A DNA stretch of 64,000 nucleotides, taken from the NCBI RefSeq assembly GCF_003019035.1, contig NZ_CP027447.1. One strand, written 5' to 3'. The DNA comes from Escherichia coli. Its GTDB lineage: Bacteria > Pseudomonadota > Gammaproteobacteria > Enterobacterales > Enterobacteriaceae. The position numbers and the translations under genes were made by a program. How positions within the stretch are numbered: the first letter of the stretch is position 1; the number at the start of each line of letters is the position of its first letter. This document shows, piece by piece, positions 1-64,000 of the stretch. Under the pieces are notes generated by a model. It saw nothing but the letters and a program-made list of their open reading frames with translations, was not told where the DNA came from and searched no databases.

Positions 1-172
1 GTTTTCGTACTGCCATAAAAAATGCCCTCCAGTAGAGAGCATTTTCACTGTATGTATAACCAGTGTCAATGTATGAAATCCTACGACCATACATCTCACT
101 GAAGCCATAATTAAGTTGGCTATTCTTTTTGCTATGTGAGCATGTAACTTTTGCGGTTAACCTGCGGCTCAT
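1..172 (-). CDS. partial ORF (N-terminal part only, runs off left edge); product unknown
   Basis: Minus-strand ATG at 172-170 opens a frame with no stop through position 1 (57 codons). Absent from the ORF track because it has no stop in the window. No family recognised; weak RBS. Confidence 0.2.
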   Translation of the reverse strand, partial: MSRRLTAKVTCSHSKKNSQLNYGFSEMYGRRISYIDTGYTYSENALYWRAFFMAVRK

Positions 173-204
173 TTTTATTTTAGGCGCAGATATAAAAGCA
201 AAAG

Positions 205-396
205 TTATCGTGAGTTTTTAGTACAGATTTTTTTGGATTTACTAATAGTTCCATCATTGCAAACGAATTTGCCATCTGAGGTACAGTGAGAAACACCTCC
301 CTTTTTCCCTGAACAGGGATAATTTCTAGCATAGGTAGTTAGTGGGTTTAATAACAAAGAACATGAAAAAACCACAAAAAATACCTTACCAAGCAT
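205..396 (-). CDS. small Cys-rich protein with signal-peptide-like N-terminus (63 aa), downstream of cI
   Basis: Strong RBS (GGGAGGA) 6 nt before ATG; hydrophobic N-terminus [16 protein letters not shown]; 5 Cys; starts 15 bp after cI stop on the same strand. Confidence 0.45.
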
Positions 397-411
397 AGTT
401 TCCTCCCGGTA

Positions 412-987
412 CTATTTAACATACTTGACTGTTAAACTTATAATTTTACCAATTATTTCAATGTCTTCTATCTTGCATTCGAACGCTCTGTTTCCACCCT
501 CGACGAAGATTCTTCCACCGGGTAAACGAGTAATGTCACGGATCGTTATTTCACCATCAATACTTATTACCCATTTACCATCACGTATATCATCAAATTC
601 CTTATCACAAATAAATTCAGAATTATTATCTGTGATTACAAAAAGACTCTTGAATGCCGACGGTAGAAATCCCCTATCGAAAATATAAAAACCGTCTTCA
701 CACAAGGCACCATCAGATAATACATATTTAGCAACTTCCATAGTATTTGTATTACCTGAAGTTTGCTTTGAACCATGTCCGGTTGTGAGCCAATTAAGCG
801 AGGTGCCCGTTTCAAGGGCGCATTGGATTACCCATTCTGCTGGGAATGAGTCACGCATGTAGCGTGTGGCGAGTGTACTTTTAGAGATTCCTAAATGATC
901 GCACAACGCCTGTCGAGTTTTGAATCCATAAGCTTCTACCATGCGCTCTATAGCGCCTCGTCCGCCTTTCTCCAAATTCATGGTCAC
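412..987 (-). CDS. cI: CI-type immunity repressor (186-like size, 191 aa)
   Basis: Helix-turn-helix-like segment (TRQALCDHLGISKSTLATRYMRD); divergent from the early operon; position and length as in coliphage 186 cI. Confidence 0.75.
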   Translation of the reverse strand: MTMNLEKGGRGAIERMVEAYGFKTRQALCDHLGISKSTLATRYMRDSFPAEWVIQCALETGTSLNWLTTGHGSKQTSGNTNTMEVAKYVLSDGALCEDGFYIFDRGFLPSAFKSLFVITDNNSEFICDKEFDDIRDGKWVISIDGEITIRDITRLPGGRIFVEGGNRAFECKIEDIEIIGKIISLTVKYVK

Positions 988-1005
988 TCCAAGTGAACTT
1001 TTATC

Positions 1006-1034
1006 TTGACGATTTCACTGTGCGATCGTATGTT
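1006..1034 (+). promoter_or_regulatory. candidate early lytic promoter (TTGACG-N17-TATGTT)
   Basis: -35 TTGACG at 1006-1011 and -10 TATGTT at 1029-1034 in the cI/apl intergenic region, upstream of the rightward early operon. Confidence 0.35.
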
Positions 1035-1106
1035 TATGATGTTCACAAAATACAAACGATCCGTATTCGTCCTGATTAATCATCATTAAACGAGGAATGT
1101 TGCATC

Positions 1107-1328
1107 ATGAGACCTAACATTTCAATCACTCTTACCACGCCTCATGTGACTATTGAACGCTATAGCGAGCTGACAGGGCTGTCCATCGATACCATCAATG
1201 ACATGTTGGCTGACGGACGCCTTATCCGTCACCGTCTGCGCAAAGATAAAAAACGCGAAAAAGTGATGATCAACATAGCAGCCATGACCGTTGATGCGCT
1301 TTCAGAATGCAATCTAAACCTTAATTAG
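1107..1328 (+). CDS. Apl/Cox-like small early regulator (73 aa)
   Basis: First gene of the rightward early operon, opposite cI; small basic protein. Assigned by position, not by a recognised motif. Confidence 0.45.
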
Positions 1329-1354
1329 TTCGATTCTGAAATACATCAGAGGCA

Positions 1355-1870
1355 TTGACCATGTTTGATTACCAAGTTTCCAAACATCCACATTTTGATG
1401 AAGCCTGTCGTGCATTCGCACTGCGCCACAACCTGGTGCAACTGGCAGAACGTGCGGGCATGAATGTGCAGATTCTGCGGAACAAGCTGAACCCTGCTCA
1501 ACCTCATTTATTAACCGCACCAGAAATCTGGCTGCTTACCGATCTGACTGAAGATTCAACGTTGGTAGATGGTTTTCTGGCACAGATTCATTGTCTGCCA
1601 TGTGTACCGATTAATGAGGTGGCAAAAGAGAAACTGCCGCATTACGTCATGAGCGCAACTGCAGAGATCGGGCGTGTTGCAGCAGGTGCGGTATCTGGTG
1701 ATGTAAAAACCAGTGCCGGTCGTCGTGATGCTATCAGCAGCATTAACTCTGTAACACGACTGATGGCGCTGGCTGCTGTTTCATTGCAGGCCCGTTTACA
1801 GGCTAATCCTGCGATGGCGAGTGCAGTTGATACCGTGACTGGCCTCGGTGCTTCATTCGGTTTGCTGTGA
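1355..1870 (+). CDS. cII: CII-like lysogeny establishment regulator (171 aa)
   Basis: Second gene after the apl-like gene; length matches 186 CII (~169 aa). Confidence 0.6.
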
Positions 1871-1877
1871 GGTGCTT

Positions 1878-2174
1878 ATGCTGACGAAAGAACCATCATT
1901 TGCATCGCTGCTGGTAAAACAAAGTCCGGCAATGCACTACGGTCACGGCTGGATCATGGGTGAGGATGGTAAACGCTGGCATCCGTGCCGTTCACAAGAT
2001 GAATTGCTGTCTGAATTGACCACGAGGAAACGGAGAAAGTCCAAATGTATGCGGCAGAAAATGAAGTGGTTTATCACTTTCGTTACAGAGGGGAGAATTA
2101 TTCAGTACCTGAAGATGATTTGCTCTGTTGCTATCCGTCGTTGTCGGGCGATGGTAGCTACTTTTTCACGCTAA
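1878..2174 (+). CDS. hypothetical early protein (C-terminal part may be out-of-frame read-through)
   Basis: ATG at 1878 preceded by GAGGTG RBS, just after cII stop; the last ~40 codons overlap the next ORF and look non-protein-like. Confidence 0.3.
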   Translation: MLTKEPSFASLLVKQSPAMHYGHGWIMGEDGKRWHPCRSQDELLSELTTRKRRKSKCMRQKMKWFITFVTEGRIIQYLKMICSVAIRRCRAMVATFSR

Positions 2175-2269
2175 AGGATGGAACCTTTATACGTGGTGAA
2201 AAAGTACAAGAAGTGATGCGTATAAAGACATCACCTCTTGAACGTTATCGGCGAAATATTTATCGGTAA
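2045..2269 (+). CDS. hypothetical phage early protein (74 aa)
   Basis: ORF with a protein-like composition in the early operon; no recognised motif. Confidence 0.4.
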   Translation: MYAAENEVVYHFRYRGENYSVPEDDLLCCYPSLSGDGSYFFTLKDGTFIRGEKVQEVMRIKTSPLERYRRNIYR

Positions 2270-2508
2270 CGATCTATCAGTGTCTGTATCAGATGAGTGA
2301 ATTCTTGTTGTTTAACCGAACCTAAAGGAAGTTTGTTTAATTCTTCGCGGAGGAGCTCAAAAAATGCTGATTGATTTGCTGAGTCAGTTCGAAATAAGGA
2401 GTGGATCAGACCTGAAACAAGAATTCGTTGAACAGCAACCTCATCGCGAAGACTGGAGATCTCGTTTTCAAGTTGCTCTATACGCTCTCTTTCAACCGGG
2501 TTCAACAT
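2260..2508 (-). CDS. hypothetical coiled-coil protein (82 aa), antisense to the early operon
   Basis: Minus-strand ORF with heptad-like composition (ERERIEQLENEISSLRDEV); the overlapping plus-strand ORF 2364-2627 looks spurious. Confidence 0.35.
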   Translation of the reverse strand: MLNPVERERIEQLENEISSLRDEVAVQRILVSGLIHSLFRTDSANQSAFFELLREELNKLPLGSVKQQEFTHLIQTLIDRYR

Positions 2509-2590
2509 TGATGATTCCTTCTAGCTATCAATATGTTGGTAATGGATCATATCAAAAATTTTTTAGTAGATGTGTTGTGGGGATGCATAA

Positions 2591-2932
2591 ATGGCTATTG
2601 AAAGCGCTGCGGCGACTGTTCCATTAAGCCCCGGCGAACGCCTGAATGGACTTAATCACATAGCGGAATTAAGGGCGAAAGTTTTTGGCCTGAATATTGA
2701 GTCAGAGCTTGAGCGGTTTATTAAAGATATGCGTGATCCACGGGATATCAATAATGAACAAAATAAACGGGCACTGGCTGCTATATTCTTTATGGCAAAA
2801 ATTCCAGCTGAACGTCATAGCATCAGCATTAATGAGCTGACCACTGACGAAAAGCGGGAGCTGATTAAAGCAATGAATCATTTTCGTGCAGTGGTGAGCT
2901 TATTTCCCAGACGGCTAACCATGCCGAATTAA
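2591..2932 (+). CDS. hypothetical phage early protein (113 aa)
   Basis: ORF in the early operon between cII and dam. Confidence 0.5.
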   Translation: MAIESAAATVPLSPGERLNGLNHIAELRAKVFGLNIESELERFIKDMRDPRDINNEQNKRALAAIFFMAKIPAERHSISINELTTDEKRELIKAMNHFRAVVSLFPRRLTMPN

Positions 2933-2993
2933 CCAACTAATGAAATTAATGGCGTAAACCCGCCGGGCATCCCTTTATCTAAATTCAGGAGAA

Positions 2994-3233
2994 TTGATTA
3001 TGCGTAATATTGAAACCCTCTCGACCAAAACCGGACCGGATGACGCAGGGCTTAATATTTTACTGACAGAAGCTCGTCTGGAAGAACGCCGGGCAAGGGC
3101 TGAAGCAATGGCAGCTCGCCTTGATAGCCTGGCGTGTCATATCACATCCCGCCAGCTAACCCACGTCGAAGCGGCAGAACTGCTTCGTGTGACTGCTGAA
3201 GCAATCCAGAACGAAGCGCAGGAGATCCACTAA
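2994..3233 (+). CDS. hypothetical phage early protein (79 aa)
   Basis: ORF in the early operon; end overlaps the next gene start (ATGGCTGA). Confidence 0.5.
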   Translation: MIMRNIETLSTKTGPDDAGLNILLTEARLEERRARAEAMAARLDSLACHITSRQLTHVEAAELLRVTAEAIQNEAQEIH

Positions 3234-3460
3234 TGGCTGATGCAATGGATCTCGTACAGCAGCGCGTTGAAGAAGAACGCCAACGCCATATCCGTGCTGC
3301 CCGTGCCAAAACGCCGGGCGTGTCCCGCGTGCTTTGCATTGAGTGTGAAGCGCCAATTCCGCCAGCACGCCGCCGTGCCATTCCGGGTGTGCAGCTTTGC
3401 ATTACCTGTCAGGAAATCGCAGAGCTGAAAGGCAAACATTACAACGGAGGTGCTGTATGA
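3233..3460 (+). CDS. TraR/DksA-type C4 zinc-finger protein
   Basis: CxxC-N17-CxxC motif (CIECEAPIPPARRRAIPGVQLCITC); typical P2-family early gene. Confidence 0.7.
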   Translation: MADAMDLVQQRVEEERQRHIRAARAKTPGVSRVLCIECEAPIPPARRRAIPGVQLCITCQEIAELKGKHYNGGAV

Positions 3461-4314
3461 GCACCATCCTGAAATGGGCGGGAAATAAAACTGCCATAAT
3501 GTCCGAACTGAAAAAACATCTTCCTGCTGGCCCGCGACTGGTTGAACCTTTCGCGGGTTCCTGTGCTGTGATGATGGAGACGGATTATCCCAGCTATCTG
3601 GTTGCGGATATTAATCCTGATTTAATCAACCTCTATAAAAAGGTTGTCGCTGATTGTGAATCGTTTATATCTCGCGCCAGAGTTTTATTTGAGAACGCAA
3701 ACAGGGAGATGGATTATTACAACATAAGGCAGGAGTTTAATTACTCAACTGAAATTACTGATTTCATGAAAGCGGTATATTTCCTGTATCTCAATCGTCA
3801 CGGTTACCGTGGTTTATGTCGCTATAACAAGAGCGGGCATTTCAACATTCCCTACGGTAATTATAAAAATCCGTATTTCCCTGAAAAAGAAATTCGCGCA
3901 TTTGCAGAGAAAGCCCAGCGGGCAACGTTTATCTGCGCCAGCTTTGATGAAACGCTGGCGATGCTGCAGGTGGGGGATGTGGTGTATTGCGATCCGCCTT
4001 ATGACGGCACGTTTTCCGGTTATCACACTGACGGCTTCACTGAAGATGACCAGTATCATCTGGCATCCGTTCTTGAGCATCGGTCATCAGAAGGACATCC
4101 GGTCATTGTTTCTAACAGTGACACATCCCTGATCCGTTCGCTGTATCGCAATTTTACTCACCACTACATCAAGGCAAAACGCAGCATCGGCGTAGCAGCT
4201 GGTGAGAGTAAATCTGCAACAGAAATCATCGCTGTTTCTGGGGCACGCTGCTGGGTGGGATTTGATCCTTCGCGTGGCGTGGATAGTTCTGCTGTGTACG
4301 AGGTGCGTGTATGA
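3457..4314 (+). CDS. dam: DNA adenine methyltransferase (Dam family)
   Basis: DPPY catalytic motif (VYCDPPYDG) and AdoMet-binding-like EPFAGSCAV; GGAGG RBS; ATGA overlap with upstream gene. The ORF-track start 3397 was rejected as an N-terminal over-extension. Confidence 0.85.
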
Positions 4315-6725
4315 GTCATGACGATATGAGCAACTCTAGCGGCTTTAACGAGGCCGCTGCATCATTTTCATGGAACGGCCCGAAAAAGGCCATTAACCCT
4401 TATCTGGACCCGGCGGAAGTTGCGCCGGAGTCTGCACTTTCAAACCTGATCACTCTGTATGCTGCCGATAACGAGCAGGAACAACTGCGCCGCGAGGCAC
4501 TGAGTGAGCAGGTCTGGGAGCGTTATTTCTTTAATGAATCCCGTGATCCTGTCCAGCGCGAAATGGAGCAGGATAAGCTCATTAGCCGGGCAAAGCTGGC
4601 GCATGAGCAGCAGCGTTTTAATCCAGACATGGTCATTCTGGCTGACGTCAACGCCCAGCCTTCCCATATCAGCAAGCCGCTGATGCAACGTATTGAATAC
4701 TTCAGCAGCCTGGGCAGGCCAAAGGCTTATTCCCGCTATTTGCGTGAGACGATTAAGCCATGTCTGGAACGACTGGAGCATGTACGCGACAGTCAGCTAT
4801 CCACTTCTTTTCGCTTTATGGCAAGCCATGAAGGGCTGGACGGCCTGCTGATCCTGCCTGAAATGAGTCAGGATCAGGTGAAACGCCTGTCTACCCTTGT
4901 CGCTGCGCATATGAGCATGTGTCTTGATGCCGCTTGTGGTGATTTGTACGCCACCGATGATGTTAAGCCAGAAGAAATCCGCAAGACATGGGAAAAGGTG
5001 GCAGCGGAAACCCTACGTTTGGATGTCATCCCGCCTGCGTTTGAGCAACTCCGTCGGAAAAGAAACCGCCGTAAACCAGTGCCCTATGAACTCATTCCGG
5101 GCTCGCTGGCGCGTATGCTGTGCGCCGACTGGTGGTATCGGAAATTGTGGAAGATGCGTTGCGAATGGCGGGAAGAGCAGTTGCGTGCTGTCTGCCTGGT
5201 CAGCAAAAAAGCATCTCCCTATGTCAGCTATGAAGCTGTGATGCATAAACGTGAGCAGCGCCGTAAGTCGCTGGAGTTTTTCCGTTCTCATGAACTGGTG
5301 AACGAAGACGGAGACGCGCTGGATATGGAAGATGTGGTAAACGCCAGCTGCAGCAACCCGGCGCATCGCCGCAATGAGATGATGGCCTGTGTTAAAGGTC
5401 TGGAGCTTATCGCGGAAATGCGCGGTGACTGCGCCGTTTTCTACACCATTACCTGTCCGTCACGTTTCCATTCCACGCTCAATAACGGCAGACCCAACCC
5501 GACCTGGAAAAACGCGACGGTAAGACAAAGCAGCGATTATCTGGTCGGTATGTTTGCTGCATTTCGTAAGGCGATGCACAAAGCCGGGTTGCGCTGGTAT
5601 GGCGTGCGGGTGGCTGAGCCGCATCACGACGGCACAGTTCACTGGCACCTGTTGTGTTTCATGCGCAAAAAAGACCGCCGCGCCATTACTGCATTGTTGC
5701 GTAAGTTTGCTATCCGTGAAGACCGCGAGGAGCTGGGCAATAACACGGGGCCGCGCTTTAAGTCTGAGTTGATTAACCCGCGCAAAGGTACGCCAACAAG
5801 CTACATCGCGAAATACATCAGTAAGAACATTGACGGGCGTGGTCTGGCTGGCGAGATCAGCAAGGAAACGGGGAAATCCCTGCGTGATAATGCTGAATAC
5901 GTTAATGCCTGGGCGTCTCTGCATCGTGTTCAGCAATTCCGCTTCTTTGGCATTCCGGGGCGTCAGGCTTACCGCGAACTGCGATTGCTGGCTGGTCAGG
6001 CGGCAAGGCAACAGGGGGACAAAAAAGCAGGTGCGCCGGTACTGGATAACCCGCGCCTTGATGCAATCCTGGCTGCTGCTGATGCTGGTTGTTTTGCCAC
6101 CTACATCATGAAGCAGGGCGGCGTACTGGTTCCCCGCAAATATCACCTGATCAGAACCGCTTATGAAATCAACGAAGAGCCGACCGCCTATGGCGATCAC
6201 GGCATTCGTATTTATGGCATCTGGTCACCCATTGCAGAGGGCAAGATCTGCACTCATGCAGTGAAGTGGAAAATGGTTCGTAAGGCCGTTGACGTTCAGG
6301 AGGCGGCAGCCGACCAGGGCGCTTGCGCCCCTTGGACTCGTGGCAATAACTGTCCCCTTGCTGAAAATTTGAACCAACAAGGGAAAGACAAATCAGCTGA
6401 TGGGGACTCCAGAACGGATATTACCCGTATGAATGACAAGGAGTTGCACGATTACCTGCACAGTATGAGCAAAAAAGAGCGCCGGGAACTGGCTGCAAGG
6501 TTACGCCAGGTGAAACCGAAACGGCGTAAAGACTACAAACAGCGAATTACAGACCATCAGCGACAGCAGCTCGTCTATGAACTGAAGTCCAGGGGATTTG
6601 ATGGCAGCGAGAAAGAAGTCGATTTGCTCCTTCGCGGCGGCAGTATTCCGTCAGGAGCAGGCCTGCGTATCTTCTATCGGAACCAACGTCTGAAGGAAGA
6701 TGATAAGTGGCGGAACCTGTATTAA
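4311..6725 (+). CDS. replication initiation endonuclease (P2 gpA / 186 A homolog, rolling-circle type)
   Basis: 804-aa protein with HUH-like motif (VHWHLLCF) and downstream tyrosine region (YIAKYISKN); position after dam as in P2-like phages. Confidence 0.85.
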
Positions 6726-6817
6726 TTACGCGGGTTAACAATTCGTGCTCTTAATAATACCAGGCATATCAGGCCGATGAACGTAAAAAAACGTTTTACA
6801 TCAGTAAGATTATTATA

Positions 6818-6837
6818 TACTGTAAATATAAACAGTG
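6818..6837. promoter_or_regulatory. LexA (SOS) box
   Basis: TACTGTAAATATAAACAGTG matches the LexA consensus TACTGTATATATATACAGTA at 17/20 with intact CTGT-N8-ACAG; ~40 bp upstream of the ORF at 6878. Confidence 0.6.
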
Positions 6838-6877
6838 GTTATGTATACAGTATTGTTTTGGTGTCATAGGAGGAAAG

Positions 6878-7066
6878 ATGCAGGACTATTTTTTGGAGTC
6901 TTTGAAGCTCCAGCGCATTGATTTTTTTCTTAAGCTTGTAGCGGCTAGTGAGTGTAGTGATGAAGAGAAGGGGCTGGCTCTGCAGTGGGTTTCTGAATTG
7001 ACTGATGAACTCATGGCAAAAATCAGAAGCCACGAATACAACCGCTCAATGGATGTCATCAGCTGA
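6878..7066 (+). CDS. small SOS-controlled protein (62 aa), possible Tum-like antirepressor N-terminal module
   Basis: Strong RBS AGGAGG before ATG; immediately downstream of the LexA box; followed after 10 bp by the DinI-like ORF. Confidence 0.4.
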   Translation: MQDYFLESLKLQRIDFFLKLVAASECSDEEKGLALQWVSELTDELMAKIRSHEYNRSMDVIS

Positions 7067-7076
7067 GGTGACTTTT

Positions 7077-7310
7077 ATGCGCATTGAAATAATGATCGAT
7101 AAAGAGCAGAAGATTAGCCAGTCTACCCTGGACGCCCTTGAATCCGAGCTTTACCGCAATCTGCGCCCCCTGTATCCCAAAACGGTAATTCGCATTCGCA
7201 AAGGTAGCTCTAACGGTGTGGAACTAACCGGACTGCAACTGGATGAAGAAAGAAAACAAGTGATGAATATTATGCAGAAGGTGTGGGAGGACGACAGCTG
7301 GCTGCATTAA
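7077..7310 (+). CDS. dinI: DinI-family protein (77 aa)
   Basis: MRIEIMIDKEQ...VWEDDSWLH resembles DinI (MRIEVTIAK...WESADDW) in length and at both ends; LexA box upstream. Confidence 0.75.
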   Translation: MRIEIMIDKEQKISQSTLDALESELYRNLRPLYPKTVIRIRKGSSNGVELTGLQLDEERKQVMNIMQKVWEDDSWLH

Positions 7311-7502
7311 GAAACGTTGCCCCCAGGAGGATTCATTCTGATGGGGGCTAGTTTGGGCAATGAGTGAAATAAGGCGTAAGGTGGGCGGTTATTTTGATAA
7401 GTGATCGTCCGCTTTGTGTCAGAAGCAGAAGTGGGAGTGTCTGAGACTCTCTAAAAGTTGATGATTCACTTACAAAACCATTTTCCTGATGGATGCTTAC
7501 AC

Positions 7503-7838
7503 TTACGAATGATCATTCTGTTTAGTCTTCATGAGAAAATCCCGAATCTTTGCCAAGTTTGAATTTTCGGGGATTGAATCCATGTACGGATCACGCTCAA
7601 ACACTAATTGCTCAGATTCAACGAAAGCCTGCCACTCTACTGGGTCTAGCTCAAATCCCATTGCTGTCATATCACTTTCATCTTCCCCCTCGATCCAGTG
7701 GACTAAATAAAACAATTCATCATCAGGAGAATCATCCTCACCATCAACAATATCAACATCGGTTACAGTGATACGTAGGGTGGGATCGATTTTTGAGACA
7801 TAAATTCCTAACTGTGGTATAGGGGGAATATTGTTCAT
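7503..7838 (-). CDS. strongly acidic hypothetical protein (111 aa)
   Basis: 26 Asp/Glu versus 7 Lys/Arg; strong RBS (AAGGAG) on the minus strand; own transcription unit, convergent with dinI and divergent from the KAP NTPase. Confidence 0.55.
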   Translation of the reverse strand: MNNIPPIPQLGIYVSKIDPTLRITVTDVDIVDGEDDSPDDELFYLVHWIEGEDESDMTAMGFELDPVEWQAFVESEQLVFERDPYMDSIPENSNLAKIRDFLMKTKQNDHS

Positions 7839-8217
7839 GGAAACTCCTTTTATTGGTGTTTGCTATTTGAATAAAAATACGCCAAACAGAGTGTTAACTG
7901 TGAATATGGAAAGAATCGTTGTAAGTACCCCGCTTAGGTGTCCCATTCTATTTTAGAGGTTCTCGTGCATATGGATTATGTTATCTGAAAGTTAACTTCC
8001 GCTTCCCGTTCACAGCGAACATTCATCTTTGTAAACCCGTATGATCCGTTTTTCAAGTGGCCATTCAGATACGGATTTTCACTTCCTTGACAGTGCATGA
8101 CTATGCTGCATGAAATCGCATGATCGATTGAGGATCGTCTTTGCTCAGATCCGCCAGAACTGGCGGGCTTTTGCTCATGTCATGCATGTGCATGAAAACC
8201 ACTGCATAAAGCGGGCA

Positions 8218-8236
8218 GGCGTGGCGGGGATACGAG
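8218..8236. other. candidate cos cohesive-end core (P2/186-like)
   Basis: GGCGTGGCGGGGATACGAG then GCGCGCGCT; resembles the P2/186 cohesive-end sequence as I recall it (GGCG[A/T]GGCGGGGAAAGCA..). Recalled from memory, not verified. Confidence 0.3.
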
Positions 8237-8303
8237 CGCGCGCTTATTACTTTGATAGTACTCGGGTTATAATATGGATGACTATCTATCTCGGAGAATG
8301 TGC

Positions 8304-9956
8304 ATGTCATTGGACTATATTAAAGAACAGTTGTCAGACTTTATTTCATCTGCAGAACCTGAGGTAATGGCTATTCAGGGTGAATGGGGGATTGGGAAAA
8401 CCTATACTTGGAATACTTTCTTAAAGGAAAATAAAAATAAGATTGCATTTAATAGATATAGTTACGTCTCTCTTTTTGGTGTTAATTCATTGGACGCATT
8501 AAAATATTCCATCTTTGAAAATACAATTACAAAAGATTTTATTGGAAATAAACCTAATTTAAAAACAGCAACACAAAATACAAAGGGACTTCTTGAATCC
8601 TGCACTAGAAAGACCGCTCGTTTGTTAAAAGAAACACCTGTTGTGAAAAATTTCGCTACGACACTTGAGTCAATGTCATTTATGTCAATTACTAATGTTA
8701 TTGTAGTCATAGATGACTTAGAAAGACGTGGTAAAAATTTAGAAGTGAAAGATGTCTTAGGGTTGGTTTCTTTATTGAAAGAACAAAAAAATTGTAAGGT
8801 GGTTCTTTTACTTAATAATGGGACAAGTGGTATGGATGATTACTCCACTTATAAAGAAAAGGTTATTGATAGAGAGATTACCTATAACCCTACGCCAGAA
8901 GAATGTGCAGCTATAGCATATAAAAATAATTCTGATGTTCATAAATTATTAAGCAAATACTCCATTTCTCTGGGTATTAAAAATATTCGGATACTGAAAA
9001 AAATAGAGCGGTTTTTGCTAGCCTTGTTACCTGCTATTAACGTTAATTTTGATAAAATTGCAAATGAAGTCGCACGCTCCTTAACTTTGTATTGTTGGAG
9101 TCATTACGCATTTACTCCAGATGGAGATGTACCATCATTGGAATATATTAGAAATATGAGAAATATCTATATGCGTGATGAAAAAGAGGATGGAAAAGGA
9201 AAAAAATGGCTTAATACTTTGCTTATATATGGTTATAAAAAAACAAACGAACTTGATGAAGTCCTTATAGACATGGTTAAGCATGGATATATTGATATGA
9301 ACAATTTTCAAAGGCAAGTAAGTCTAAGAAATGATGAACTTATCCGTGATAGTAAGCGAGGTTCACTGTTTGAAGCATGGAAGCTTTTCTATAATTCATT
9401 TGAAGATAACCGAAATCAGGTTGTTGATAATCTATATCAAGCGGTGGTTGGTGGGATAGAGTATGTAACTCCAAGTGACTTGGATAGTGTTGTCGGACTG
9501 TATAGAGATTTAGATGAAAATATTAAAGCAAGTGAATTAATAAGTAAATTTATTAATTACGGCAATGATGCTCTTAAGGAATATGTCCAATCTATTTACA
9601 TGAATGTTCATCCTATAAAAGATGCTGAGTTAAAGTCAAAAATCCAAGATTATTCTATTACTTTAAATCTGGATGGTTCTATAAAGGATGTTCTAATAAA
9701 ATTATCAAGTCAGAATGGTTGGTCTGATAGGCACGAGGAAATATTGGATGCTGCCTCAGAGGATGACTACTATGATTTATTTAAAAAAGTCATTCTTGAA
9801 GGTGGTGATTCAATAATAGCCACTGCTCTTAAGTTTGGTGGGTATAGCAATGGTTCAGATAGAATGAAACGCATCGGAGAAAAAGCGAGAAATGCTTTGA
9901 TAAGAATTGGAAATGAGTCGAAGATTAATAAAATACGTGTTAGACGGTATTTGTAA
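8304..9956 (+). CDS. KAP-family P-loop NTPase (standalone, ~550 aa)
   Basis: Walker A GEWGIGKT (KAP signature GxWGxGK[ST]) and Walker B VIVVIDDLERR; no obvious transmembrane insert; AT-rich; perfect TATAAT at 8268-8273 upstream. ATG 8304 chosen for RBS spacing; the track ORF begins at 8274. Confidence 0.8.
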   Translation: MSLDYIKEQLSDFISSAEPEVMAIQGEWGIGKTYTWNTFLKENKNKIAFNRYSYVSLFGVNSLDALKYSIFENTITKDFIGNKPNLKTATQNTKGLLESCTRKTARLLKETPVVKNFATTLESMSFMSITNVIVVIDDLERRGKNLEVKDVLGLVSLLKEQKNCKVVLLLNNGTSGMDDYSTYKEKVIDREITYNPTPEECAAIAYKNNSDVHKLLSKYSISLGIKNIRILKKIERFLLALLPAINVNFDKIANEVARSLTLYCWSHYAFTPDGDVPSLEYIRNMRNIYMRDEKEDGKGKKWLNTLLIYGYKKTNELDEVLIDMVKHGYIDMNNFQRQVSLRNDELIRDSKRGSLFEAWKLFYNSFEDNRNQVVDNLYQAVVGGIEYVTPSDLDSVVGLYRDLDENIKASELISKFINYGNDALKEYVQSIYMNVHPIKDAELKSKIQDYSITLNLDGSIKDVLIKLSSQNGWSDRHEEILDAASEDDYYDLFKKVILEGGDSIIATALKFGGYSNGSDRMKRIGEKARNALIRIGNESKINKIRVRRYL

Positions 9957-9994
9957 TTTGGGAGGGGGATTTTCATCCCCCCCACACATTTTAT

Positions 9995-11026
9995 CTAATT
10001 CAATGAATAATCTTTGAAGGCTATTATTTTTTTCTTTAGCCAAATATTAACTTCTACAAGTCTTTTTTGTAAAGGAATTAACTCATTTCGCACAAAAACG
10101 CAACCGGCTTTCTCTATATCCCCAAATCCCCCAACATTATTAGGCATTATCCCCATCATTTGTGGCGGTACACGGTGCGCAGCCATCATGTCATCGCGGC
10201 TGACATTTTTGATATTCAGAAACTCATCCTTCGCCGCGACTTCTGACAGAGGAATGATCTGAAGGCCGTCCTTTTTGCCGTTAGGCGAGTACATAAACAG
10301 GTTGCGGAAGTTGCCTGGACCTTTGGCGCTTTTCATCGCGTTGCGGAGATTGTTCACATCCTCCTGATTCTGCGCGGCGTCGGTCATGTACATGATGAAG
10401 CCTGCATGGCTGCCGTTGATGTAATACTTACGGCGGAACAGCGTGGCAGACTCGTTGAGCAGGGCGGATGGAATGGCAGAAAGATAGCCTGGCAGGCCGT
10501 AGATCTCCTGGTTGATGTCCGGTTCCATCAGATGAAAAATGCTGCCTTTCGTGAACTGATACGGCTGGGTTGTCATACCGTATTGCACAAACCAGTAGGT
10601 ATCCAGGTCTAACCCACGTCGGGTGTATTTTGCCAGCGCAGGCTCAAGGGCGATAACTTCACCGAATCGGTTCGTGCGTTTCTCCAGGTAGGCGTTACCA
10701 AATACCAGATAGTCCTGCACAAAACGCGAAAAAGCCTGTTGGCTGAGCAGCGGATGAGGGATATAGGTACTGGTCAGAATGTTGCACTTTACTGCAATCG
10801 GGGAACTGTGATGCACGGCAGCGCGGAAGGTGCGTGCCAGTCCGTCAAAACTTACGGGTGGCTCATACCAGCGATCCGTCTGTACGCATTCCACATAGTC
10901 CAGCAGTTCGCGGCGGTCCAGTACAGGAATGGGATCACCAAAGCTGAAAGCTTCGGCTGAAATTTGATTTTTATGCTGACTCTGTTTCGTCGTCGCAGCG
11001 CGGTTTTTCTTACTCTTTCCCATCAA
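9995..11026 (-). CDS. portal protein (P2 gpQ homolog)
   Basis: 343-aa ORF, leftward, followed by the terminase ATPase gene; P2 Q-P arrangement. Confidence 0.9.
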   Translation of the reverse strand: MMGKSKKNRAATTKQSQHKNQISAEAFSFGDPIPVLDRRELLDYVECVQTDRWYEPPVSFDGLARTFRAAVHHSSPIAVKCNILTSTYIPHPLLSQQAFSRFVQDYLVFGNAYLEKRTNRFGEVIALEPALAKYTRRGLDLDTYWFVQYGMTTQPYQFTKGSIFHLMEPDINQEIYGLPGYLSAIPSALLNESATLFRRKYYINGSHAGFIMYMTDAAQNQEDVNNLRNAMKSAKGPGNFRNLFMYSPNGKKDGLQIIPLSEVAAKDEFLNIKNVSRDDMMAAHRVPPQMMGIMPNNVGGFGDIEKAGCVFVRNELIPLQKRLVEVNIWLKKKIIAFKDYSLN

Positions 11027-12789
11027 AAAATCTCCACAATATTACTTGTATTGGCGGACTCGCCCTGCAGTGGTTCGTTAAACAGTGCGTGCATTGTTGC
11101 CCAGGCCAGATCGGCGTGGCTGGCTTCTTCGCTGCGGCTGGCTTCATAGGTTGGGCGGTTGCCGCTGGCGGTGGTGGCGCGACGGATTGCCATAAATGAT
11201 TGCGCAATGTCGGTGTGCCCGGCGTCAAACTCCAGACGGCGGTGGCTGATAATGTCGTAGGCCTTGAGTACCAGGGCGTTTTTAACGTTGGGGTTGTAAA
11301 CAAACTCCCGGACGGCAGGAAAGAACGCTTTCACGTTCTCATAAACCCCGTGACCTACACCTGTCGAGTCGATGCCGATATAGGTCACGTTGTACTGTTC
11401 GGTCAATTTTTTGATGGCATCCGCCTGGGCGCGGAAGTCCATCCCGCGCCACTGGTGACGCTCAAGAATGCGGAACTTACCGCCCGGCACGGCTGGCGGA
11501 GCCACCACCACGCATCCGGCACTGTCGCCGTTCTGCGTACCTTTCGCCGGGTCATAACCGATCCATACTTCGCGCCAGCCAAACGGGCGCAGGGCCAGTG
11601 CATGAAAGTCGGTCCAGACTTCCCAGCTGTCCACCATGCACGCCTGCAGTTCGCTGAGCGGAAACACGGACGCGAGATCGTCCACGAACTCGCACATCAG
11701 CAGGTTCTGGTATTCATCCGGGCTGTACTCCATGCGCAACTGGTCAAGGTCGAACAGGTTACAGCCGCCGCGCACCGCGTCTTCCACGGTGACTATCTGG
11801 CGGTATTGCCCGTCTGCGCACAGCAGGCCGGGGGCCAGATTGCTGTGGGACAGGTCGATGTCCACCTTGTCGGCTTTGTTGCGTCCACGGTTGAACAGCG
11901 CACCGGACCAGAACGGATAAGCACTGTGGGTCAGGCTGGATGGCGTGGAAAAATAGGTTTGTCGCCATTTCTTGTGAATAGCCATCCCGGAAGCCACTTT
12001 GCGCAGCTCCTGGAATTTCGGTATCCAGAAATATTCATCCAGATACAGGTTGCCGTGATAACTCTGGGCCGTGCGGGCATTGGTGCCGAGGAAGTAAAGC
12101 GTGGCTCCGTTAGGAAGCACCATCGGATCGCCTTTCAGCTCCACCTCCACTTCTTTGGCGAAGTCGATGATGTACTGTTTAAAGACGTGGGCCTGTGCCT
12201 TACTGGCGGAAAGGAAAATCTGGTTACGTCCGGTAAGCAGGGCGTCAATCAGGGCTTCACGGGCAAAGTAAAAGGTCGCGCCGATCTGGCGAGACTTCAG
12301 CAGGTTGCGGATGCGGTTGGTTTTTCCGGCTTCCCACCAGTGGCGCTGGTAGTTGAACATGGAGGAATGGAAGATTTCTTCCAGCTTCTCAATCTGCTCA
12401 TCGGTGAAAACATTCTTTTCCGGCTGACGGCGTGGGCCTTTATTGCGGTTGGCGACGTTAGGGTTTAAGTCGGCTTCGTTGCCGCCATTGTTAAACTTGC
12501 CGATCCGCGCGTGGCGCTCAGACTGGCGCGCCAGCAGGTCAATCTCTTTGAAATCTTTCCCTTCTTTGTGCTCCTTCATAATGAGCTGGCAGTAGCGTGC
12601 GGCGGTGGTGAGCTGCATCTGATCCAGCGGCCCATAGTCACCCCACTTGTCGCGTTTTTTCCAGCTGTGAACGGTTGCAACTTTCTCGCCCAGCATTTCA
12701 GCAATGCGGGCTACGCGGTATCCCTGAAAGTACAGCAACATGGCCTGCCGACGGGGATCGAGATCTGCGGGTGTCAGTGTGGTGTTCAT
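11023..12789 (-). CDS. terminase large (ATPase) subunit (P2 gpP homolog)
   Basis: 588-aa ORF divergent from the O-N-M-L operon; size and position match P2 gpP. Confidence 0.9.
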   Translation of the reverse strand: MNTTLTPADLDPRRQAMLLYFQGYRVARIAEMLGEKVATVHSWKKRDKWGDYGPLDQMQLTTAARYCQLIMKEHKEGKDFKEIDLLARQSERHARIGKFNNGGNEADLNPNVANRNKGPRRQPEKNVFTDEQIEKLEEIFHSSMFNYQRHWWEAGKTNRIRNLLKSRQIGATFYFAREALIDALLTGRNQIFLSASKAQAHVFKQYIIDFAKEVEVELKGDPMVLPNGATLYFLGTNARTAQSYHGNLYLDEYFWIPKFQELRKVASGMAIHKKWRQTYFSTPSSLTHSAYPFWSGALFNRGRNKADKVDIDLSHSNLAPGLLCADGQYRQIVTVEDAVRGGCNLFDLDQLRMEYSPDEYQNLLMCEFVDDLASVFPLSELQACMVDSWEVWTDFHALALRPFGWREVWIGYDPAKGTQNGDSAGCVVVAPPAVPGGKFRILERHQWRGMDFRAQADAIKKLTEQYNVTYIGIDSTGVGHGVYENVKAFFPAVREFVYNPNVKNALVLKAYDIISHRRLEFDAGHTDIAQSFMAIRRATTASGNRPTYEASRSEEASHADLAWATMHALFNEPLQGESANTSNIVEIF

Positions 12790-12835
12790 GGCACAAACCT
12801 ACAGCCTTGAATGAAGGCTTTCCCCGCCTGCGGTT

Positions 12836-12853
12836 TGTGTGGTTGTCGGTACA
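12836..12853. promoter_or_regulatory. candidate Ogr/B-activator site of a late promoter (TGTGT-N9-TACA)
   Basis: TGTGTGGTTGTCGGTACA in the P-O intergenic region fits the P2 late-promoter element TGT-N12-ACA; near-identical elements occur upstream of V and FI. Confidence 0.45.
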
Positions 12854-12931
12854 AATACCGCGCATTGTTTCACTGCCCCCATCACCGCAACCATAAGGCT
12901 CCAGTAAGTTTTTTCTAACGGAGCACGGCTC

Positions 12932-13765
12932 ATGACAGTGAAAGCAAAGCGTTTTCGCATCGGGGTGGAAGGTGCCACCACCGACGGACGCGAAATCCAG
13001 CGTGAATGGCTGGAACAGATGGCAGCCAGCTACAACCCGGCGGTGTATACCGCGCTGATTAACCTTGAGCACATCAAGTCTTATCTGCCGGACAGCACCT
13101 TTAACCGCTACGGCAAGGTGACGGCGCTGTTTGCTGAAGAAATCACGGAAGGTCCGCTGGCAGGCAAGATGGCGCTGTATGCCGACGTTGAGCCAACGGA
13201 GTCCCTGGTGGAACTGGTGAAAAAAGGCCAGAAATTATTCACCTCTATGGAAGTCAGCCCGAAGTTCGCTGATACGGGCAAAGCCTACCTGGTCGGCCTG
13301 GCTGCCACTGATGACCCTGCCAGTCTGGGCACTGAAATGCTGACATTCAGCGCCAGTGCAGCCCATAACCCGCTGGCAAACCGCAAGCAGAATCCCGCCA
13401 ATCTCTTTACCGCCGCAGAGGAAACGGTGATCGAACTGGAAGAAATCCAGGATGACAAACCGTCCCTGTTTGCCCGTGTCACGGCGCTGTTTACCAAAAA
13501 AGAGCAGTCCGATGACGCCCGGTTCTCTGATGTGCATAAGGCCGTGGAGCTGGTCGCCACTGAGCAGCAGAACCTGAGCGCACGCACCGAAAAATCCCTG
13601 TCTGAGCAGGAAGAACGCCTGTCTGAACTGGAGACTGCTCTGCAGGAGCAGCAAACCGCCTTTAACGAACTGGTGAATAAGCTGAGTCATGAAGACAGCC
13701 GCCAGGACTACCGCCAGCGTGCAACAGGCGGTAACGCCCCCGCTGACACTCTGACCAATTGCTGA
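12932..13765 (+). CDS. capsid scaffolding protein (P2 gpO homolog)
   Basis: 277-aa ORF, first gene of the rightward late operon, directly before the major capsid gene. Confidence 0.85.
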   Translation: MTVKAKRFRIGVEGATTDGREIQREWLEQMAASYNPAVYTALINLEHIKSYLPDSTFNRYGKVTALFAEEITEGPLAGKMALYADVEPTESLVELVKKGQKLFTSMEVSPKFADTGKAYLVGLAATDDPASLGTEMLTFSASAAHNPLANRKQNPANLFTAAEETVIELEEIQDDKPSLFARVTALFTKKEQSDDARFSDVHKAVELVATEQQNLSARTEKSLSEQEERLSELETALQEQQTAFNELVNKLSHEDSRQDYRQRATGGNAPADTLTNC

Positions 13766-13781
13766 TGGAGCACAAAACCTG

Positions 13782-14840
13782 ATGAAGAAGAATACCCGCT
13801 TTGCTTTTAACGCTTACCTGCAGCAGCTGGCGCGTCTGAACGGTGTGGCAGTTGAAGAACTGTCCAGCAAGTTCACCGTGGAGCCGTCTGTACAGCAGAC
13901 GCTGGAAGACCAGATCCAGCAGTCCGCCGCTTTCCTGACGCTGATTAACGTCACGCCAGTGACTGAGCAGTCCGGTCAGCTGCTGGGGCTGGGTGTTGGT
14001 AGCACCATTGCCGGAACCACTGACACCACCGCGAAAGAGCGTGAACCTGTCGATCCTACGCTGATGGTCGATGTGGAATACAAATGCGAGCAGACCAACT
14101 TTGACACGGTACTGACCTACGCGAAGCTGGACCTGTGGGCGAAGTTTCAGGATTTCCAGGTGCGTATCCGTGACGCCATCGTGAAACGTCAGGCACTGGA
14201 CCGCATCATGATCGGCTTTAACGGCGTGAAGCGTGCGAAAACCTCCAACCGTAGCGAAAACCCGCTGCTGCAGGATGTGAACAAAGGCTGGCTGCAGAAA
14301 ATCCGTGAGGATGCACCGGATCACGTCATGGGCAGCACCACCACGGGCGGTGAAACCACACCGGGCGCGGTGAAAGTCGGTAAAGGTGGCGAATATGCCA
14401 ACCTGGACGCTGTGGTGATGGATGCCGTCAATGAGCTTATCGACGTGGTCTACCAGGACGATGACGATCTGGTGGTGATTTGCGGTCGTGAACTGCTGTC
14501 TGACAAGTATTTCCCGCTGGTCAACAAAGAGCAGGAAAACAGTGAAAAACTGGCTGCCGATATGATCATCAGTCAGAAACGCATGGGTGGCCTGCAGGCC
14601 GTGCGTGCGCCGTTCTTCCCGCCGAATGCACTGCTGATCACCCGTCTGGATAACCTGTCCATCTACTGGCAGGAAGACACCCGCCGCCGTTCAGTTATCG
14701 ACAACCCGAAACGTGACCGGATTGAAAACTTTGAATCCGTTAACGAAGCCTATGTGGTTGAGGACTACCGCTGCGCTGCACTGGTGGAAAACATCCAGAT
14801 TGGCGATTTTAGCGCCGCCGCAGCAGAAACCGGAGCGTAA
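13782..14840 (+). CDS. major capsid protein (P2 gpN homolog)
   Basis: 352-aa ORF between scaffold and small terminase genes. Confidence 0.9.
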   Translation: MKKNTRFAFNAYLQQLARLNGVAVEELSSKFTVEPSVQQTLEDQIQQSAAFLTLINVTPVTEQSGQLLGLGVGSTIAGTTDTTAKEREPVDPTLMVDVEYKCEQTNFDTVLTYAKLDLWAKFQDFQVRIRDAIVKRQALDRIMIGFNGVKRAKTSNRSENPLLQDVNKGWLQKIREDAPDHVMGSTTTGGETTPGAVKVGKGGEYANLDAVVMDAVNELIDVVYQDDDDLVVICGRELLSDKYFPLVNKEQENSEKLAADMIISQKRMGGLQAVRAPFFPPNALLITRLDNLSIYWQEDTRRRSVIDNPKRDRIENFESVNEAYVVEDYRCAALVENIQIGDFSAAAAETGA

Positions 14841-14843
14841 TTC

Positions 14844-15494
14844 ATGAGCCTGAGTCCCGCACGGCAGCATCGCCTGCGCGTTCAGGCTGAACAGGCCGCC
14901 CGTGAGGGCGGCAGCGTTCGCCACGCGTCGGGCTATGACCTGATGCTGCTGCAACTGGCGGAAGATCGCCGCCGTCTCAAGGGCGTTCAGTCCACGGTCA
15001 AAAAAGCGGAAATCAAGGTGGAGCTGCTGCCGAAATACGCCGCCTGGGCAGAGGGTGTTCTGGCTGCCGGAGGCGCTCAACAGGATGACGTGCTGATGTA
15101 CGTGATGCTGTGGCGCATTGATGCCGGAGATTATGCCGGGGCGCTGGAGATCGGGCGTCATGCCCTGCGTCATGGCTGGGTGATGCCGCTGGGTAACCGC
15201 AATGTGCAAACCGTGCTGGCAGAGGAAATGGCAGACGCGGCACAGAGCGCAATGCTTGCCACTACCGGCTTTGATGTCGATCTGTTGCTGCAGACGCTGG
15301 AGCTGACAGACGGTCTGGACATGCCGGACCAGTCACGGGCGCGTCTGCATAAAGCGATTGGCGCTGTCCTGAGTGAAAGTAATCCGGCTTCCGCCCTTAA
15401 TCATCTCAACCATGCGTTACAGCTCGATCCCCGCTGTGGCGTGAAAAAAGACAAACAGCAGCTGGAGCGCAGACTGCGCAATGACAGCCGCTGA
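14844..15494 (+). CDS. terminase small (endonuclease) subunit (P2 gpM homolog)
   Basis: 216-aa ORF after the capsid gene. Confidence 0.85.
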   Translation: MSLSPARQHRLRVQAEQAAREGGSVRHASGYDLMLLQLAEDRRRLKGVQSTVKKAEIKVELLPKYAAWAEGVLAAGGAQQDDVLMYVMLWRIDAGDYAGALEIGRHALRHGWVMPLGNRNVQTVLAEEMADAAQSAMLATTGFDVDLLLQTLELTDGLDMPDQSRARLHKAIGAVLSESNPASALNHLNHALQLDPRCGVKKDKQQLERRLRNDSR

Positions 15495-15589
15495 CAGAAC
15501 GTGCCCCCGCGCACGGGCGGCACGGGGTGGCGAAAGGCACTGCCACATCAAAACCCCGTCCACCGCCCTCTATCTCAGGAGAAAGCAGC

Positions 15590-16054
15590 ATGAAGTTTGT
15601 GGCGCCAGAACAGGCACCGGAACAGGCGGAAATCATCAGGAATACGCCGTTCTGGCCTGATGTGGATCTGTCGGAGTTCCGCAGTGTGATGCGCACTGAC
15701 GGTACGGTGACGCAGCCGCGTTTAAAGCAGGTTGCGCTGTCGGCAATTTCGGAGGTCAACGCAGAGCTGTATGAGTTTCGCAGATGCCAGCAGATGCTGG
15801 GGTATGCCTCGCTGGCAGAGGTTCCGGCGGAACAGCTGGACGGCAAAAGTGAGCGCGTTCAGCACTATTTCAACGCGGTTTACTGCTGGGCACGCGCCAT
15901 GCTCAACGAACGTTACCAGGACTATGACGCCACGGCATCCGGTGCGAAGCGGGGCGAGGAACTGGCGGAAGCAAGCGGTGATTTATGGCGTGACGCCCGC
16001 TGGGCCATCAGCCGGGTGCAGGATGCGCCGCACTGCACAGTGGAGCTTATCTGA
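15590..16054 (+). CDS. head completion/stabilisation protein (P2 gpL homolog)
   Basis: IRNTPFWPDVD resembles the gpL N-terminal region; ATG 15590 has a GGAGAAAG RBS; alternative GTG start at 15527. Confidence 0.75.
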   Translation: MKFVAPEQAPEQAEIIRNTPFWPDVDLSEFRSVMRTDGTVTQPRLKQVALSAISEVNAELYEFRRCQQMLGYASLAEVPAEQLDGKSERVQHYFNAVYCWARAMLNERYQDYDATASGAKRGEELAEASGDLWRDARWAISRVQDAPHCTVELI

Positions 16055-16257
16055 TGAAAGTGCGTGCGCATCAGTATGACACGGTGGACGCACTTTGCTG
16101 GCGTCATTACGGGCGCACGCAGGGTGTCACGGAGCAGGTACTGAAGGCAAATCCGGGGCTTGCCGAATACGGCCCCTTTTTACCTCACGGGCTGCAGGTG
16201 GAGCTGCCGGACATTCCGACCACCACCACCGTGCAGACCGTCCAGCTATGGGACTGA
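16054..16257 (+). CDS. tail protein X (P2 gpX homolog)
   Basis: 67-aa ORF between L and the lysis cassette. Confidence 0.7.
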   Translation: MKVRAHQYDTVDALCWRHYGRTQGVTEQVLKANPGLAEYGPFLPHGLQVELPDIPTTTTVQTVQLWD

Positions 16258-16260
16258 ATT

Positions 16261-16476
16261 ATGACGCTTGAGCGAATCAGCGCCTTTATCACGTATTGCA
16301 TCGCCGTCGTGCTGGCCTGGCTGGGCGATTTGTCCATCAAGGATGCCTCAACGCTGGGCGGCCTGATGATTGGTGTGCTGATGATGGCTATCAACTGGTA
16401 CTACAAACACAAAGCCTACCAGCTTCTGCGCGACGGGCAGATCTCGCGGGAGGACTATGAATCCATCAATCGTTAA
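16261..16476 (+). CDS. holin (small two-TMD, pinholin-like)
   Basis: 71 aa with two hydrophobic segments and a charged C-terminus; immediately precedes the endolysin. Confidence 0.7.
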   Translation: MTLERISAFITYCIAVVLAWLGDLSIKDASTLGGLMIGVLMMAINWYYKHKAYQLLRDGQISREDYESINR

Positions 16477-16972
16477 ACGCTGCCTTGTCGGGGCCGTGCT
16501 GGCTATTGCTGCCACGCTGCCGGGTTTTCAGCAGCTTCACACCTCCGTGGAGGGGCTGAAACTGATTGCCGATTACGAAGGCTGTCGTCTGCAGCCGTAT
16601 CAGTGCAGCGCGGGTGTCTGGACCGACGGCATTGGTAATACATCTGGCGTCATTCCAGGCAAAACCATTACGGAACGACAGGCAGCGGAAGGGCTGATCT
16701 CCAACGTGCTGCGTGTGGAGCGGGCGCTGGAAAGATGTGTGAAGCAACAGCCGCCACAAAAGGTGTATGACTCGGTGGTGTCGTTTGCCTTCAACGTGGG
16801 GACAGGCAATGCCTGCAGCTCCACGCTGGTGAAATTGCTCAATCAGCGGCACTGGGCGGATGCGTGCCGACAGTTGCCGCGCTGGGTTTATGTGAAAGGT
16901 GTGTTTAATCAGGGGCTGGATAACCGCCGTGCGCGGGAGATGGCCTGGTGCCTTAAAGGAGCTGGACTATGA
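16457..16972 (+). CDS. SAR endolysin (T4-type lysozyme, GH24-like)
   Basis: N-terminal hydrophobic SAR-like segment (CLVGAVLAIAATLPGF) followed by a lysozyme E...D...T catalytic region (EGLKLIADYEGCRLQPYQCSAGVWTDGIGNT). Confidence 0.85.
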   Translation: MNPSIVKRCLVGAVLAIAATLPGFQQLHTSVEGLKLIADYEGCRLQPYQCSAGVWTDGIGNTSGVIPGKTITERQAAEGLISNVLRVERALERCVKQQPPQKVYDSVVSFAFNVGTGNACSSTLVKLLNQRHWADACRQLPRWVYVKGVFNQGLDNRRAREMAWCLKGAGL

Positions 16973-17397
16973 CGCGTGCGCTGGCAGTAGTGGTGGCGCT
17001 GGCACTCGTTACGCTGGGCTGGCAGTCGTGGCGGCTTAACAGCGCCAGCCACACCATCGAAACGCAGCGCGCGGCGCTGAAAAGTAAAGCGCAAGAACTG
17101 ACGAAGAAAAACAGCCAGCTGATCGGTCTGTCCATTCTGGCTGAAACCAACAACCGGGAGCAGGCGCGGCTCTACGCTGAAGCAGAACAGACCAGCGCAC
17201 TGCTGAGACAACGACAACGCCGGATCGAGGAACTGAAACGTGAGAACGAGGATTTACGCCGCTGGGCTGATACTCCTTTGCCTGCTGACATTATCCGGCT
17301 GCGGGAACGTCCGGCACTCACCGGAGGTGCAGCTTACCGTCAGTGGTTGTCCGCGAGTGACGCCGTGTCGGCTGGAGCAGGCAGCGCCGCGCACTAA
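16969..17397 (+). CDS. LysB (Rz-like inner-membrane spanin)
   Basis: 142 aa; N-terminal TM segment then coiled-coil-like region; follows the endolysin. Confidence 0.7.
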   Translation: MTRALAVVVALALVTLGWQSWRLNSASHTIETQRAALKSKAQELTKKNSQLIGLSILAETNNREQARLYAEAEQTSALLRQRQRRIEELKRENEDLRRWADTPLPADIIRLRERPALTGGAAYRQWLSASDAVSAGAGSAAH

Positions 17398-17530
17398 CGG
17401 TGATCTGAACGCATTGCTGGATGAAACGGAGGCCGCCTGGGCGGTCTGTGCAGACAAAGTGGACATGATTATTGCGTGTCAGGAGCGAAACAGTGAACAA
17501 ACCACAATCCCTGCGCCACGCCCTCAATAA
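17240..17530 (+). CDS. LysC (Rz1-like outer-membrane lipoprotein spanin), overlapping LysB in another frame
   Basis: Lipobox LTLSGC after a signal-like segment; GTG start; embedded in/overlapping lysB as in P2. Confidence 0.6.
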   Translation: MRTRIYAAGLILLCLLTLSGCGNVRHSPEVQLTVSGCPRVTPCRLEQAAPRTNGDLNALLDETEAAWAVCADKVDMIIACQERNSEQTTIPAPRPQ

Positions 17531-17924
17531 AGCGGTGCCTTATGTCCGTCATAACCCGGACAAACTGCACCTGTTTGTGGATAACGGTTCGCTGGTTGCC
17601 ACCGGGGCCAGCTCCATGTCATGGGAGTACCGTTACACCCTGAACGTGGTGATTGAGGATTTCAGCGGCGACCAGAATCTGTTGATGGCCCCGGTTTTGC
17701 TGTGGCTGCGGGATAACCAGCCCGATGCCATCAATAACCCGGCGTTACGGGAAAAGCTATTCACCTTTGAGGTGGATATTTTGCGCAACGATGTCTGTGA
17801 TATCAGCCTGAACCTGCAACTGACGGAGCGTGTGCTGGTCAGCACTGACGGCAGCGTGTCGAACGTTGAAGCGGTAGCGGAACCTGATGAACCTGAAGAA
17901 ATGTGGACGGTGAAACGTGGCTGA
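17472..17924 (+). CDS. tail completion protein (P2 gpR homolog)
   Basis: 150-aa ORF after the lysis genes; size and position match gpR. Confidence 0.75.
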   Translation: MRVRSETVNKPQSLRHALNKAVPYVRHNPDKLHLFVDNGSLVATGASSMSWEYRYTLNVVIEDFSGDQNLLMAPVLLWLRDNQPDAINNPALREKLFTFEVDILRNDVCDISLNLQLTERVLVSTDGSVSNVEAVAEPDEPEEMWTVKRG

Positions 17925-18375
17925 ACTGCAGAAAGTTGACGACTGGCTGAGTGCCTTGCTGGCGAATCTGGAGCCAGCCGCAAGAAGCCGCATGGTGCGT
18001 CAGCTGGCGCAGGAGCTGCGCCGGACACAGCAGCAGAATATCAGGATGCAACGCAACCCTGACGGCAGCAGTTATGAACCGCGCAAGGTCACAGCGCGCA
18101 GTAAAAAAGGCCGCATCAAACGTCAGATGTTTGCAAAGCTGCGCACCACAAAATACCTGAAAACCGCCGCCAGCGCCGACTCTGCCAACGTACAGTTTGA
18201 AGGCAAGGTGCAGCGCATTGCCCGCGTTCACCATTACGGCCTACGTGATCGCGTCAGCCGCAAAGGACCTGAGATCCGTTACGCAGAGAGAAAATTGCTT
18301 GGATTAAATGGATGTGAAAAATTAATTCGAAAAATATTCATTATGAATTTATTTTCTGGGGATTGGCTGGCATAA
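17917..18375 (+). CDS. tail completion / virion morphogenesis protein (P2 gpS homolog)
   Basis: 152-aa ORF; last gene before the AT-rich cargo; stop codon lies inside a terminator hairpin. Confidence 0.75.
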   Translation: MAELQKVDDWLSALLANLEPAARSRMVRQLAQELRRTQQQNIRMQRNPDGSSYEPRKVTARSKKGRIKRQMFAKLRTTKYLKTAASADSANVQFEGKVQRIARVHHYGLRDRVSRKGPEIRYAERKLLGLNGCEKLIRKIFIMNLFSGDWLA

Positions 18376-18397
18376 AAGCCAGCCTTTATTTTTTTAT
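18365..18397 (+). terminator. rho-independent terminator after S
   Basis: GGCTGGC-ATAAAA-GCCAGCC hairpin followed by TTTATTTTTTT. Confidence 0.55.
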
Positions 18398-19251
18398 GTG
18401 ATGGCCCCTATCTTTTGATTGTAATAACTATAATCAGCATGTTCTTCTGTATAAAAAATCTCAAATGCAGACAAGATGTTTGCGTAAAAACTATCCTTGG
18501 ATATAGAGGTTTTTTTATTGATGGATGCCAAAAAGTTTGTTATAAATCTTAATGATGCTGAGAAAAGAAAGTGCCCTTTCACCCAATGATTTATAGATGT
18601 ATTTTCTGGGAATTGAATGTTGTTTTTTTCTGCCAAACCATTAGTAGTAAACGATTCAGGTAGTCTATTGATATATTCATCTATTTTTTTCTTGCATATA
18701 TTGTATGAATTTCTTGATTGCATAAAACGATCACAGGAATCACCAATTACGGAGCATCCTAATTTATTTAAATGATTGTGAATATCTAGTATTATTAAGT
18801 TCTCAATGTTGCTATAGAAGTTAGAAAGCCAATTTCCTACATCTATTTCCTGCATTTTTTTTGTGCAAAAACGGCCTGTGTTTTTGAGTATGTGTGATAT
18901 GATTTTTTCATCAATGATTGTGTTTTCTATTGAATATCCCTTTGTGTAAATAATATTTGTATGCTTTACTATGTTGTCAGAAAAATGGTTTAGATCCGAA
19001 TCTCTGGCAACTATGGCGTTTATTTCTCCTGAGGTTATTTTTTCGATATATGGTTGTAAAGCTTCACATCCACCAACATCTTGAACTTCTACATTAAAAC
19101 GACCATTTTTTTTAAAAATTATTTCCCAAAAAGCAATGTCATCTTCACCTTCAACATAGACCATAATATCAGCATCATAAAATAAACTGATCACATTTTC
19201 CGCTTCATTAGACCAAGAAAAGTTTTCTGCATTAGAATCATTGATTAGCAT
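18394..19251 (-). CDS. Toprim/DUF4435-like protein (AriB-like), 285 aa
   Basis: Toprim-like acidic motifs VYVEGEDD (conserved Glu) and IVARDSD (DxD); overlaps the upstream ATPase gene by 14 bp; very AT-rich. Confidence 0.65.
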   Translation of the reverse strand: MLINDSNAENFSWSNEAENVISLFYDADIMVYVEGEDDIAFWEIIFKKNGRFNVEVQDVGGCEALQPYIEKITSGEINAIVARDSDLNHFSDNIVKHTNIIYTKGYSIENTIIDEKIISHILKNTGRFCTKKMQEIDVGNWLSNFYSNIENLIILDIHNHLNKLGCSVIGDSCDRFMQSRNSYNICKKKIDEYINRLPESFTTNGLAEKNNIQFPENTSINHWVKGHFLFSASLRFITNFLASINKKTSISKDSFYANILSAFEIFYTEEHADYSYYNQKIGAIT

Positions 19252-20494
19252 TGACTAATCTCTCCATATTGAAAATGGCGTTTTTATATTTAGATGCAAC
19301 TTCAGGAGAATGGGTTGCAGCAATAATTTGTGCATTAGGATTTAATTTTTTTATGGCAGGGATAATATTTCTTTGCCATTGAATATGTAAGGAAAGCTCA
19401 GGCTCATCAGTTAGGAAAATATATTGTTGCCCTCTTTGTAAGAGGGTCTCAATGAATAAAATTAGCAGTTGTTTTTCACCAGAAGATAAACTTTCTAAAA
19501 CTATTGGCCCATAGGTGTTATTTATGACTAACAATCCCGATTGAAAATGAAATTCTTTATCGGTGATAAAATTTCTTAGTATGCTTAAGAATTGTTCTAT
19601 TGGAGAAAATATTTTTGATGTTTTCTCTTTTGAAGTTAATGACATTTTGATTATTTTTTGTGTTTTTCTCAATGCTTCGATCGAACGAATATCAAAGCCT
19701 CTTTCACTTTTATTCTTTAATTCTGAAATGGTATTATTAATTGTTTCAACATGAAAGCTGATTTTTTTACGAATGTTTTGATCAATAGCATTTAACTGTG
19801 TGTATGCATTAAGGAGGTTTTGTTTTTCTTCCTCTTTGTTAAAGTTAATGTTGTAAGCAGGATTCTCCATATCTTCCTTGCTATAAAGTATTGATGCCAG
19901 AACCTCTTTTTGAAGTTCTAATGCGATATCTCTGGCTTTCTGGGATAGTTCAAGTTGATATTTTGTAAGTTCCTGTATTAATTCTGATAACTTATAGTCA
20001 ACAGGGTTGATAAAACGAGAGCCATATTTATCTTTAACTTCAAAATCATCACTATTTCTTAATCTGTAAACAGATAAAGAAGAAAGCGAGACTAGTTTTG
20101 CTAGTTCTGTTCTTAGTTCTTCTGTTTCATCATGCACTCTACGTCTATAACTAAGAGATATTCTTCTATCATCAGTGTTAAATAAACGAATTGTGTGTTT
20201 TTTAGATGAAAGCTGATATTCTATTTTGGAAAATGGAGATGTATCGCTTTCAAGTTTTTTGACTTTGATTGTTTTTGTCTTTTTTTTATCTTTAAGTTTT
20301 ATTTCGGCACTATTGAAATCAGCATTGTTAATACTGTCCAAATCAAGGGATAATATTGAGTGCAGAAGGTTCATAAAGGTTGTTTTACCCGTGCCATTTC
20401 GGCCTATAATAATGTTTACATCATCATTAAATGAGCAGGAACAGTTTAATCGCTGCCAAAAGCCATTAATTGTGACGCTTTGAATTTTATACAT
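19238..20494 (-). CDS. ABC/SMC-like ATPase (AAA_15/AAA_21-type, AriA-like), 418 aa
   Basis: Walker A GRNGTGKTT, ABC-signature-like LSSGEKQ, Walker B YIFLTDEPELSLH, H-loop IIAATHSPEV, with a charged coiled-coil-like insert between them. Confidence 0.75.
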   Translation of the reverse strand: MYKIQSVTINGFWQRLNCSCSFNDDVNIIIGRNGTGKTTFMNLLHSILSLDLDSINNADFNSAEIKLKDKKKTKTIKVKKLESDTSPFSKIEYQLSSKKHTIRLFNTDDRRISLSYRRRVHDETEELRTELAKLVSLSSLSVYRLRNSDDFEVKDKYGSRFINPVDYKLSELIQELTKYQLELSQKARDIALELQKEVLASILYSKEDMENPAYNINFNKEEEKQNLLNAYTQLNAIDQNIRKKISFHVETINNTISELKNKSERGFDIRSIEALRKTQKIIKMSLTSKEKTSKIFSPIEQFLSILRNFITDKEFHFQSGLLVINNTYGPIVLESLSSGEKQLLILFIETLLQRGQQYIFLTDEPELSLHIQWQRNIIPAIKKLNPNAQIIAATHSPEVASKYKNAIFNMERLVNANQ

Positions 20495-20541
20495 CTATGT
20501 ATCCTTTATTATTAGTTGAACTACTTAAATTTATAATCATT

Positions 20542-20559
20542 TGTGTCATTCTCAGTACA
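20542..20559. promoter_or_regulatory. candidate late-promoter activator site upstream of V (TGTGT-N9-TACA)
   Basis: TGTGTCATTCTCAGTACA; same pattern as the sites upstream of O and FI. Confidence 0.4.
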
Positions 20560-20606
20560 ATTATGCCGTTTGGAAGATATTATTTCAAATGTTTAATATA
20601 TACGGT

Positions 20607-21185
20607 ATGAACGCACAATTAACCGAAATCATGCGCCTTATCACCAATCTGATCCGCACTGGGGTAGTCACCGAAGTGGACCGGGAGAATTGGCTTTGCC
20701 GGGTGAAAACGGGCGACCTTGAAACTAACTGGATCAGTTGGCTGACGCTGCGTGCCGGGAATGCCCGCACATGGTGGCGACCATCGGAAGGTGAGCAGGT
20801 GGTGCTGCTGAGTCTTGGCGGCAATCTGGAGACTGCCTTTGCGCTGCCCGCTGTCTATTCGAATCAGTTCGCACCACCGTCGACGTCGGCGGACGCCTGC
20901 GTGACAGAACATCCTGACGGTGGCTGGTTTGAATACGAACCCGCCACCGGGCGCTGGTATGTCAAGGGCATCAAATCAATGGTCATTGAGGCCGCTGACA
21001 ACATCACCATGAAAACCAGTGAGTTTGTACTGGAGGCTGACCGCACGCGCATTAACAGCGAAGTGGTGATCAATGGTGGCGTTACCCAGGGCGGCGGAGC
21101 GATGAGTTCTAACGGGATCGTGGTTGATGTGCATCAGCATACTGGCGTCCTGAAAGGCGGCGATACAACCGGAGGCCCGGTATGA
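20607..21185 (+). CDS. baseplate spike/assembly protein (P2 gpV homolog)
   Basis: 192-aa ORF from ATG 20607 (MNAQLTEIMRL...); first gene of the V-W-J-I-H-G operon. Confidence 0.85.
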   Translation: MNAQLTEIMRLITNLIRTGVVTEVDRENWLCRVKTGDLETNWISWLTLRAGNARTWWRPSEGEQVVLLSLGGNLETAFALPAVYSNQFAPPSTSADACVTEHPDGGWFEYEPATGRWYVKGIKSMVIEAADNITMKTSEFVLEADRTRINSEVVINGGVTQGGGAMSSNGIVVDVHQHTGVLKGGDTTGGPV

Positions 21186-21541
21186 CGCTTTATAGCGGGA
21201 TGAACAATACCAGCGGCAAAGTCATTACTGATATTGACCATCTGCGCCAGTCGGTGCGGGACATTCTGCTGACACCGCAGGGTAGCCGTATTGCCCGTCG
21301 GGAATATGGTTCTCTGCTGTCGGCACTGATAGACCAGCCACAAAATCCGGCGTTACGCCTGCAGATTATGTCGGCAGTGTATGTGGCGCTGAGTCGCTGG
21401 GAGCCTCGGATGACGCTGGAATCCATCACAATCAACAGCAATTTTGACGGTTCTATGGTGGTGGAGCTGACCGGGCGGCGGAATAACGGTGTGCCTGTGT
21501 CCCTTTCCGTATCAACAGGAGCAGAGAATGGCAGTGATTGA
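21182..21541 (+). CDS. baseplate wedge protein (P2 gpW homolog)
   Basis: 119 aa; overlaps V stop; gpW size. Confidence 0.85.
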   Translation: MTLYSGMNNTSGKVITDIDHLRQSVRDILLTPQGSRIARREYGSLLSALIDQPQNPALRLQIMSAVYVALSRWEPRMTLESITINSNFDGSMVVELTGRRNNGVPVSLSVSTGAENGSD

Positions 21542-22436
21542 CCTTTCGCAGTTGCCAGCACCGCAGATTGTGGATGTGCCGGACTTTGAGACGCTGCTTG
21601 CCGAACGCAAGGCAGAATTTGTGGCGCTTCATCCGAAAGATGAGCAGGAAGCAGTGATCCGCACGCTGGAACTGGAATCTGAACCCGTCACCAAATTGTT
21701 GCAGGAGAACGCTTACCGTGAGTTGCTTCTGCGCCAGCGTATTAACGAAGCCGCGCAGGCGGTGATGGTGGCTTACGCAATGGGCGGAGATCTTGACCAG
21801 CTCGCCGCTAATTACAATGTGAAACGCCTGACGGTGACACCTGCTGATTATGACGCTGTGCCGCCCGTTGCGGCTGTGATGGAAAGCGATGAAGCGTTAC
21901 GCCTGCGTGTGCCTGCGGCTTTTGAAGGGCTTTCGGTTGCGGGGCCAACTGCAGCTTATGAATTTCATGCCCGAAGCGCCGACGGTCGGGTGGCGGATGC
22001 CAGTGCAACCAGTCCGGCACCTGCAGAGGTGGTGCTGACTGTCCTGAGCCGCGAAGGCGATGGAACAGCAGAAAAAGACCTGCTGGACGTGGTGGAAAAA
22101 GCTCTGAACAGTGAGAACGTCCGCCCGGTGGCTGACCGTCTGACGGTTCGCAGCGCAGAAATCATCCCGTACCGCGTGGAAGCTACCATTTTTCTCTATC
22201 CGGGGCCGGAAGCAGAGCCGGTAATGGCAGCGGCAAAAGCCAGTCTGCAGAAGTACATCGCCAGTCAGACGCGGCTTGGTCGGGATATTCGCCGTAGCGC
22301 CATCTTTGCCGCCCTGCATGTTGAGGGAGTGCAGCGTGTGGAGCTGGCTTCACCACTGGCGGATGTGGTCTTGAACAAAACACAGGCCGCATCATGTACG
22401 CAGTGGAGCGTAACCAACGGAGGAACGGATGAATAG
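21528..22436 (+). CDS. baseplate protein (P2 gpJ homolog)
   Basis: 302 aa from ATG 21528 (MAVIDLSQLPAP...), matching the gpJ N-terminus and length. Confidence 0.9.
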   Translation: MAVIDLSQLPAPQIVDVPDFETLLAERKAEFVALHPKDEQEAVIRTLELESEPVTKLLQENAYRELLLRQRINEAAQAVMVAYAMGGDLDQLAANYNVKRLTVTPADYDAVPPVAAVMESDEALRLRVPAAFEGLSVAGPTAAYEFHARSADGRVADASATSPAPAEVVLTVLSREGDGTAEKDLLDVVEKALNSENVRPVADRLTVRSAEIIPYRVEATIFLYPGPEAEPVMAAAKASLQKYIASQTRLGRDIRRSAIFAALHVEGVQRVELASPLADVVLNKTQAASCTQWSVTNGGTDE

Positions 22437-23034
22437 TCTGCTGCCACCGGGTTCAACTTCACTGGAGCGCCGACTGGCGCAGACCTGTAGCGGGATTTCT
22501 GATCTGCAGGTGCCGCTGCGTGACTTGTGGAATCCGGCAACCTGTCCGGTCAGTTTCCTGCCTTATCTCGCCTGGGCGTTCTCTGTGGATCGCTGGGACG
22601 AGGTCTGGACAGAAAGCGTCAAGCGCCAGGTGGTGAAGGATGCTTTTTATATTCATCAGCATAAAGGGACCACCAGTGCCGTGCGGCGGGTGGTGGAGCC
22701 GTTCGGCTTTCTGATTCGCATTATTGAGTGGTGGCAGACCGGAGAGACACCGGGCACGTTTCGTCTGGATATCGGCGTGCAGGACCAGGGCATCACTGAA
22801 GATACCTATCTGGAACTTGAGCGACTGATAAGCGATGCCAAACCATGTAGCCGTCACATGATCGGCATGTCCATCAACCTGCAGACCAGCGGCCCGCATT
22901 GGGTGGGAGTCGCCAGCTATCTTGGCGAAGAAATCACGATTTATCCGTATATCAACGAAACGATTATTTCCGGCGGCACCGCGCATGAAGGCGGGGCGGT
23001 CCATGTTATTGACACAATGAGAGTGAATCCATGA
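22429..23034 (+). CDS. baseplate/tail protein (P2 gpI homolog)
   Basis: 201-aa ORF between J and the tail fibre gene. Confidence 0.85.
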   Translation: MNSLLPPGSTSLERRLAQTCSGISDLQVPLRDLWNPATCPVSFLPYLAWAFSVDRWDEVWTESVKRQVVKDAFYIHQHKGTTSAVRRVVEPFGFLIRIIEWWQTGETPGTFRLDIGVQDQGITEDTYLELERLISDAKPCSRHMIGMSINLQTSGPHWVGVASYLGEEITIYPYINETIISGGTAHEGGAVHVIDTMRVNP

Positions 23035-24407
23035 GCACAAAATTTTATACCCTGCTGACGGATATTGGCGCGGCGAAACTTGCCAGCGCCGCCGCGCTCG
23101 GTGTGCCGCTAAAAATTACCCATATGGCGGTGGGCGATGGCGGTGGAGCATTGCCGACGCCGGACGCAAAGCAGACTGCACTGGTAAATGAGAAACGCCG
23201 GGCTGCGCTGAATATGCTCTATATCGACCCGCAGAACAGTAGCCAGATTATTGCTGAACAGGTGATCCCTGAAAACGAGGGCGGTTGGTGGATACGTGAA
23301 GTGGGCCTGTTTGATGAGTCAGGGGCATTGATTGCCGTGGGAAACTGCCCGGAAAGCTATAAGCCGCAACTGGCTGAAGGCAGCGGGCGCACCCAGACTG
23401 TGCGCATGGTGCTGATTACCAGCAGCACGGACAATATCACCCTGAAAATCGACCCTGCCGTCGTGCTGGCAACCCGCAAGTATGTGGATGATAAGGTACT
23501 GGAGCTGAAGGTGTACGTGGATGATCAGATGGCAAAACATCTTGCCGCACCGGACCCACATTCACAGTACGCACCCAAAGAAAGCCCGATATTTACCGGA
23601 ACACCCAAAGCGCCAACGCCAGCGGCTGGGAATAATACCACGCAGCTTGCGACCACCGCGTTTGTTCAGGCGGCACTGACGACACTGATTAATGGTGCGC
23701 CAGCCACGCTGGACACGCTGAAAGAAATAGCCACAGCCATTAACAATGATCCGAAATTCAGTACCACTATCAACAATGCGCTGGCACTGAAAGCGCCGTT
23801 GTCGAGTCCGGCACTCACCGGAACGCCAACAGCACCTACTGCGGCACAGTCGGTCAACAATACACAGATTGCCACCACGGCTTTTGTGAAATCGGCGATT
23901 GCGGCAATGGTGGGTTCTGCCCCTGCGGCACTGGATACACTGAACGAACTGGCGGCGGCACTGGGGAATGACCCGAATTTTGCCACGACAATGCTTAATG
24001 CGCTGTCAGGTAAACAACCGCTGGACAATACGCTGACTAATTTGAGTGGAAAGGATGTTGCTGGTCTTCTCGCATTCCTGGGTTTGAAAACCGCCGCACA
24101 ACGCGACGTTGGGACTGGCACAAATCAAATTCCTGACATGAACGCTTTTAGCTCTGGCTCTGGCTGGCAGAAATTACCTGGAGGCAGGATTCTGCAGTGG
24201 CGGGGAATAGCCAATGGCCCTGGGGATATTACAAGCCCGCTACCCATTCCATTTCCAAATCGCGCAATAGGATGGGCAATTACGTCCGATTATGTACCAG
24301 GGTCAGGCGGAGTTGGCACAATAGCGGGGACGTGTACTGCAACGAATATCATTTCACGAAATACAAATGTGAGCACTGGTGGTAGCGCTATCGTAGTGGG
24401 GGAATAG
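23031..24407 (+). CDS. tail fibre protein (P2 gpH homolog)
   Basis: 458 aa; conserved gpH-type N-terminus (MSTKFYTLLTDIGAAKLA...); repetitive Ala/Thr-rich shaft; divergent C-terminus. Confidence 0.85.
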   Translation: MSTKFYTLLTDIGAAKLASAAALGVPLKITHMAVGDGGGALPTPDAKQTALVNEKRRAALNMLYIDPQNSSQIIAEQVIPENEGGWWIREVGLFDESGALIAVGNCPESYKPQLAEGSGRTQTVRMVLITSSTDNITLKIDPAVVLATRKYVDDKVLELKVYVDDQMAKHLAAPDPHSQYAPKESPIFTGTPKAPTPAAGNNTTQLATTAFVQAALTTLINGAPATLDTLKEIATAINNDPKFSTTINNALALKAPLSSPALTGTPTAPTAAQSVNNTQIATTAFVKSAIAAMVGSAPAALDTLNELAAALGNDPNFATTMLNALSGKQPLDNTLTNLSGKDVAGLLAFLGLKTAAQRDVGTGTNQIPDMNAFSSGSGWQKLPGGRILQWRGIANGPGDITSPLPIPFPNRAIGWAITSDYVPGSGGVGTIAGTCTATNIISRNTNVSTGGSAIVVGE

Positions 24408-24409
24408 GT

Positions 24410-24832
24410 ATGAGAACGTATCGCTATGACGCAATAACAAACGCATTTTATCCGTATGAGCTACAGAATGAGTATGAACAAGCAGGGATGTGGCCGGAGT
24501 CGGGCCATGATGTGAATGAAGATATTTTTCAGCAATTCATCAACCCTCCCGCAGGTAAGGTGCGTGTTGCCGGGAATGACGGAATGCCAGCATGGGGGGA
24601 TATTCCGCCACCGGCTCATGATGAACTCGTTGCGGTAGCAGATGTGAAAAAAGCAGCACTATTGGCAGAAGCGTCAGTCGTTATCGCCCCGCTGGCTGAT
24701 GCACAGGCGGGCGGTTATATCGATGACGCTGACGTGCCGCGACTGGCAGCATGGCAGAAATATCGCTATGCACTGACGAAAGTGGATACATCAACTGCGC
24801 CGGATATCACCTGGCCGCTGCAACCAGTGTAG
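24410..24832 (+). CDS. tail fibre assembly protein (P2 gpG / Tfa homolog)
   Basis: 140-aa ORF directly after H. Confidence 0.8.
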   Translation: MRTYRYDAITNAFYPYELQNEYEQAGMWPESGHDVNEDIFQQFINPPAGKVRVAGNDGMPAWGDIPPPAHDELVAVADVKKAALLAEASVVIAPLADAQAGGYIDDADVPRLAAWQKYRYALTKVDTSTAPDITWPLQPV

Positions 24833-25016
24833 AAATCTTTAGTGTAAATCGTCAAAGATGCTGGCGACTTGATGATTGATGACGGTATCAGTGATGATAA
24901 TTTACAGGTTGTACGGGAATAATACATAACAATTTGAATGGGGTATAATAGATAAATAATACATCATCATACCCCATTTTAGCCATTATCTATTGGCAAA
25001 AATATTCTTAATACCT

Positions 25017-26054
25017 TTATATTTGCCTACCTCCTAATAAAATGTGTGAGGTGTATTTGTTGGTTTTCAATAACCTTGCTACAATTATACAGGTGGTTAC
25101 AATAAGGAAAACAAATGAAGGGGTTATGATGAGGTTATATATGAGTGGATTTTCGCATAGGTTATTAATGTTCACGTATGCCTCTATTCTGTGAAAAATA
25201 AACGACGAGATTATATAGATGGGAAAGGTGTAAGTACCGACAAAGGATGTGGCTCGTATAAATAAATTATTTTTCGTTGATAAAAATGTATAAGCATATA
25301 TAAGCGATATGCTTCCGGCGAAGCCAATGAAGTAGCGAAATATAATAATGAATGATTGATGCCAGAAATCAACATTCTCATATGTCATTTTAGATATGTA
25401 AATATAATACTCTCTATTCCATAGGAGAAGCATACCAATCCATGTTAATACGGCTAACACACCAATTTTGTGCCTATTTCTAGAGGCAAAATCTAAAATG
25501 CGATGGGCGGATATACCAGCGATAAAATAAGGGGCCATAAATTTAATTTTGTCCATATTCCAATCATCTCCATATGCAAGGGATATACTAAATATCAGTA
25601 AATAAAGCACCACAGAATATTGTTTGCTTATTGAGTGACAAATAGTATAAACAATAGATACTGCAAAGAGTGCAGAAAGGAACCAGAAGGCGTAGATGGC
25701 TCCATATCTAATATTTATTAAATTTATATCTCTTCCCACAAAAATGGATTCAGCAATGAACCATGCAATGGATGGGATTATTAACTGCATGAATTTTCTT
25801 TTGATAATTGATGATGGTTTTCTCTTGAGAGAAAAATAGAAAAGATAGCCGCTAAGCAGCATAAAAAATGGCATGTGGAAGCTGTAAATGGTAATAAATA
25901 ATGGGTTGTCAAAAAAATTGAAACTATCTTTTTTTACAAACTGAATTGAATGGCCCCACACGACAAAAATTATAGCTAATCCTTTCATTGAGTCTATAAT
26001 GGAATTTCGAGTGCTGGGTGTCTCTGTTATAATAAGATGTGGTTCGTTTTTCAT
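25017..26054 (-). CDS. acyltransferase family 3 integral membrane protein (O-antigen/LPS O-acetyltransferase-like)
   Basis: 345 aa, highly hydrophobic multi-TM; N-terminal region GLAIIFVVWGHSIQF typical of acyltransferase-3; very AT-rich; opposite strand to tail genes. Confidence 0.75.
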   Translation of the reverse strand: MKNEPHLIITETPSTRNSIIDSMKGLAIIFVVWGHSIQFVKKDSFNFFDNPLFITIYSFHMPFFMLLSGYLFYFSLKRKPSSIIKRKFMQLIIPSIAWFIAESIFVGRDINLINIRYGAIYAFWFLSALFAVSIVYTICHSISKQYSVVLYLLIFSISLAYGDDWNMDKIKFMAPYFIAGISAHRILDFASRNRHKIGVLAVLTWIGMLLLWNREYYIYISKMTYENVDFWHQSFIIIFRYFIGFAGSISLIYAYTFLSTKNNLFIRATSFVGTYTFPIYIISSFIFHRIEAYVNINNLCENPLIYNLIITPSFVFLIVTTCIIVARLLKTNKYTSHILLGGRQI

Positions 26055-26386
26055 TTAATTTGTCAACTTTAGATTGAGTGGTATAAGAATTGCAACTAAA
26101 CACTCGTGAGCTAATATTTACATATATTATCAATGATCATTAATTCAATCAATTAGGAATTGCTTTATTGTATGTAACAGATTCTCATTTTGGGGTAGAT
26201 GCTACTATTGCTGTCATCACACCATAAATTAAGTCCATTCATATTAGATATCTTGGGTCGTTCCGGGAAGTACACGGCCACTATCAGTAAATGTGTGGTA
26301 AGAGCTTCACCAGTCGAACGTTTTTGAAAATACAGAGATAATGGCTAACAGGCATCATCCCCGGTTTTTATTTAGGGGGATGCTCA

Positions 26387-26706
26387 TGCTTATTGGCTAT
26401 GTACGTGTATCAACAAATGACCAGAACACTGATTTGTAATGCAATGCGCTGAACTGCGCGGGATGTGCGCGGATTTTTGAGGATAAAATCAGTGGCACTA
26501 AGTCCGACAGGCCGGGACTGGCTGCAGCTCGCGCCAAAGGCAGAGTAGGTGGACGCCGTCCTAAGTTGACCACCGAACAGTGGGCACAGATTGGACGTTT
26601 ACTCGAGGCCGGAGAATCAAGACAGCGTATTGCACTGATTTTTGATGTAGGCGTTTCTACCATTTATCGAAAATTTCCGGCAAATAAGAGCAATGAATCT
26701 CCCTGA
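26387..26706 (+). pseudogene. DNA invertase (Hin/Gin/Pin/Cin serine recombinase) pseudogene
   Basis: N-terminus MLIGYVRVSTNDQNTDL then in-frame TAA (26438-26440) where Hin has Gln; RPGL joins directly to AAARAKGR (catalytic core of ~100 codons missing); C-terminal HTH GGRRPKLTTEQWAQIGRLL...STIYRKF is in a different frame (1-nt shift near 26640). Confidence 0.8.
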
Positions 26707-26754
26707 ATCAGCTTTATTTTGATTATCCCTGAAAGCAGACAAATACCGTCATTT

Positions 26755-26772
26755 TGTGTGAATAACGGTACA
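26755..26772. promoter_or_regulatory. candidate late-promoter activator site upstream of FI (TGTGT-N9-TACA)
   Basis: TGTGTGAATAACGGTACA, centred ~85 bp upstream of the FI start codon. Confidence 0.45.
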
Positions 26773-26848
26773 ACTGCGCTTAGCTGTTTGTCAGGCACAA
26801 TAACTTCAACATAGGGCGAAGCCTAATCCAATCAGGAGGTTCGCCACT

Positions 26849-28021
26849 ATGGCTCAGGATTACCACCACGGGGTGCGCGTAGTTGAAGTCAACGAAGGCA
26901 CCCGATCCATTACCACGGTGAGCACCGCCATCGTGGGTATGGTCTGCACGGGCGATGATGCCGATGCAAAAATGTTTCCTCTTAATAAACCCGTGCTGAT
27001 CACTGATGTGCTGACTGCCAGCGGTAAAGCGGGTGAGTCCGGTACGCTGGCCCGTTCGCTGGATGCCATCGCTGACCAGGCAAAACCCGTGACCGTTGTT
27101 GTGCGTGTGCCGCAGGGTGAAACGGAAGAAGAAACCACGACCAATATCATCGGAGCAGTGACCGCTGAAGGTAAAAAAACAGGCATGAAAGCCCTGTTAT
27201 CTGCCCAGTCACAGCTCGGCGTTAAACCGCGCATTCTCGGCGTGCCAGGTCACGACACGAAGGCGGTAGCTACTGAGTTGCTGAGCGTGGCGCAAAGCCT
27301 GCGTGGGTTTGCTTACCTGTCAGCGTATGGTTGCAAGACGGTGCAGGAAGCAATCACTTACCGTGAAAACTTCAGTCAGCGTGAAGGAATGCTGATCTGG
27401 CCCGACTTTACTGGCTGGGACACGGTGCTGAATGCCGAAGCAACGGCTTATGCCACCGCCCGTGCGCTTGGTCTGCGCGCTAAAATTGACGAGCAGACCG
27501 GATGGCACAAAAGCCTGTCCAACGTGGGCGTGAACGGTGTCACCGGAATTTCTGCTGATGTGTTCTGGGATCTGCAGGACCCGGCAACCGATGCAGGTCT
27601 GCTGAACCAGAACGACGTCACCACGCTTGTGCGTAAAGACGGTTTCCGCTTCTGGGGTTCCCGCAGCCTGAGTGATGACCCGCTCTTTGCCTTCGAAAAC
27701 TACACCCGCACGGCGCAGGTGTTGATGGACACGATGGCAGAAGCACACATGTGGGCGGTGGATAAACCGCTTAACCCGTCGCTGGCCCGCGACATTATCG
27801 AAGGTATCCGCGCCAAAATGCGCAGCCTGGTCAGTCAGGGCTATCTCATTGGTGGTGATTGCTGGCTGGATGAGTCGGTGAACGACAAAGACACGCTGAA
27901 AACCGGAAAACTCACCATCGACTATGACTACACGCCAGTGCCGCCACTTGAAAATCTGATGCTGCGCCAGCGCATCACCGATCAGTACCTGGTGAATTTC
28001 GCCAGCCAGGTCAGCGCGTAA
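26849..28021 (+). CDS. tail sheath protein (P2 gpFI homolog)
   Basis: 390-aa ORF followed by the tail tube gene. Confidence 0.9.
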
Positions 28022-28030
28022 GGGGACAAC

Positions 28031-28546
28031 ATGGCTTTACCACGCAAATTAAAACATCTGAACTTGTTTAACGACGGGAACAACTGGCAGGGGATCGTTG
28101 AGTCGCTGACGCTGCCGAAATTCACCCGCAAATATGAGAAGTATCGCGGCGGCGGTATGCCGGGGGCGGTGGATGTGGATCTGGGACTGGATGACAGTGC
28201 ACTGGATACAGAATTTTCCATTGGTGGTACTGAACTGCTGCTGTTTAAGCAGATGGGCAAATCCACGGTGGATGGCATCCAGCTGCGCTTTACCGGCTCT
28301 ATCCAGCGTGACGATACCGGGGAAGTGCAGGCCGTGGAGCTTGTCGTGCGTGGACGTCACAAAGAAGTGGATTCCGGCGAGTGGAAGACGGGCGAAAGCA
28401 ACACCACCAAAGTGACCAATACCAACAGCTACGCGAAGCTGACCATCAATGGTGAGGTGCTCTATGAAGTGGACCTTATCAACATGGTGGAAATTGTGGA
28501 CGGTGTGGACCTGATGGAAGCGCACCGCAACGCCCTCGGCCTCTGA
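28031..28546 (+). CDS. tail tube protein (P2 gpFII homolog)
   Basis: 171-aa ORF after the sheath gene. Confidence 0.9.
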   Translation: MALPRKLKHLNLFNDGNNWQGIVESLTLPKFTRKYEKYRGGGMPGAVDVDLGLDDSALDTEFSIGGTELLLFKQMGKSTVDGIQLRFTGSIQRDDTGEVQAVELVVRGRHKEVDSGEWKTGESNTTKVTNTNSYAKLTINGEVLYEVDLINMVEIVDGVDLMEAHRNALGL

Positions 28547-28600
28547 TGTATCTGAACGGCGCGGAATACCGCGCCAGAACCCAATTGACAGGACAGCAAA

Positions 28601-28903
28601 ATGAGCGATAAGCAGACTGAAAAGACCATTCAACTGGATACCCCCATCAAGCGCGGTAAAACAGAAATCACCGAAATTGTGCTGCGTAAACCGCAGTCCG
28701 GTGCGCTGCGCGGTACACGCCTGCAGGCCATTATGGATATGGATGTAAACGCGATGATGACCGTGATCCCCCGCATCTCCAGTCCGGCACTGACTGCACA
28801 GGAAATTGCAGAGATGGACCCGGCAGATCTCACTGCCATGTCGGTTGAGGTTGTCACTTTTTTGTTGAAGAAGTCGGTGCTTGCCGTTTTACCGACAGCC
28901 TGA
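28601..28903 (+). CDS. tail assembly chaperone (P2 gpE homolog)
   Basis: 100-aa ORF upstream of the tape measure gene; contains a T6G slippery site near its 3' end. Confidence 0.8.
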   Translation: MSDKQTEKTIQLDTPIKRGKTEITEIVLRKPQSGALRGTRLQAIMDMDVNAMMTVIPRISSPALTAQEIAEMDPADLTAMSVEVVTFLLKKSVLAVLPTA

Positions 28904-29037
28904 CGGTTGACGATCTGGTGGCAGATATCGCCACCATTTTTCACTGGCCGCCATCCGTTACTGACGTTATGCCGCTGACCGAAGTGCTGGAATGGCGGTA
29001 TAAAGCGATTCAGAGAAGCGGGGCCAACGATGAGTGA
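28601..29037 (+). CDS. tail assembly chaperone frameshift product (gpE+E' equivalent, -1 frameshift at 28858-28864)
   Basis: Slippery TTTTTTG at 28858-28864; the -1 frame continues open (FFVEEVGACRFTDSLTVDDLVADIATIFHWPP...RSGANDE) to TGA at 29035-29037, overlapping the T start. Confidence 0.65.
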
Positions 29038-32000
29038 TAACAACCTGCGTCTGCAGGTCATTCTTAATGCGGTTGACAAGCTCACCCGCCCATTTCGATC
29101 TGCGCAGGCCAGTTCAAGAGAACTGGCTGCTGCTGTCAAAAAATCCCGCGATGCAATAAAGCAGCTTGATCAGGCCGGGAGCAGTCTGGACAGCTTCCGA
29201 AAGCTGCAGGCAGAAAATCAGAAATTAGGCGACAGGCTGAACTATGCCCGCCAGCGTGCAAATTTGCTCAGTCAGGAACTGGGAGCGATGGGGCCGCCTT
29301 CGCAACGTCAGGTTGTTGCTCTGGGCCGTCAACGGCTGGCTGTTCAGCGCCTGGAAGAACGCCAGAAAAAGCTGCAGCAGCAGACGGCGCTTGTGCGTGC
29401 TGAACTGTACCGGGCGGGAATTTCTGCGAAAGACGATGCGGGAGCAACTGCCCGTTTAGCCCGTGAAACATCACGTTATAACCAGGAACTTTCGAAACAG
29501 GAGGCGCGGCTGAAGCGACTGGGGGAAGCTCAGCGCAGGATGAATGCAGCGCGTGCCAGTTATGCCCGTTCGCTGGAGGTGCGTGATCGTATTGCAGGTG
29601 CCGGAGCCACCACCACGGCTGCAGGGCTGGCAATGGGTGCGCCAGTGATGGCGGCAGTAAAAAGCTATACCAGCATGGAAGATGCCATGAAAGGTGTGGC
29701 AAAGCAGGTCAATGGTCTGCGTGACGATAATGGCAACCGCACTGCACGTTTTTATGAAATGCAGGATGCCATCAAGGCTGCCAGCGAACAGTTGCCGATG
29801 GAAAACGGTGCGGTGGACTTCGCTGCACTGGTTGAAGGTGGTGCGCGCATGAACGTCGCAAACCCTGACGACAGCTGGGAAGATCAGAAACGTGACCTGC
29901 TGGCCTTCGCCAGTACGGCAGCAAAGGCGGCAACAGCCTTTGAGCTGCCAGCGGATGAACTGTCAGAAAGTCTGGGGAAAATCGCCCAGCTCTACAAAAT
30001 CCCCACCCGCAATATTGAACAGCTCGGTGATGCGCTGAACTATCTGGATGATAACGCCATGTCGAAAGGGGCAGACATCATTGATGTGATGCAACGTCTG
30101 GGCGGTGTGGCTGACCGTCTGGATTATCGTAAAGCGGCGGCGCTGGGTTCCACCTTCCTGACACTGGGCGCTGCGCCAGAGGTTGCAGCCAGTGCAGCAA
30201 ACGCGATGGTGCGTGAATTGTCCATTGCCACCATGCAAAGCAAGAGTTTCTTTGAAGGGATGAATCTGCTGAAACTCAATCCTGAAGTGATTGAAAAGCA
30301 GATGACGAAGGATGCGATGGGAACCATCCAGCGCGTGCTGGAGAAGGTAAACGCGCTGCCGCAGGACAAGCGCCTGTCTGCCATGACTATGTTGTTTGGT
30401 AAAGAGTTTGGCGATGACGCGGCGAAACTGGCAAACAACCTGCCGGAACTGCAGCGTCAGTTAAAACTGACAGCGGGCAATGATGCGCTTGGCTCCATGC
30501 AGAAAGAATCCGACATTAACAAGGATTCACTTTCTGCGCAGTGGTTGCTGGTCAAAACCGGAGCGCAGAACACCTTCAGCAGCCTGGGCGAAACGCTGCG
30601 CCAGCCGCTGATGGATATTCTGTACACGGTGAAAAGCGTCACGGGGGCGTTGCGTCGCTGGGTGGAAGCTAACCCGGAACTGACAGGCACACTGATGAAA
30701 GCATCGGCTGTTGTGGCTGCGGTTACCGTCGGCCTCGGCACCTTAGCGGTGGCGCTGGCTGCAGTGCTGGGGCCGCTGGCAGTGATCCGTCTGGGATTCT
30801 CTGTGTTGGGTATCAAAACGTTATCTTCCGTTACGGCAGCAGTAACCCGAACCAGCAGCGCGTTGTCCTGGCTGGCTGGCGCACCACTGGCACTGCTGCG
30901 ACGCGGGCTTGCTTCATCGGGCAACGCCGCAGGTTTACTTACTGCGCCGTTGTCGTCTTTGCGCCGCACGGCATCACTGACGGGAAATGTCCTGAAAACT
31001 GTAGCAGGTGCGCCGGTTGCATTTTTGCGGTCTGGATTATCCGGTTTACGTGCTGTTGCTGTGATGTTTATGAATCCTCTGGCGGTACTGCGCGGTGGAC
31101 TGGCCGCCGCAGGCACGGTGCTGCGAGTACTGGCATCTGGTCCACTGGCGATGCTGCGCGTTGCCCTGTATGTCATATCTGGTCTGTTAGGTGCTCTGCT
31201 CAGTCCGATAGGTCTTGTGGTTACTGCACTGGCGGGCGTGGCGCTGGTTGTCTGGAAATACTGGCAACCCATCACCGCATTTCTCGGTGGCGTGGTGGAA
31301 GGATTCAAAGCGGCGGCAGGTCCCATCAGTGCAGCGTTCGAACCGCTTAAGCCCGTGTTCCAGTGGATTGGCGACAAAGTGCAGGCGCTGTGGGGCTGGT
31401 TTACTGATCTGCTGACGCCCGTTAAGTCGACCTCTGCCGAACTGCAGAGCGCAGCGGCAATGGGGCGGCGATTCGGGGAGGCACTGGCGGAAGGGCTGAA
31501 TATGGTCATGCATCCGCTGGACTCCCTGAAATCCGGCGTTTCCTGGTTGCTGGAGAAGCTCGGCATTGTCAGTAAAGAGGCCGCAAAGGCAAAACTGCCG
31601 GAAAGCGTGACGCGTCAGCAACCTGCGACGGTGAATGCAGACGGTAAAGTGATGATGCCATCGGGTGGTTTTCCATCATGGGGATATGGCTTTGCGGGGA
31701 TGTATGACAGCGGCGGGTATATCCCGCGCGGGCAGTTTGGCATCGTCGGTGAAAACGGGCCGGAAATTGTTAACGGCCCGGCAAATGTGACCAGCCGGAG
31801 AAATACAGCTGCACTGGCTGCCGTTGTTGCCGGAATGATGGGCGTTGCTGCCGCGCCAGCAGAGCTTCCACCGTTGCACCCCTTGGCACTTCCCGCGAAA
31901 GGTGGAGAAGCAATTGTGAGTCGCGCAGCCACTGTGCCGCTCGTTCAACGGATTGAGGCACCGACGCAGATCATCATTCAGACGCAGCCAGGACAAAGTG

Positions 32001-32107
32001 CGCAGGATATTGCGCGGGAGGTGGCACGCCAGCTTGATGAACGTGAACGCAGGCTGAAGGCAAAAGCCAGGAGTAACTACAGCGATCAGGGGGGATACGA
32101 CGCATGA
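29030..32107 (+). CDS. tail tape measure protein (P2 gpT homolog)
   Basis: 1025-aa ORF, coiled-coil N-terminal region and Ala/Gly-rich repeats; position after E/E'. Confidence 0.9.
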   Translation: MSDNNLRLQVILNAVDKLTRPFRSAQASSRELAAAVKKSRDAIKQLDQAGSSLDSFRKLQAENQKLGDRLNYARQRANLLSQELGAMGPPSQRQVVALGRQRLAVQRLEERQKKLQQQTALVRAELYRAGISAKDDAGATARLARETSRYNQELSKQEARLKRLGEAQRRMNAARASYARSLEVRDRIAGAGATTTAAGLAMGAPVMAAVKSYTSMEDAMKGVAKQVNGLRDDNGNRTARFYEMQDAIKAASEQLPMENGAVDFAALVEGGARMNVANPDDSWEDQKRDLLAFASTAAKAATAFELPADELSESLGKIAQLYKIPTRNIEQLGDALNYLDDNAMSKGADIIDVMQRLGGVADRLDYRKAAALGSTFLTLGAAPEVAASAANAMVRELSIATMQSKSFFEGMNLLKLNPEVIEKQMTKDAMGTIQRVLEKVNALPQDKRLSAMTMLFGKEFGDDAAKLANNLPELQRQLKLTAGNDALGSMQKESDINKDSLSAQWLLVKTGAQNTFSSLGETLRQPLMDILYTVKSVTGALRRWVEANPELTGTLMKASAVVAAVTVGLGTLAVALAAVLGPLAVIRLGFSVLGIKTLSSVTAAVTRTSSALSWLAGAPLALLRRGLASSGNAAGLLTAPLSSLRRTASLTGNVLKTVAGAPVAFLRSGLSGLRAVAVMFMNPLAVLRGGLAAAGTVLRVLASGPLAMLRVALYVISGLLGALLSPIGLVVTALAGVALVVWKYWQPITAFLGGVVEGFKAAAGPISAAFEPLKPVFQWIGDKVQALWGWFTDLLTPVKSTSAELQSAAAMGRRFGEALAEGLNMVMHPLDSLKSGVSWLLEKLGIVSKEAAKAKLPESVTRQQPATVNADGKVMMPSGGFPSWGYGFAGMYDSGGYIPRGQFGIVGENGPEIVNGPANVTSRRNTAALAAVVAGMMGVAAAPAELPPLHPLALPAKGGEAIVSRAATVPLVQRIEAPTQIIIQTQPGQSAQDIAREVARQLDERERRLKAKARSNYSDQGGYDA

Positions 32108-32589
32108 TGATGGTGCTGGGATTGTACGTGTTTATGCTGCGCACCGTTCCGTATCAGGAACTGCAGTATCAACGCAGCTGGCGACATGCGGCAAACAGTC
32201 GGGTAAACCGACGTCCGTCCACGCAGTTTCTGGGACCGGAAAACGACATGCTGACGCTTTCCGGTGTTCTTATGCCGGAAATAACAGGCGGCAGGCTGTC
32301 GTTGCTGGCACTGGAGCAGATGGCAGAACAGGGGAAAGCATGGCCCCTGATTGAAGGCAGCGGCACGATTTACGGCATGTATGTGATTGAGGGACTGAAT
32401 CAGACTAAAACGGAGTTTTTCCGCGACGGTATGCCGCGCCGGATTGAGTTCACCCTGTCGCTCAAACGAGTGGATGAATCCCTGTCCGATATGTTCGGTG
32501 ATCTCAGTGCGCAACTGAATAATCTGCAGGACACGGCAACGTCTGCCTTAAGCGATATCAGTAAAACGGTGGGAGGGCTGCTGTCGTGA
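32104..32589 (+). CDS. tail protein (P2 gpU homolog)
   Basis: 161 aa; ATGA overlap with T stop. Confidence 0.85.
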   Translation: MMMVLGLYVFMLRTVPYQELQYQRSWRHAANSRVNRRPSTQFLGPENDMLTLSGVLMPEITGGRLSLLALEQMAEQGKAWPLIEGSGTIYGMYVIEGLNQTKTEFFRDGMPRRIEFTLSLKRVDESLSDMFGDLSAQLNNLQDTATSALSDISKTVGGLLS

Positions 32590-33686
32590 ATTTCAGCTCT
32601 GAACTGCTTAACAAAGGCAACAAAACTCCCGCATTCAGCATCAGTATTGAGGGCAGGGATATCACCACTGTGCTGGATAACCGCCTGATGAGTTTGACGC
32701 TGACGGATAACCGGGGCTTTGAAGCGGACCAGCTTGATCTGGAGCTGGATGACGCTGACGGAAAAATCGTGCTGCCGCGCCGTGGTGCGGTTATTACGCT
32801 GGCGCTGGGCTGGAAGGGGCAGCCGCTTTTCCCGAAAGGGGCATTCACAGTGGACGAGATTGAACACACTGGCGCACCGGACCGCCTGACTATCCGGGCG
32901 CGAAGTGCTGATTTTCGGGAAACGCTGAATACCCGCCGTGAAAAATCGTGGCATAAGACCACCGTCGGGGAAGTGGTGAAGGAAATAGCCGCGCGGCACA
33001 AGCTGAAGATGGCACTGGGTAAAGACCTGTCGGATAAGCCCGTGGAGCATATAGACCAGACTAATGAGAGTGACGGCAGTTTTCTGATGCGGCTGGCGCG
33101 ACAGTACGGTGCCATCGCGTCGGTGAAAAATGGCAATCTGTTATTCATCCGGCAGGGGCAGGGCAAAAGCGCCACTGGTAAACCTCTGCCAGTGATCACT
33201 ATCACACGCAAGGACGGCGACAGTCACCGATTTACCCTGGCAGATCGCGGAGCCTACACGGGCGTAATTGCCAGCTGGTTGCATACCCGCGAACCTGCGA
33301 AGAAAGAAAGCACCACGGTGAAGCGTAAGCGCAGAACTAAGAAGCAGAAGAAAGAGCCGGAAGCGAAGCAGGGCGATTACCTGGTGGGTACGGATGAAAA
33401 CGTGCTGGTACTTAATCGCACTTATGCCAACCGGAGCAACGCTGAACGGGCAGCGAAAATGCAGTGGGAACGCCTGCAACGCGGCGTTGCGTCATTCTCG
33501 CTACAACTGGCGGAAGGTCGGGCAGATCTCTACACGGAAATGCCTGTGAAGGTCAGCGGCTTTAAACAGCCGATAGATGATGCGGAATGGACCATTACGA
33601 CTCTGACACATACCGTCAGCCCGGATAACGGTTTTACGACCAGTCTGGAGCTTGAAGTGAGGATTGATGATTTCGAAATGGAATGA
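32586..33686 (+). CDS. late control/tail protein D (P2 gpD homolog)
   Basis: 366 aa; last structural gene before ogr. Confidence 0.85.
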   Translation: MNFSSELLNKGNKTPAFSISIEGRDITTVLDNRLMSLTLTDNRGFEADQLDLELDDADGKIVLPRRGAVITLALGWKGQPLFPKGAFTVDEIEHTGAPDRLTIRARSADFRETLNTRREKSWHKTTVGEVVKEIAARHKLKMALGKDLSDKPVEHIDQTNESDGSFLMRLARQYGAIASVKNGNLLFIRQGQGKSATGKPLPVITITRKDGDSHRFTLADRGAYTGVIASWLHTREPAKKESTTVKRKRRTKKQKKEPEAKQGDYLVGTDENVLVLNRTYANRSNAERAAKMQWERLQRGVASFSLQLAEGRADLYTEMPVKVSGFKQPIDDAEWTITTLTHTVSPDNGFTTSLELEVRIDDFEME

Positions 33687-33776
33687 TTCTTCGCAATGGA
33701 GAACTTTTAAGTTTGCAAAATGGAATAATGCGGTATCATTATTGTGAATTTAGCAAAAATGGGGAGAACTCGAAAA

Positions 33777-33995
33777 ATGATGATTTGCCCACTGTGTGGA
33801 AGTGCCGCCCATACTCGCAGCAGTTTTCAGGTATCTTCATTGACCAAAGAGCGTTACAACCAGTGCCAGAACATTAACTGCAGCCATACTTTTGTTACCC
33901 ATGAAACTTTTGTTCGTTCGATTGCAACGCCAAAAGAGTCAAATCCGGTTCAGCCGCATCCAATGAAATCAGGACAGGTGGCGCTCTCTCTTTGA
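33777..33995 (+). CDS. ogr: Ogr/Delta-family zinc-finger late transcription activator
   Basis: MMICPLCGSAAHTRSS...CQNINCSHTF matches the Ogr C-x2-C...C-x4-C zinc finger; last phage gene before the host junction. Confidence 0.85.
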   Translation: MMICPLCGSAAHTRSSFQVSSLTKERYNQCQNINCSHTFVTHETFVRSIATPKESNPVQPHPMKSGQVALSL

Positions 33996-34230
33996 CGCTG
34001 CCGCCATTATGTCGCCATCGTTAAAAAACAGTGCTTCTAATATCATGATTTTAAAAGGCATAAATTTTAGGCAACAAAAAACCCACCAACCTTGAACCGA
34101 AATGGCGGGGTTGATGGGCTCCACAAAATGGGGACATCAAAGAAAAGCAGTGGCACTAATTAAGACTGATGCCCTGCGGAAAAGTTCTGCGGTTGTGCAA
34201 AAAAATTTCATTTTCAGGGCAACTTCAGTT

Positions 34231-35916
34231 TTATCCTAATCCTGGCCATACCATGACGATGATTGTCCCTGCCAGCGTCAGCAGGACGTTGGCGATTGCA
34301 TAGGTGCCCGCATAGCCCAGCGCCGGGATGTTACTGCGAGCTGTATCACTGATGATCTCCATTGCCGGCGCGCAGGTGCGTGCGCCCATCATTGCGCCGA
34401 ACAACAGTGCGCGGTTCATTCGCAATACATAAGCACCGAACAAGAAGCAGATAACCACTGGCACCAGACTGACAATCAATCCGGCAATCAACATTTGACC
34501 GCCAATCGCGCCCAGGCCGTTATTAATACCGCTACCGGCGCTCAGACCAACGCCTGCCATAAACACCATCAAGCCGAACTCTTTCACCATGCTTAATGCA
34601 CCTTGCGGAATGTAACCGAAGGTCGGGTGGTTAGCACGCATAAAGCCCAGCATAATTCCGGCGAATAACAACCCGGCAGCGTTCCCCATGCCGAAACTGA
34701 ATGTGCTGAACTGGAAGGTGATCATCCCGATCATCAGCCCAATAACAAAGAAGGCGCAGAATGCCAGCAAGTCAGTGACCTGGCTGTGAATCGAGATAAA
34801 GCCGATGCGATCGGCGATGGTTTTTACCCGGCGGGCATCGCCGCTGACTTGTAAAACGTCACCTTTGTTAAGCACGACGTTGTCATCAATCGGCATCTCA
34901 ATCTGGCTACGTATGACGCGGTTAAGGAAGCAACCGTGATCGGTCAACTTCAGTTGTGCCAGGCGTTTGCCAACAGCGTTATGGTTTTTAACGACCACTT
35001 CTTCAGTGACGATTCGCATGTCGAGAAGGTCACGATCGAAAACTTCTTTGCCATTACGGAAACTGGGATCGAGTCGGGCGTGGGCGTCGGGATAGCCTAC
35101 CAACGCTATTTCATCGCCCATTTGTAGTACGGCATCACCGTCTGGATTTGCCAGAATCCCGTTACGCCGAATACGTTCAATGTAACAGCCAGTTTGTCGA
35201 TAAATACCCAGTTCACGCAGATTTTTGCCGTCGGTCCAGGCCACCAGCTCCGGGCCGACGCGGTAGGCGCGGATCACCGGCAAATAAACCTTACGGTTGG
35301 CATCTGTGTCCAGGCCACGTTCGCGGGCGATTTGCTGGGCGCTGGTCTGTAAGTCCTGATGCTGCAATTTCGGCAAGTAACGCGCACCAACAATCAAACT
35401 CACCAGACCGATTAAATAGGTTAAGGCATACCCGAGGCTCAGATTATCCAGTGCCAGTGAGAGCTGCCTGCTTTCCATGCCGGAATGACGCAGTGTATCG
35501 CCAGCACCGACCAAAACCGGTGTTGACGTCATAGAGCCTGCTAACATACCGGCCGTCAGGCCAATATCCCAGCCAAACAGCTTACCTAACCCTAAGGCGA
35601 TGACCAGCGCACTGCCAACCATCACCAGTGCTAACATTAGGTAATTTTTCCCATCGCGAAAAAAAATGGAAAAAAAGTTCGGTCCGGCTTCGACCCCGAC
35701 GCAGAAAATAAACAGCATAAAGCCAAGATTAAGCGCGTCGGTGTTAATGCTGAAATGTTGTTGGCCTAATAACAGCGATACGACTAAAACGCCAATGGAA
35801 TTACCCAGTTGGATCGAACCAAGTCGTAATTTCCCGAGACATAGCCCAAGCGCGAGGACCACAAATAATAACAGAATGTAATTCCCATTTAACAATTCGG
35901 CGACGTTTATATTCAC
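34231..35916 (-). CDS. ybjL: putative transporter YbjL (AAE antiporter family)
   Basis: 561-aa membrane protein with two TrkA-C-like soluble domains; position and length as in E. coli K-12. Confidence 0.85.
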
Positions 35917-36185
35917 GGAGGCTAACTTCTTGTTTACTAGTAAGCTGTTGAAAGAAATGGTAATTTACGATAATGTTTTTTACCAGAATTCAGGGCGCAG
36001 ATTCATTCAGCGCACCTAAACGATAGTAAAGTAACAATATATTTTACTAGTGTAATCACATTAGGTATCAACGGCTATATGAATTGCGTTGGCCTATATT
36101 AGCATGGAATGCGAAGCGGCTTTATCTTACTGAACGCCACACTGGCGAAAAATGTGTTCGATAGACGCAGTGTCAGGAGGAACGA

Positions 36186-36563
36186 GTGAAACATAAACAA
36201 CGTTGGGCGGGGGCAATCTGCTGTTTTGTCCTCTTCATTGTGGTGTGCCTTTTTCTGGCGACGCACATGAAAGGCGCTTTTCGGGCTGCCGGGCATCCTG
36301 AAATCGGCTTGCTGTTTTTCATTCTTCCTGGAGCAGTTGCCAGCTTCTTTTCACAGCGTAGAGAAGTCCTGAAACCTCTGTTTGGCGCAATGCTGGCGGC
36401 ACCCTGTTCAATGCTTATTATGCGGCTGTTTTTTTCACCGACGCGCTCATTCTGGCAAGAGCTGGCATGGTTATTAAGTGCGGTGTTCTGGTGTGCGCTG
36501 GGGGCACTGTGTTTCTTATTTATCAGTAGTTTGTTTAAACCACAGCACAGAAAAAATCAATAA
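36186..36563 (+). CDS. ybjM: inner membrane protein YbjM
   Basis: 125-aa hydrophobic protein; K-12 position between ybjL and grxA. Confidence 0.8.
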   Translation: MKHKQRWAGAICCFVLFIVVCLFLATHMKGAFRAAGHPEIGLLFFILPGAVASFFSQRREVLKPLFGAMLAAPCSMLIMRLFFSPTRSFWQELAWLLSAVFWCALGALCFLFISSLFKPQHRKNQ

Positions 36564-36582
36564 AGCCCTCAACGCGAGGGCT
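36564..36582. terminator. bidirectional terminator between ybjM and grxA
   Basis: GCCCTC-AACGC-GAGGGC hairpin with flanking A/T runs between convergent genes. Confidence 0.5.
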
Positions 36583-36592
36583 TGTCAGACGA

Positions 36593-36850
36593 TCAGGCGT
36601 CCAGATTCTCTTTCACCCATGCAGCAAAATCGGTATAGCCGCCGATATGTTGCTGATCGACAAAAATCTGCGGCACGGTTTCTACGGGTTTACCTGCCTT
36701 TTGTTGTAGATCTTCTTTAGTGATCCCTTCCGCACGAATATCTACATACTGATACTGAAAATCATCGCGTTCATTGCTCAATTTCTCAGCCAGATCTTTT
36801 GCACGCACACAGTAAGGGCAACCCGGACGACCAAAAATAACGGTTTGCAT
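36593..36850 (-). CDS. grxA: glutaredoxin 1
   Basis: 85 aa from MQTVIFGRPGCPYC; CPYC active site. Confidence 0.9.
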   Translation of the reverse strand: MQTVIFGRPGCPYCVRAKDLAEKLSNERDDFQYQYVDIRAEGITKEDLQQKAGKPVETVPQIFVDQQHIGGYTDFAAWVKENLDA

Positions 36851-37009
36851 TATTTCTCTCCTCATAGATTTATGCCTGTAATGATCACGCTAAAATGTAT
36901 TCGCTGAAAGTAGGTTTAACCTGTTGCATTAATTGCTAAAAGCTATAACTGTTAAACACAATACAGTGAAAAGTTTTAGACTGAAGGCTCACTTTGCAGA
37001 GGGAAGCGT

Positions 37010-37297
37010 ATGCGCGCGATCGGTAAATTGCCTAAAAGCGTGTTGATACTGGAATTTATCGGAATGATGTTGCTGGCGGTGGCGCTGCTGTCGGTAAGCG
37101 ACTCCCTGTCGCTACCTGAGCCATTTTCTCGGCCAGAAGTGCAGATTCTGATGATTTTTCTCGGTGTTTTGCTCATGCTTCCCGCTGCGGTGGTGGTTAT
37201 TCTTCAGGTGGCAAAACGTCTTGCCCCACAGCTGATGAACCATCCACCGCAATATTCACGTTCAGAAAGAGAAAAAGATAATGACGCCAACCATTGA
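37010..37297 (+). CDS. ybjC: membrane protein YbjC
   Basis: 95-aa hydrophobic ORF immediately upstream of and overlapping nfsA, as in K-12. Confidence 0.8.
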   Translation: MRAIGKLPKSVLILEFIGMMLLAVALLSVSDSLSLPEPFSRPEVQILMIFLGVLLMLPAAVVVILQVAKRLAPQLMNHPPQYSRSEREKDNDANH

Positions 37298-38003
37298 ACT
37301 TATTTGTGGCCATCGCTCCATTCGCCATTTCACTGATGAACCCATTTCCGAAGCGCAGCGTGAGGCGATTATTAACAGCGCCCGTGCGACGTCCAGTTCC
37401 AGTTTTTTGCAGTGCAGTAGCATTATTCGCATTACCGACAAAGCGTTACGTGATGAACTGGTGACGCTGACCGGCGGGCAAAAACACGTAGCGCAAGCGG
37501 CGGAGTTCTGGGTGTTCTGTGCCGACTTTAACCGCCATTTACAGATCTGTCCGGATGCACAACTTGGCCTGGCGGAACAACTGTTGCTCGGTGTCGTTGA
37601 TACGGCAATGATGGCGCAGAATGCATTAACCGCAGCGGAATCGCTGGGATTGGGTGGGGTATATATCGGCGGCCTGCGCAATAATATTGAAGCGGTGACG
37701 AAACTGCTGAAATTACCGCAGCATGTTCTGCCGCTGTTTGGGCTGTGCCTTGGCTGGCCTGCGGATAATCCGGATCTCAAGCCGCGTTTACCGGCCTCCA
37801 TTTTGGTGCATGAAAACAGCTATCAACCGCTGGATAAAGACGCACTGGCGCAGTATGACGAACAATTGGCGGAATATTACCTCACCCGTGGCAGCAATAA
37901 TCGCCGGGATACCTGGAGCGATCATATCCGCCGAACAATCATTAAAGAAAGCCGCCCATTTATTCTGGATTATTTGCACAAACAGGGTTGGGCGACGCGC
38001 TAA
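37281..38003 (+). CDS. nfsA: oxygen-insensitive NADPH nitroreductase A
   Basis: 240 aa; N-terminus MTPTIELICGHRSIRHFTDEPI typical of NfsA. Confidence 0.9.
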   Translation: MTPTIELICGHRSIRHFTDEPISEAQREAIINSARATSSSSFLQCSSIIRITDKALRDELVTLTGGQKHVAQAAEFWVFCADFNRHLQICPDAQLGLAEQLLLGVVDTAMMAQNALTAAESLGLGGVYIGGLRNNIEAVTKLLKLPQHVLPLFGLCLGWPADNPDLKPRLPASILVHENSYQPLDKDALAQYDEQLAEYYLTRGSNNRRDTWSDHIRRTIIKESRPFILDYLHKQGWATR

Positions 38004-38063
38004 AACCGCCACGTCGATGTATGATACGCGGGCTTTTGACCAGGTCTGAAAGAGAGGTGCAGG

Positions 38064-38966
38064 GTGAAAATTGCCATATTGTCCCGGGATGGAACGCTCT
38101 ATTCGTGTAAGCGGCTGCGTGAAGCCGCTATACAGCGCGGTCACCTGGTTGAAATTCTTGATCCGCTTTCTTGCTACATGAACATAAATCCTGCGGCGTC
38201 TTCTATTCACTACAAAGGCCGCAAGTTACCCCATTTTGACGCAGTGATCCCGCGTATTGGCACCGCCATTACCTTTTATGGGACGGCGGCACTGCGCCAG
38301 TTCGAGATGCTGGGGAGCTATCCGCTCAATGAGTCGGTCGCCATTGCCCGGGCGCGTGACAAATTGCGTTCCATGCAACTGCTGGCGCGTCAGGGCATCG
38401 ACCTGCCTGTCACGGGCATTGCGCATTCGCCGGATGATACCAGCGATTTAATCGACATGGTCGGTGGTGCGCCGCTGGTGGTCAAGTTGGTTGAAGGCAC
38501 GCAGGGAATTGGCGTCGTGCTGGCGGAGACGCGTCAGGCGGCCGAAAGCGTGATTGACGCTTTCCGCGGTCTGAACGCGCATATTCTGGTGCAGGAATAT
38601 ATCAAAGAGGCGCAAGGGTGCGATATCCGCTGTCTGGTTGTTGGCGATGAAGTGGTCGCTGCGATTGAACGGCGGGCGAAAGAGGGCGATTTTCGTTCCA
38701 ATTTGCATCGTGGCGGCGCGGCAAGCGTCGCCAGTATCACACCACAGGAGCGTGAAATCGCGATAAAAGCCGCGCGAACGATGGCGCTGGACGTTGCTGG
38801 TGTGGATATTCTGCGTGCTAATCGCGGGCCGTTGGTGATGGAGGTGAATGCGTCGCCAGGGCTGGAAGGAATAGAAAAAACCACCGGTATCGACATCGCG
38901 GGTAAAATGATCCGCTGGATCGAACGCCACGCTACGACGGAATATTGCCTGAAAACGGGTGGTTAG
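38064..38966 (+). CDS. rimK: ribosomal protein S6 modification protein (ATP-grasp ligase)
   Basis: 300 aa; ATP-grasp fold sequence; K-12 synteny. Confidence 0.9.
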
Positions 38967-39053
38967 TCGCAATCACATTACTGATCATGGTTTTGCCTGC
39001 GCTTTTTGCGTAAGCTGTGCCGGTCTTTTTATCGAAAGAGGTTGTACAAAATT

Positions 39054-39530
39054 ATGACATCGCTGGTCGTTCCTGGTCTGGATACGCTGCGTCAATGGCT
39101 CGATGACCTGGGGATGAGTTTTTTTGAATGTGATAACTGTCAGGCTCTGCATCTGCCCCATATGCAGAATTTCGACGGTGTCTTTGATGCCAAAATCGAT
39201 CTGATCGATAACACGATCCTGTTTTCTGCCATGGCGGAAGTCCGACCTTCAGCCGTATTGCCGCTGGCGGCGGATTTATCTGCCATCAATGCCAGTTCGC
39301 TGACCGTGAAAGCATTTCTTGATATGCAGGATGATAATCTGCCAAAGCTGGTGGTTTGCCAGTCTTTATCCGTTATGCAGGGCGTAACCTATGAGCAGTT
39401 TGCATGGTTCGTGCGTCAGAGCGAAGAGCAGATTTCGATGGTCATTCTTGAAGCTAATGCCCATCAACTGCTGTTACCGACTGACGATGAAGGGCAAAAC
39501 AACGTTACTGAAAACTATTTCCTCCACTGA
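39054..39530 (+). CDS. ybjN: YbjN (putative sensory transduction regulator family)
   Basis: 158 aa from MTSLVVPGLDTLRQW; the track ORF start 39006 is probably an over-extension. Confidence 0.85.
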   Translation: MTSLVVPGLDTLRQWLDDLGMSFFECDNCQALHLPHMQNFDGVFDAKIDLIDNTILFSAMAEVRPSAVLPLAADLSAINASSLTVKAFLDMQDDNLPKLVVCQSLSVMQGVTYEQFAWFVRQSEEQISMVILEANAHQLLLPTDDEGQNNVTENYFLH

Positions 39531-39880
39531 TAACTCCTTTCGAGCACGCAGTCGCTGGTGCAGTGACTGCGCGCTGCAAAATTATCTGCTGTTTTTAACC
39601 TTTTCTTAAAGATTGTTTCACTTCTCTTGTGTCGATTTGGCTTTATCACATAGAGCAAATACGCATAAAAATTTGTTAAATACCGTTTTTTAATCCGAGC
39701 TATAGTCTCAAACCCTGGCTAAAGTTATTCTTGCGATGCTTTTATATAGCGAGCAGTGCTGGCCGGGAGAGAGTTCTCTTTTCTTACACCGCGCCGATAA
39801 AAAATATGCACGTTTATTGCATATCTTTCAGTGTGACAACTTTTGTTCGTTTGTTAACGAACTTTCAGAAGGAAAGAGAT

Positions 39881-40993
39881 ATGACCGCCTTAAATAAAAA
39901 ATGGCTATCGGGTCTGGTTGCGGGTGCTCTGATGGCCGTCTCTGTCGGCACGCTCGCGGCTGAACAAAAAATACTCCACATTTATAACTGGTCTGATTAT
40001 ATCGCCCCGGACACGGTGGCCAATTTTGAAAAAGAAACCGGTATTAAAGTCGTCTACGATGTTTTCGACTCTAACGAAGTACTGGAAGGCAAATTAATGG
40101 CGGGTAGCACCGGCTTTGACCTGGTGGTGCCGTCAGCAAGCTTTCTTGAACGCCAGTTGACTGCGGGAGTTTTCCAGCCGCTGGATAAAAGCAAATTGCC
40201 GGAGTGGAAGAATCTCGACCCGGAACTGCTGAAGCTGGTTGCCAAACACGACCCGGATAATAAATTTGCTATGCCCTATATGTGGGCGACAACCGGGATT
40301 GGCTATAACGTTGATAAAGTCAAAGCGGTGCTGGGCGAAAACGCGCCCGTCGATAGCTGGGACTTGATCCTCAAACCTGAAAATCTGGAAAAACTGAAAA
40401 GCTGCGGCGTCTCTTTCCTTGATGCACCGGAAGAAGTGTTTGCTACCGTGCTGAATTATCTCGGTAAAGATCCCAACAGCACTAAAGCAGATGATTACAC
40501 CGGACCGGCAACCGATCTGCTGTTAAAGCTGCGCCCGAACATTCGTTATTTCCATTCATCTCAATACATTAACGACCTGGCAAACGGCGATATCTGCGTC
40601 GCTATTGGCTGGGCGGGCGATGTCTGGCAGGCGTCAAACCGCGCGAAGGAAGCGAAGAATGGCGTTAATGTCTCGTTCTCGATTCCGAAAGAAGGGGCGA
40701 TGGCGTTCTTTGATGTCTTCGCCATGCCTGCGGATGCCAAAAATAAAGACGAAGCCTATCAGTTCCTGAATTACCTGCTGCGCCCGGATGTGGTGGCGCA
40801 TATTTCCGACCATGTGTTCTATGCCAACGCGAACAAAGAAGCTACGCCGCTGGTAAGCGCGGAAGTGCGTGATAATCCAGGGATTTATCCTCCGGCGGAC
40901 GTTCGTGCGAAGTTGTTCACTCTGAAAGTGCAGGATCCAAAAATAGACCGTGTGCGCACCCGCGCGTGGACCAAAGTGAAGAGCGGAAAATAA
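39881..40993 (+). CDS. potF: putrescine ABC transporter periplasmic binding protein
   Basis: 370 aa with signal peptide (MTALNKKWLSGLVAGALMAVSVGTLAA); followed by potGHI. Confidence 0.9.
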   Translation: MTALNKKWLSGLVAGALMAVSVGTLAAEQKILHIYNWSDYIAPDTVANFEKETGIKVVYDVFDSNEVLEGKLMAGSTGFDLVVPSASFLERQLTAGVFQPLDKSKLPEWKNLDPELLKLVAKHDPDNKFAMPYMWATTGIGYNVDKVKAVLGENAPVDSWDLILKPENLEKLKSCGVSFLDAPEEVFATVLNYLGKDPNSTKADDYTGPATDLLLKLRPNIRYFHSSQYINDLANGDICVAIGWAGDVWQASNRAKEAKNGVNVSFSIPKEGAMAFFDVFAMPADAKNKDEAYQFLNYLLRPDVVAHISDHVFYANANKEATPLVSAEVRDNPGIYPPADVRAKLFTLKVQDPKIDRVRTRAWTKVKSGK

Positions 40994-41087
40994 TCCGCAG
41001 TCGTAGATGCCGGACGGGCGCACCACACCCGCCGGCAATTCGCACCATTATGGTGCGCTTGCACACATTCAATGCCGGAGAGCAGCC

Positions 41088-42221
41088 GTGAATGACGCTA
41101 TCCCTCGCCCGCAGGCGAAAACCCGTAAGGCGCTGACGCCGCTATTAGAAATCCGCAACCTCACCAAATCCTACGATGGTCAACATGCGGTGGATGATGT
41201 CAGCCTGACCATCTACAAAGGTGAAATCTTCGCGCTGCTGGGCGCATCCGGCTGTGGCAAGTCCACGCTGCTGCGTATGCTGGCAGGTTTTGAACAACCT
41301 TCTGCCGGGCAGATAATGCTCGATGGCGTCGATTTGTCACAGGTGCCGCCTTACCTGCGCCCCATCAATATGATGTTTCAGTCTTATGCGCTGTTTCCGC
41401 ATATGACCGTGGAACAGAACATCGCTTTTGGCCTGAAACAGGACAAACTACCGAAAGCGGAAATTGCCAGCCGGGTCAATGAGATGCTCGGCCTGGTGCA
41501 TATGCAGGAGTTCGCCAAACGCAAACCGCATCAGCTTTCCGGTGGTCAGCGTCAGCGTGTGGCCCTGGCCAGAAGCCTTGCCAAGCGCCCGAAACTATTA
41601 CTGCTCGATGAGCCGATGGGCGCGCTGGATAAAAAGCTGCGTGACCGGATGCAGCTTGAAGTGGTGGATATTCTGGAGCGCGTCGGTGTGACCTGCGTAA
41701 TGGTTACTCACGATCAGGAAGAGGCGATGACCATGGCGGGTCGCATCGCCATTATGAATCGTGGGAAATTTGTCCAGATTGGCGAGCCGGAAGAGATCTA
41801 CGAGCATCCGACCACCCGCTACAGCGCTGAATTTATCGGTTCGGTTAATGTCTTTGAAGGTGTACTCAAAGAGCGTCAGGAAGATGGTCTGGTGCTTTAT
41901 TCGCCGGGGCTGGTGCATCCACTGAAAGTCGATGTAGATGCTTCGGTGGTCGATAACGTGCCGGTGCATGTGGCGCTTCGCCCGGAAAAAATCATGCTTT
42001 GCGATCAACCGCCTGCTGACGGCTACAATTTTGCGGTGGGGGAGGTGATACACATTGCCTATCTCGGCGATCTTTCGGTGTATCACGTTCGTCTGAAAAG
42101 TGGGCAAATGATTAGCGCCCAGCTACAAAACGCCCATCGTCATCGTAAAGGGTTACCGACCTGGGGCGATGAAGTGCGTTTGTGCTGGGAAGTGGACAGC
42201 TGTGTGGTGCTGACGGTTTAA
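41088..42221 (+). CDS. potG: putrescine ABC transporter ATP-binding protein
   Basis: Walker A GASGCGKST, signature LSGGQRQR, Walker B LLLLDEP; GTG start gives 377 aa. Confidence 0.9.
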   Translation: MNDAIPRPQAKTRKALTPLLEIRNLTKSYDGQHAVDDVSLTIYKGEIFALLGASGCGKSTLLRMLAGFEQPSAGQIMLDGVDLSQVPPYLRPINMMFQSYALFPHMTVEQNIAFGLKQDKLPKAEIASRVNEMLGLVHMQEFAKRKPHQLSGGQRQRVALARSLAKRPKLLLLDEPMGALDKKLRDRMQLEVVDILERVGVTCVMVTHDQEEAMTMAGRIAIMNRGKFVQIGEPEEIYEHPTTRYSAEFIGSVNVFEGVLKERQEDGLVLYSPGLVHPLKVDVDASVVDNVPVHVALRPEKIMLCDQPPADGYNFAVGEVIHIAYLGDLSVYHVRLKSGQMISAQLQNAHRHRKGLPTWGDEVRLCWEVDSCVVLTV

Positions 42222-42230
42222 GGAGCAAAA

Positions 42231-43184
42231 ATGAGTACACTTGAACCTGCTGCCCAGTCGAAACCGCCGGGCGGATTTAAGCTGTGGTTGTCGCAGCTGC
42301 AAATGAAGCATGGGCGCAAACTGGTGATTGCGCTGCCGTATATCTGGCTAATCCTGCTGTTTCTGCTGCCATTTCTGATTGTCTTTAAAATAAGCCTGGC
42401 GGAGATGGCGCGCGCTATTCCACCTTATACCGAACTGATGGAGTGGGCTGACGGGCAACTTTCCATCACTCTTAATCTCGGTAATTTTCTGCAACTGACT
42501 GACGATCCGCTCTATTTCGATGCTTATCTCCAGTCGTTACAGGTGGCGGCGATTTCGACTATTTGCTGTTTACTGATCGGCTATCCGCTGGCGTGGGCGG
42601 TGGCGCACAGTAAGCCTTCGACCCGTAATATCTTATTACTACTGGTGATCCTGCCGTCGTGGACCTCGTTTCTGATTCGTGTCTACGCCTGGATGGGAAT
42701 ATTAAAAAATAACGGCGTACTGAATAATTTTCTGCTGTGGCTGGGGGTTATCGACCAGCCGCTGACCATTCTGCATACCAATCTGGCCGTTTATATCGGC
42801 ATTGTTTATGCCTACGTGCCGTTTATGGTACTGCCGATTTATACCGCGTTGATTCGTATTGATTATTCGCTGGTGGAAGCGGCACTGGATCTCGGTGCAC
42901 GACCGCTGAAAACGTTCTTTACTGTGATCGTGCCGCTGACCAAAGGCGGGATTATTGCCGGATCGATGCTGGTGTTTATCCCGGCTGTGGGCGAGTTTGT
43001 GATCCCTGAACTGCTCGGTGGCCCGGACAGCATCATGATCGGGCGCGTGCTGTGGCAGGAGTTCTTTAACAACCGCGACTGGCCGGTGGCCTCAGCGGTA
43101 GCGATCATCATGTTGCTGCTGCTAATTGTGCCGATAATGTGGTTCCACAAGCATCAGCAAAAAAGCGTGGGAGAACACGGATGA
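42231..43184 (+). CDS. potH: putrescine ABC transporter permease
   Basis: 317-aa multi-TM permease with ABC permease EAA-like loop. Confidence 0.9.
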   Translation: MSTLEPAAQSKPPGGFKLWLSQLQMKHGRKLVIALPYIWLILLFLLPFLIVFKISLAEMARAIPPYTELMEWADGQLSITLNLGNFLQLTDDPLYFDAYLQSLQVAAISTICCLLIGYPLAWAVAHSKPSTRNILLLLVILPSWTSFLIRVYAWMGILKNNGVLNNFLLWLGVIDQPLTILHTNLAVYIGIVYAYVPFMVLPIYTALIRIDYSLVEAALDLGARPLKTFFTVIVPLTKGGIIAGSMLVFIPAVGEFVIPELLGGPDSIMIGRVLWQEFFNNRDWPVASAVAIIMLLLLIVPIMWFHKHQQKSVGEHG

Positions 43185-44026
43185 ATAATTTACCGGTAGT
43201 TCGTTCGCCCTGGCGGATTGTGATTTTGCTGCTGGGCTTCACCTTTCTCTACGCGCCAATGCTGATGCTGGTGATCTATTCATTCAACAGCTCGAAGCTG
43301 GTGACGGTGTGGGCCGGCTGGTCAACGCGCTGGTATGGCGAATTATTGCGCGATGACGCGATGATGAGTGCGGTTGGTTTAAGCCTGACAATTGCGGCCT
43401 GTGCGGCGACGGCGGCGGCGATCCTCGGGACGATTGCGGCGGTCGTGCTGGTGCGCTTTGGCAGGTTTCGCGGATCAAATGGTTTTGCCTTTATGATCAC
43501 CGCGCCGCTGGTGATGCCAGATGTCATCACGGGCTTGTCGCTATTGTTGCTATTCGTCGCGCTTGCTCATGCCATTGGCTGGCCTGCGGACCGCGGTATG
43601 CTCACCATCTGGTTGGCGCATGTCACTTTCTGTACGGCTTATGTGGCGGTCGTTATTTCTTCAAGATTGCGGGAGCTGGACCGTTCCATTGAAGAAGCCG
43701 CGATGGATCTTGGTGCGACGCCACTGAAAGTGTTTTTCGTCATTACGCTACCGATGATCATGCCCGCGATCATTTCTGGCTGGTTACTGGCTTTTACTTT
43801 GTCGCTTGATGATCTGGTGATCGCCAGCTTTGTTTCCGGGCCGGGAGCCACCACGTTACCGATGCTGGTCTTTTCTAGCGTGCGGATGGGGGTGAATCCG
43901 GAAATCAACGCCCTGGCAACATTGATCCTCGGTGCGGTCGGAATTGTCGGATTTATCGCCTGGTATCTGATGGCGCGCGCAGAAAAACAGCGGATACGCG
44001 ATATCCAGCGTGCAAGACGTGGCTGA
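43181..44026 (+). CDS. potI: putrescine ABC transporter permease
   Basis: 281 aa from MNNLPVVRSPW; overlaps potH stop. Confidence 0.9.
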   Translation: MNNLPVVRSPWRIVILLLGFTFLYAPMLMLVIYSFNSSKLVTVWAGWSTRWYGELLRDDAMMSAVGLSLTIAACAATAAAILGTIAAVVLVRFGRFRGSNGFAFMITAPLVMPDVITGLSLLLLFVALAHAIGWPADRGMLTIWLAHVTFCTAYVAVVISSRLRELDRSIEEAAMDLGATPLKVFFVITLPMIMPAIISGWLLAFTLSLDDLVIASFVSGPGATTLPMLVFSSVRMGVNPEINALATLILGAVGIVGFIAWYLMARAEKQRIRDIQRARRG

Positions 44027-44059
44027 AGACACTAAAATTTGCCAACCTGGCTACATAAT

Positions 44060-44084
44060 GCCGCGCATGTCGCGGCATTGTTTT
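44060..44084 (+). terminator. rho-independent terminator after potI
   Basis: GCCGCG-CATGT-CGCGGC hairpin followed by ATTGTTTT. Confidence 0.55.
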
Positions 44085-44085
44085 C

Positions 44086-44574
44086 ATGGAAGACGAAACG
44101 TTGGGATTTTTTAAGAAAACATCTTCATCTCATGCTCGCCTGAATGTGCCTGCGCTGGTGCAGGTAGCGGCGCTCGCCATTATTATGATCCGTGGCCTCG
44201 ACGTGCTGATGATTTTCAATACGCTGGGCGTGCGCGGTATTGGCGAGTTCATTCATCGCAGCGTACAAACCTGGAGTTTAACGCTGGTCTTTTTAAGCAG
44301 TCTGGTGCTGGTTTTCATTGAGATCTGGTGTGCGTTTTCACTGGTGAAAGGGCGTCGCTGGGCGCGCTGGCTGTATCTGTTGACACAAATCACGGCCGCA
44401 AGTTACTTGTGGGCGGCTTCGCTGGGGTATGGTTATCCGGAGCTGTTCAGCATTCCCGGTGAATCAAAACGTGAAATCTTCCATAGCCTGATGCTGCAGA
44501 AGCTGCCGGATATGCTCATCCTGATGCTGCTGTTCGTTCCCTCGACCAGTCGGCGGTTCTTCCAGTTGCAATAA
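44086..44574 (+). CDS. ybjO: inner membrane protein YbjO
   Basis: 162 aa with hydrophobic segments; K-12 position. Confidence 0.8.
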   Translation: MEDETLGFFKKTSSSHARLNVPALVQVAALAIIMIRGLDVLMIFNTLGVRGIGEFIHRSVQTWSLTLVFLSSLVLVFIEIWCAFSLVKGRRWARWLYLLTQITAASYLWAASLGYGYPELFSIPGESKREIFHSLMLQKLPDMLILMLLFVPSTSRRFFQLQ

Positions 44575-44614
44575 TGTGTATAATCGTCGCCCCTGATGAT
44601 GTGAAGGTCAATGT

Positions 44615-45742
44615 ATGCAGTGCGCACTTTACGACGCGGGTCGCTGTCGTTCCTGTCAGTGGATAACGCAGCCGATTCCAGAGCAACTCTCCGCTAAAAC
44701 CGCCGATCTTAAAAATCTGCTCGCCGATTTTCCGGTTGAGGAATGGTGTGCGCCGGTGTCAGGCCCGGAACAAGGGTTTCGTAATAAAGCCAAAATGGTG
44801 GTGAGTGGTAGCGTTGAAAAACCACTGCTCGGTATGCTGCATCGAGATGGTACACCGGAAGACCTTTGTGACTGCCCGCTTTATCCAGCCTCATTTGCGC
44901 CCGTTTTTGCGGCGCTAAAACCCTTCATCGCCCGTGCGGGTTTAACACCTTACAACGTGGCGCGTAAACGTGGTGAACTGAAATACATTCTGCTGACTGA
45001 AAGCCAGAGCGATGGCGGCATGATGCTGCGCTTTGTACTGCGTTCTGATACCAAACTGGCGCAACTGCGTAAGGCGCTGCCGTGGTTACAGGAACAATTA
45101 CCGCAGCTGAAAGTTATTACCGTCAATATTCAGCCGGTACATATGGCGATTATGGAAGGGGAGACGGAGATCTACCTGACCGAACAACAGGCGCTGGCGG
45201 AGCGTTTTAACGATGTGCCGCTGTGGATCCGTCCGCAAAGTTTCTTCCAGACCAATCCGGCGGTCGCCAGCCAGCTTTACGCTACCGCGCGCGACTGGGT
45301 GCGGCAACTACCGGTAAACCATATGTGGGATCTCTTCTGCGGCGTGGGGGGCTTTGGTTTACACTGCGCGACGCCTGACATTCAGTTAACCGGGATCGAA
45401 ATTGCACCAGAGGCCATTGCCTGTGCGAAGCAGTCAGCCGCTGAACTGGGCTTAACGCGTTTGCAATTTCAGGCGCTGGACTCTACGCAGTTTGCCACCG
45501 CCCAGGGGGAAGTGCCGGAGCTGGTGCTGGTTAACCCGCCGCGCCGCGGCATCGGTAAACCGCTGTGTGATTATCTCTCAACGATGGCACCGCGTTTTAT
45601 TATCTACTCCAGCTGTAACGCCCAAACTATGGCGAAAGATATCCGCGAACTGCCTGGTTATCGCATCGAACGGGTACAGCTTTTTGATATGTTCCCGCAC
45701 ACCGCGCACTATGAAGTGCTGACGCTGCTGGTGAAGCAATAA
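44615..45742 (+). CDS. rlmC: 23S rRNA (uracil747-C5)-methyltransferase
   Basis: 375 aa; N-terminal Cys cluster ([16 protein letters not shown]) and AdoMet methyltransferase motifs; K-12 synteny. Confidence 0.9.
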
Positions 45743-45746
45743 AAAA

Positions 45747-45763
45747 GCCGCAGGTGCGGCTTT
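45747..45763. terminator. bidirectional terminator between rlmC and artJ
   Basis: AAAAAA-GCCGC-AGGT-GCGGC-TTTCTG between convergent genes. Confidence 0.6.
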
Positions 45764-45770
45764 CTGAATC

Positions 45771-46502
45771 TTACTGTGGGAACCACTGGTCATTGATTTT
45801 CTGATATGTACCGTCAGCTTTAATTGCTGCCAGCGCATTATTCAGTTTTTCCAGCAGAGCTTTGTTATCCGGACGTACAGCGATACCCAGGCCGGTGCCG
45901 AAGTATTGCGGATCGGTCACTTTTTCAGTCGCAACGCCCAGTTGCGGATTGGTTTTCAGCCATTCGTTTACCACTGCGGTGTCACCAAATACGCCATCAA
46001 TACGGCCATTTTTCAGATCGATAAAGGCATTCTGATAACTGTCATAGGAGACAGTTTTCACTTCCGGGTGCTGATCCTGAATATATTTCTGGTGCGTGGT
46101 GCCGTTTTCCATCCCAATACGTTTGCCTTTCAGATCGGCAAACGTTTTGTAGGTATCTTTTTTGGCAATCACGACGGCTGAGTTTTCATAGTAGGGCGTG
46201 GTAAACGATACCTGTTTGCTACGCTCCGGGGTGATATCCATACCGGAGATTACGGCGTCATATTTTCTGAATTTCAGTGACGGGATCAGGCTGTCGAACG
46301 CGTGATTCGTAAAAGTACATTCTGCCTGCATTTGTTTGCACAAGGCTTTTGCCAGATCGATATCAAAGCCGACAATCTCATTATTAGCACCTATAGATTC
46401 AAAGGGTGGATAGGTGGCTGAAACGCCAAAATTGATTTTCTCTGCGGCAGAAGCGCCGAATGCACAGGATGAAAGTAAAGCGGCAAGAACTAACTTTTTC
46501 AT
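45771..46502 (-). CDS. artJ: arginine ABC transporter periplasmic binding protein
   Basis: 243 aa from MKKLVLAALLSS (signal peptide); paralog of artI further along. Confidence 0.9.
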   Translation of the reverse strand: MKKLVLAALLSSCAFGASAAEKINFGVSATYPPFESIGANNEIVGFDIDLAKALCKQMQAECTFTNHAFDSLIPSLKFRKYDAVISGMDITPERSKQVSFTTPYYENSAVVIAKKDTYKTFADLKGKRIGMENGTTHQKYIQDQHPEVKTVSYDSYQNAFIDLKNGRIDGVFGDTAVVNEWLKTNPQLGVATEKVTDPQYFGTGLGIAVRPDNKALLEKLNNALAAIKADGTYQKINDQWFPQ

Positions 46503-46615
46503 GATGGAACTCCCGTCTGTCAATCTTATGATTTTTGGCCGTGTCTGCGGCATGGGATAACAATGCCATCAAGTGAATTTATATGCAATAAATATGATTA
46601 AATAATTTAAATGAA

Positions 46616-46652
46616 ATAAAAAAAGACGGACAGCTTAGTGAGTTGCCCGTCT
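46616..46652 (-). terminator. candidate terminator downstream of artM
   Basis: 7-bp stem (AAGACGG/CCGTCTT) followed on the minus strand by a U-run; loop is long (17 nt). Confidence 0.4.
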
Positions 46653-46670
46653 TCATTATAAGAATTTATG

Positions 46671-46700
46671 CACTATGTAGGCCGGATAAGGCGTCCACGC
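46671..46700. repeat. REP (repetitive extragenic palindromic) element
   Basis: GCCGGATAAGGCGTCCACGCCGCATCCGGC, canonical E. coli REP palindrome, in the artJ-artM intergenic region. Confidence 0.85.
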
Positions 46701-46727
46701 CGCATCCGGCATCAGCACGCAGCCAAA

Positions 46728-47396
46728 TTAATTCCTTCGCTCAAACGCCAGTGCTTTACGCTCGATCAGACGCATCATCAGCGTCAGCAGACCGTTAACA
46801 ATCAGGTAAATAATCCCTGCCGCACCGAACACCATGACATCGTAGGTGCGTCCGTACAACAACTGGCTGTATCCCATCACTTCCATCAGCGTAATGGTGT
46901 AAGCCAGAGAAGTACTTTTGAACACCAGCACCACTTCGTTGGAATAAGAAGAGAGCGAGCGTTTAAAGGCATACGGCAGCAGGATCGCCAGCGTATCTTT
47001 TTTGCTCATTCCCAGGGCGCTACAGGACTGCCACTGACCTTCCGGGATCGCGCGAATGGCACCGTAAAACAGCTGCGTGGTATACGCTGCACTGTTCAGC
47101 GACAACGCAATCAGCGCACATAACCACGGTTCTGACAACAGATGCCACAGTGCCGGATACTCCTGCAACGTCGGGAACTGACCCGGTCCGTAATAAATCA
47201 GGAAGATCTGCACCAGCAGCGGCGTACCGGTAAACAGCGTGATATAGCCCCGCACCAGCCACACCAGCACCGGCGTTTTCAGCGTCAGGATGATGGTAAA
47301 AATCAATGCCAGAATCAGTGCCACAATCAGCGAGGCAACGGTTAGCGTCAGGCTGGTGTGCAGCCCTTTCATCAGTTCGGGTAAATACTCAAACAT
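46728..47396 (-). CDS. artM: arginine ABC transporter permease
   Basis: 222-aa multi-TM permease; art operon order. Confidence 0.9.
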   Translation of the reverse strand: MFEYLPELMKGLHTSLTLTVASLIVALILALIFTIILTLKTPVLVWLVRGYITLFTGTPLLVQIFLIYYGPGQFPTLQEYPALWHLLSEPWLCALIALSLNSAAYTTQLFYGAIRAIPEGQWQSCSALGMSKKDTLAILLPYAFKRSLSSYSNEVVLVFKSTSLAYTITLMEVMGYSQLLYGRTYDVMVFGAAGIIYLIVNGLLTLMMRLIERKALAFERRN

Positions 47397-48112
47397 TAGC
47401 TGGGCCTCCGCTCAAAACGTGTCGCGCGCAGGTCAATGCGTTTGAGAATGTACTGACTGAGCAGGGTGATCACCAGGTAAATCGCCGCCGCCACAATGTA
47501 CCAGGTAAACGGTTCCTGGGTACGGGTAGCGATGCTTTTGGTTTGTAGCATTAAATCATTCACGCTTATCAAACTGACCAGCGCGGTATCTTTCAGCAGC
47601 ACCAGCCACTGGTTACCGAGACCAGGCAGCGCATGACGCCACATCTGCGGCATCACCAGACGGAAAAAGATAGCCGATTTCGACAGCCCCAGCGCCTGTC
47701 CGGATTCCCACTGGCCCACCGGCACCGCTTTCAACGCGCCGCGCAGCGTTTGCGAGGCATAGGCGGCATACAGCAGCGACAGAGCGATGACACCACAAAG
47801 GAACGGGCTAACGTCGAAGTTCTCAATGTCCATCTGCACCGGGATCTGCACGAACCCAAGATTGATAGTGAAGCCATCCGAAAGCGTCAGCAGCAGCTGC
47901 GAGGAGCCAAAATAGATAAACAGCACCACCAGAATTTCTGGCAGGCCACGCAGAATGGTTACCAGCGCTGAACCTGCCCACGCGACAGGACGCCATTTTG
48001 CCGACTCCCATACCGCAAAGAACATCGCCAGCGCCAGCCCGACAATCAATGCACAAACGGCAAGGCCGACGGTCATCCCGGCGGCGCTTGCTAAAGGAAA
48101 AAATTCATTCAT
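47396..48112 (-). CDS. artQ: arginine ABC transporter permease
   Basis: 238-aa multi-TM permease; art operon order. Confidence 0.9.
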
Positions 48113-48118
48113 CAGGAA

Positions 48119-64000: not shown

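What the first reader, a model, noticed from the sequence alone, without database searches (positions are those of the whole stretch)
205..396. Small Cys-rich signal-peptide protein encoded directly downstream of cI
A 63-aa ORF with a strong RBS starts 15 bp after the cI stop on the same strand, so it is probably expressed in the lysogen. It has a hydrophobic N-terminal signal-like segment (possible lipobox-like VFSC) and five cysteines. Small envelope proteins in this position are often superinfection-exclusion or receptor-blocking factors (Cor-like). P2 itself has no gene between C and int.
Basis: inference. Interest (0 to 1): 0.45.

Follow-up and report, generated by a model that had tools for sequence, protein, structure and literature searches.

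The report
Prophage YdcA-family periplasmic mini-protein after cI
The small ORF is a real, already-annotated gene: a prophage copy of the YdcA family (a 40-residue, disulfide-bonded, strongly basic periplasmic peptide) that rides in the repressor operon of 186-like prophages, is very strongly conserved, and has no tested function.

Summary
A 63-codon ORF (window 205-396, minus strand) starts 15 nt after the cI stop, behind a GGGAGG ribosome-binding site, and has five cysteines.

It is not a novel or Cor-like lipoprotein. It is a YdcA-family protein (NCBIfam NF007463, 113 bits against a cutoff of 93; Pfam PF27300). RefSeq already annotates it as such, and it occurs in 627 of 5426 complete E. 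coli genomes, including BL21-derived strains.

- **Signal peptide:** Cys12 lies in an SPase-I-type signal peptide and is not conserved. The mature 40-residue peptide has four invariant cysteines and net charge +7.
- **Position:** diverged alleles fill the same cI→YdcA→int slot in Escherichia, Klebsiella, Enterobacter, Yersinia-type and Haemophilus HP2-type phages. In HP2 the gene is unannotated and overlaps the cI stop. Phages 186 and P2 have no gene there.
- **Selection:** synonymous sites are saturated while the mature peptide barely changes.
- **Relatives:** the only solved homologue is Dis2 of the Legionella Dot/Icm outer-membrane cap. Other family members are fused to secreted nucleases.

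Best reading: a periplasmic lysogenic-conversion factor co-expressed with cI. Exclusion of incoming DNA is plausible but untested.

The parts
205..396 (-). YdcA-family gene (63 codons plus TAA stop at 207-205)
   Evidence: ORF. NCBIfam NF007463 scores 113.2 bits against a cutoff of 93. phrog_6000. RefSeq annotates it as 'YdcA family protein' WP_000900883.1. PF27300:YdcA is recorded on the 97%-identical cluster representative and on alleles.
328..396 (-). Signal peptide, residues 1-23 (MLGK / [12 protein letters not shown] / NPLTTYA). The predicted SPase I cut is after Ala23.
   Evidence: Hydropathy. Ala at -1 is invariant in 24 homologues whose N-termini are otherwise unconserved. The AF2 model has a helix at residues 3-15. 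K-12 YdcA is described as having a signal sequence and being predicted periplasmic (PMC11340327).
208..327 (-). Mature peptide, residues 24-63: 40 aa, 4.3 kDa, four invariant Cys, net charge +7, pI 9.7
   Evidence: Purifying selection. AF2 pLDDT is 84-90 over the core.
397..411 (-). 15-nt cI-ydcA spacer with the GGGAGG ribosome-binding site (402-407)
   Evidence: Read directly from the sequence. No promoter-like or terminator-like site on the minus strand lies between the two genes.
412..987 (-). 186-type CI immunity repressor, the upstream gene of the operon
   Evidence: phrog_4 transcriptional repressor, E=6e-44. RefSeq 'phage repressor protein CI'. Homologous cI genes carry Phage_CI_repr plus Phage_CI_C.
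18..46 (-). 13-bp hairpin (-15.5 kcal/mol) that contains the int Shine-Dalgarno (GGAGGG) and runs into a U6 tract just before the int ATG. It could terminate transcription or mask the int ribosome-binding site in the cI-ydcA read-through transcript.
   Evidence: RNA folds (whole spacer z=-5.0). The consensus terminator scanner did not flag it.
41..69 (-). Promoter-like site TTGACA-17-GAAAAT. A transcript from it would start inside the 5' arm of the hairpin.
   Evidence: 10 of 12 matches. This is a consensus match only, and the number of sites found does not exceed the shuffles.
1..16 (-). First codons of the prophage integrase (ATG at 16-14). The gene runs off the left end of the window.
   Evidence: Annotation of the 99.6%-identical locus L001: int at 2961-4016, with window position 1 equal to L001 position 4001.

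Best explanation
The ORF encodes a phage-borne member of the YdcA family.

Shown or directly readable:
- It follows cI by 15 nt on the same strand, with a strong ribosome-binding site and no intervening promoter or terminator. It therefore belongs to the lysogenic (pL/pE-type) operon that in phage 186 carries cI and int.
- Its N-terminus is a Sec/SPase-I signal peptide.
- The mature product is a 40-residue peptide with four invariant cysteines and net charge +7.

Inferred:
- The four cysteines form two disulfides.
- The peptide is exported to the periplasm of the lysogen at repressor-like levels. There it acts as a small binding module close to the inner face of the outer membrane, as its only structurally characterised homologue does. 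That homologue is Dis2, which clamps the lipoproteins DotC/DotD/DotK in the Legionella type IVB secretion cap.
- The family is found on phages and small mobilizable plasmids, fused to secreted DNases, and in a DNA/protein translocation machine. The most likely benefit to the prophage is therefore interference with nucleic acid crossing the envelope: superinfecting phage DNA, or possibly transforming or conjugative DNA. That would be a periplasmic exclusion factor, not a receptor mask.

My estimates: about 0.9 for the identity, location and expression part, about 0.55 for an envelope-binding module, and about 0.3 for the exclusion function.
For: - **Identity:**
- **Operon position:**. The 186 record annotates pL/pE driving a cI-int-orf69 lysogenic operon.
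- **Same slot in diverged alleles:** Escherichia, Klebsiella and Enterobacter prophages, and 16 HP2-type plus 7 other viral contigs.
- **Tight coupling:** in HP2 the start overlaps the cI stop (TAATG), and in an Enterobacter variant the stop lies 2 nt before int.
- **Strong selection on the mature peptide only:** third-codon-position identity is 40-43%, yet there are only 1.5-2.5 non-synonymous differences in 32 codons, while the signal peptides are nearly unrelated.
- **Dis2 homology:** profile E=7e-6 against PDB 7MUC chain AN, the top two Foldseek hits, and Pfam YdcA hits on a Dis2-like protein. Dis2 location and contacts come from PMC8486379 and PMC12716638.
- **Fusions:** SNase, Endonuclease_NS (two proteins), PBCV_basic_adap and VasL. 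The SNase fusion is itself encoded on a P2-like phage contig, next to the tail gene D.
- **Basic charge is a family trait:** 123 of 132 cores are net positive.
- **Moron-like placement elsewhere:** in the tail modules of Moraxella and Acinetobacter phages and on 4-5 kb Mob plasmids.
Against: - No experiment or expression data were found for this gene.
- It has no hit in PADLOC or in any annotated exclusion PHROG.
- Dis2 is dispensable for T4SS structure and has no known DNA contact.
- Nuclease fusions are rare: 3 of 149 representatives.
- The chromosomal paralogue ydcA is a core gene linked, weakly, to acid and 3-hydroxypropionate tolerance rather than to phage resistance.
- The disulfide pattern and the export were not verified.
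Confidence: 0.45

Rival explanations
1. Lysogenic-conversion fitness factor. The phage copy adds to or replaces the function of chromosomal YdcA and raises envelope tolerance to acid, organic acid or other stress in the lysogen. It would have no role against other phages.
For: The mature peptide is about 70% identical to K-12 YdcA. Deleting ydcA sensitises E. coli W to 3-hydroxypropionate, and that paper states that ydcA, under YdcI control, is up-regulated at pH 5 (PMC7642389). The gene is kept in the defective E. coli B prophage, where cII and the replication gene are truncated.
Against: The stress phenotype is a single report without a mechanism. E. coli already has a chromosomal copy, so the gain from a second is unclear. 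This reading does not explain the recurrent links to nucleases, T4SS, Mob plasmids and phages.
Confidence: 0.22
2. Periplasmic DNA-binding or nuclease-partner peptide. The basic mini-domain binds DNA directly and traps incoming DNA, or recruits a host periplasmic nuclease. This is a specific sub-mechanism of exclusion.
For: It sits at the N-terminus of the mature chain of two unrelated secreted nuclease families, with the SNase catalytic motifs intact. One such fusion lies on a P2-like phage. Net charge is +7 and the family mean is +3. It also co-occurs with the basic PBCV adaptor domain.
Against: Dis2 lobe 1, read from the alignment, has net charge of only about +1, and Dis2 binds lipoproteins, not DNA. 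Fusion could equally mean anchoring. No nucleic-acid-binding fold was detected.
Confidence: 0.15
3. One reading: a Cor/Llp-like outer-membrane lipoprotein that masks a receptor such as FhuA, OmpC or LamB.
For: It is a small exported protein made in the lysogen, and a Cys occurs in the leader.
Against: There is no lipobox. Cys12 is too early, Phe occupies -2, and the Cys is absent in many homologues, including K-12 YdcA and HP2. There is no similarity to any annotated exclusion family. A conserved AxA-type cleavage site follows instead.
Confidence: 0.05
4. Secreted antibacterial peptide. A cationic disulfide peptide is released, for example at lysis, and acts on competitors. The neighbouring membrane protein on small plasmids would serve as immunity.
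For: Cationic, cysteine-stabilised, 4.3 kDa. On 4-5 kb Mob plasmids it pairs with a conserved membrane-anchored protein.
Against: It has a Sec leader rather than a double-glycine leader with an exporter. There is no immunity partner in the prophage slot. It is a core chromosomal gene in E. coli without a partner. Dis2 is a structural subunit.
Confidence: 0.04

Closest known systems
YdcA of E. coli K-12 (P0ACW4; Pfam PF27300 YdcA; NCBIfam PRK10040 models NF007462/NF007463)
   Same: Same family and architecture: a signal peptide plus a domain of about 37 residues with the CSGxKGGxxHC...FxCxDGxxSxSKxxC motif. The mature part is about 70% identical. Predicted periplasmic, function unknown.
   Different: The window gene is the phage-borne subfamily (it matches NF007463 above its cutoff, but NF007462 at only 68 bits against a cutoff of 118). 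It sits in a prophage repressor operon rather than next to rydC/cybB. It has an NYP motif before the first Cys and a higher charge (+7 against +5).
[quoted passage not shown]
   Same: Homologous cysteine-rich mini-domain (profile E=7e-6; best Foldseek hits). Exported and located just under the outer membrane.
   Different: Dis2 has two tandem lobes pinned by five disulfides and is a stoichiometric part of a secretion machine. The phage protein is a single free domain, much more basic, and no T4BSS is nearby. The published papers describe Dis2 as Legionellales-specific with no structural homologue.
Unannotated ORF after cI in Haemophilus phages HP2 and S2 (Peduoviridae, Hpunavirus)
   Same: Same family (51% identity), same strand and same slot between cI and int. 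The start codon overlaps the cI stop.
   Different: It is followed by a second exported protein, orf1(S), before int. It is not annotated in the deposited records.
Repressor-operon passengers that protect lysogens: lambda rexA/rexB. Periplasmic or envelope exclusion proteins: T4 Sp, T5 Llp, phi80/N15 Cor (comparison from general knowledge, not tested here)
   Same: Logic only. These are genes expressed with or alongside the repressor in the lysogen, or small envelope-located products that act on incoming phage.
   Different: No sequence or fold relationship was detected. Llp and Cor are lipoproteins that mask FhuA, RexAB is cytoplasmic or inner-membrane, and Sp inhibits a tail lysozyme.

Membership tests
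YdcA family (PF27300 / NCBIfam NF007463) | Score above the curated whole-protein cutoff of the family model | tested here: met
   NF007463 scores 113.2 bits against a cutoff of 93, covering residues 5-63 over model positions 1-58 of 58. PF27300 is recorded for the 97%-identical representative P0001.
YdcA family (PF27300 / NCBIfam NF007463) | N-terminal signal peptide followed by the four-Cys core CSGxKGG..C..FxCxDG..S.SK..C | tested here: met
   In the 24-sequence alignment, A23, P27, C28, S29, K32, G33, G34, C38, F44, C46, D48, G49, S52, S54, K55 and C58 are invariant.
YdcA family (PF27300 / NCBIfam NF007463) | Actual export and signal-peptide cleavage, and disulfide formation | not testable with these tools
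   No SignalP and no experiment were available. Only rule-based inference and a literature statement for K-12 YdcA.
Bacterial lipoprotein (SPase II substrate), as implied by 'lipobox-like VFSC' | Lipobox [LVI][ASTVI][GAS]C at the end of the hydrophobic core, with the Cys conserved among homologues | tested here: not met
   VFSC has Phe at -2, and the Cys is residue 12 with the hydrophobic run continuing (SLLL) after it. The Cys is missing from K-12 YdcA, HP2, P0018, P0022, P0024 and others.
Cor / Llp-type superinfection-exclusion proteins | Sequence similarity to an annotated exclusion family | tested here: not met
   At E<=1 PHROGs gives only phrog_6000, 35183 and 36424, all of unknown function. 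Pfam-A has no significant hit. PADLOC has no hit at E<=10.
Cor / Llp-type superinfection-exclusion proteins | Blocks adsorption or DNA entry of a defined phage | not testable with these tools
   Requires plating and adsorption assays.
Dis2 (T4BSS outer-membrane-cap subunit) | Homologous Cys-rich domain | tested here: met
   A profile without Dis2 gives E=7.1e-6 to 7muc_AN. Foldseek ranks 1-2 are Dis2. The lower E-value is not independent, because a Dis2 fragment was included in that alignment.
Dis2 (T4BSS outer-membrane-cap subunit) | Two-lobe architecture and association with a Dot/Icm-type machine | tested here: not met
   This is a single domain of 40 residues. The neighbours are cI and int of a 186-like prophage.
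Lysogenic-operon gene of a 186-like prophage | Same strand as cI, downstream of it, with no intervening promoter or terminator, and upstream of int | tested here: met
   The 186 operon annotation is used as the reference.
Lysogenic-operon gene of a 186-like prophage | Transcript and protein present in lysogens | not tested
   No expression data were found.

The most novel reading that the evidence does not exclude
YdcA-family mini-proteins are a previously unrecognised, very widespread class of periplasmic exclusion factors. They are carried by temperate phages (in the repressor operon in Peduoviridae, in tail-module morons in Moraxellaceae phages) and by small plasmids. They dock under the outer membrane, as Dis2 does in the Dot/Icm cap, and block or trap DNA crossing the envelope. 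In some phages the same domain has been welded to a DNase. This would also give the orphan E. coli gene ydcA and the 'species-specific' Legionella protein Dis2 a common mechanistic frame.
Probability: 0.2. Interest if true: 0.65.

Novelty: already known. Interest (0 to 1): 0.3.

Why it matters
The gene and its family are catalogued, but no function is known for any member. This copy is carried by about one in nine sequenced E. coli, including BL21-derived lab strains. It sits in the one operon that is on in every lysogen, and its mature peptide is almost frozen while synonymous sites are saturated. Something specific and conserved is therefore being bound. That makes it a cheap, well-defined candidate for a knockout and expression test of prophage-conferred envelope phenotypes. 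The link to Dis2 supplies the first structural template for the family. The payoff is moderate: a function for an orphan y-gene family and possibly a new type of exclusion factor.

Tried and rejected
- **Pfam-A scan of the protein:** no significant family. The installed library predates PF27300, which appears only in precomputed annotations.
- **PADLOC:** nothing.
- **NCBIfam lpg1681 family:** E=0.09, treated as noise.
- **Foldseek against AFDB50:** returned only family members with uninformative names such as 'periplasmic protein', 'TolA' and 'TraN fragment'. This probably explains the stray UniRef name 'conjugal transfer protein'.
- **Weak profile hits to LDL-receptor class A modules** (E 0.006-0.06): judged to be cysteine-pattern and composition similarity.
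- ** E-value to Dis2:** discounted because I had put a Dis2 fragment into alignment A3.
- **Megablast of the region against phage genomes:** found only a 74-nt int match in Klebsiella phages.
- **First IMG/VR scan:** returned only near-identical copies.
- **Literature searches** for the family name, model accessions and protein accessions: no functional study. The HP2 search was unproductive, and one search failed on a short term.
- **NCBIfam scan of the plasmid and HP2 neighbour proteins:** nothing.
- **The E. coli 'plasmid' hits (H66/H67):** they carry rcdA and ybjJ, so they look like chromosomal prophage fragments rather than true plasmids.

Full report
**1. Observation**

The window's left end holds the immunity region of a 186-like (Peduoviridae) prophage. 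On the minus strand lies a CI repressor gene (412-987), scoring phrog_4 E=6e-44 and annotated 'phage repressor protein CI' in a 99.6%-identical RefSeq locus. Fifteen nucleotides after its TAG stop, a 63-codon ORF (396 down to 205) begins behind the sequence TACCGGGAGGAAACT. The product is [63 protein letters not shown], with five cysteines. The integrase start codon is at window 16-14, and the gene runs off the window. Every factual element of the finding is therefore correct. So is the remark that P2 has no gene between C and int, and phage 186 has none either, because there cI and int overlap by one base.

**2. What it is**

The protein matches the NCBIfam equivalog model NF007463 (PRK10040.1-2) at 113 bits, above its cutoff of 93. 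It also matches PHROG 6000, which has no assigned function. RefSeq annotates exactly this protein (WP_000900883.1) as 'YdcA family protein'. The exact sequence is in public collections on 169 contigs. Precomputed Pfam annotation assigns relatives to PF27300 'YdcA'. The K-12 chromosomal protein YdcA, whose sequence I confirmed as YDCA_ECOLI, aligns with about 70% identity over the mature part.

The family is large, with 478 clusters at 50% identity. The gene is therefore real and already catalogued. What is not known is its function: the papers found call ydcA a small periplasmic protein of unknown function (PMC11340327; PMC7642389).

**3. Signal peptide, not lipoprotein**

In an alignment of 24 family members the N-terminal 20-25 residues are hydrophobic but unconserved. 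The exception is an invariant Ala immediately before the conserved domain, with small residues at -3, which is the SPase I pattern. Cys12 of the window protein sits inside the hydrophobic core, preceded by Phe at -2, and is absent from many homologues. The 'VFSC lipobox' idea therefore fails.

The predicted mature peptide (residues 24-63) is 40 residues and 4.3 kDa, with four invariant cysteines, net charge +7 and pI 9.7. A positive charge is a family trait: 123 of 132 cores are net positive. AlphaFold models give a small two-strand core with pLDDT 84-90.

**4. Distribution and synteny**

The gene is present in 627 of 5426 complete E. coli genomes. In at least 591 of them the whole int-ydcA-cI arrangement is conserved. 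It is present in BL21-derived C41(DE3) and Nico21(DE3), inside the defective prophage next to rcdA. That prophage also carries a retron, and the module survives even though cII and the replication gene are truncated.

Alleles with only about 65% overall identity occupy the same slot in prophages of Escherichia, Klebsiella and Enterobacter. Some have a KAP-family NTPase inserted between YdcA and int, and some have the YdcA stop 2 nt before int. A tblastn search of phage genomes found an unannotated homologue in Haemophilus phages HP2 and S2. It lies directly after cI, with its ATG overlapping the cI stop (TAATG), and upstream of orf1(S) and int. Among 80 diverse IMG/VR loci, 15 of 16 HP2-type contigs have cI abutting the gene (the sixteenth begins too close to the contig end to show cI). 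Seven further contigs, six of them Yersinia-type, have a cI-like gene 27-953 nt upstream on the same strand, and the six Yersinia-type ones also have int 100 nt downstream.

In Moraxella and Acinetobacter phages the gene instead sits as an insert in the tail-gene module. On 4-5 kb mobilizable plasmids of Acinetobacter and Psychrobacter it is paired with a conserved membrane-anchored protein. This is the behaviour of a moron, meaning a self-contained cargo gene.

**5. Selection**

I compared the window allele with three diverged prophage alleles. Third-codon-position identity in the mature region is 40-43%, which is essentially saturated. Only 1.5-2.5 non-synonymous differences occur across 32 codons (dN 0.02-0.03). 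The signal peptides are almost unrelated. The mature peptide is therefore under very strong purifying selection. G+C is 37%, typical of acquired cargo.

**6. Expression logic**

No promoter-like or terminator-like site lies between cI and the ORF on the minus strand. By analogy with the annotated 186 lysogenic operon (pL/pE driving cI-int-orf69), the gene should be made whenever repressor is made.

The 188-nt spacer before int folds unusually well (z=-5.0). Its last element is a 13-bp hairpin (window 46-18, -15.5 kcal/mol). It contains the int Shine-Dalgarno and runs into a U6 tract just before the int ATG. A promoter-like TTGACA-17-GAAAAT site (69-41) would start transcripts inside the hairpin's 5' arm. 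I infer that int is insulated from the maintenance transcript. That would make cI-ydcA the constitutive lysogenic unit in this variant. This is inference only.

**7. Clues to mechanism**

(a) A profile of the family that did not include Dis2 hits one set of PDB entries at E=7e-6. The hit is chain AN of the Legionella Dot/Icm T4SS structures (7MUC and related), which is Dis2/Lpg0823. Those chains are also the top two Foldseek hits, and a Dis2-like protein carries a Pfam YdcA hit. Dis2 has two similar lobes pinned by five disulfides. It sits next to the outer membrane and contacts the lipoproteins DotC, DotD and DotK. Its authors report no structural homologue and regard it as Legionellales-specific.

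(b) In longer family members the domain always follows the signal peptide. It is fused to a staphylococcal-nuclease domain, to DNA/RNA non-specific endonuclease domains (two proteins), to the basic PBCV adaptor domain, to a T6SS VasL domain, or to further copies of itself. The SNase fusion is encoded on a P2-like phage contig next to tail gene D.

(c) Deleting K-12-type ydcA sensitises E. coli W to 3-hydroxypropionate, and the gene is reported as acid-induced.

**8. Interpretation**

I am confident (about 0.9) of the following: this is a Sec-exported, SPase-I-processed, disulfide-bonded, basic periplasmic mini-protein of the YdcA family, carried as a moron in the lysogenic operon.

I hold the next step moderately (about 0.55): it works as a binding module under the outer membrane, as Dis2 does.

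I hold the last step weakly (about 0.3): the benefit is exclusion of incoming nucleic acid in the periplasm. This is suggested by the repeated association with DNA-moving elements and secreted DNases.

The rivals are:
- A stress-tolerance conversion factor mirroring chromosomal YdcA (about 0.2).
- Direct DNA binding or nuclease recruitment, a sub-mechanism of exclusion (about 0.15).
- An antibacterial peptide (about 0.04).

A chance ORF is excluded.

**9. Novelty and score**

The gene is already annotated and belongs to a named family, so as an object it is known. Three observations are modestly new:
- The conserved repressor-operon slot across Enterobacterales and Pasteurellaceae phages, including an unannotated HP2/S2 gene.
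- The strength of selection on the mature peptide.
- The link between YdcA and Dis2.

None is very surprising to a phage specialist, but the gene is an easy and well-motivated target. Interest 0.3.

Noticed in passing
[not shown]
   Followed up: yes
PDB 7MUC/7MUD chain AN (Dis2, Lpg0823): The Legionella Dot/Icm cap protein Dis2 is published as species-specific and without structural homologues. It appears to be a tandem duplication of the YdcA domain, which is widespread in Proteobacteria, phages and plasmids.
   Followed up: partly
window 18-69, minus strand: A strong hairpin contains the int ribosome-binding site and a U-run immediately before the int ATG. It overlaps the -10 of a promoter-like site. 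This may insulate int from the cI transcript. The whole 188-nt spacer folds with z=-5.0.
   Followed up: partly
L008/L012 5198-6529 (variant prophages of Escherichia and Klebsiella): A 443-residue KAP-family P-loop NTPase (weak QatA-like hit, below cutoff) is inserted between the YdcA gene and int. The cI-int interval therefore acts as a variable cargo slot. In the Klebsiella variant a SocA_Panacea-domain gene lies just beyond int.
   Followed up: partly
window 18394-20494, minus strand: Two adjacent genes inside the prophage late region match AriB (E=2e-21) and AriA (E=2e-38) of the PARIS anti-phage system.
   Followed up: partly
window 8274-9956, plus strand: A 560-residue ORF downstream of the replication gene matches the PADLOC candidate defence family PDC-S49 (E=4e-25).
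   Followed up: no
window 25017-26054, minus strand: A 345-residue ORF with a sub-threshold match to NolL-type (fucose) acetyltransferases. It may be an LPS/O-antigen-modifying lysogenic-conversion gene in the tail-fibre region.
   Followed up: no
window 34073-34151, minus strand: The RybB sRNA gene (104 bits) lies at about the right-hand end of the prophage. With rcdA flanking int in related genomes, this places the prophage at the rybB/rcdA locus.
   Followed up: partly
L021 (C41(DE3) chromosome 867694-879908): E. coli B derivatives keep int-ydcA-cI in a defective prophage whose cII and replication genes are truncated. The same prophage carries retron St85-family genes, so common lab strains already carry the gene.
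   Followed up: partly
L022 5001-5669 (IMG metagenome contig Ga0501169_000038): A YdcA-SNase fusion with intact nuclease motifs is encoded on a P2-like phage contig, on the opposite strand just beyond tail gene D. It is a candidate prophage-encoded secreted DNase.
   Followed up: partly
L018 728-1697 and L019 2932-4091 (4-5 kb Mob plasmids of Acinetobacter pittii and Psychrobacter): The YdcA-like gene is followed by a conserved protein with N-terminal transmembrane segments and a shared C-terminal domain. This is a two-gene cassette of unknown function next to the mobilization genes.
   Followed up: partly

Follow-up and report, generated by a model that had tools for sequence, protein, structure and literature searches.

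Our analysis shows that the early operon of a 186-like prophage in Escherichia coli carries a genuine protein-coding gene under purifying selection that runs against the direction of its neighbours. The gene, ORF82, lies near the left end of the stretch of 64,000 nucleotides that was analysed as a whole and that we call the window. A sequence-only reading of this DNA had described an 82-aa minus-strand ORF between two plus-strand early genes, and the ORF listing agrees with it, giving an ATG start. As a gene ORF82 is not new: it is catalogued already as PHROG 26925 and as a RefSeq hypothetical protein. What it might do is a more tentative matter. Our main reading, to which we give a probability of roughly 40%, is that ORF82 is a leftward gene with its own extended -10 promoter inside the pR operon, that it forms a convergent cassette with the neighbouring gene orf74 and that it acts as a protein-binding factor in the lysogenic phase.

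At its left end the window contains the immunity and early region of a prophage of the 186 type (Peduoviridae), whose features discussed here are collected in Table 1. A gene of opposite polarity had been called unusual at this place, and the annotated record of phage 186 bears this out: every CDS from apl to A lies on one strand. Just left of cI, in a low-G+C (35%) stretch, there is also a 63-aa minus-strand ORF (205-396) with a hydrophobic N-terminus and several cysteines, for which neither Pfam nor PADLOC gave a match. Relatives have an integrase gene where this ORF sits, and the integrase of this prophage may lie past the left edge of the window.

Table 1. Features of the early region around ORF82, in window positions (a dot marks features given for neither strand in particular)
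Feature	Position	Strand	Remarks
CI repressor	412-987	minus	
apl/cox-like gene	1107-1328	plus	
cII	1355-1870	plus	Pfam Phage_CP76
fil	1878-2174	plus	Pfam Phage_186_Fil; Fil domain intact; left flank
orf74	2045-2269	plus	74 aa, phrog_4312; 3' end overlaps ORF82 by 10 nt
Hairpin, 13 pairs	2240-2207	minus	20 nt past ORF82 stop, inside orf74 coding sequence
Window-specific segment, ~316 bp	~2251-2566	.	ORF82 CDS and promoter-like region; absent from collinear 813R9 and CP019275 (pairwise alignment)
ORF82	2260-2508	minus	82 codons; ATG 2508-2506, TAA 2262-2260; member of phrog_26925
Shine-Dalgarno sequence AGAAGGA	2522-2516	minus	7 nt before ORF82 ATG; homologues have GGGG or GAGG there
CII-operator-like palindrome ATGTTGG-N13-CAAAAAT	2533-2559	.	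2/14 mismatches to pE site, identical spacing
Putative extended -10 promoter TGATATGAT	2554-2546	minus	TG 2554-2553, hexamer TATGAT 2551-2546
DUF5347 gene	2591-2932	plus	Right flank, early operon
DUF2732	2994-3233	plus	
DksA-type zinc finger	3233-3460	plus	
Dam methylase	3397-4314 (ORF)	plus	
Replication protein A	4311-6725	plus	

That ORF82 stands above chance is due to its conservation. Its length alone would not lift it there, since the first 6 kb of the window contain several ORFs of 80-117 aa that overlap known genes and are spurious. Across four lineages with 65-71% identity, which align without gaps, the differences at the three codon positions are ~16/14/50. Mean pS is 0.74 and mean pN 0.18 (pN/pS 0.25), and dN/dS amounts to ~0.12-0.17 where dS is not saturated. 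In the same four lineages the ORF82 frame holds no stop codon, and each of the five other frames holds 2-10; every frame but that of ORF82 either contains stops or has a pN/pS near or above 1. The sequence-only reading had taken the overlapping plus-strand ORF for random sequence, and this ORF (ORF87, 2364-2627, 87 aa in the ORF listing) is indeed not under selection, with a pN/pS of 1.54. The comparison with homologues and related prophages hence found the minus frame conserved and the plus frame not. It might be argued that ORF82 is a chance ORF or an annotation artefact and that the real feature is a plus-strand gene or a non-coding spacer, as ORFs of this size commonly arise by chance in the window and the ORF87 frame is open in homologues too. 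However, the product of that unselected frame varies between 73 and 87 aa, with 2-4 stops upstream of its ATG in the homologous loci, whereas the minus frame is selected and free of stops in every lineage and yields 14 cluster representatives of similar length in an exhaustive profile search. We regard this explanation as effectively refuted.

All named members of the family to which ORF82 belongs come from enterobacteria. A search of 5.8 billion proteins found homologues of 82 aa with 65-71% identity in Lelliottia and Klebsiella. The exhaustive profile search covered 1.84 billion representatives and gave its 14 family members at E <= 0.001, 13 of them 79-86 aa long and one a truncated variant of 33 aa; a weak match of the profile to a protein of 2059 aa proved to be unrelated. 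Over the full range of 28-71% identity the homologues lie at the same position and in the same orientation, with prophages of at least eight enterobacterial genera represented. The genera with named members are Escherichia, Klebsiella, Lelliottia, Buttiauxella, Pantoea, Pectobacterium and Lonsdalea, and all these members are titled 'hypothetical protein'. In IMG/VR, which we searched with an alignment of five sequences, 25 of 25 related loci, most of them near-identical, have an intact 82-aa ORF82. PGAP already calls the gene at the identical position and on the same strand (hypothetical protein WP_000934004.1), in a RefSeq record whose DNA is 100% identical over window positions 2230-2620. 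Against the phrog_26925 HMM, ORF82 aligns from residue 1 to 82 of 82 with profile positions 1 to 82 of 82 (E = 1.6e-57).

For the product we predict a three-helix protein with an N-terminal coiled-coil segment of four heptads. AlphaFold2 places helices at residues 4-40, 43-58 and 63-81 with a mean pLDDT of 78, and the first of these helices reaches a pLDDT of 80-94. The heptad-like charged composition noticed before could be traced to one a/d register, formed by I10, L13, I17, L20, V24, Q27, V31, L34 and L38, and 28% of the residues in the protein are charged. Among 16 members of the family the hydrophobic share over residues 10-38 is 76% in the a/d register and 23% at the other positions. The segment thereby combines what we asked of a coiled coil, namely hydrophobic a/d heptads, at least four of them, in a predicted helix. 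Coiled-coil segments are typical of protein-protein interaction. Searches for function returned nothing for ORF82 in Pfam, NCBIfam or PADLOC and only a family of unknown function in PHROGs. Sequence and fold searches against PDB and BFVD likewise gave nothing, and a sequence-profile search of PDB found nothing below E = 0.1. A relation to DUF2732 or DUF5347 was rejected by hhalign. In the literature that we searched (DUF5347, WP_000934004, 186 fil/dhr, P2-like morons) the gene is undescribed.

The gene on the other side of the convergent pair, orf74, is one that RefSeq misses. The record with an identical copy of the region has no CDS there, and in genomes without ORF82 PGAP extends Fil to 98 aa across orf74. 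The two frames differ sharply in their selection, pN/pS being 0.16 for orf74 and 1.64 for the Fil extension, and the C-terminal 43 codons of fil read through orf74 in the unselected frame. The RefSeq annotation is probably wrong: orf74 would be the real gene and the Fil tail an unselected read-through, so that the 98-aa model of Fil is over-extended. The predicted structure of the orf74 product is a confident fold, a small five-strand beta-barrel with a C-terminal helix. There was no match to orf74 in Pfam, NCBIfam or PADLOC, and PHROGs gave only a family of unknown function. A relation to Dhr of phage 186 was rejected by BLASTP.

In all 12 lineages examined, ORF82 is directly followed by an orf74-family ORF on the other strand, and the ends of the two genes range from an overlap of 35 nt to a gap of 8 nt. 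The pairing holds for the most distant members too (28-38% identity). The pair as a whole follows fil in the window and in lineages L005, L007, L011 and L046 and precedes it in L045 and L048; L015 and L043 have no called fil gene near the pair. Position and orientation of ORF82 are the same in distant 186-like prophages of Klebsiella, Lelliottia, Buttiauxella, Pantoea, Pectobacterium and Lonsdalea, and its homologues were found only in 186-like early regions. Across pairs of lineages, the identity of ORF82 rises and falls with that of orf74 (Spearman rho 0.85) and with that of cII (Spearman rho 0.81). The constant linkage may follow simply from overlapping 3' ends and normal phage synteny. It is moreover one-sided: ORF82 always comes with orf74, but ~520 E. 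coli genomes and phage vB_EcoM-813R9 have orf74 and no ORF82, and hence orf74 does not need ORF82 as an antidote.

Three states of this locus exist in close relatives. In Salmonella phage RE-2010 fil is directly followed by DUF5347, in E. coli phage vB_EcoM-813R9 and in CP019275 the order is fil, orf74, DUF5347, and in the window it is fil, orf74, ORF82, DUF5347. Among 5426 complete E. coli genomes, orf74 DNA is present in 585 and ORF82 in 65. The ORF82 cassette occurs together with at least two immunity regions, that with the 191-aa CI of the window and that with the 210-aa CI of strain 120899. A tblastn search of ORF82 in 50,697 phage records gave no match, an absence that is not significant since only ~16 of these records carry orf74. 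Besides the KO11FL and HBUT-L records, two RefSeq records labelled 'DH5alpha' (NZ_CP026085, NZ_CM135829) have the region at window positions 2230-2620 at 99% identity. A 186-like prophage would not be expected in genuine K-12 DH5alpha, and the strain labels may therefore be wrong.

Such a patchy distribution raises the question of origin: has ORF82 been brought in from elsewhere or has it been lost? The sequence-only reading had suggested a small moron. Of this suggestion the variable unit has held up, as ORF82 sits in a polymorphic segment of ~316 bp with a promoter-like motif, and the recent foreign origin has not. ORF82 has diverged in step with cII and orf74, its position is fixed over the whole range of identities, which speaks for long residence, and its G+C of 41% (0.41 across 2251-2625) equals that of the adjacent orf74 and DUF5347 (0.40-0.43). 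It is for these three reasons that we see in ORF82 an old resident and not a recent import; comparison of the sequences indicates a gene that co-diverges vertically within a 186-like sub-lineage and is sometimes lost. A classical moron in the full sense would be a self-contained gene, expressed from the prophage, that aids the host or excludes other phages. Its target, for instance a superinfecting phage or a process of the host, would have nothing to do with orf74, next to which it would have come to lie only by where it inserted. The rarity of ORF82 relative to orf74 among E. coli genomes is consistent with this, as are the promoter-like motif of the variable segment and, in E. coli, its hairpin and T-run. 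The same prophage has other reversed accessory genes as well, namely a pair of AAA_15/AAA_21 and DUF4435 genes, a KAP NTPase and an acyltransferase. Against it stand, besides the signs of long residence, the lack of a PADLOC match for ORF82 and the fact that the gene never turned up outside 186-like early regions. We consider a classical moron unlikely.

The accessory genes just named deserve a brief description. The pair lies on the minus strand at 18394-20494 amid phage late genes and encodes an AAA_15/AAA_21 ATPase of 418 aa and a DUF4435 protein of 285 aa, which we take to resemble the PARIS anti-phage system. Two further genes look accessory, a KAP-family P-loop NTPase at 8274-9956 (plus) between the replication gene and the portal gene, and an Acyl_transf_3 acyltransferase at 25017-26054 (minus) in the tail region.

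The spacer upstream of ORF82 is 82 bp long and non-coding on both strands. A standard two-hexamer promoter scan found nothing in this spacer; the candidate came from the comparison of homologues. In seven lineages the best-conserved block of the spacer is TGnTA(T/A)nAT, 35-37 nt upstream of the ORF82 ATG, and the flanking spacer has diverged among them. We read this block as the putative signature of an extended -10 promoter with a poor -35 region, and the latter is why the two-hexamer scan would have missed it. Transcription is predicted to start near 2540-2537, with a leader of ~30 nt. No LexA box (CTG-N10-CAG) was seen by eye in the aligned putative promoters, and the pR region and the ORF82 spacer have no common word longer than 8 nt.

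Downstream of the gene the hairpin may act like a terminator for the ORF82 transcript, or it may act for orf74 or for the early operon instead. Next to it on the minus strand comes TACTTTTTCA (2206-2197), a T-run that no lineage other than that of E. coli has. Five lineages keep the stem, and for three of these five the ORF82-sense RNA clearly gives the more stable form, because G-U pairs in it become A-C mismatches on the other strand. Relatives without ORF82 have the hairpin too, by compensatory changes (GTGATG/CATCAC versus CGATAC/GTATC). As the T-run is absent elsewhere and the hairpin is present in relatives lacking ORF82, its role as ORF82 terminator is uncertain. The hairpin sits roughly where phage 186 has its terminator tR1 according to the 186 record.

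Within the ORF82 spacer we also noted a palindrome that resembles a CII operator and overlaps the putative -10 motif. The cII start of this prophage (1361-1387) has the pE-type CII operator known from 186 (ATGTTTG-N13-CAAACAT) in unaltered form. From this one could construct a CII-controlled antisense unit like lambda paQ or pE, in which CII made early in infection would bind the palindrome and regulate ORF82 in the lysogeny decision. The palindrome closely resembles the prophage's own pE site and has its exact spacing, matches as good as this are expected by chance 0.37 times per 64 kb, and this one lies inside an 82-bp spacer. Conservation tells otherwise: at 13 homologous loci the number of mismatches is 4-7, and the site is mutated in some E. 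coli variants. CII regulation as a general feature of ORF82 was therefore rejected, and the palindrome is probably due to chance or specific to one lineage. Its geometry also fits poorly, since by our reading a pE-like arrangement would put the -10 hexamer on the Shine-Dalgarno sequence, and the overlap with both the -10 motif and the predicted start of ORF82 would mean repression and not activation. Control by CII hence appears very improbable to us. A near-perfect palindrome with the half-site spacing of the CII operator, ACGTTTG-N13-CAAACGT, lies at 46119-46145, well outside the prophage.

How might a gene of this kind be used by the phage? According to our main reading ORF82 would have an extended -10 promoter of its own within the rightward pR operon, and from there it would be transcribed leftward like cI. 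Together with orf74 it makes up a compact tail-to-tail cassette conserved across Enterobacterales. The putative promoter would face pR from a distance of ~1.5 kb downstream of it. In phage 186, pR exerts transcriptional interference on pL, and by analogy two states can be imagined here. With pR repressed by CI in the lysogen, nothing would oppose the ORF82 promoter and the gene would be expressed. Upon induction or infection, strong convergent transcription from pR would run over the ORF82 promoter, occlude it and turn ORF82 off. The product would be a small cytoplasmic protein that acts by binding another protein; as ORF82 has no DNA-binding, membrane or enzymatic signature, this is its most likely way of acting. 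With such a function ORF82 would buffer an early lytic protein in the lysogen or at the establishment of lysogeny. As its partner we favour the product of orf74 or another early lytic protein, though with the odds against it.

It might also be that the transcription itself matters most. Leftward transcripts would then collide or pair with the pR transcripts of orf74, fil and cII and in lysogens reduce the read-through that reaches the replication genes, and the peptide would be secondary. A conserved promoter motif that faces pR is in line with such antisense transcription, and so are the overlapping 3' ends of the convergent genes. Most lineages are moreover without a convincing terminator after ORF82, so that transcripts may run on into orf74 and fil. 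But transcription alone cannot explain why the protein is under strong purifying selection and fixed in length, and a search of window positions 1-7000 with Rfam gave no family for the region. We therefore think it improbable that antisense transcription is the main role.

The protein-binding reading can be taken one step further. The orf74-ORF82 pair could be an undescribed convergent module of the early operon in 186-like phages, in which ORF82 is made only when pR is silent, timed by transcriptional interference alone with no regulator of its own, and its coiled coil binds and neutralises the beta-barrel protein of orf74. The orf74 protein to be neutralised would be either the phage's own, made by leaky transcription from pR, or that of a superinfecting relative, with the effect that lysogeny is stabilised or kin phages are excluded. 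In this specific form we hold the proposal to be improbable.

As it stands, ORF82 is one more conserved hypothetical protein of a prophage that had been catalogued already. If it were truly restricted to the lysogen, it would be a compact natural case in which the timing of a gene is achieved purely by convergent transcription, and the well-studied lysis-lysogeny circuit of phage 186 would gain a new small component.

Several known systems can be set beside ORF82. PHROG 26925 and WP_000934004.1 are the same family without any difference, and every source names them 'hypothetical protein'. Toxin-antitoxin or antidote pairs resemble ORF82 and orf74 in that the two genes are small, adjacent and kept together over long divergence. 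However, the genes are here convergent and not co-transcribed, they match no known toxin or antitoxin family, and the supposed toxin orf74 is common without ORF82, even in an isolated phage. Since neither obligate co-occurrence nor co-transcription nor a toxin or antitoxin domain was found, we rejected a pair of this type.

Morons of temperate phages, a concept of Juhala and Hendrix with P2 old, tin and fun(Z) as examples, share more with ORF82. Like them it is a small extra unit in a phage operon, with its own promoter-like signal and hairpin and with variable presence, and, as with other accessory genes of the prophage, its orientation is opposite to that of the operon around it. Unlike them it bears no sign of foreign origin and lies in the early operon and not in the known accessory-gene hotspots of P2. 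Lambda paQ, the oop antisense RNA and 186 pE offer a different parallel, as they are antisense units within the lytic genes of phages that encode CII. ORF82 is such a unit too, and in one lineage only a CII-operator-like palindrome is found at its putative promoter; but ORF82, in contrast to paQ and oop, encodes a selected protein, and the geometry of the palindrome is unlike that of pE. The convergent pR/pL switch of phage 186 is the comparison on which our main reading draws. There the two promoters are ~60 bp apart and here ~1.5 kb, the leftward unit here encodes a small protein that is no repressor, and the interference is one that we infer. As in 186, where both are annotated in the phage record, a leftward promoter would face a strong rightward pR, and the same behaviour would be expected of it: to drive leftward expression as long as pR is repressed and to fall silent once pR fires.

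Follow-up and report, generated by a model that had tools for sequence, protein, structure and literature searches.

A predicted tumA/tumB SOS operon with a colicin-type double LexA box in a 186-like prophage of Escherichia coli

The window considered here is a stretch of 64,000 nucleotides from Escherichia coli (assembly GCF_003019035.1, contig NZ_CP027447.1), in which region 6795-7310 is very probably the SOS operon of a Fels-2/DuoHS-type (186-like) prophage of the P2 family. In this P2-like genome the module has replication gene A on one side and the portal gene on the other, as does the SOS operon of 186-type phages, and the synteny of gpA, SOS promoter, tumA, (dinI-like gene), cargo and portal gene is common to 186, PSP3, Fels-2 and DuoHS. 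The features on which the analysis draws are as follows.

412-987, minus strand: cI, 186-type immunity repressor and presumed target of TumA (PF07022 and PF16452)
1107-1328, plus strand: apl, Cox-like excisionase/repressor (PHROG 575, E 6e-31)
1355-1870, plus strand: cII, CII-like activator (PHROG 101, E 3e-57)
4311-6725: replication gene A, directly preceding the SOS module
6795-6800, plus strand: putative -35 hexamer TTTACA, placed by position from the annotated 186 p95 promoter
6818-6823, plus strand: putative -10 hexamer TACTGT, identical with the left arm of LexA box 1 and placed by likeness to 186 p95
6818-6837: LexA (SOS) box 1, TACTGTAAATATAAACAGTG, site predicted from consensus match and conservation
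6833-6852: LexA (SOS) box 2, CAGTGGTTATGTATACAGTA, sharing 5 nt with box 1, site predicted from its colicin-type likeness
6868-6873, plus strand: Shine-Dalgarno sequence AGGAGG of tumA, 4 nt before the ATG at 6878, read from the sequence
6878-7066, plus strand: tumA, 62-aa antirepressor (ORF62), related by profile matches to the N-terminal part of 186 Tum and identical to the DuoHS protein
7077-7310, plus strand: tumB, 77-aa DinI-family protein (ORF77), equivalent of the C-terminal half of 186 Tum by Pfam match and identity to Tum
7319-7348, plus strand: GC-rich hairpin after tumB, a possible partial terminator at the position of 186 t95a
9995-11026, minus strand: portal gene

The promoter was located by comparison with p95 of phage 186, the geometry being TTTACA, 17 nt and TACTGT here and TTCACA, 18 nt and TACTGT in 186. 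The putative -35 hexamer recurs at the matching spacing in 76 of 80 related loci, and the putative -10 hexamer is unchanged across an alignment of six divergent phages. A simple sigma-70 promoter scan did not call the SOS promoter because this -10 hexamer is weak. The near-consensus LexA operator that a preliminary description of this DNA had placed upstream of the 62-aa ORF held up well, as 6818-6837 is the sole site in the 64-kb window with three or fewer mismatches to the 20-nt LexA consensus, and none of 100 shuffles yielded any such match. Box 1 recurs in 76 of the 80 close relatives, and the pattern TACTG-N10-CAGT lies 38-68 nt upstream of a tumA-type gene in all 16 lineages examined, despite diverged flanks. 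The predicted operator thus lies over the promoter directly upstream of tumA, the arrangement of 186-type SOS operons. A second CTGT-N8-ACAG, at 46039, was rejected; its centre is rich in G and C, the prophage does not extend to it, and such a site is no more than chance would give.

The 62-aa ORF with its AGGAGG ribosome-binding site was found as first described, and it is labelled "hypothetical protein" in nearly all records. Pairwise BLASTP gave no alignment of ORF62 with 186 Tum, and searches of Pfam, NCBIfam and PADLOC gave no matches, and therefore homology was assessed via a family profile. ORF62 is a member of PHROG 698 and did not match PHROG 189, which contains full-length Tum; with neither this match nor a pairwise one, the homology to Tum therefore rests on profiles. 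The ORF62-family profile matches residues 5-48 of 186 Tum with 35.7 bits, compared to a maximum of 7.3 in 2000 shuffles, and hhalign of the family with Tum gives a probability of 94.9% (E 4.7e-8), the two together placing the homology at Tum residues 3-48, which supports the proposed equivalence of ORF62 to the N-terminal part of Tum at the profile level only, the identity of the two N-terminal parts being only about 16-19%. No split antirepressor other than TumA of PSP3 is said to have been tested, and PSP3 TumA reaches just 4.3 bits with the same profile. A search for homologous proteins with ORF62 returned mostly near-identical sequences; for diverse members of the TumA family, the encoding contigs were examined. 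The AlphaFold2 model of TumA contains helices at residues 2-23 and 28-61 (pLDDT 86.9), and the protein is thus predicted to be a helical hairpin.

The start codon of tumB at 7077 lies 10 nt past the tumA TGA (7064-7066) and has its own ribosome-binding site, GAGGTG, at 7065-7070. The 77-aa ORF described as DinI-like is indeed so: it matches the DinI family PF06183 over its full length (positions 1-63 of 63, E 1.2e-22), and its residues 1-77 match the structure of E. coli DinI (1GHH, E 3.6e-6). The earlier statement that the C-terminal part of 186 tum is DinI-like also proved right, as the 186 record annotates it in this way and TumB is 41% identical to Tum residues 71-145 (E 2e-24). With the NCBIfam model for chromosomal dinI (NF007893) TumB scores 43.1 bits, under the 111-bit cut-off, and by this measure it is a phage paralogue and not the host dinI. 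DinI-family proteins act on RecA filaments, and TumB, as a free DinI-like protein, would most likely modulate RecA filament activity and hence how strong or how long-lasting the SOS signal is, and would not itself be the inducer. In the tum deletion of E. coli HS, tumB and its ribosome-binding site are kept, and TumB is thus insufficient for induction (PMC12055606, PMC11195241).

Homology with the relatives stops at about 7310-7320, and window 7320-9990 is cargo between tumB and the portal gene. The hairpin at 7319-7348 folds with -20.4 kcal/mol (z -2.5) and is not followed by a U-tract; it may function as a partial terminator. Another hairpin, at 7055-7072, which spans the tumA stop and the tumB ribosome-binding site and had been flagged by a terminator scan, was considered as a coupling element and rejected, its stability being that of shuffles (z -0.8). 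RNA folding found no significant structure in the leader RNA at 6830-6885 (z +0.6), and Rfam found no known RNA in the module region. Two antisense ORFs (6839-7033 and 6886-7059, minus strand) and a 30-aa ORF over the promoter (6777-6869) were dismissed as spurious because the signal of selection fits the plus-strand frames.

The 186-like cI/apl/cII arrangement noted in the preliminary description is present, in the gene order of the 186 record. Along its whole length CI shares 33% identity with 186 CI (E 6e-37); it matches the 186 CI structure 2FJR (E 1e-30) and is 98.9% identical to the CI of DuoHS. By homology, apl and cII are the lytic side of the 186-type switch, which is derepressed upon inactivation of CI.

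The closest known system is DuoHS of E. coli HS, the prophage of the Phollow study (PMC12055606), which is 96-98% identical in nucleotide sequence and occupies the same chromosomal site adjoining rybB/ybjL. Its TumA is 100% identical to that found here and its TumB is identical at 76 of 77 residues; its promoter with the double operator departs from that of the window by no more than a few bases, the centre of box 2 carrying a few substitutions, and different cargo lies between its tumB and portal gene. The primer used for the HS deletion matches window 6866-6880 and 7064-7086 exactly, so that the deleted gene is ORF62. A similar picture emerges for Fels-2 of Salmonella LT2 (STM2728 and STM2726.1, the latter also STM2727), whose module is 96.7% nucleotide-identical, with the same two ORFs and the same double box; the TumA of the window is 97% identical to STM2728. 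The Fels-2 operon is induced by DNA damage, its dinI-like STM2727 rising 5.5- to 15-fold with the LexA regulon upon mutagen treatment, and STM2726-2728 act as one operon (PMC2225428). In its citation of Bunny et al. 2002, PMC3121763 attributes the lethality of a lexA null to Fels-2. Downstream cargo in Fels-2 again differs, and its CI is just 41% identical to the CI here (60% in the N-terminal domain, 25% in the C-terminal domain).

More distant relatives share the plan of the operon and differ in its parts. In PSP3, tumA is annotated "similar to 5' end 186 tum; UV induction of prophage" and tumB "similar to dinI and 3' end of 186 tum", and a LexA box overlaps the -10 as it does here, but the box is single, TumA is very divergent and CI is longer (286 aa). 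The p95-tum operon of 186 lies in the same position after gene A with a LexA box over the -10, and the phage shares with this locus the N-terminal antirepressor part, the DinI-like part and the CI/Apl/CII switch. In 186, however, the two parts are fused in a protein of 146 aa, an internal GTG start also giving the DinI part alone, which according to the 186 record "modulates SOS induction"; the LexA box is single where here it is double, and orf97 follows in the operon in place of the unrelated cargo found here. The Gifsy and Fels-1 operons (dinI-gfoA/gftA) likewise couple a LexA-repressed small antirepressor to a dinI homologue, and their repressors are inactivated by binding and not by cleavage, but these are lambdoid phages with the order reversed (dinI first), and their antirepressors and repressors are unrelated to those described here (PMC3121763).

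Together with the published genetics, these likenesses suggest how the prophage would be induced. In the uninduced state, LexA on the double operator would cover the -10 and the transcript start, keeping the promoter silent. DNA damage would activate RecA, LexA would cleave itself and the operon would be transcribed; TumA would then bind the 186-type CI stoichiometrically so that CI could no longer hold the lytic promoter, and the prophage would enter lytic growth without cleavage of CI. Only for 186 has Tum been shown to bind CI directly and reversibly and so to keep it off its operators (PMC3121763, PMC7708051); there Tum sequesters CI and repression is restored once LexA re-represses tum (PMC7708051). 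In E. coli HS, deletion of tum and a lexA(Ind-) allele each abolish lysis and virion foci induced by mitomycin C (PMC12055606, PMC11195241). By analogy with this identical protein, the earlier prediction of SOS induction through an antirepressor would hold for the present prophage.

The preliminary description had left it open whether the two ORFs are a real split or a decay product, and only the former stands. Were they remnants of a fused 186-type tum broken by a stop, the prophage would no longer be SOS-inducible, or only its DinI part would work, a view that can appeal to the single 146-aa protein of 186 and to an ORF62 that has no Pfam family and is mostly annotated as hypothetical. The single-polypeptide form is indeed absent here, where tumA stops at 7064-7066 and tumB has its own start at 7077, which is the tumA/tumB form. 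But neither gene is disrupted in any of the 82 related loci, the pN/pS ratios (0.075 for tumA, 0.081 for tumB) indicate purifying selection, and each gene has a Shine-Dalgarno sequence of its own. Standalone genes of 55-75 aa are the sole form of tumA in all 67 representatives, a phmmer search with ORF62 (1.8 billion representatives) found only small standalone proteins and no fused Tum, and in some lineages the DinI gene is missing altogether. The viable phages Fels-2, PSP3, RE2010, SopEphi and DuoHS carry the split form, which was described for Fels-2 and PSP3 by Lemire et al. 2011 (PMC3121763) and is already annotated as tumA/tumB in the PSP3 record; and in E. coli HS induction is lost when the 62-aa gene is deleted (PMC12055606, PMC11195241). 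Decay has next to no probability, and is in substance already refuted. It is also very improbable that induction is lambda-like, by RecA-promoted self-cleavage of CI, with the LexA-controlled operon a mere accessory that modulates the SOS response via DinI. The action of DinI-family proteins on RecA filaments would suit such a role, and the C-terminal region of CI has a marginal, partial match to Peptidase_S24, at an E of 0.022 that is below significance; the LexA/S24 peptidase domain of lambda-type autocleaving repressors was not otherwise found in CI. Against it, CI has both domains of 186 CI (PF07022 and PF16452) and matches 186 CI structures, which would make it the cognate 186-type repressor without an autocleavage domain. 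It is Tum, not cleavage, that inactivates 186 CI (PMC7708051, PMC3121763), and in HS deletion of tum alone blocks induction despite a normal SOS response (PMC12055606, PMC11195241).

In the antirepressor-based switch that we prefer, the operator sequence at 6818-6852 consists of two 20-nt boxes with 5 nt in common (CTG-N10-CAGTG-N10-CAG), and by this sequence it is a double overlapping SOS box of the colicin/pesticin type, which is an addition of the present work. A BLAST search of 7.3 Gb aligned window 6813-6859 with the colicin R (pColR cra) and pesticin (pPCP1 pst) promoters at 85-87.5% identity (E 1e-6 to 2e-4), and over these 47 nt the colicin and pesticin promoters carry a near-identical 35-nt unit, TACTGT..ACAGTGGTTAT..TACAGTA. 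To align them, a gap of 12 nt has to be opened between the -35 and the boxes: colicin promoters have their boxes downstream of the -10, whereas here the -35 is 12 nt closer and the -10 is part of box 1 itself, as in 186. Colicin operons are reported to bind two LexA dimers, with very tight repression, undetectable basal expression and late induction (PMC2994835), but colicin/pesticin double boxes control genes other than tumA/tumB and the LexA sites here are predicted ones. We consider it rather unlikely that box 1 alone is the functional operator, with 6833-6852 a non-functional colicin-like leader and regulation as at 186 p95. One box does suffice in 186, PSP3 and other lineages, and box 2 has five mismatches to the 20-nt consensus and a left arm GTG in place of CTG; yet the same non-canonical second box, CAGTG-N10-CAG, occurs in the colicin and pesticin promoters, and two LexA dimers have been reported at boxes of this type (PMC2994835). 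Moreover, 75 of the 80 close relatives have boxes 1 and 2 in register, and both are kept in the diverged MLG42, ST437phi4.1 and SopEphi, three genera of relatives in which the spacer and neighbouring leader have changed. Substitutions in box 2 gather in its centre (6843-6845) and spare the arms. Both boxes are thus probably occupied by LexA. A literature search for double SOS boxes with prophage antirepressors returned no match, Bunny et al. 2002 (J Bacteriol 184:6235) being outside its reach.

The second addition concerns TumA, which is 97-98% identical across phages whose CIs share only 41-56%, and a near-invariant TumA would recognise the conserved N-terminal domain of these diverged repressors. 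It is possible, and we put it forward tentatively, that the Fels-2/DuoHS lineage swapped a single tum box for a colicin-type double operator and that an invariant TumA serves diverged CIs. The double-operator unit may be shared with bacteriocin plasmids through exchange of promoter modules. If this combined reading is true, the threshold of induction would be tighter, later and more all-or-none than that of 186, with the hypervariable centre of box 2 (6843-6845) adjusting it from one prophage variant to another. If TumA reads the conserved N-terminal domain of CI, cross-induction between co-resident heteroimmune P2-like prophages is predicted.

The LexA-repressed tum/dinI-like switch is real and its core mechanism is already published, with an identical copy genetically tested in E. 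coli HS. That the module was published and that its operator is double are the two points missed at first. The core of the switch is not new biology because it has been published and tested on this identical copy; what the present work shows is the anatomy of the sequence, its homologies, its conservation and the purifying selection on it. The gain is a correct annotation for genes that databases label "hypothetical protein" and "DinI-like". The module is found in 1124 of 5426 complete E. coli genomes, or about one in five, and this type of prophage is among the commonest in E. coli, Salmonella and Klebsiella. After DNA damage, of which SOS-triggering antibiotics are one cause, the module sets when such a prophage kills its host and spreads, and the colicin-type double SOS box and the pairing of an invariant TumA with diverged CIs could be modestly useful for understanding induction thresholds and cross-talk between prophages.

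The region 6795–7310 lies inside a P2-family prophage, and its sequence agrees with the preliminary description of a LexA operator followed by an AGGAGG-led 62-aa ORF (tumA) and, 10 nt further on, a DinI-like ORF of 77 aa (tumB). The observation is confirmed, the interpretation placed on it, 186-like SOS induction through an antirepressor, is supported, and the system is known already: it belongs with the 186-like SOS operons of the Fels-2/DuoHS group.

Genes and sites of the SOS region and its surroundings
205–396, minus strand: ORF of 63 aa, rich in Cys, with an N-terminus resembling a signal peptide; follows cI, towards int
412–987, minus strand: cI, 186-type
1107–1328: apl, upstream of the SOS region
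1355–1870: cII, upstream of the SOS region
Upstream of the SOS region: Dam methylase gene
4311–6725: replication gene A, upstream of the SOS region
6795–6800: putative -35 element, TTTACA, 17 nt from TACTGT
6818–6837: LexA box 1, TACTGTAAATATAAACAGTG, read from the sequence
6833–6852: LexA-type box 2, CAGTGGTTATGTATACAGTA, directly after box 1 with 5 nt in common
6868–6873, plus strand: AGGAGG of tumA, 5′ of the ATG
6878–7066, plus strand: tumA, 62 codons, ATG at 6878, TGA at 7064–7066
7077–7310, plus strand: tumB, 77 codons from the ATG at 7077, GAGGTG in front
7503–7838, minus strand: 111-aa protein of unknown function (phrog_17127), cargo island
8274–9956, plus strand: 560-aa KAP-family P-loop NTPase (Pfam PF07693, E 2e-8), cargo island
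9995–11026, minus strand: portal gene, downstream, past the variable island
34073–34151, minus strand: RybB sRNA (Rfam, 104 bits)

Box 1 is the sole site in the 64 kb scanned with three or fewer mismatches to the 20-nt LexA consensus; such a site appeared in 0 of 100 shuffles. The pattern CTGT-N8-ACAG occurs twice in the window, against 0.57 expected; the only other match, CTGTCATAGGAGACAG at 46039–46054 (+), lies outside the prophage, has a GC-rich centre and is probably due to chance. TumB covers the whole Pfam DinI domain (E 1.2e-22) and matches E. coli DinI (PDB ID: 1GHH; E 3.6e-6). Directly 3′ of tumB is a GC-rich hairpin (7319–7348, +; -20.4 kcal/mol, z -2.5) without a U-tract, at the position of the partial terminator t95a of 186, and homology with relatives stops there. 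The stretch from tumB to the portal gene (7320–9990) is a variable cargo island where Fels-2, DuoHS and 813R9 carry other genes; its NTPase has a match in PADLOC to PDC-S49, a candidate defence system (E 4e-25). Judged by synteny with E. coli HS, RybB is flanked by the ogr gene of the prophage (about 33777–33995) and by host ybjL, which puts the right prophage end (attR) next to rybB; the left end (int, attL) is beyond the window. The 63-aa Cys-rich ORF, which may be a lysogenic-conversion gene, is also found in E. coli HS (18494–18685 of the HS locus); in PSP3 another small gene (DUF2511) occupies this place.

At the same genomic position, the 186 GenBank record has p95, a promoter whose -10 (TACTGT) is overlapped by a LexA site, and tum (146 aa), whose expression LexA represses and whose product inhibits DNA binding by CI; shorter products are also given, one of them, from an internal GTG start, corresponding in essence to the DinI-like half alone. 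The proposed alignment with 186 Tum is direct for TumB, which is 41% identical to residues 71–145 (E 2e-24), but TumA gave no alignment by BLASTP, nor any match in Pfam. A phmmer search with TumA alone against 1.84 billion representative proteins found 67 relatives, nearly all standalone proteins of 50–75 aa, and an HMM built from 29 of these plus TumA matches Tum residues 5–48 with 35.7 bits (2000 shuffles of the Tum N-terminus reached at most 7.3 bits); the “tum protein” of a Yersinia phage scores 37.9 bits. Since hhalign also places the family on Tum (residues 3–45 on 3–45, 94.9% probability, E 4.7e-8), profile comparison identifies TumA as homologous to the antirepressor half of Tum, though divergent from it. 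An AlphaFold2 model of TumA is a two-helix hairpin (pLDDT 86.9); no solved structure was found among its relatives.

Whether the two ORFs are a real split or the decay product of a fused tum gene had been left undecided. Both are intact in Fels-2, 813R9 and 80 IMG/VR contigs, 82 related loci in all, with pN/pS, pooled over these loci with the window as reference, of 0.075 for tumA and 0.081 for tumB. Among 5426 complete E. coli genomes, 1124 have the module, as do at least 589 viral contigs, and nucleotide identity over 6700–7400 is 96.7% to Fels-2 and 98% to E. coli phage vB_EcoM-813R9. The split form is also on record: that of PSP3 likens tumA to the 5′ end of 186 tum, citing UV induction of the prophage, and tumB to dinI and the 3′ end of tum, the Fels-2 record notes its second gene as similar to PSP3 TumB, and Lemire et al. 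(PMC3121763) provide a further source. Decay is excluded by this intactness, purifying selection and distribution, together with the genetics described below, and the split is real. Diverse TumA-family genes always lie about 120 nt past gpA in P2-like prophages and occur both with and without a DinI gene after them, so what stays constant is the small antirepressor gene, with DinI as an optional companion. Several P2-like prophages have the TumA-family gene and a LexA box with no DinI-like gene following; some of them continue with ogr/portal or with a GmrSD-type defence gene.

Published experiments bear directly on induction. In 186, Tum sequesters CI, and repression returns after LexA re-represses tum (PMC7708051). 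In Salmonella, a mutagen raises expression of STM2727, the dinI-like gene of Fels-2, 5.5- to 15-fold along with the LexA regulon, and STM2726-2728 act as a single operon (PMC2225428). In the Phollow study of DuoHS, a P2-like prophage of E. coli HS (PMC12055606; preprint PMC11195241), mitomycin C-induced lysis and virion formation were abolished both by an in-frame Δtum, joining start codon to stop codon, and by lexA(Ind-), and the SOS reporter still fired in Δtum (PMC12055606). The junction primer ATAGGAGGAAAGATG|TGAGGTGACTTTTATGCGCATTG matches window positions 6866–6880 and 7064–7086 exactly, so the deleted “tum” is precisely the 62-codon ORF, with tumB and its ribosome-binding site left in place. 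The HS locus has an identical TumA, 76 of 77 residues of TumB and 98.9% of CI; the prophages share the same chromosomal site and 96–98% nucleotide identity outside the cargo island. Deletion of the 62-aa ORF and a lexA(Ind-) background, both suggested as checks in the preliminary description, have thus in effect been carried out with an identical copy, and the outcome is as predicted: induction needs tum and cleavable LexA. The anticipated 186-like cI/apl/cII arrangement is also there. CI carries PF07022 and PF16452, both Pfam domains of 186 CI, is 33% identical to it over the full length (E 6e-37) and matches its crystal structure (PDB ID: 2FJR; E 1e-30); the match to Peptidase_S24 is marginal and partial (E 0.022). 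Autocleavage of CI as in lambda is contradicted by this domain content and by the Δtum phenotype in HS.

TumA is 97–98% identical in 813R9, Kp4860-7, Kp4845-2, RE2010 and Fels-2, whereas their CI repressors are only 41–56% identical to that of the window, with 60–71% in the N-terminal DNA-binding domain and 25–42% in the C-terminal domain. In 186, the Tum N-terminus is very divergent and the CI N-terminal domain only 36% identical. The simplest reading, from a handful of genomes, is that TumA would recognise the N-terminal domain of CI, which fits with an antirepressor that blocks DNA binding; mosaic recombination could instead account for a near-invariant TumA beside diverged repressors. The same pattern suggests that cross-induction between related prophages may be possible.

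The operator itself is double. In a BLAST search of 6808–6862 against plasmids, the matches are on small mobilisable plasmids for colicin, directly 5′ of cra (colicin R), and on Yersinia pestis pPCP1, directly 5′ of pst (pesticin), with 85–87.5% identity over 47 nt, and the whole unit TACTGTA.ATA.A..CAGTGGTT.T.T.TACAGTATT is common to all of these promoters in the alignment. Its spacing from TTTACA would make box 1 itself the -10, as in 186, but the colicin promoters have their boxes after the -10. In 75 of 80 close relatives the two boxes keep their register, and both are retained in three diverged ones (Yersinia MLG42, Klebsiella ST437phi4.1 and SopEphi) with changed spacer and leader; box 1 stands alone in 186, PSP3, ESSI-2, ev015, a Yersinia phage and four further lineages. 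Promoter variation across 73 unique relatives is highest at 6843–6845, the central triplet of box 2, with its arms kept, which could mean tuning of LexA affinity or simply no constraint. Variants include GTA, ACA, GCA, GTG and GCG, among others, and almost no change is seen in the box arms or in box 1. We infer that LexA probably occupies box 2; a non-functional second box is the less likely alternative.

Two points may be new to the literature, the double operator of the colicin type and a TumA that hardly varies next to CI repressors that have diverged; both are modest, and both are testable.

Follow-up and report, generated by a model that had tools for sequence, protein, structure and literature searches.

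Several small acidic proteins act in counter-defence, among them Ocr, Arn, AcrIIA4, and Gp5.9, and the known DNA mimics have mutually unrelated folds; CarS is an acidic DNA mimic with an SH3 fold. The Ocr family (T7 gp0.3) is defined by its sequence and by an all-alpha dimer that mimics bent B-DNA, and the ArdA family by its sequence and an elongated, three-domain acidic dimer. Phage P2 carries its lysogenic-conversion genes, tin and old, in the interval that separates orf91 from cosR; both lie on the minus strand, and their promoter is located about 150 bp away from cos. The interval between gpA and gpQ is a published P2 defence hotspot (Rousset et al. 2022, PMC9122126), in whose curation arrangements consisting solely of proteins shorter than 120 aa were dropped.

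Here, we describe a strongly acidic protein encoded in this interval in a prophage of Escherichia coli, within a window of 64,000 nucleotides from contig NZ_CP027447.1 (assembly GCF_003019035.1), to which all coordinates given without another identifier refer. The acidic gene takes the same slot as tin and old, which extends from the last replication-side gene to cosR, and has the same leftward orientation. Common to both are an upstream region of their own near cos, a GC content below that of the backbone, and a patchy presence in close relatives. In contrast, the acidic protein is without sequence or fold relation to Tin and Old, far smaller, and devoid of an ATPase or nuclease domain. With Ocr and ArdA it shares a small size, solubility, a pI of about 4, and a location on a mobile element near the genome end, but neither has a Pfam match to the acidic protein.

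A Conserved Acidic Protein of the DUF8087 Family

The acidic gene (7503..7838, minus strand) starts with ATG and encodes a protein of 111 aa (MNNIPPIPQLGIYVSK...KQNDHS). With 15 Asp and 11 Glu (26 residues) against four Lys and three Arg (seven), its net charge is -19 and its pI 4.05. A Shine-Dalgarno sequence, AAGGAG (7844..7849, minus strand), lies 5 nt before the start codon. Both the acidic composition and the ribosome-binding site listed in a preliminary description of this locus are thus confirmed. The net charge per residue (-0.17) falls 7 sd below that of the long ORFs of the window (n=33), and acidity is kept in all 24 DUF8087 members examined, at -0.09 to -0.21 per residue; it is beyond chance. 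At 40.5% GC, the gene lies below the window as a whole (50%) but above the KAP NTPase gene across cos (32.5%). Homology searches at E<=1e-3 retrieved 61 homologues, and pairwise comparisons with nine homologues gave dN/dS values of 0.10-0.23. Given these homologues and the purifying dN/dS, the acidic ORF is a real, conserved gene under purifying selection.

The protein is identical, or nearly so, to RefSeq WP_001059831.1, which bears the name "DUF8087 domain-containing protein", and PHROG 17127 ("unknown") covers its residues 1-111 with an E value of 2e-70. PF26332 (DUF8087) is precomputed on 61 of the 61 homologues, one of which is 98% identical to our protein; on the basis of these matches, the RefSeq name, and the PHROG, the acidic protein belongs to DUF8087 over its full length. 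No match was returned by PADLOC, NCBIfam, or Pfam-A (in a set without the PF26332 model), and none of the libraries searched (PHROG, PADLOC, NCBIfam, and Pfam-A) revealed a catalytic domain. The automatic names of some UniProt relatives raise a relation to DUF1292, which we rejected: none of the family members matches Pfam DUF1292, and the literature on DUF1292 is without function. Domain fusions were likewise discarded as a clue to function, the sole long match (P0069, 899 aa) being a repetitive chance match.

Predicted Fold and Comparison with DNA Mimics

The AlphaFold2 model of the acidic protein (mean pLDDT 78.7, pTM 0.64) comprises five strands (residues 11-15, 22-31, 43-50, 61-64, and 78-82) and two helices (66-76 and 94-108); the two stretches richest in acidic residues, 31-41 and 50-57, fall in loops. 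According to this model, the protein folds into a small SH3/chromo-like barrel with additional helices. SH3/chromo/Tudor-like barrels, including DUF1653 (PDB 3be3), share the layout of four to five short strands that lead into a helix, and CarS was grouped with these barrels as a comparison for the acidic protein. The SH3/Tudor/chromo-like matches are weak only, the best one in a profile search of PDB sequences being a chromodomain with an E value of 0.57. A structure search of AFDB50 retrieved only members of the DUF8087 family, and one of BFVD with the acidic protein found nothing significant. The pattern "YLVxW...(acidic)...EW" is similar to that of chromodomains, and one UniProt relative has been automatically named "Chromo domain-containing". 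Conservation within the family comprises a hydrophobic core and the motif D-x-x-D-M-x-A...E-L-D-P-x-E-W (numbered D56-M-x-A...E63-L-D-P-x-E68-W69), a combination that, as far as sequence conservation can tell, points to a specific surface for binding and not to generic charge.

The preliminary description had compared the protein to DNA-mimic anti-restriction proteins of the Ocr/ArdA kind and proposed structure prediction as a check. The comparison does not bear out such kinship: Ocr is all-alpha and ArdA has three domains, whereas the acidic protein is predicted to form a beta-barrel plus helices; neither Ocr nor ArdA is among the structural matches, and the protein falls outside both families by sequence as well as by predicted fold. 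A role in counter-defence through independent mimicry is a separate matter. Here, an acidic DNA or nucleic-acid mimic would safeguard the DNA of the phage or element by blocking a host nuclease (for example type I or type IV restriction, RecBCD, or CRISPR) in the manner of Ocr, ArdA, Arn, or Gp5.9 but without kinship to them. The extreme acidity conserved across the family speaks for this possibility, as do the small size and solubility of the protein and its lack of a catalytic domain; moreover, since DNA mimics adopt unrelated folds, the missing fold similarity is compatible with mimicry. We nevertheless regard this role as unlikely, in view of the family membership just discussed and of the genomic distribution and expression context described below.

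A Cassette between the DinI-like Gene and cos

The prophage in the window is P2/186-like and of the retron-phage type, with the gene order dam, gpA, a 62-aa ORF, a DinI/Tum-like gene, the acidic gene, the KAP gene, portal Q, and terminase P. The chromosomal flank of its right end holds the RybB sRNA (34073-34151, minus strand; Rfam, 104 bits) and ybjL (34231-35916, minus strand), an integration region that also harbours the P2-like remnant in E. coli B and strain PSJ-29. The last backbone gene before the slot is the DinI-like (Tum-type) gene (7077-7310, plus strand). Against related phages whose slot is vacant or holds something else, a cargo segment of 771 bp (7321..8091) is inserted, the backbone stopping at 7308-7320 and restarting at 8092-8095 in comparisons with vB_EcoM-813R9 and Fels-2. 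The portion of this cassette common to non-P2 islands extends from 7467 to 7959/8001. Beyond the insertion, the cos region (8107..8244) aligns with the circularised P2 cos junction. The equivalent of the P2-type cohesive end, GGCGTGGCGGGGATACGAG, is located at 8218-8236, between the acidic gene and the KAP gene, and the cargo on the KAP side of cos begins at 8244-8255. Across approximately 1,350 E. coli records, the DinI-cos slot is variable: it is empty or contains DUF8087, HEPN, DUF4145, CdiI plus an RNase-like gene, ComF, a lipoprotein, or other genes. The acidic gene thus shows the position between the replication-side backbone and cos, and the variability among relatives, of P2-type cos-proximal cargo, and its earlier placement next to cos in a cargo hotspot is upheld, the gpA-gpQ interval being the published one.

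Two further observations concern the cos region. Just to the left of the cohesive-end sequence, and still within the conserved cos region, two terminator-like hairpins (8150-8167, plus strand, and 8199-8214, minus strand) stand face to face, possibly shielding each cargo slot from transcription of the other. In addition, the conserved stretch 8100-8244, upstream of the KAP gene, came under suspicion as a leftover retron msr/msd, since retron Ec67 is preceded by this flank too; this candidate was dismissed, given that Rfam yields nothing at E<=1 and that the stretch aligns with the P2 cos junction.

The acidic gene is convergent with the dinI-like gene and divergent from the KAP gene, both of which are on the plus strand. 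A GC-rich hairpin, GCCCCCA...TGGGGGC (7319..7348), separates the two convergent genes and is a candidate bidirectional terminator. On the other side, a conserved leader or promoter region of about 175 nt (7839..8011, minus strand) moves with the acidic gene into unrelated contexts, and is conserved beside the DUF8087 copies of an E. coli island, Morganella, Lonsdalea, Serratia, and Symbiopectobacterium; in one lineage (L056/57) it is shortened by a deletion of 29 bp. No convincing sigma-70 promoter was found in the region upstream of the gene, where the best match (TTCACA-19 nt-TATTTT, nine of 12 positions) ends 35 nt before the ATG. The proposal that the gene forms its own transcription unit, opposite to both neighbours, is supported by its geometry, the hairpin, and the travelling leader. 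We conclude that the interval from the DinI-like gene to cos harbours the acidic gene as an autonomous accessory cassette, or "moron". In one prophage lineage (L052, about 7840-7890), the upstream edge of this cassette carries a tandem hexamer, (GCGGAA)x6, of which approximately 1.5 copies remain in the window at about 7995-8010.

The place of the gene also bears on counter-defence. A location at the genome end next to cos, together with a leader of its own, would resemble that of first-entering anti-restriction genes. However, the slots in which the family occurs are transcribed from the lysogenic side. Furthermore, anti-defence models of the DefenseFinder type identified only 28 elements with Anti_RM or Anti_CRISPR in P2-like phages, which implies that the common DUF8087 gene is not recognised by those models and counts against an anti-restriction function.

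The Acidic Gene Assorts Independently of the KAP NTPase

The cos-to-portal slot of the window is occupied by a gene for a KAP/P-loop NTPase (8274-9956, plus strand), which is a PADLOC candidate (PDC-S49) and belongs to PHROG 4740. The preliminary description offered the acidic protein as a partner or antidote of this NTPase, and an immunity protein for it would be a variant of the same idea. The argument in favour is proximity alone, the two genes being about 435 bp apart and divergent. Yet the cos site separates them, and they consequently occupy different slots. In 5,426 complete E. coli genomes, with both counted at >=80% coverage, the acidic-gene segment is present in about 130, nearly always at >=99% identity, and the cos-KAP-portal arrangement in 120. 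A single genome, that of strain PSJ-29, has both, whereas 119 have the KAP gene without the acidic gene; under independence about 12 joint occurrences would be expected, taking roughly 1,325 P2-carrying genomes as the base. The proposed co-occurrence analysis has thus turned against the partnership, with the acidic gene found widely without KAP, and the consistent co-occurrence and adjacency of a two-gene system are not observed.

The cargo across cos is also highly varied. Opposite WP_001059831.1 are retron Ec67, GmrSD, a 416-aa hypothetical protein, or, in E. coli B derivatives, retron Ec86, and, over 26 IMG/VR prophage loci, acidic proteins of 96-100% identity face at least 17 unrelated sets of cos-to-portal cargo, including DprA plus PRTase, AIPR, AAA_13, SIR2, TIR-like, and PIN-like genes. 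Similarly, Table S5A of Rousset et al. lists WP_001059831 with RVT_1, AAA_15/21, and hypothetical proteins, and KAP arrangements without WP_001059831; the same table places the protein in BL21(DE3) (NC_012892) and REL606 (NC_012967) (PMC9122126). DUF8087 relatives, moreover, occur in contexts without any KAP gene. The genome counts and the varied opposite cargo indicate that the two genes assort independently, and the acidic gene is cargo independent of the KAP NTPase and of the other cargo across cos. A function as partner, antidote, or immunity protein of the NTPase is accordingly very improbable.

Distribution and Other Contexts of DUF8087

Close homologues of the acidic protein (111 aa, >=50% identity) are restricted to Enterobacterales, and distant relatives of 70-106 aa keep the core, residues 5-80. 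Most E. coli copies are solo and 99-100% identical (about 130 genomes and 27 IMG/VR loci). The family has no match in 50,697 GenBank phage records, virulent phages included, and a single one in 72,556 plasmids, NZ_CP019246.1 (3908-4240; H181). This is a 45-kb non-mobilisable record from a strain that is also the best chromosomal match, which probably represents the genome of a P2-like phage, either episomal or assembled separately. DUF8087 differs in this distribution from Ocr and ArdA. Its near-absence from plasmids means that conjugative leading regions, the preferred location of ArdA-type genes, lack it, and argues, with its absence from phage records, against counter-defence. So does its retention in decayed prophages (PSJ-29 and E. 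coli B) and as a chromosomal orphan in Pantoea, at the attachment site of a Klebsiella prophage.

The origin of the cassette is revealed by prophages of a Klebsiella type. In these P2-like elements, the C repressor, a Flk-like tail-anchored protein (FlkN), DUF8087, and the integrase are packed on the same strand, and in divergent members the DUF8087 stop overlaps the int start. The synteny of FlkN and DUF8087 holds across 41-100% FlkN identity, although DUF8087 occurs in only five of 80 FlkN loci. The FlkN-int junction is a second variable cargo slot of P2-like prophages, the gap spanning 315-2257 bp (L070-L148, about 4600-6900 in each locus). Its cargo comprises signal-peptide proteins of about 115 aa, BRCT-like proteins of about 290-310 aa, pairs of a Zn-ribbon and a TM coiled-coil protein, and DUF8087. 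A repressor-integrase hotspot has been noted in P2-related Vibrio phages by Rousset et al. (PMC9122126). We also observed in the Klebsiella-type prophages (L007 113-1135; L016 4908-5990) that the C-terminal ~20 residues of the C repressor (..GQGNRVAGRDYNENKK*) are repeated by the N-terminal ~20 residues of the product of the next gene, the Flk-like tail-anchored protein (..NR.AGRDFNEN..).

In the window, the decayed 5' end of an integrase gene (MIIRKCKHPSGKWFCK*; 7466..7516, minus strand) overlaps the stop of the acidic gene and is a relic of the repressor-FlkN-DUF8087-integrase order. A longer integrase stump of 71 aa accompanies the Serratia and Lonsdalea copies (L025 3936-4151; L027 8323-8538). 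The overlap of stump and stop codon indicates that the solo cassette was cut out of a lysogenic operon, and the cassette of the window thus descends from an operon of repressor, Flk-like membrane protein, DUF8087, and integrase.

This ancestry raises the question of whether DUF8087 is the surviving half of a two-gene module, whose effector would be either the tail-anchored Flk-like protein or a 127-aa protein with an N-terminal TM segment (phrog_26730). In the window, such an orphan half would be inert or paired with a host counterpart such as chromosomal Flk. In six loci, the gene for the 127-aa protein follows DUF8087 on the same strand at a distance of about 200 bp (L052-L054 8538-8918; L013 6417-6800; L027 8538-8921; L058 538-918). 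Three of these, L052-L054, represent the same DinI-cos slot, with 96-97% identical DUF8087 proteins. This recurrence supports a module, as does the FlkN-DUF8087 synteny over so wide a range of FlkN identity, and both candidate partners are without known function. On the other hand, neither partner is encoded in the window, DUF8087 accompanies FlkN in a small minority of FlkN loci, many relatives have other neighbours, and most E. coli copies are solo, nearly identical, and under purifying selection. We therefore consider a two-gene module quite improbable. As an obligate partner, each candidate was rejected: the Flk-like protein on account of its five shared loci out of 80 and its absence from the window, and the TM protein because it is missing from the window and most copies.

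Further relatives lie in islands and small elements. The DUF8087 gene adjoins a gene for a 1,589-aa DEAD helicase in the E. coli island, and in an island of Morganella and Providencia it follows a gene for a helicase-PLD protein. The Morganella island also holds an Antirestrict (KlcA/ArdB) gene, a companionship that favours counter-defence. In Xenorhabdus, DUF8087 is found beside a filamentous prophage. Small elements show the order integrase, DUF8087, SRA/HNH, AlpA, and a gpA-like replication protein (L063 1880-3110; L065 1443-2669). Next to these elements, whose SRA/HNH protein is a type IV-like nuclease, come STAND/ATPase or DEAD-helicase genes.

Immunity proteins and H-NS antagonists are also small and acidic, and the protein might be an acidic binder of another sort, either an orphan immunity protein whose target is a basic nuclease toxin of the colicin, CDI, or T6SS type, or a modulator of H-NS or another nucleoid protein of the host, through which the AT-rich cargo would be freed from silencing. 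Its small acidic character is the usual one for such proteins, CdiI with an RNase-like toxin is among the occupants of the same DinI-cos slot, and the neighbouring cargo is very AT-rich (32.5% GC). Against this stand the lack of similarity to immunity or H-NS-antagonist families and the lack of a cognate toxin nearby in any context examined, so that roles of this type are improbable.

A Possible Function in Mobile Element-Cell Conflicts

In the scenario that we put forward, the acidic gene is a self-contained conflict gene, probably expressed in the lysogen from the resident prophage. Its product would be a small, soluble, non-enzymatic protein in which an SH3/chromo-like barrel is combined with two conserved acidic loops and C-terminal helices. 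In conflicts of mobile elements with the cell, such a protein would probably work stoichiometrically, its acidic face binding and sequestering the basic surface with which another protein contacts nucleic acids. Sequestration would be the simplest mechanism for a soluble protein without a catalytic motif whose acidity is conserved. As no clear promoter is apparent, expression in the lysogen is deduced from position alone. Taken together, a lysogen-expressed acidic binding decoy that protects the host or the prophage, by phage exclusion or another benefit to the lysogen, in preference to counter-defence, is the tentative interpretation that we favour, plausible but still short of probable.

The lean toward protection of the resident prophage or host is a weak one. 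It draws on the fact that both prophage positions, DinI-cos and repressor-int, are read from the lysogenic side. The survival of the gene in decayed prophages and as an orphan, which fits a benefit at the level of the host, points the same way, as does the absence of DUF8087 from virulent phages and, the single record aside, from plasmids. Nevertheless, with relatives beside SRA-HNH, PLD-helicase, and DEAD-helicase genes, DUF8087 could equally be an inhibitor or regulator of such enzymes, and a lone acidic protein of 70-111 residues is at least as typical of counter-defence as of defence. A bolder formulation would treat DUF8087 as a new stand-alone family of acidic decoys with a chromo/SH3-like barrel, in which a single protein of 70-111 residues either blocks incoming phage by sequestering a phage DNA-binding protein or disables a nuclease-type immune system; this is possible, if rather on the unlikely side.

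Significance for the P2 Hotspot and for E. coli

Neither DUF8087 nor WP_001059831 is mentioned in the main texts of the literature searched, in which the protein appears solely as "hypothetical", in Table S5A of Rousset et al., and the supplements of a 2026 P2/P4 preprint do not contain it. The rule on arrangements of proteins below 120 aa left the acidic gene out of the systematic assessment of the hotspot. The gene is therefore a further occupant of the known P2 cos-proximal hotspot, and belongs to an existing, uncharacterised Pfam family.

The wider meaning of these observations is twofold. Firstly, cos splits the P2 gpA-gpQ hotspot into two independently recombining slots, so that genes on opposite sides of cos are not to be read as one system; the KAP case corrects an inference of guilt by adjacency. 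Secondly, a small gene skipped by hotspot screens is nonetheless carried by approximately 2.4% of the complete E. coli genomes, those of BL21(DE3) and REL606 among them, and its presence in these strains makes its function cheap to test. Were the gene product alone to act in defence or counter-defence, the acidic decoy proteins would gain a new fold. Should the decoy interpretation hold true, E. coli B (BL21, REL606) would possess a native factor that has been overlooked beside retron Ec86.

Follow-up and report, generated by a model that had tools for sequence, protein, structure and literature searches.

A probable cos site of a Fels-2-type prophage in Escherichia coli, and the cargo slot between cos and the portal gene

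The stretch of Escherichia coli DNA analysed here (the window, 64,000 nt of contig NZ_CP027447.1) carries a prophage of the P2 family in which a gene for a KAP-family P-loop NTPase is located next to the portal gene Q. The locus raises the question of where the cohesive-end site (cos) of this phage lies: upstream of the KAP gene, as proposed in the original prediction, or beside Q. On the basis of comparative sequence analysis, the block at 8093–8244 very probably represents cos of a prophage that belongs to the Fels-2 type within the P2 family (Peduoviridae), the remaining doubt being whether the prophage at hand still packages DNA. Coordinates of the features are collected in Table 1.

Table 1. 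Features of the cos region and of the neighbouring prophage genes, in window coordinates; signed positions are counted from the 19-mer's first base.
Feature	Position	Strand	Description
Replication endonuclease gene (gpA-like), 804-aa ORF	4311–6725	+	96–99% identical in relatives; RefSeq homologues so annotated
gpA-to-cos segment	6726–8092		62-aa ORF, DinI-like gene, AT-rich extra ~700 bp
62-aa ORF	6878–7066	+	
DinI-like gene	within 7005–7310	+	Pfam DinI, 1.9e-22
111-aa ORF	7503–7838	-	phrog_17127; RefSeq 'DUF8087'
Conserved cos block (probable), 152 bp	8093–8244	+	-125 to +26
Three GCATG repeats (8095, 8108, 8118)	8095–8122	+	Columns ~1.0 conserved; align with TGCAT repeats of P2, P4 and 186
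Hairpin and T-run	8150–8177	+	7 pairs, 5 GC, then CTTTTGCT (terminator scan); fold -11.8 kcal/mol
Proximal core, right-end side	8184–8217	+	GCATG-T-GCATGAAAACC ... CATAAAGCGGGCA
19-nt cohesive-end sequence (putative nicking site)	8218–8236	+	GGCGTGGCGGGGATACGAG; homology to P2/186 cos
CGCGCGC	8237–8243	+	No other sequence is conserved on the Q side (left end) of the nick; next base T
Cargo cassette	8245–9994	+	TATAAT, Shine-Dalgarno, KAP CDS, hairpin; GC 32% over 8245–9956
KAP-family P-loop NTPase CDS, 550 aa	8304–9956	+	Pfam, PADLOC, phrog_4740
KAP-Q gap, 38 bp	9957–9994		Hairpin about 9959–9986
Portal gene Q	9995–11026	-	Convergent with KAP; RefSeq homologue 'phage portal protein'
Terminase large subunit gene (P2 gpP-like), 588-aa ORF	11023–12789	-	Immediately upstream of Q; same arrangement in P2 and Fels-2
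Terminase small subunit gene (gpM-like)	14844–15494	+	phrog_74, 1e-88

The cohesive-end sequence and its surroundings

The Q protein of the window is 88% identical to Fels-2 Q, versus 62% to P2 Q and 61% to 186 W, and the prophage was therefore assigned to the Fels-2 type of the P2 family. Cutting at cos would be expected of the product of the gpP-like ORF (terminase ATPase subunit in the annotation of its E. coli B homologue), and cos recognition of the gpM-like product; the two terminase genes flank those for scaffold and capsid. At the other end of the region, the gpA-like replication gene forms the left anchor of the gpA-gpQ hotspot.

The 19-mer GGCGTGGCGGGGATACGAG occurs once in the 64-kb window, and was the sole zero-mismatch match when the entire window was searched with a degenerate P2/186-type pattern. 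Two other candidates returned by the 64-kb scan at up to three mismatches, at 45528 and 61879, had three mismatches each, a chance level also reached in shuffled sequence, and were discarded. The second motif that the original prediction had read as following the 19-mer, 'GCGCGCGCT', was located at 8236–8244, where it overlaps the last G of the 19-mer. A 19-nt sequence homologous to cos and a conserved core are hence found in a single copy between the A region and Q, in a genome with P2-type terminase genes. The proximal core on the right-end side, together with the 19-mer and GCGCGC, matches in position and length the 55-bp cos core, which is credited to Ziermann & Calendar 1990 in passages of PMC5694545 and PMC3931495.

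The GC percentage was 51 over 8100–8270, 55 over the conserved block and 70 over 8205–8244, compared with 39 (7840–8092) and 32 (8245–9956) in the flanks and with 53 and 49 in the backbone genes gpA and Q, respectively. The GC-rich island initially noticed at 8100–8270 is thus GC-rich in relation to its AT-rich flanks, but only 51% GC in absolute terms, and it is better described as a piece of phage-backbone composition bracketed by AT-rich cargo. Within the 152-bp block, the pentamer GCATG was present five times against an expectation of 0.14 (P about 5e-7), and the three repeats at 8095–8122 are candidate recognition elements of the terminase small subunit.

Comparison with the cos regions of related phages

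The database records of P2 and 186 start at their annotated cohesive ends, GGCGAGGCGGGGAAAGCAC (P2) and GGCGTGGCGGGGAAAGCAT (186). The window 19-mer is identical to 186 cos at 15 and to P2 cos at 14 of the 19 positions, and its first 13 nt are those of 186, including the T at position 5 that the original prediction had named as a 186-like trait. Positions 14, 16, 17 and 19 differ from P2 and 186 (ATACGAG in the window versus AAAGCAT or AAAGCAC). In both phages, as in the window, the 19-mer begins with GGCG(A/T)GGCGGGGA and is followed by GCGCGC, and the block is located between the replication region and Q.

A six-way alignment was made of the window, Fels-2, and P2, P4, 186 and SEN8, the latter four with their genome ends joined. 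The order of elements was common to all six: three TGCAT(G) repeats about 100–125 nt upstream of the nick, TGCAT(T/G)AAAACC at about -33 to -20, AAAG(C/T)GGGC directly before the nick, the 19-mer, and finally GCGCGC, which as (C/T)GCGCGC is kept in P2, P4, 186, Fels-2 and SEN8. The alignment against P2, 186 and related prophages that had been suggested as a check thus bears out the prediction, a block of about 150 bp matching their cos regions element by element. The window agrees with P2, P4 and 186 at 44–46 of 59 positions in the core (-33 to +26), whereas over the 100 nt past +26 the identity to these three was at the random level of 21–31%. The point of divergence after GCGCGC is common to the alignment, P4 included; homology of the window to all relatives stops after CGCGCGC, and conservation falls at +26/+27. 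The right boundary of the block, 7 nt past the 19-mer, is also the point where P4 departs from P2. According to passages of PMC9122126, P4 is packaged by the P2 terminase, and the DNA beyond +26 on the Q side is on these grounds probably dispensable for packaging.

The hairpin at 8150–8177 aligns with the 186 hairpin annotated as t95b, is common to 186, Fels-2 and SEN8, and is probably the terminator of a rightward operon of the DinI/tum type. It could accordingly be asked whether the island is mainly a terminator or regulatory region of such an SOS operon, to which the cos role would be incidental. This almost certainly does not hold, as the terminator accounts for 28 nt of the 152-bp conserved block while the remainder corresponds to cos elements found in P2, P4 and 186, and as P4 has the same cos elements yet is without a DinI/tum-type operon; in addition, the terminator and cos roles are compatible with each other.

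Close counterparts to the cos block were found in Felsduovirus, where SEN8 and Fels-2 share with the window an identical 19-mer plus CGCGCGC and a cos block that is about 87–90% identical. The genome announcement of Salmonella phage SEN8 mentions 'a cos site (ggcgtggcggggatacgag)' (PMC5427200). The record of this phage, which was isolated as particles, opens with the 19-mer identical to that of the window under the label 'putative cos site', and over its final 125 nt it is 90% identical to window positions 8093–8217. In SEN8, as in the window, genes are inserted between cos and the portal gene (two genes, 2.2 kb, encoding a hypothetical protein and an HNH endonuclease), and in Fels-2 a 565-aa AbiU/AIPR gene stands between the identical 19-mer and Q. 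Unlike in the window, the cargo is thus not a KAP NTPase in these two phages, and their hosts are Salmonella instead of E. coli. A third variant of the 19-mer, GGCGTGGCGGGGCTACGAG, was encountered in a more distant relative (IMG/VR 2600255084_000002, ~4837).

Conservation was quantified among IMG/VR loci with a portal protein at least 92% identical to that of the window, taking the best 80 of at least 600 matches per query. These loci are phylogenetically non-independent, and the fractions given here and below describe the samples and are not population estimates. Exactly one cos core was found between Q and gpA in 75 of the 80 loci, the other five having only 75–1686 bp of sequence past Q. 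When the 75 relatives and the window were anchored on the 19-mer, column identity was about 0.9–1.0 from -125 to +26 and ~0.3–0.5 on both flanks, so that between the gpA/DinI region and Q no DNA other than 8093–8244 is conserved. The 19-mer itself was identical in 70 of the 75 loci and differed in the remaining five at the last base only.

Only some 170 bp separate the Q stop codon from cos in P2 and 186. By this precedent, the true cos might be sought in the KAP-Q gap or elsewhere beside Q, with the motif at 8218 as a coincidental look-alike. The gap does measure 38 bp as stated in the original prediction, from the KAP stop at 9956 to the Q stop codon at 9995–9997 on the - strand, and the view that it is unfit for cos was upheld: it is filled by a non-conserved G/C hairpin (-15.8 kcal/mol on the + strand, -18.3 kcal/mol on the - strand), which probably ends KAP transcription, and the pattern scan of the window found no cos-like motif in it. 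Almost every relative has a different sequence past the Q stop, with a hairpin of its own, and the Q-proximal gap therefore cannot carry a conserved packaging signal. The 8093–8244 block, on the other hand, is homologous to the cos regions of P2, 186 and P4 across ~150 bp, well beyond the 19-mer alone, and a cos beside Q is in our judgement extremely improbable. Together, the six-way alignment, the conservation among the 75 relatives, the SEN8 19-mer and the motif-less KAP-Q gap place the putative cos at 8218–8236, with the KAP gene between it and Q as the original prediction had it.

Whether this probable cos is still in use is a separate matter. It may be a genuine homologue that no longer serves packaging, in a defective prophage for which a 'leftmost packaged gene' would be moot: the attL/integrase end of the prophage is beyond the 64-kb window, the entire 6700–10100 arrangement has its best E. 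coli match in a decayed prophage with a frameshifted portal gene, and related prophages can have IS100 within the cos block. We regard loss of function as unlikely here. Other E. coli genomes carry copies of the cos block that are 100% identical, SEN8 shares an identical core, Q, P, the small terminase gene and the later structural ORFs are all full length, and no sign of decay was seen in the window. Of 5426 complete E. coli genomes, 1266 (about 23%) contained the cos block.

A 40-nt partial match in E. coli E300010, which had been suspected to be a satellite cos, proved to be a prophage cos block split by IS100. At this locus (~4115–6040), IS100 (istA/istB) is located within the cos block of the related prophage, beside a retron cassette; it leaves only -13 to +26, and the packaging signal of the E300010 prophage has therefore probably been lost.

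Cargo between cos and the portal gene

In P2 and 186, cos and Q are separated by a spacer of ~170 bp with the tQ/tW terminator, which is absent from the window, where 1.76 kb of cargo is present instead. The same contrast was seen among relatives. The cos-to-Q distance was 518–3497 bp in 75/75 window-type loci (median about 1800 bp; window, 1758 bp), whereas it was about 169 bp in 77 of 79 P2-type loci (exceptions 1439 and 2513 bp) and 165–179 bp in 62 of 79 186-type loci, with 380–2269 bp in the other 17. For the P2 and 186 types, the samples were the most similar 80 of at least 600 IMG/VR matches per query, and 79 loci were measured in each. Expressed as occupancy, the slot was filled in 75/75 Fels-2-type relatives, 2/79 P2-type and 17/79 186-type loci.

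Unrelated segments were found between the cos core and Q in closely related phages, as is characteristic of a hotspot. ORFs of at least 100 aa in the slot formed 63 clusters and were mostly read from cos toward Q. Matches among 55 cluster representatives included retron reverse transcriptases, AriA-like ATPases, GmrSD, AbiU/AIPR, DprA, Cap4 nuclease, SIR2, TIR and ThsB-type proteins, so that the slot cargo of the Fels-2-type relatives appears to be mostly of defence type, as judged from domain content.

In the window, the slot is occupied by the KAP cassette. The KAP start codon is most likely the ATG at 8304, as annotated in the RefSeq homologue. Membership in the KAP family was indicated by Pfam KAP_NTPase (PF07693; E-value 2.1e-9, 37.5 bits against a gathering cut-off of 20, residues 8–197) and by a Walker A motif, GEWGIGKT, encoded at 8378–8401. 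The protein also matched the PADLOC candidate PDC-S49 (4.3e-25) and phrog_4740 (8e-144), and a role in defence may be supposed. In aligned KAP loci, a -10-like TATAAT (8268–8273; TATAAT or TACAAT) and GGAG (8293–8296) are kept upstream of the gene, which suggests that the cassette brings a promoter of its own; no sigma-70 promoter was called by a consensus scan of the + strand from cos to the KAP ATG, where the -35 is weak.

All 20 IMG/VR loci with KAP homologues (41–100% identity) had them in the cos-Q slot, with cos 84–164 bp upstream of the ATG and Q convergent. These contexts were P2-type in 20/20, and no KAP cassette was found beside a P4-like satellite cos among them. The most divergent homologue, 41% identical, is in the slot of the distant relative 2600255084_000002, in which Q is 80% identical to Fels-2 Q and gpA 34% identical to that of the window; the arrangement of KAP in this slot is therefore either old or repeatedly transferred.

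The original prediction implied that a gene in this position was a novelty, which could not be sustained, since the E. coli B prophage carries a retron at this very position and the slot has already been called a hotspot in the literature. The E. coli B prophage backbone is 97.4% identical to the window from gpA to 8243, where the homology breaks off, and its cos block (sequence of a B derivative) is 99.3% identical. The 62-aa, DinI-like and DUF8087 genes are present there too, and the cos-Q slot likewise carries foreign DNA. In place of the single KAP gene of the window, this DNA consists of a 'retron St85 family' effector and a reverse transcriptase, followed by Q. We take this retron to be Ec86, the retron of E. 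coli B reportedly treated by Dodd and Egan in 1996. Homology to E. coli B resumes only ~110 nt inside the 3′-end of Q (9995–10107), at 92% as against 97%, and in an alignment of relatives anchored at the Q stop codon the last ~30 nt before the stop were poorly conserved. On these grounds, the swapped module seems to include C-terminal codons of the portal gene.

The gpA-gpQ interval of P2-like phages is described as a defence hotspot adjacent to cos in passages of Rousset et al. 2022 (PMC9122126), and the KAP cassette falls inside the interval so described. Extra genes between cosL and the gpQ homologue are also reported for phiCTX (ctx) and phiRSY1 (ORF1–4), with the 'left arm' called a hot spot (PMC5694545); these P2-like phages of Pseudomonas and Ralstonia, compared here by description, have distant hosts and differ from the window in their cos sequences and in carrying virulence or fitness cargo instead of defence-type ATPases. 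Descriptions thus already exist of the cos variant, of the slot and of retrons and defence genes making use of it. A modest addition is the contrast between lineages in slot occupancy, together with the observation that cos divides the gpA-gpQ hotspot in two. In the passages available from the papers the interval is taken as one hotspot 'adjacent to cos', whereas in the window the cos block separates two variable compartments.

In P4 satellites, the cargo (the gop/beta/cII region in P4) starts directly after GCGCGC on the left-end side of cos, as in the window; in P2 itself, old and tin are on the right-end side of cos, to the right of A (P2 record). We tentatively put forward, while thinking it rather doubtful, that the gpA-gpQ hotspot of Fels-2-type phages comprises two independent cargo compartments split by the 152-bp cos island, and that cos acts as a shared recombination anchor at which cassettes are swapped among helpers and between helper and satellite. 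The left compartment would begin exactly at +27, where the P4 satellites diverge from their helpers, and would be always filled in the present type and almost always empty in P2 proper. Terminase-cut ends might perhaps be recombinogenic and drive the exchange of defence cassettes at cos. The occupancy contrast refines the subdivision of the 'gpA-gpQ hotspot'; the cos assignment as such opens no new question.

Packaging model and neighbouring genes

By analogy with the biology of P2 and 186, the gpM-like small and gpP-like large terminase subunits would recognise the right-end side of the cos block, which carries GCATG at -123, -110, -100, -34 and -28, then AAAACC and AAAGCGGGCA. Staggered nicks, predicted by homology and with the geometry of the 186 record annotation, would fall 5′ of G8218 (top strand) and after 8236 (bottom strand), giving 19-nt 5′ cohesive ends. 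The linear virion genome would accordingly start with the 19-nt overhang and CGCGCGC, with the KAP cassette carrying its leftmost gene, and the cassette would be rejoined to the right end once the cohesive ends anneal after injection. Only ~7 bp (CGCGCGC) are conserved on the Q side, and cargo could therefore be inserted from +27 on without harm to packaging; +26, counted from the first base of the 19-mer, marks the boundary beyond which DNA is replaceable with the conserved packaging signal left untouched. For annotation, the probable cos indicates where the genome of a prophage type very common in E. coli begins and ends, and the KAP gene is to be read not as a host gene but as phage cargo located in a defence hotspot that is already recognised.

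On the right-end side of cos, the distance from the gpA stop to cos was 1492 bp in the window; 18 relatives had 788–790 bp there, and others reached as much as 3650 bp. The AT-rich ~700 bp around 7320–8092 looks like a second, small cargo, as the 18 relatives are without such a segment. PHROG matches in the gpA-to-cos segment were phrog_698 and phrog_17127, and the 111-aa ORF returned no match in Pfam or PADLOC.

Three further loci were observed in the prophage. A gene for a D12-class N6-adenine DNA methyltransferase (4e-77) is located at 3397–4314 (+), directly upstream of and overlapping gpA, and its homologue in related prophages is annotated as DNA adenine methylase in RefSeq. A PARIS-like defence pair at 18394–20494 (-), antisense in the late tail-gene region between the ORFs 17917–18375 and 20541–21185, consists of a 418-aa AAA_15/AAA_21 ATPase (PADLOC AriA, 2e-38) and a 285-aa DUF4435 protein (AriB, 2e-21), in what is presumably the position of P2 'orf30'. 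Finally, a 345-aa Acyl_transf_3 acyltransferase (5e-27) is encoded at 25017–26054 (-) between the tail-fibre region and ORF 26849–28021, the latter taken to be the sheath gene; the acyltransferase gene occupies what we assume to be the P2 Z/fun position and is probably an O-antigen-modifying lysogenic-conversion gene.

Follow-up and report, generated by a model that had tools for sequence, protein, structure and literature searches.

Locus, coding sequence and flanking signals

The locus discussed here lies in a 64,000-nucleotide stretch of Escherichia coli DNA (the window; contig NZ_CP027447.1), where a gene for a soluble KAP-family NTPase sits between the cos block and the portal gene of a P2/186-like prophage [Table 1]. 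The open reading frame that a preliminary description had placed at 8304-9956 is real according to the list of open reading frames; read from its first ATG, the same frame spans 8274..9956 (+) and encodes 560 aa, compared with 550 aa from the ATG chosen in that description. The start at 8304 is supported by the GGAG sequence directly upstream, by the RefSeq annotation, which uses the same start, and by the homologues, which open with the same MS.E... sequence. The gene ends 38 bp before the stop of the portal gene, as described earlier, and the AT-rich block reported around it is evident in the base composition, with a GC fraction of 0.30-0.36 across 8200-9999 versus 0.51-0.61 in gpA and in the portal and terminase genes on either side. 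The gene is under purifying selection (dN/dS = 0.14 at dS 0.85 relative to a 77%-identical allele), and it is intact in strain PSJ-29, within the remains of a decayed prophage whose late genes are gone.

Table 1. Positions of the NTPase gene, its parts and the features next to it (numbering of the window).
Feature	Position	Strand	Basis or remark
111-aa gene, DUF8087, phrog_17127	7503-7838		other side of cos from the NTPase gene
Conserved cos block of the P2/186-like backbone, left slot boundary	8092..8246	.	phage-record comparison
Cassette-specific leader	8244..8303	+	TTATTA 8244-8249, TATAAT 8268-8273, GGAG 8293-8296; read from sequence
Soluble KAP-family NTPase CDS, 550 aa, stop codon included	8304..9956	+	ORF list, profile matches, RefSeq
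N-terminal NTPase core and helical lid, residues 1-245	8304..9038	+
Walker A GEWGIGKT, residues 26-33	8379..8402	+	translation
Variable helical insert separating the two Walker motifs, residues 83-118	8550..8657	+	pLDDT, dN/dS
Walker B VIVVIDDLERR, residues 132-142	8697..8729	+	translation
C-terminal all-alpha solenoid, residues 246-550, putative sensor/interaction domain	9039..9953	+
G/C hairpin, possible bidirectional terminator (weak, see text)	9960..9983	.	gap between converging NTPase and portal genes
Portal gene (gpQ-like), right slot boundary, context outside the cassette	9995..11026	-	ORF list

The preliminary description had also given the gene a TATAAT element of its own. The hexamer is present and is a perfect -10 sequence; the best -35 is TTATTA, with 3/6 matches and an 18-nt spacer, and a consensus scan did not call the TATAAT site as a promoter. 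Moreover, promoter-like sites in the region show no excess (10 found versus 10.5 expected from shuffles). Hence, a promoter belonging to the cassette is plausible but unproven. The hairpin in the gap between the converging genes (-15.9 kcal/mol) is not significant relative to shuffled sequences, with a z-score of only -1.25, and it lacks a T-run; a role as a terminator is at most possible. No RNA family was found in 6600-10200 using Rfam.

The slot between cos and the portal gene

The cos block is ~90% identical to a block common to 85 P2/186-like phage records, and what had been proposed as a candidate cos site is thus real. Within it, GGCGTGGCGGGGATACGAG at 8218-8236 resembles the P2/P4 cohesive-end sequence seen in P4 constructs. 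In a comparison of four prophages carrying different cargo, identity extends precisely to 8243 and breaks off at 8244, and the NTPase open reading frame begins 60 bp past the conserved block. On the other side, the gene on the opposite strand is labelled phage portal protein in matching genomes. These data place the NTPase gene between cos and the portal gene, in agreement with the preliminary description.

Among 1269 E. coli records with matching flanks, 127 (~10%) carry the NTPase gene, and so do roughly 2% of complete E. coli genomes (126/5426). In the same slot, prophage backbones ~97% identical to this one hold either an Old-family nuclease (PADLOC Old, E 5.6e-16) or ParA together with SIR2 (LmuA/ThsA-like, E 2e-18). 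In Salmonella 186-like prophages the slot is occupied by a homologue that is only 44% identical. The expectation that the site is variable among P2-like prophages, and that it is a position for interchangeable anti-phage cargo, holds with these alternative occupants. The NTPase gene is absent from ~90% of the related prophages and, as such, is not one of their conserved core genes.

The slot is the known cos-proximal gpA-gpQ defence hotspot, since it is adjacent to cos, varies among related prophages and has defence genes as its alternative occupants. This hotspot of P2 was defined by Rousset et al. in 2022 (PMC9122126) and was confirmed in 1511 P2-like elements in a 2026 preprint (bioRxiv 10.64898/2026.02.27.708500). 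In the table of P2-hotspot arrangements of Rousset et al., "KAP_NTPase" is listed 69 times; KAP is mentioned only in this table and in the HHpred tables of validated systems, and the systems validated there do not include the KAP NTPase gene of the hotspot table (PMC9122126). The Old and Tin genes of P2 are found in the same hotspot, between gpA and gpQ; their proteins are unrelated to the NTPase and the analogy is positional only. A second AT-rich island in the same prophage carries a PARIS-type pair.

The NTPase gene had been described as standing alone, and the neighbourhoods of its homologues are consistent with this. Genes next to the homologues differ in Vibrio, Shewanella, Pseudomonas and E. 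coli EC416, and in six contexts covering prophages, chromosomes and islands no neighbour is conserved. Searches of the neighbours of sampled homologues, also run against PHROGs, gave no match to a defence model in PADLOC, and outside prophages the sampled neighbourhoods held no known defence genes. Some homologues stand by themselves in chromosomes without phage genes nearby. Relatives also occur in temperate phages and on plasmids, some of which, at ~110 kb, are as large as phage-plasmids.

Architecture of the protein

The N-terminal module contains a Walker A motif (residues 26-33), a Walker B motif (132-141), a sensor-1-like N171 and an N-I-R motif (227-229). Both sequences pointed out in the preliminary description, GEWGIGKT and VIVVIDDLERR, are in place, and in 39 family members G26, W28, G29, G31, K32 and T33 of the former and I136, D137, D138, L139, E140 and R141 of the latter are invariant. 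The fold of the module is Cdc6/ORC/TnsC/Apaf-1-like, that is, a STAND-like ATPase, with Cdc6/ORC, TnsC and MuB as the closest solved structures.

Between the two Walker motifs lies a helical insert (residues 83-118), which is polar; classical KAP/YobI proteins carry transmembrane helices at the equivalent position. The maximum Kyte-Doolittle 19-residue mean of the NTPase is 1.41, at the Walker B strand, and no transmembrane segment was detected. The absence of such a segment together with the polar insert makes the protein a soluble, PifA-like exception among KAP proteins. In the predicted structure pLDDT is <50 across residues 83-87 and 92-118, and the insert has the highest dN/dS of all segments (0.29). 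Its net charge is +5 in this allele versus a family mean of +0.5. DNA binding through the Cdc6/ORC/TnsC-like fold and a basic insert was considered and dropped, because the positive charge is not conserved and the family is acidic.

The C-terminal alpha-helical region typical of KAP proteins is present in the form of an acidic, all-alpha solenoid. The earlier observation that this region lacks a known motif stands: in Pfam, PDB and fold searches its ~300 aa gave no recognisable motif or enzyme fold. An alignment of C-terminal sequences matched no Pfam domain, and searches of PDB sequences with full-length and C-terminal profiles returned nothing meaningful. Collectively, these results describe a soluble NTPase of the KAP type, AAA+/STAND-like and with all of its motifs intact, fused to an acidic all-alpha solenoid.

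Family assignment

The assignment as a KAP-family P-loop NTPase is borne out by Pfam, where KAP_NTPase (PF07693) matches residues 8-197 with an i-E of 1.8e-8; although significant, the match is incomplete and covers model positions 6-228 of 293. Homologues carry precomputed PF07693 annotations and relatives in AFDB are named "KAP NTPase domain-containing protein". Over its full length the NTPase matches phrog_4740 (PHROGs, function unknown; E 7.7e-144), and NCBIfam has no family for it at E<=1. The family comprises >3800 clusters, with at least 1047 50%-identity clusters at E<=1e-30, and ranges over Proteobacteria, Bacteroidota, Spirochaetes, cyanobacterial plasmids and phages. Its members are uniform in size (~550-570 aa). 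Natural alleles of the NTPase are available at 96%, 77% and 44% identity.

In PADLOC only PDC-S49 and PDC-S20 were returned, and PDC-S49 is the only strong match (E 4.3e-25, 86.6 bits). It aligns residues 6-434 with positions 9-442 of 624, about 70% of the profile, leaving the last ~180 profile positions unmatched. PDC-S49 is a single-gene candidate model of PADLOC-DB v2, i.e., a computational prediction, and the NTPase is likewise a single gene. A literature search for "PDC-S49" found no papers naming it. The preliminary description had been unable to assign the protein to a named system. This remains correct insofar as PADLOC offers only the candidate PDC-S49; it has to be modified in that the family is already catalogued there, KAP_NTPase appears in the table of Rousset et al. 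and a relative, Reve, protects against phages (see below). Hence, proteins of this kind are already catalogued, and both the hotspot and KAP NTPases are already viewed as defence-associated by specialists.

Relation to Reve and other KAP-type systems

Reve is a single-gene system from a hotspot of P4 satellites, and by itself it lowers the plating of 7/7 Drexlerviridae by 40-fold to 4x10^5-fold when carried on pFD425 (Moura de Sousa et al., bioRxiv 10.64898/2026.02.27.708500). The sequence used here as Reve was identified by its place directly ahead of UnknownSys8 in Dataset E1 and not by its header. By sequence comparison it is the nearest relative with a tested phenotype, with homology confined to the ATPase module at about 25% identity. 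Across the NTPase core and lid, blastp gives 27% identity over 229 aa (E 9e-14), and hhalign aligns residues 1-250 of the NTPase with a probability of 99.0% (E 7.5e-18). Like the NTPase, Reve is a soluble ATPase/KAP protein (586 versus 550 aa) encoded as cargo beside cos in a P2-dependent element, and the two share the GEWG(I/V)GKT, (I/V)IDDLER and N-I-R motifs. The reported top fold hit of Reve is ORC (bioRxiv 10.64898/2026.02.27.708500), as for the NTPase, and it also matches PDC-S49, more weakly than the NTPase does. A wider similarity is hinted at solely by the broad phrog_4740, to which the two proteins align for most of their length. The alignment ends at ~250, and sequence-profile and profile-profile comparisons detected no homology between Reve and the C-terminal ~300 residues of the NTPase. 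Since the C-terminal halves do not align, the specificity and mode of action of Reve are not transferable to the NTPase. The two families also differ in size: Reve has 48 hits, which are enterobacterial, versus the >3800 clusters of the NTPase family.

Other KAP-type defence proteins offer further points of comparison. In EF_KAP of Enterococcus, one KAP P-loop NTPase precedes a stretch of about 320 aa that lacks a known domain, and its defence requires the Walker B motif (PMC12632615). It differs from the NTPase, with which it is compared here by description, in having two N-terminal transmembrane helices and a Gram-positive host. PifA of the F plasmid, the founding KAP member, which excludes T7, resembles the NTPase in being mobile-element-borne and without transmembrane helices, and the two have the KAP-type Walker A (G.WG.GKT) and Walker B (hhhhDDL[DE]R) in common. 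However, PifA is longer (741 versus 550 aa) and has the repressor PifC as its partner. Membership of the PifA family was rejected, as hhalign gave a probability of 27.8% over 68 columns and no pifC-like gene is located nearby.

Tmn (Gao 2020; YobI-family) is a P-loop NTPase in defence that senses a phage protein via helical-repeat arms. It forms a membrane decamer with two transmembrane helices inside the P-loop domain; the NTPase has no transmembrane segment and no model named Tmn was among its PADLOC matches, and it was not placed in the Tmn/YobI group. QatA, a KAP or KAP-like NTPase, works with QatBCD, whereas the slot discussed here holds one gene with no QatB, QueC-like QatC or TatD-like QatD neighbours; no Qat-named model was among the PADLOC matches either, and the gene was not assigned to QatABCD. 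Nor does it belong with the STAND/AVAST (Avs) systems, whose hallmarks are a STAND NTPase with a separate effector domain, a repeat sensor and matches to NB-ARC, NACHT or Avs models.

Proposed function and alternative explanations

We consider the NTPase to be accessory cargo of a P2/186-like prophage in the gpA-gpQ hotspot that probably defends the lysogen from other phages, acting as a single protein. The slot, the family and the precedents of Reve, EF_KAP, PifA and Tmn together point to such an anti-phage function. In this scenario, the protein would be made in the lysogen, presumably from the cassette's own weak promoter (8244-8273). The solenoid, and perhaps also the variable insert at residues 83-118, would recognise a protein made by the invading phage. 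Recognition would then switch the NTPase, probably by driving oligomerisation or remodelling, and phage development would be blocked because the target is sequestered or dismantled, or because a host component is engaged. These ways of blocking the phage are suggested since no nuclease, protease, NADase or pore domain can be recognised in the protein; with no effector domain to be recognised, the step that stops the phage is one that we purely infer.

An unlikely but serious alternative is abortive infection, in which the triggered NTPase kills or arrests the host, through runaway NTP hydrolysis or a PifA-like membrane leak, and does not act on a phage component. When T7 infects, PifA, itself without transmembrane helices, depolarises the membrane and lets nucleotides leak out; Tmn increases ATP turnover and makes the cytoplasm collapse (PMC13001434). 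Moreover, the NTPase site is complete and is not accompanied by another catalytic domain. Yet PifA is related at the level of motifs only, as the hhalign probability indicates, and no segment of the NTPase is hydrophobic (maximum mean 1.41). In addition, EF_KAP, the sole soluble-domain KAP protein studied in this respect, protects equally at MOI 1 and 10, which its authors read as non-abortive (PMC12632615). The position of the gene raises two other prospects. It adjoins cos, the only region common to P2 and its parasite P4 (PMC9122126), and with relatives on plasmids, on ~110-kb phage-plasmid-sized plasmids and in temperate phages, the cargo could be directed not against lytic phages but against plasmids, P4-like satellites or P2-like phages that compete with the prophage. 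We give this only a slim chance: lytic phages are what Reve, a relative, and the alternative occupants of the slot (Old, SIR2) act against, and no feature specific to interference with satellites or plasmids was found.

Proximity to cos and to the packaging genes, together with closest solved folds that are DNA-replication initiators or transposition ATPases, would also suit a moron without a role in defence or an accessory ATPase of the phage life cycle, acting for example in replication or packaging. Several observations make this slimmer still. About 90% of related prophages lack the gene and have unrelated genes instead, it consists of AT-rich foreign DNA, it is kept in a remnant lacking late genes and homologues occur alone in chromosomes; DNA binding, as discussed above, is not supported. 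Least probable of all, in our judgement, is that the NTPase works only within a system of several genes, its partner being the small DUF8087 gene across cos or a host factor. The lack of an effector domain in the NTPase would fit a partner, but the 111-aa gene belongs to the backbone, being present also with Old-family or SIR2 cargo, it is absent beside the 77%-identical allele in EC416 and none of the neighbours is common to the six contexts; a host factor may nonetheless be needed.

Implications

If the protective function is confirmed, a very widespread family of effector-less, soluble KAP NTPases would join the validated anti-phage repertoire. With its native prophage context and a graded set of natural alleles, the E. 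coli gene would be a tractable representative in which to investigate the way KAP-type NTPases halt phages. It would also count as a further prophage-borne determinant of host range in phage therapy and typing. The comparison with Reve, which has the same engine but another C-terminus, could reveal whether specificity resides in the C-terminal solenoid. A bolder and rather doubtful extension is that these proteins form a widespread, self-contained defence family without a cell-killing or nucleic-acid-degrading effector, in which variable C-termini (those of the NTPase family and of Reve) are mounted on one conserved engine. Here the acidic solenoid would capture a specific phage protein and the Cdc6/ORC-like ATPase would spend NTP on sequestering or dismantling it, without abortive infection. 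If this is true, such non-abortive remodelling would be without precedent among the anti-phage systems described to date.

The prophage cargo slot

The element is real as observed, and its interpretation in the preliminary description is sound. The NTPase gene is carried by a P2/186-like prophage, in which it follows a gpA-type replication endonuclease gene, a 62-aa ORF (phrog_698 match), a DinI/Tum-like ORF (phrog_189 match) and a minus-strand 111-aa ORF, while portal, terminase, and scaffold genes lie on its 3′ side. The conserved cos block contains GGCGTGGCGGGGATACGAG, which is close in sequence to the P2/P4 cohesive end GGCGAGGCGGGGAAAGCAC seen in P4 constructs. When four prophages with different cargo are aligned, identity extends through ...GAGCGCGCGC (window 8243) and is lost from 8244 on, so that the cassette begins one base past the cos block, with the portal gene at its other end. 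The location first proposed, between a candidate cos site and the portal gene, is therefore correct.

Coordinates of features in the window
Feature	Position	Strand	Remark
gpA-type replication endonuclease	4311-6725		upstream of NTPase gene
LexA box, perfect pattern CTGTAAATATAAACAG	6820-6835	+	ahead of the 62-aa and DinI-like ORFs
62-aa ORF and DinI-like ORF	6878-7310	+
111-aa acidic ORF	7503-7838	-	DUF8087, phrog_17127; between DinI-like gene and cos
cos block	8092-8246		~90% identity to block in 85 P2/186-like phage records
GGCGTGGCGGGGATACGAG	8218-8236		within cos block
TATAAT	8268-8273
GGAG	8293-8296		precedes NTPase ATG
KAP-type NTPase gene	8304..9956	+	550 aa
Putative hairpin, G5-7/C7, GGGAGGGGGAT-TTTC-ATCCCCCCC	9960-9983		takes up most of the 38 bp separating the convergent NTPase and portal genes
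AriB-like ORF	18394..19251	-	PADLOC AriB, E 2e-21
AriA-like ORF	19238..20494	-	PADLOC AriA, E 2.5e-38
345-aa acyltransferase-like ORF	25017-26054	-	third AT-rich island of prophage, GC 0.33
593-aa ORF	50965-52746	+	AT-rich island, GC 0.34

Slot occupancy varies among prophages. Of the 1269 E. coli records that match a 2.1-kb query (8000-10100), only 127 do so with at least 80% coverage (126 of 5426 E. coli genomes); the 8.3 kb 5′ of the NTPase gene is covered to at least 80% in 555 genomes, and those alignments end at 8243-8257. Two ~97%-identical backbones at an identical chromosomal integration site have different cargo in the slot. The alternatives are a ParA-family protein with a SIR2 protein (PADLOC LmuA/ThsA-like, E 2e-18) and an Old-family ATP-dependent nuclease (PADLOC Old, E 5.6e-16); another E. 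coli prophage holds a 77%-identical NTPase allele, and Salmonella 186-like prophages hold a homologue only 44% identical. These comparisons confirm the suggested P2 tin/old site as a variable cargo position, and they rule out that the NTPase is a conserved core component of related prophages, a finding named beforehand as refuting. The cos-proximal gpA–gpQ interval (old/tin locus of P2) was described as a defense hotspot by Rousset et al. 2022 (PMC9122126); "KAP_NTPase" appears 69 times in the P2-hotspot arrangements tabulated in their supplement, but the main text is silent on it. Across 1511 P2-like elements, a 2026 survey upholds this interval as the main P2 defense hotspot.

The 111-aa DUF8087 ORF is found with KAP, Old-family, or SIR2 cargo and is missing in E. 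coli EC416, which makes it a separate accessory gene and no partner of the NTPase. The LexA-box pattern occurs twice in the window (0.57 expected); together with the 62-aa and DinI-like ORFs, it resembles the Tum antirepressor operon of phage 186, which is under SOS control. A second AT-rich island (minus strand, GC 0.31-0.41) within the late-gene region of the same prophage encodes a predicted PARIS-type defense pair, AriA and AriB, giving the prophage at least two cargo loci. The acyltransferase-like ORF of the third island is similar to the fucose acetyltransferase NolL at NCBIfam E 7e-19, which falls short of the curated threshold; it is possibly a moron for surface modification. The 593-aa ORF lies well downstream of the examined phage genes; it has no PADLOC match, only a short sub-threshold stretch like the Hailong effector HalA (E 1.3e-5).

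The gene and its maintenance

The reading frame from 8304 was placed correctly in the preliminary description: the six-frame ORF list gives an open frame at 8274..9956 (+) with an ATG at 8304, a GGAG read from the sequence precedes it, the RefSeq start of the same gene in E. coli PSJ-29 is the equivalent ATG, and homologues share this N-terminal beginning. The AT-rich block (30-36% GC, vs 51-61% in the flanks) and the 38 bp to the portal stop (between 9956, the last base of the NTPase stop codon, and 9995, where the converging portal ORF ends) were also as described. The TATAAT is present, with TTATTA as the best -35 at an 18-nt spacer; its designation as the gene's own promoter is unproven, as the consensus scan makes no call there and finds no surplus of promoter-like sites over shuffles around the gene. 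The hairpin in the 3′ gap (-15.9 kcal/mol) is not significant against shuffles and has no T-run.

The NTPase is a maintained protein-coding gene. Comparison with the 77%-identical allele gives dS 0.85 and dN/dS 0.14 (0.11 in the N-terminal half, 0.18 in the C-terminal half, and 0.29, the highest of any segment, in the insert between Walker A and Walker B). PSJ-29 (locus L001, 1-663 and 9305-12307) has only a remnant of the prophage, with a frameshifted portal gene, no late genes, and ogr adjoining ybjL. The NTPase gene in it is intact, which, as one case, is in keeping with host benefit. Next to the CI repressor there lies another "P-loop NTPase fold protein", different from the first.

Family and predicted structure

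The assignment to the KAP family holds in a Pfam search (KAP_NTPase, i-E 1.8e-8, residues 8-197; AAA_16, AAA_22, and NB-ARC weaker). In PADLOC, the candidate PDC-S49 is matched at E 4.3e-25, with residues 6-434 aligned to positions 9-442 of the 624-position profile; PDC-S20 is marginal, and no model named Tmn, Qat, or Avs is returned. An NCBIfam search gives no family, and in PHROGs phrog_4740 (function unknown) aligns along the whole protein (E 7.7e-144). The exact sequence is public on 87 contigs, under no other name than "P-loop NTPase fold protein". The family has very many members: a word-indexed search yields 884 matches, and 50%-identity representatives form 3874 clusters at E<=1e-3 and 1047 at E<=1e-30. 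Among the matches listed, nearly all relatives span 550-580 aa and align over their whole length, and AFDB50 has hundreds of uncharacterized "KAP NTPase domain-containing proteins" of this size, drawn from many phyla. Members occur in Burkholderia phages, in the 109-kb Escherichia phage CMS-2020a (H21), and on Legionella, Rhizobium, and Nostoc plasmids; full-length relatives at 27-29% identity are found in CMS-2020a and on Klebsiella/E. coli plasmids of ~105-113 kb, the size of phage-plasmids (H67-H82). One AFDB match is recorded under a fungus, Tuber magnatum, and could be contamination or horizontal transfer.

An AlphaFold2 model was built from a 39-sequence alignment (mean pLDDT 83.1). Both reported motifs, GEWGIGKT (residues 26-33) and VIVVIDDLERR (132-142), were found and are invariant in 39/39 members; Walker B D137, D138, and E140, a sensor-1-like N171, and N227-I228-R229 in the lid, which we read as sensor-2-like in AAA+ terms, are likewise invariant. 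The insert (residues 83-118) is polar and of low model confidence. Classical KAP and YobI proteins have transmembrane helices at this position, whereas the present protein has none anywhere (maximum 19-residue Kyte-Doolittle mean 1.41).

The C-terminal region, described earlier as lacking a recognizable motif, indeed has no Pfam domain and no PDB sequence match (residues 246-550). Modeled on its own (pLDDT 85.6), it consists of helices only, and structure searches return generic solenoids (TPR, HEAT, PPR, designed repeats; Z <=6.8). This half is more variable than the core (column entropy 1.5-1.7 vs 0.8-0.9 bits) and acidic throughout the family (mean net charge -14); because of this acidity, a DNA-binding reading was rejected.

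Known defense NTPases and models of action

A tested relative is available. In a 2026 preprint, Moura de Sousa et al. put eight unannotated loci of the P4 hotspot to the test, among them the single-gene system Reve (bioRxiv 10.64898/2026.02.27.708500). In the plating data covered here, pFD425 (Reve) cuts plating of 7/7 Drexlerviridae 40-fold to 4x10^5-fold and leaves the remaining phages unaffected; the authors' top fold match is ORC, as for the present protein. The sequence taken as Reve (586 aa, GEWGVGKT and FIIDDLER) is the entry before UnknownSys8 in Dataset E1, assigned to Reve/pFD425 from file order and the File S3 domain description. Identity between the two proteins is 27% across 229 residues (E 9e-14), PDC-S49 and phrog_4740 are matched by both, and the two family profiles align at 99.0% probability only over residues 1-250; the proteins thus have a common NTPase engine and differ in their C-terminal modules. 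Tmn and QatA were ruled out, given no transmembrane helices, no partner genes, and nothing of either name in the PADLOC result.

The protein is an intact NTPase with a solenoid and without an effector fold, encoded as single-gene hotspot cargo under purifying selection. It probably acts as a single-protein anti-phage NTPase switch. With STAND, KAP, and Tmn systems as guides, a phage protein would be recognized by the solenoid, the insert, or both, recognition would lead to nucleotide-dependent switching or oligomerization, and phage development would then be blocked, directly or via a host factor. Abortive, PifA-like action is conceivable but doubtful: kinship to PifA of the F plasmid is at motif level only (hhalign probability 27.8%), and the Enterococcus KAP protein EF_KAP gives Walker-B-dependent protection that is equal at MOI 1 and 10 (PMC12632615). 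That the switch is aimed at other mobile elements is improbable, and a non-defense or life-cycle role slightly more so. A need for a partner gene is the least likely of all; among Vibrio, Shewanella, Pseudomonas, Salmonella, and E. coli contexts, neighbors differ, with no conserved gene and no defense-model match, so the gene stands alone, as the preliminary description held.

The kind of element is already recognized: P2-hotspot cargo, KAP-type single-gene defense, a PADLOC candidate, and a tested relative.

Follow-up and report, generated by a model that had tools for sequence, protein, structure and literature searches.

Putative Ogr-type activator sites at the late operons of a P2-like Escherichia coli prophage

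Three near-identical elements lying 5' of the late genes O, V and FI are, with a probability that we put at about 0.88, the upstream activator sites of P2-like late promoters, the site at 12836 most likely serving P as well as O. The window, by which we mean the whole 64-kb stretch of DNA that was analysed, contains a P2-like prophage (Peduoviridae, Wadgaonvirus/Fels-2-type) in an E. coli chromosome. The elements are known biology, textbook P2-type late regulation in a related prophage. The first-pass annotation had taken them for P2-type late-promoter elements at the expected places, accompanied by a cognate ogr gene, and this core reading is borne out by a promoter geometry shared with P2 and 186 and by conservation of the sites in relatives.

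The three elements and their rarity in the window

Sequence checks placed TGTGTGGTTGTCGGTACA at 12836-12853, TGTGTCATTCTCAGTACA at 20542-20559 and TGTGTGAATAACGGTACA at 26755-26772, all on the + strand and exactly as first described. All three are intergenic and lie 5' of O (ATG 12932), V (ATG 20607) and FI (ATG 26849), and the identities originally given to these genes were confirmed with Pfam. Gene O, the capsid scaffold (12932-13765, + strand; Phage_GPO, 1.2e-113), is the first gene of the O operon; gene V, the baseplate spike (20607-21185, + strand; Phage_base_V, 1e-17), whose start codon agrees with annotated homologues, is the first of the V operon; and gene FI, the tail sheath (26849-28021, + strand; Phage_sheath_1, 8e-33), is the first of the F operon, which extends to D at 33686. 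Gene P, the terminase large subunit (11023-12789, - strand; Terminase_6N/6C/Terminase_5), is the first gene of the leftward P-Q operon, and Q was also confirmed by Pfam. A terminator-like hairpin, GGCTGGCATAAAAGCCAGCC followed by a T-run (18365-18384, + strand), stands at the end of gene S and is likely the end of the O operon; a strong hairpin after S is consistent with a new operon starting at V.

Scanning both strands of the 64-kb window for TGTGT-N9-TACA returned exactly three matches, at 12836, 20542 and 26755, against 0.27 expected from dinucleotide shuffles, and no further matches appeared at random positions; three matches were reached in 0 of 100 shuffles. When one mismatch was allowed, the 12 matches observed against 11 expected amounted to background, and the loose literature motif TGT-N12-ACA, with 10 matches observed and 15.6 expected in the window, is not enriched by itself, so that significance rests on the extended match together with position. 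TTGT-N12-ACAA gave four matches against 1.2 expected, three of which are the sites at 12836, 20542 and 26755. A weight matrix was also built from 20 sites of other genera (P2, 186, PSP3, Kp4882-2, ENT4, Kp4874-2 and YenM42.18). The window sites score 10-11 with this matrix, against a mean shuffle maximum of 13.9, and the V site fell outside the top 25 matches of the window scan. Since the matrix ranks the window sites poorly, sequence alone is weak and would not convince without position and conservation. The signal comes from how far the identity of the three copies extends and, most of all, from their location.

Other matches in the window were set aside as chance. The best weight-matrix match, scoring 19.7 against a shuffle maximum of 19.9, falls at 34955-34972 within the host gene ybjL, which adjoins ogr, and a TGT-N12-ACA at 12778-12795, overlapping the P start codon, is wrongly positioned for any promoter and is one of a class for which 15.6 matches are expected. 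Within gene D, 280 bp upstream of ogr, TGCGTCATTCTCGCTACA (33488-33505) departs from the motif by one mismatch, TGC for TGT, and has 15 of 18 bases in common with the V site; as matches with one mismatch are at background, it is probably a chance match as well.

Promoter geometry and conservation of the sites

The start codons of P, O, V and FI were located in 11 other Peduoviridae genomes, and the distances from site centre to ATG were measured. For O, V and FI these are 87.5, 56.5 and 85.5 bp in the window; 95.5, 56.5 and 82.5 bp in P2; 87.5, 55.5 and 81.5 bp in SopEPhi; and 85.5, 55.5 and 80.5 bp in YenM42.18. In 186 they are 87.5 bp for O and 81.5 bp for FI, the pattern having no match at V. 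The window is thus within 0-8 bp of P2 and 186. In the P2 record, transcript starts are annotated for P, O, V and F, and the centres of the activator sites lie about 55-57 bp away from them; the B-protein sites of the 186 record are annotated likewise, about 55 bp from the transcript starts. Each of the four window promoters has a -10-like hexamer whose start is 43.5-45.5 bp away from a site centre. Given these hexamers and the match in distances, the late-promoter geometry of the window reads as standard P2-type, with transcript starts placed by inference.

The putative O activator site, TGTGTGGTTGTCGGTACA, is centred at 12844.5, and a candidate -10-like hexamer, ACCATA (12890-12895, + strand; AACATA in SopEPhi), begins 45.5 bp from that centre, with a predicted transcript start near 12901-12903. 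The site-to-ATG distance here equals that of the annotated pV promoter of 186. For V, the putative site TGTGTCATTCTCAGTACA is centred at 20550.5 and the -10-like TAATAT (20594-20599, + strand) stands only 7 nt upstream of the ATG, so placed that the V mRNA is predicted to be leaderless; the P2 record annotates its V transcript start at the V start codon. At FI, the putative site TGTGTGAATAACGGTACA is centred at 26763.5 and is followed after 44.5 bp by a candidate -10, AACATA (26808-26813, + strand), which predicts a start near 26819-26821. The surrounding AACATAGG is common to two otherwise diverged FI promoter types. We also considered ACAATAAC (26797-26804), which can be aligned to the -10 region of 186 pJ and would bring the FI site one helical turn closer. 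This was rejected, as almost every close relative reads CAATCA at that place, whereas AACATAGG, a further 10 bp downstream, is conserved and has the standard spacing. Late promoters of the P2 type have a poor -35 and a weak -10 and are silent without their activator. Consistently with this, a sigma-70 consensus scan, a weak test for such promoters, listed none oriented toward O, P, V or FI here.

Conservation of the sites was followed at each of the three positions. At the P-O site, 80 loci with 99-100% identical O proteins contained 15 intergenic variants, a set close enough to show micro-variation rather than to provide a deep comparison; in the variant sites, such as GGCTGTCGG, GGTTATCGG and GGTTGTTGG, interior positions alone change and the TGT and ACA arms never do. 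Among 30 distinct FI promoters of the window type, none of the six arm positions is variable and four of the 12 interior positions are (4, 13, 14 and 15), as against 29 of 46 positions just upstream of the site. The V site was compared across 80 loci whose V proteins are 97-99% identical to that of the window and which display at least 11 mutually unrelated upstream sequences, each with a single TGT-N12-ACA whose centre is 54.5-57.5 bp from the ATG of V. We regard this retention of the V site in unrelated surroundings as the strongest test of conservation that sequence comparison offered. In E. coli L3Cip3, a PARIS cassette 77% identical to that of the window has TGTACCAGCTATAACACA at the place of the V site, with the TGT and ACA arms kept and seven interior bases changed. 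In 500465-1, Kp4849-2 and YenM42.18 the pattern TTGTR-N10-YACAA occurs three times per genome, at these same three positions.

Two observations concern the surroundings of the FI site. In one relative (L199) the FI activator site is missing, and the upstream sequence is replaced as far as a point some 10 bp short of the -10-like AACATA by what may be an insertion or rearrangement, one that would put the F operon promoter out of action. In the window, the segment at about 26600-26700, just 5' of the FI site, resembles on our own, suggestive reading the 3' end of a DNA-invertase gene, and an invertase fragment is annotated at the equivalent place in SopEPhi.

The elements had initially been said both to fit and to extend the P2 motif. 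The fit stands, all three being perfect matches to TGT-N12-ACA, a consensus of Ogr/Delta-type sites quoted in the Smp131 paper (PMC3931495); the extension holds only in part, as relatives vary. In their sites position 4 is G or A and thus always a purine, position 5 is free, the base before ACA (position 15) is T or C and thus always a pyrimidine, T precedes TGT, and A usually comes after ACA. Variants include TGTATCAGCACTGATACA, TGTGTGAATAACGACACA and TGTACCAGCTATAACACA; among the V sites are TGTATC...ATACA, TGTGCC...ATACA, TGTACC...CCACA and TGTGAC...ATACA, and among the FI sites are some that end in GACACA, GATACA or GGCACA. The TGTGT/TACA extension is therefore best read from these alignments as lineage-specific and TTGTR-N10-YACA, usually then A, as the family-wide form; the right arm in P2 and 186 is mostly CCA instead of ACA. 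For annotating the late promoters of Fels-2/Wadgaonvirus-type prophages in E. coli, Klebsiella and Salmonella, TTGTR-N10-YACA would be a cleaner motif to work with; its centre is to be sought 54.5-57.5 bp from the ATG of V and at about 85 bp from those of O and FI.

Could the three matches be accidental, or belong to a regulator other than Ogr? That they have no regulatory role would agree with the loose motif not being enriched, with one-mismatch matches at background and with a matrix from other genera that does not single the sites out. We nevertheless consider chance extremely improbable, as it would have to account for three exact matches where 0.27 are expected and no shuffle reached three, for their all being intergenic and spaced from the leading genes of the late operons much as in P2 and 186, and for arms that are invariant in relatives and a site held at a fixed distance within unrelated upstream sequences. 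Binding by a host regulator that recognises TGT...ACA, such as CRP, is in our view scarcely more probable. The left arm TGTGT does resemble the CRP half-site TGTGA, but in the CRP consensus, TGTGA-N6-TCACA, TGT and ACA are 10 bp apart, as against 12 bp in the three sites and in every relative. The sites moreover accompany an ogr gene and, within phage genomes, occur at the starts of late operons alone.

The P-O and S-V intervals

The first-pass annotation had reported no equivalent site for the leftward P-Q operon. This was a misreading, for the P2 and 186 records annotate one site shared by divergent promoters. The P2 record has a single 'activator binding site; pO, pP promoters', with the P and O transcript starts 55.5 bp either side of its 18-bp core, TGTGTCAGTGATAAGCCA, and the 186 record has one B-protein site for 'activation of pV and p12 promoters'. 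In Smp131, PP' and PO' are given at the same coordinates on opposite strands (PMC3931495). The P-O interval contains exactly one match to the site pattern in nine of the 11 other Peduoviridae genomes and none in Kp4845-1 and ENT4. From these annotations, the Smp131 coordinates and the single match in nine genomes, it is most likely that the site at 12836 also serves the P promoter and is bidirectional. A search of the 142-bp P-O interval of the window found no second TGT-N12-ACA-like site, and a P-specific site near 12866 (TTGTTTCACTGCCCCCATCA) was rejected after hand reading and scans since an ACA arm at N12 is lacking on both strands.

On the P side, the distance from the ATG to the site centre is 78.5 bp in P2, 186, PSP3 and Kp4882-2, whereas it is 55.5 bp, the distance of the expected transcript start, in the window, 500465-1, Kp4849-2 and SopEPhi. 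P2 has an annotated 23-nt P leader, and the P side of the window is 23 bp shorter, so that its P promoter is no simple copy of a characterised one. The start codon itself is homologous, the N-terminus of P aligning from residue 1 with P of P2 and 186. Reading along the minus strand, the site is followed by 34 nt, then the -10-like TAGGTT (12796-12801, - strand; 43.5 bp from the site centre), then the 6-nt spacer TGTGCC and the ATG of P; by hand count, the P promoter of P2 has TAGCCT 42.5 bp from its site. TAGGTT, whose promoter function is putative, does not differ among 82 close sequences, and the SopEPhi type has TATGTT instead; the 6-nt spacer, by contrast, is variable. With the ATG 55.5 bp from the site centre and an invariant hexamer 6 nt before it, we are somewhat inclined to predict that the P mRNA of this lineage is leaderless or nearly so, with the ATG at 12789 as its transcript start. 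The P2 V transcript, annotated as starting at its start codon, supplies a precedent.

The shorter spacing could also mean that P-Q has a separate promoter and site elsewhere, or that it uses the 12836 site near -36 with a normal leader, through the hexamer AAGCCT (12815-12820, - strand). By hand reading AAGCCT resembles the -10 of the P2 P promoter, TAGCCT, and an AGG 9-11 nt upstream of the P ATG is a candidate ribosome-binding site. We think this rather unlikely. The interval holds no second site; the key final T of AAGCCT is gone in 14 close relatives, which read AAGCCG or AAGACG, and in the SopEPhi type, which reads AAGCCG and lacks the AGG too; and TAGGTT is the hexamer that is kept, at a P2-like spacing. 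AAGCCT was accordingly rejected as the P -10 for want of conservation, and the shared site with a start at or near the P ATG remains the reading that we prefer.

The S-V interval of the window carries a PARIS anti-phage system, ariA-ariB, in an AT-rich segment (18394-20494, - strand): ariA at 19238-20494 (PADLOC AriA, 2e-38) and ariB at 18394-19251 (DUF4435; PADLOC AriB, 2e-21), both on the - strand. The two genes pass the AAA_15/AAA_21 and DUF4435 thresholds that define PARIS in PMC9122126. A version of the cassette at least 99% identical occurs in two E. coli genomes, and a 77%-identical version occupies the same position in nine. The interval is a cargo hotspot, with the unrelated upstream sequences described above, at least 11 in number, preceding near-identical V genes (loci L094-L173; 20495-20606 in the window). 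Homology to phage relatives begins again at 20606, a single nucleotide ahead of the V ATG, and the entire V promoter therefore lies within the exchangeable segment.

A candidate sigma-70-like promoter, TTGAAA-17-CATAAT (20560-20588, - strand; 10 of 12 consensus matches), points toward ariA-ariB. Its -10 abuts the V activator site, its predicted start, at about 20553, lies inside that site, and both of its hexamers are kept in the 77%-identical cassette. From the position of this start within the V site, Ogr might interfere with leftward transcription of ariA-ariB. It is tempting to join the peculiarities of the lineage in one scheme, a leaderless P expressed from the shared site and a V promoter borne by each S-V cassette, with Ogr switching transcription late from defence to baseplate; as a joint proposal we hold this to be doubtful. 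A terminase mRNA without a leader and a V promoter carried along by defence cassettes would be modest, testable additions to what is known.

The late circuit and its relation to known phages

The ogr gene (33777-33995, + strand) encodes a 72-aa zinc-finger late activator of the Ogr/Delta type (PF04606 Ogr_Delta, 5e-22). Its Cys4, Cys7, Cys30 and Cys35 form a CX2CX22CX4C arrangement that is invariant in the alignment with homologues; the protein shares 51% identity with P2 Ogr and 54% each with 186 B and PSP3 Pag, and several Klebsiella phages have exactly this Ogr. Upstream of ogr, a consensus scan found a candidate sigma-70-like promoter, TTTGCA-16-TATCAT (33712-33739, + strand), and the P2 record annotates an ogr promoter at the equivalent position. 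Delta, Pag and B bind DNA, and Ogr contacts the C-terminal domain of the RNA polymerase alpha subunit; P2 late transcription depends on both the activator and that domain (rpoA109).

By homology, the circuit would be expected to run as follows. Ogr would be made from its own sigma-70-like promoter and later, as in P2, also by read-through of the F operon. During lytic growth it would occupy the partially palindromic TGT-N12-ACA sites, each centred about 55 bp 5' of a transcript start, and bring in the sigma-70 RNA polymerase of the host at promoters whose -10 is weak and which lack a usable -35. This would switch on the head and lysis genes of the O operon, the baseplate and fibre genes of the V operon and the tail genes of the FI operon and, with the 12836 site activating both P and O, three sites would cover four late operons. 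With start codons at the predicted transcript starts, P and V would be translated from leaderless or nearly leaderless mRNAs. Judged from its sequence, the late regulatory circuit looks intact, having an activator gene and sites for all four late operons. This bears on whether the prophage can still make virions, and on whether P4-like satellites could be helped by it or exploit it.

Other features of the prophage deserve mention. Its immunity region is of the 186 type, with a CI repressor (Phage_CI_repr and Phage_CI_C domains; 412-987, - strand), and a DinI/Tum-like gene lies at 7005-7310; together these suggest a prophage that is SOS-inducible, unlike P2. In 186 the promoter of B, the ogr counterpart, is directly repressed by CI. 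A 560-aa KAP-family P-loop NTPase (8274-9956; PADLOC candidate PDC-S49, 4e-25) is encoded between the replication gene A region and the portal gene Q, the position of old/tin in P2. Between G and FI, the position of Z/fun in P2, an Acyl_transf_3 acyltransferase (25017-26054, - strand) is a possible lysogenic-conversion gene.

The nearest phage records are Escherichia phage 500465-1 (Wadgaonvirus) and a large Klebsiella Peduoviridae group, with SopEPhi (Felsduovirus) as the next relative. Structural proteins are 98-99% identical to those of the window in 500465-1 and Kp4849-2 and 85-97% identical in SopEPhi. In the SopEPhi/Fels-2-type and Wadgaonvirus phages (500465-1, Kp4849-2) the P-O interval is homologous, with the site, TGTGTGGTT..CGTACA as in the window, at 55.5 and 87.5 bp. 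The FI promoters of 500465-1 and Kp4849-2 are of the same type as that of the window, with TGTGTGAATAACGACACA as their site. The V promoters of SopEPhi/Wadgaonvirus prophages differ (TGTATCAGCACTGATACA or TGTGCCACTGCTGGCACA), and these prophages have no S-V cargo; their records annotate no regulatory features. The Ogr of 500465-1 (L002; 29211-29429) is only 63-67% identical to that of the window, despite the near identity of the structural proteins, an identical P-O site and an FI site that differs at two bases. From this diverged activator beside near-identical structural proteins and sites, ogr appears to have been exchanged independently of the promoters that it serves.

Compared with the characterised systems, the window has the same four operons and gene order as P2 (PP, PO, PV and PF, activated by Ogr), and an identical distance of 56.5 bp from V site to V ATG. 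It differs from P2 in its immunity region and in its sites, which are perfect TGT-N12-ACA where P2's own are imperfect, TGT-N12-CCA or CAA. Coliphage 186 has late promoters p12 and pV, which share a B site, p32 and pJ, all activated by B; its left arm at the P-O site, TTGTGTGG, is identical to that of the window while its right arm is CCA, and it has a leader on the side of the P homologue where the window is predicted to have none. In the satellite P4, the promoters Psid and PLL respond to Delta, a protein of two domains in tandem, or to the Ogr of the helper; their sites are of the same TGT-N12-ACA class as those of the window (consensus in PMC3931495).
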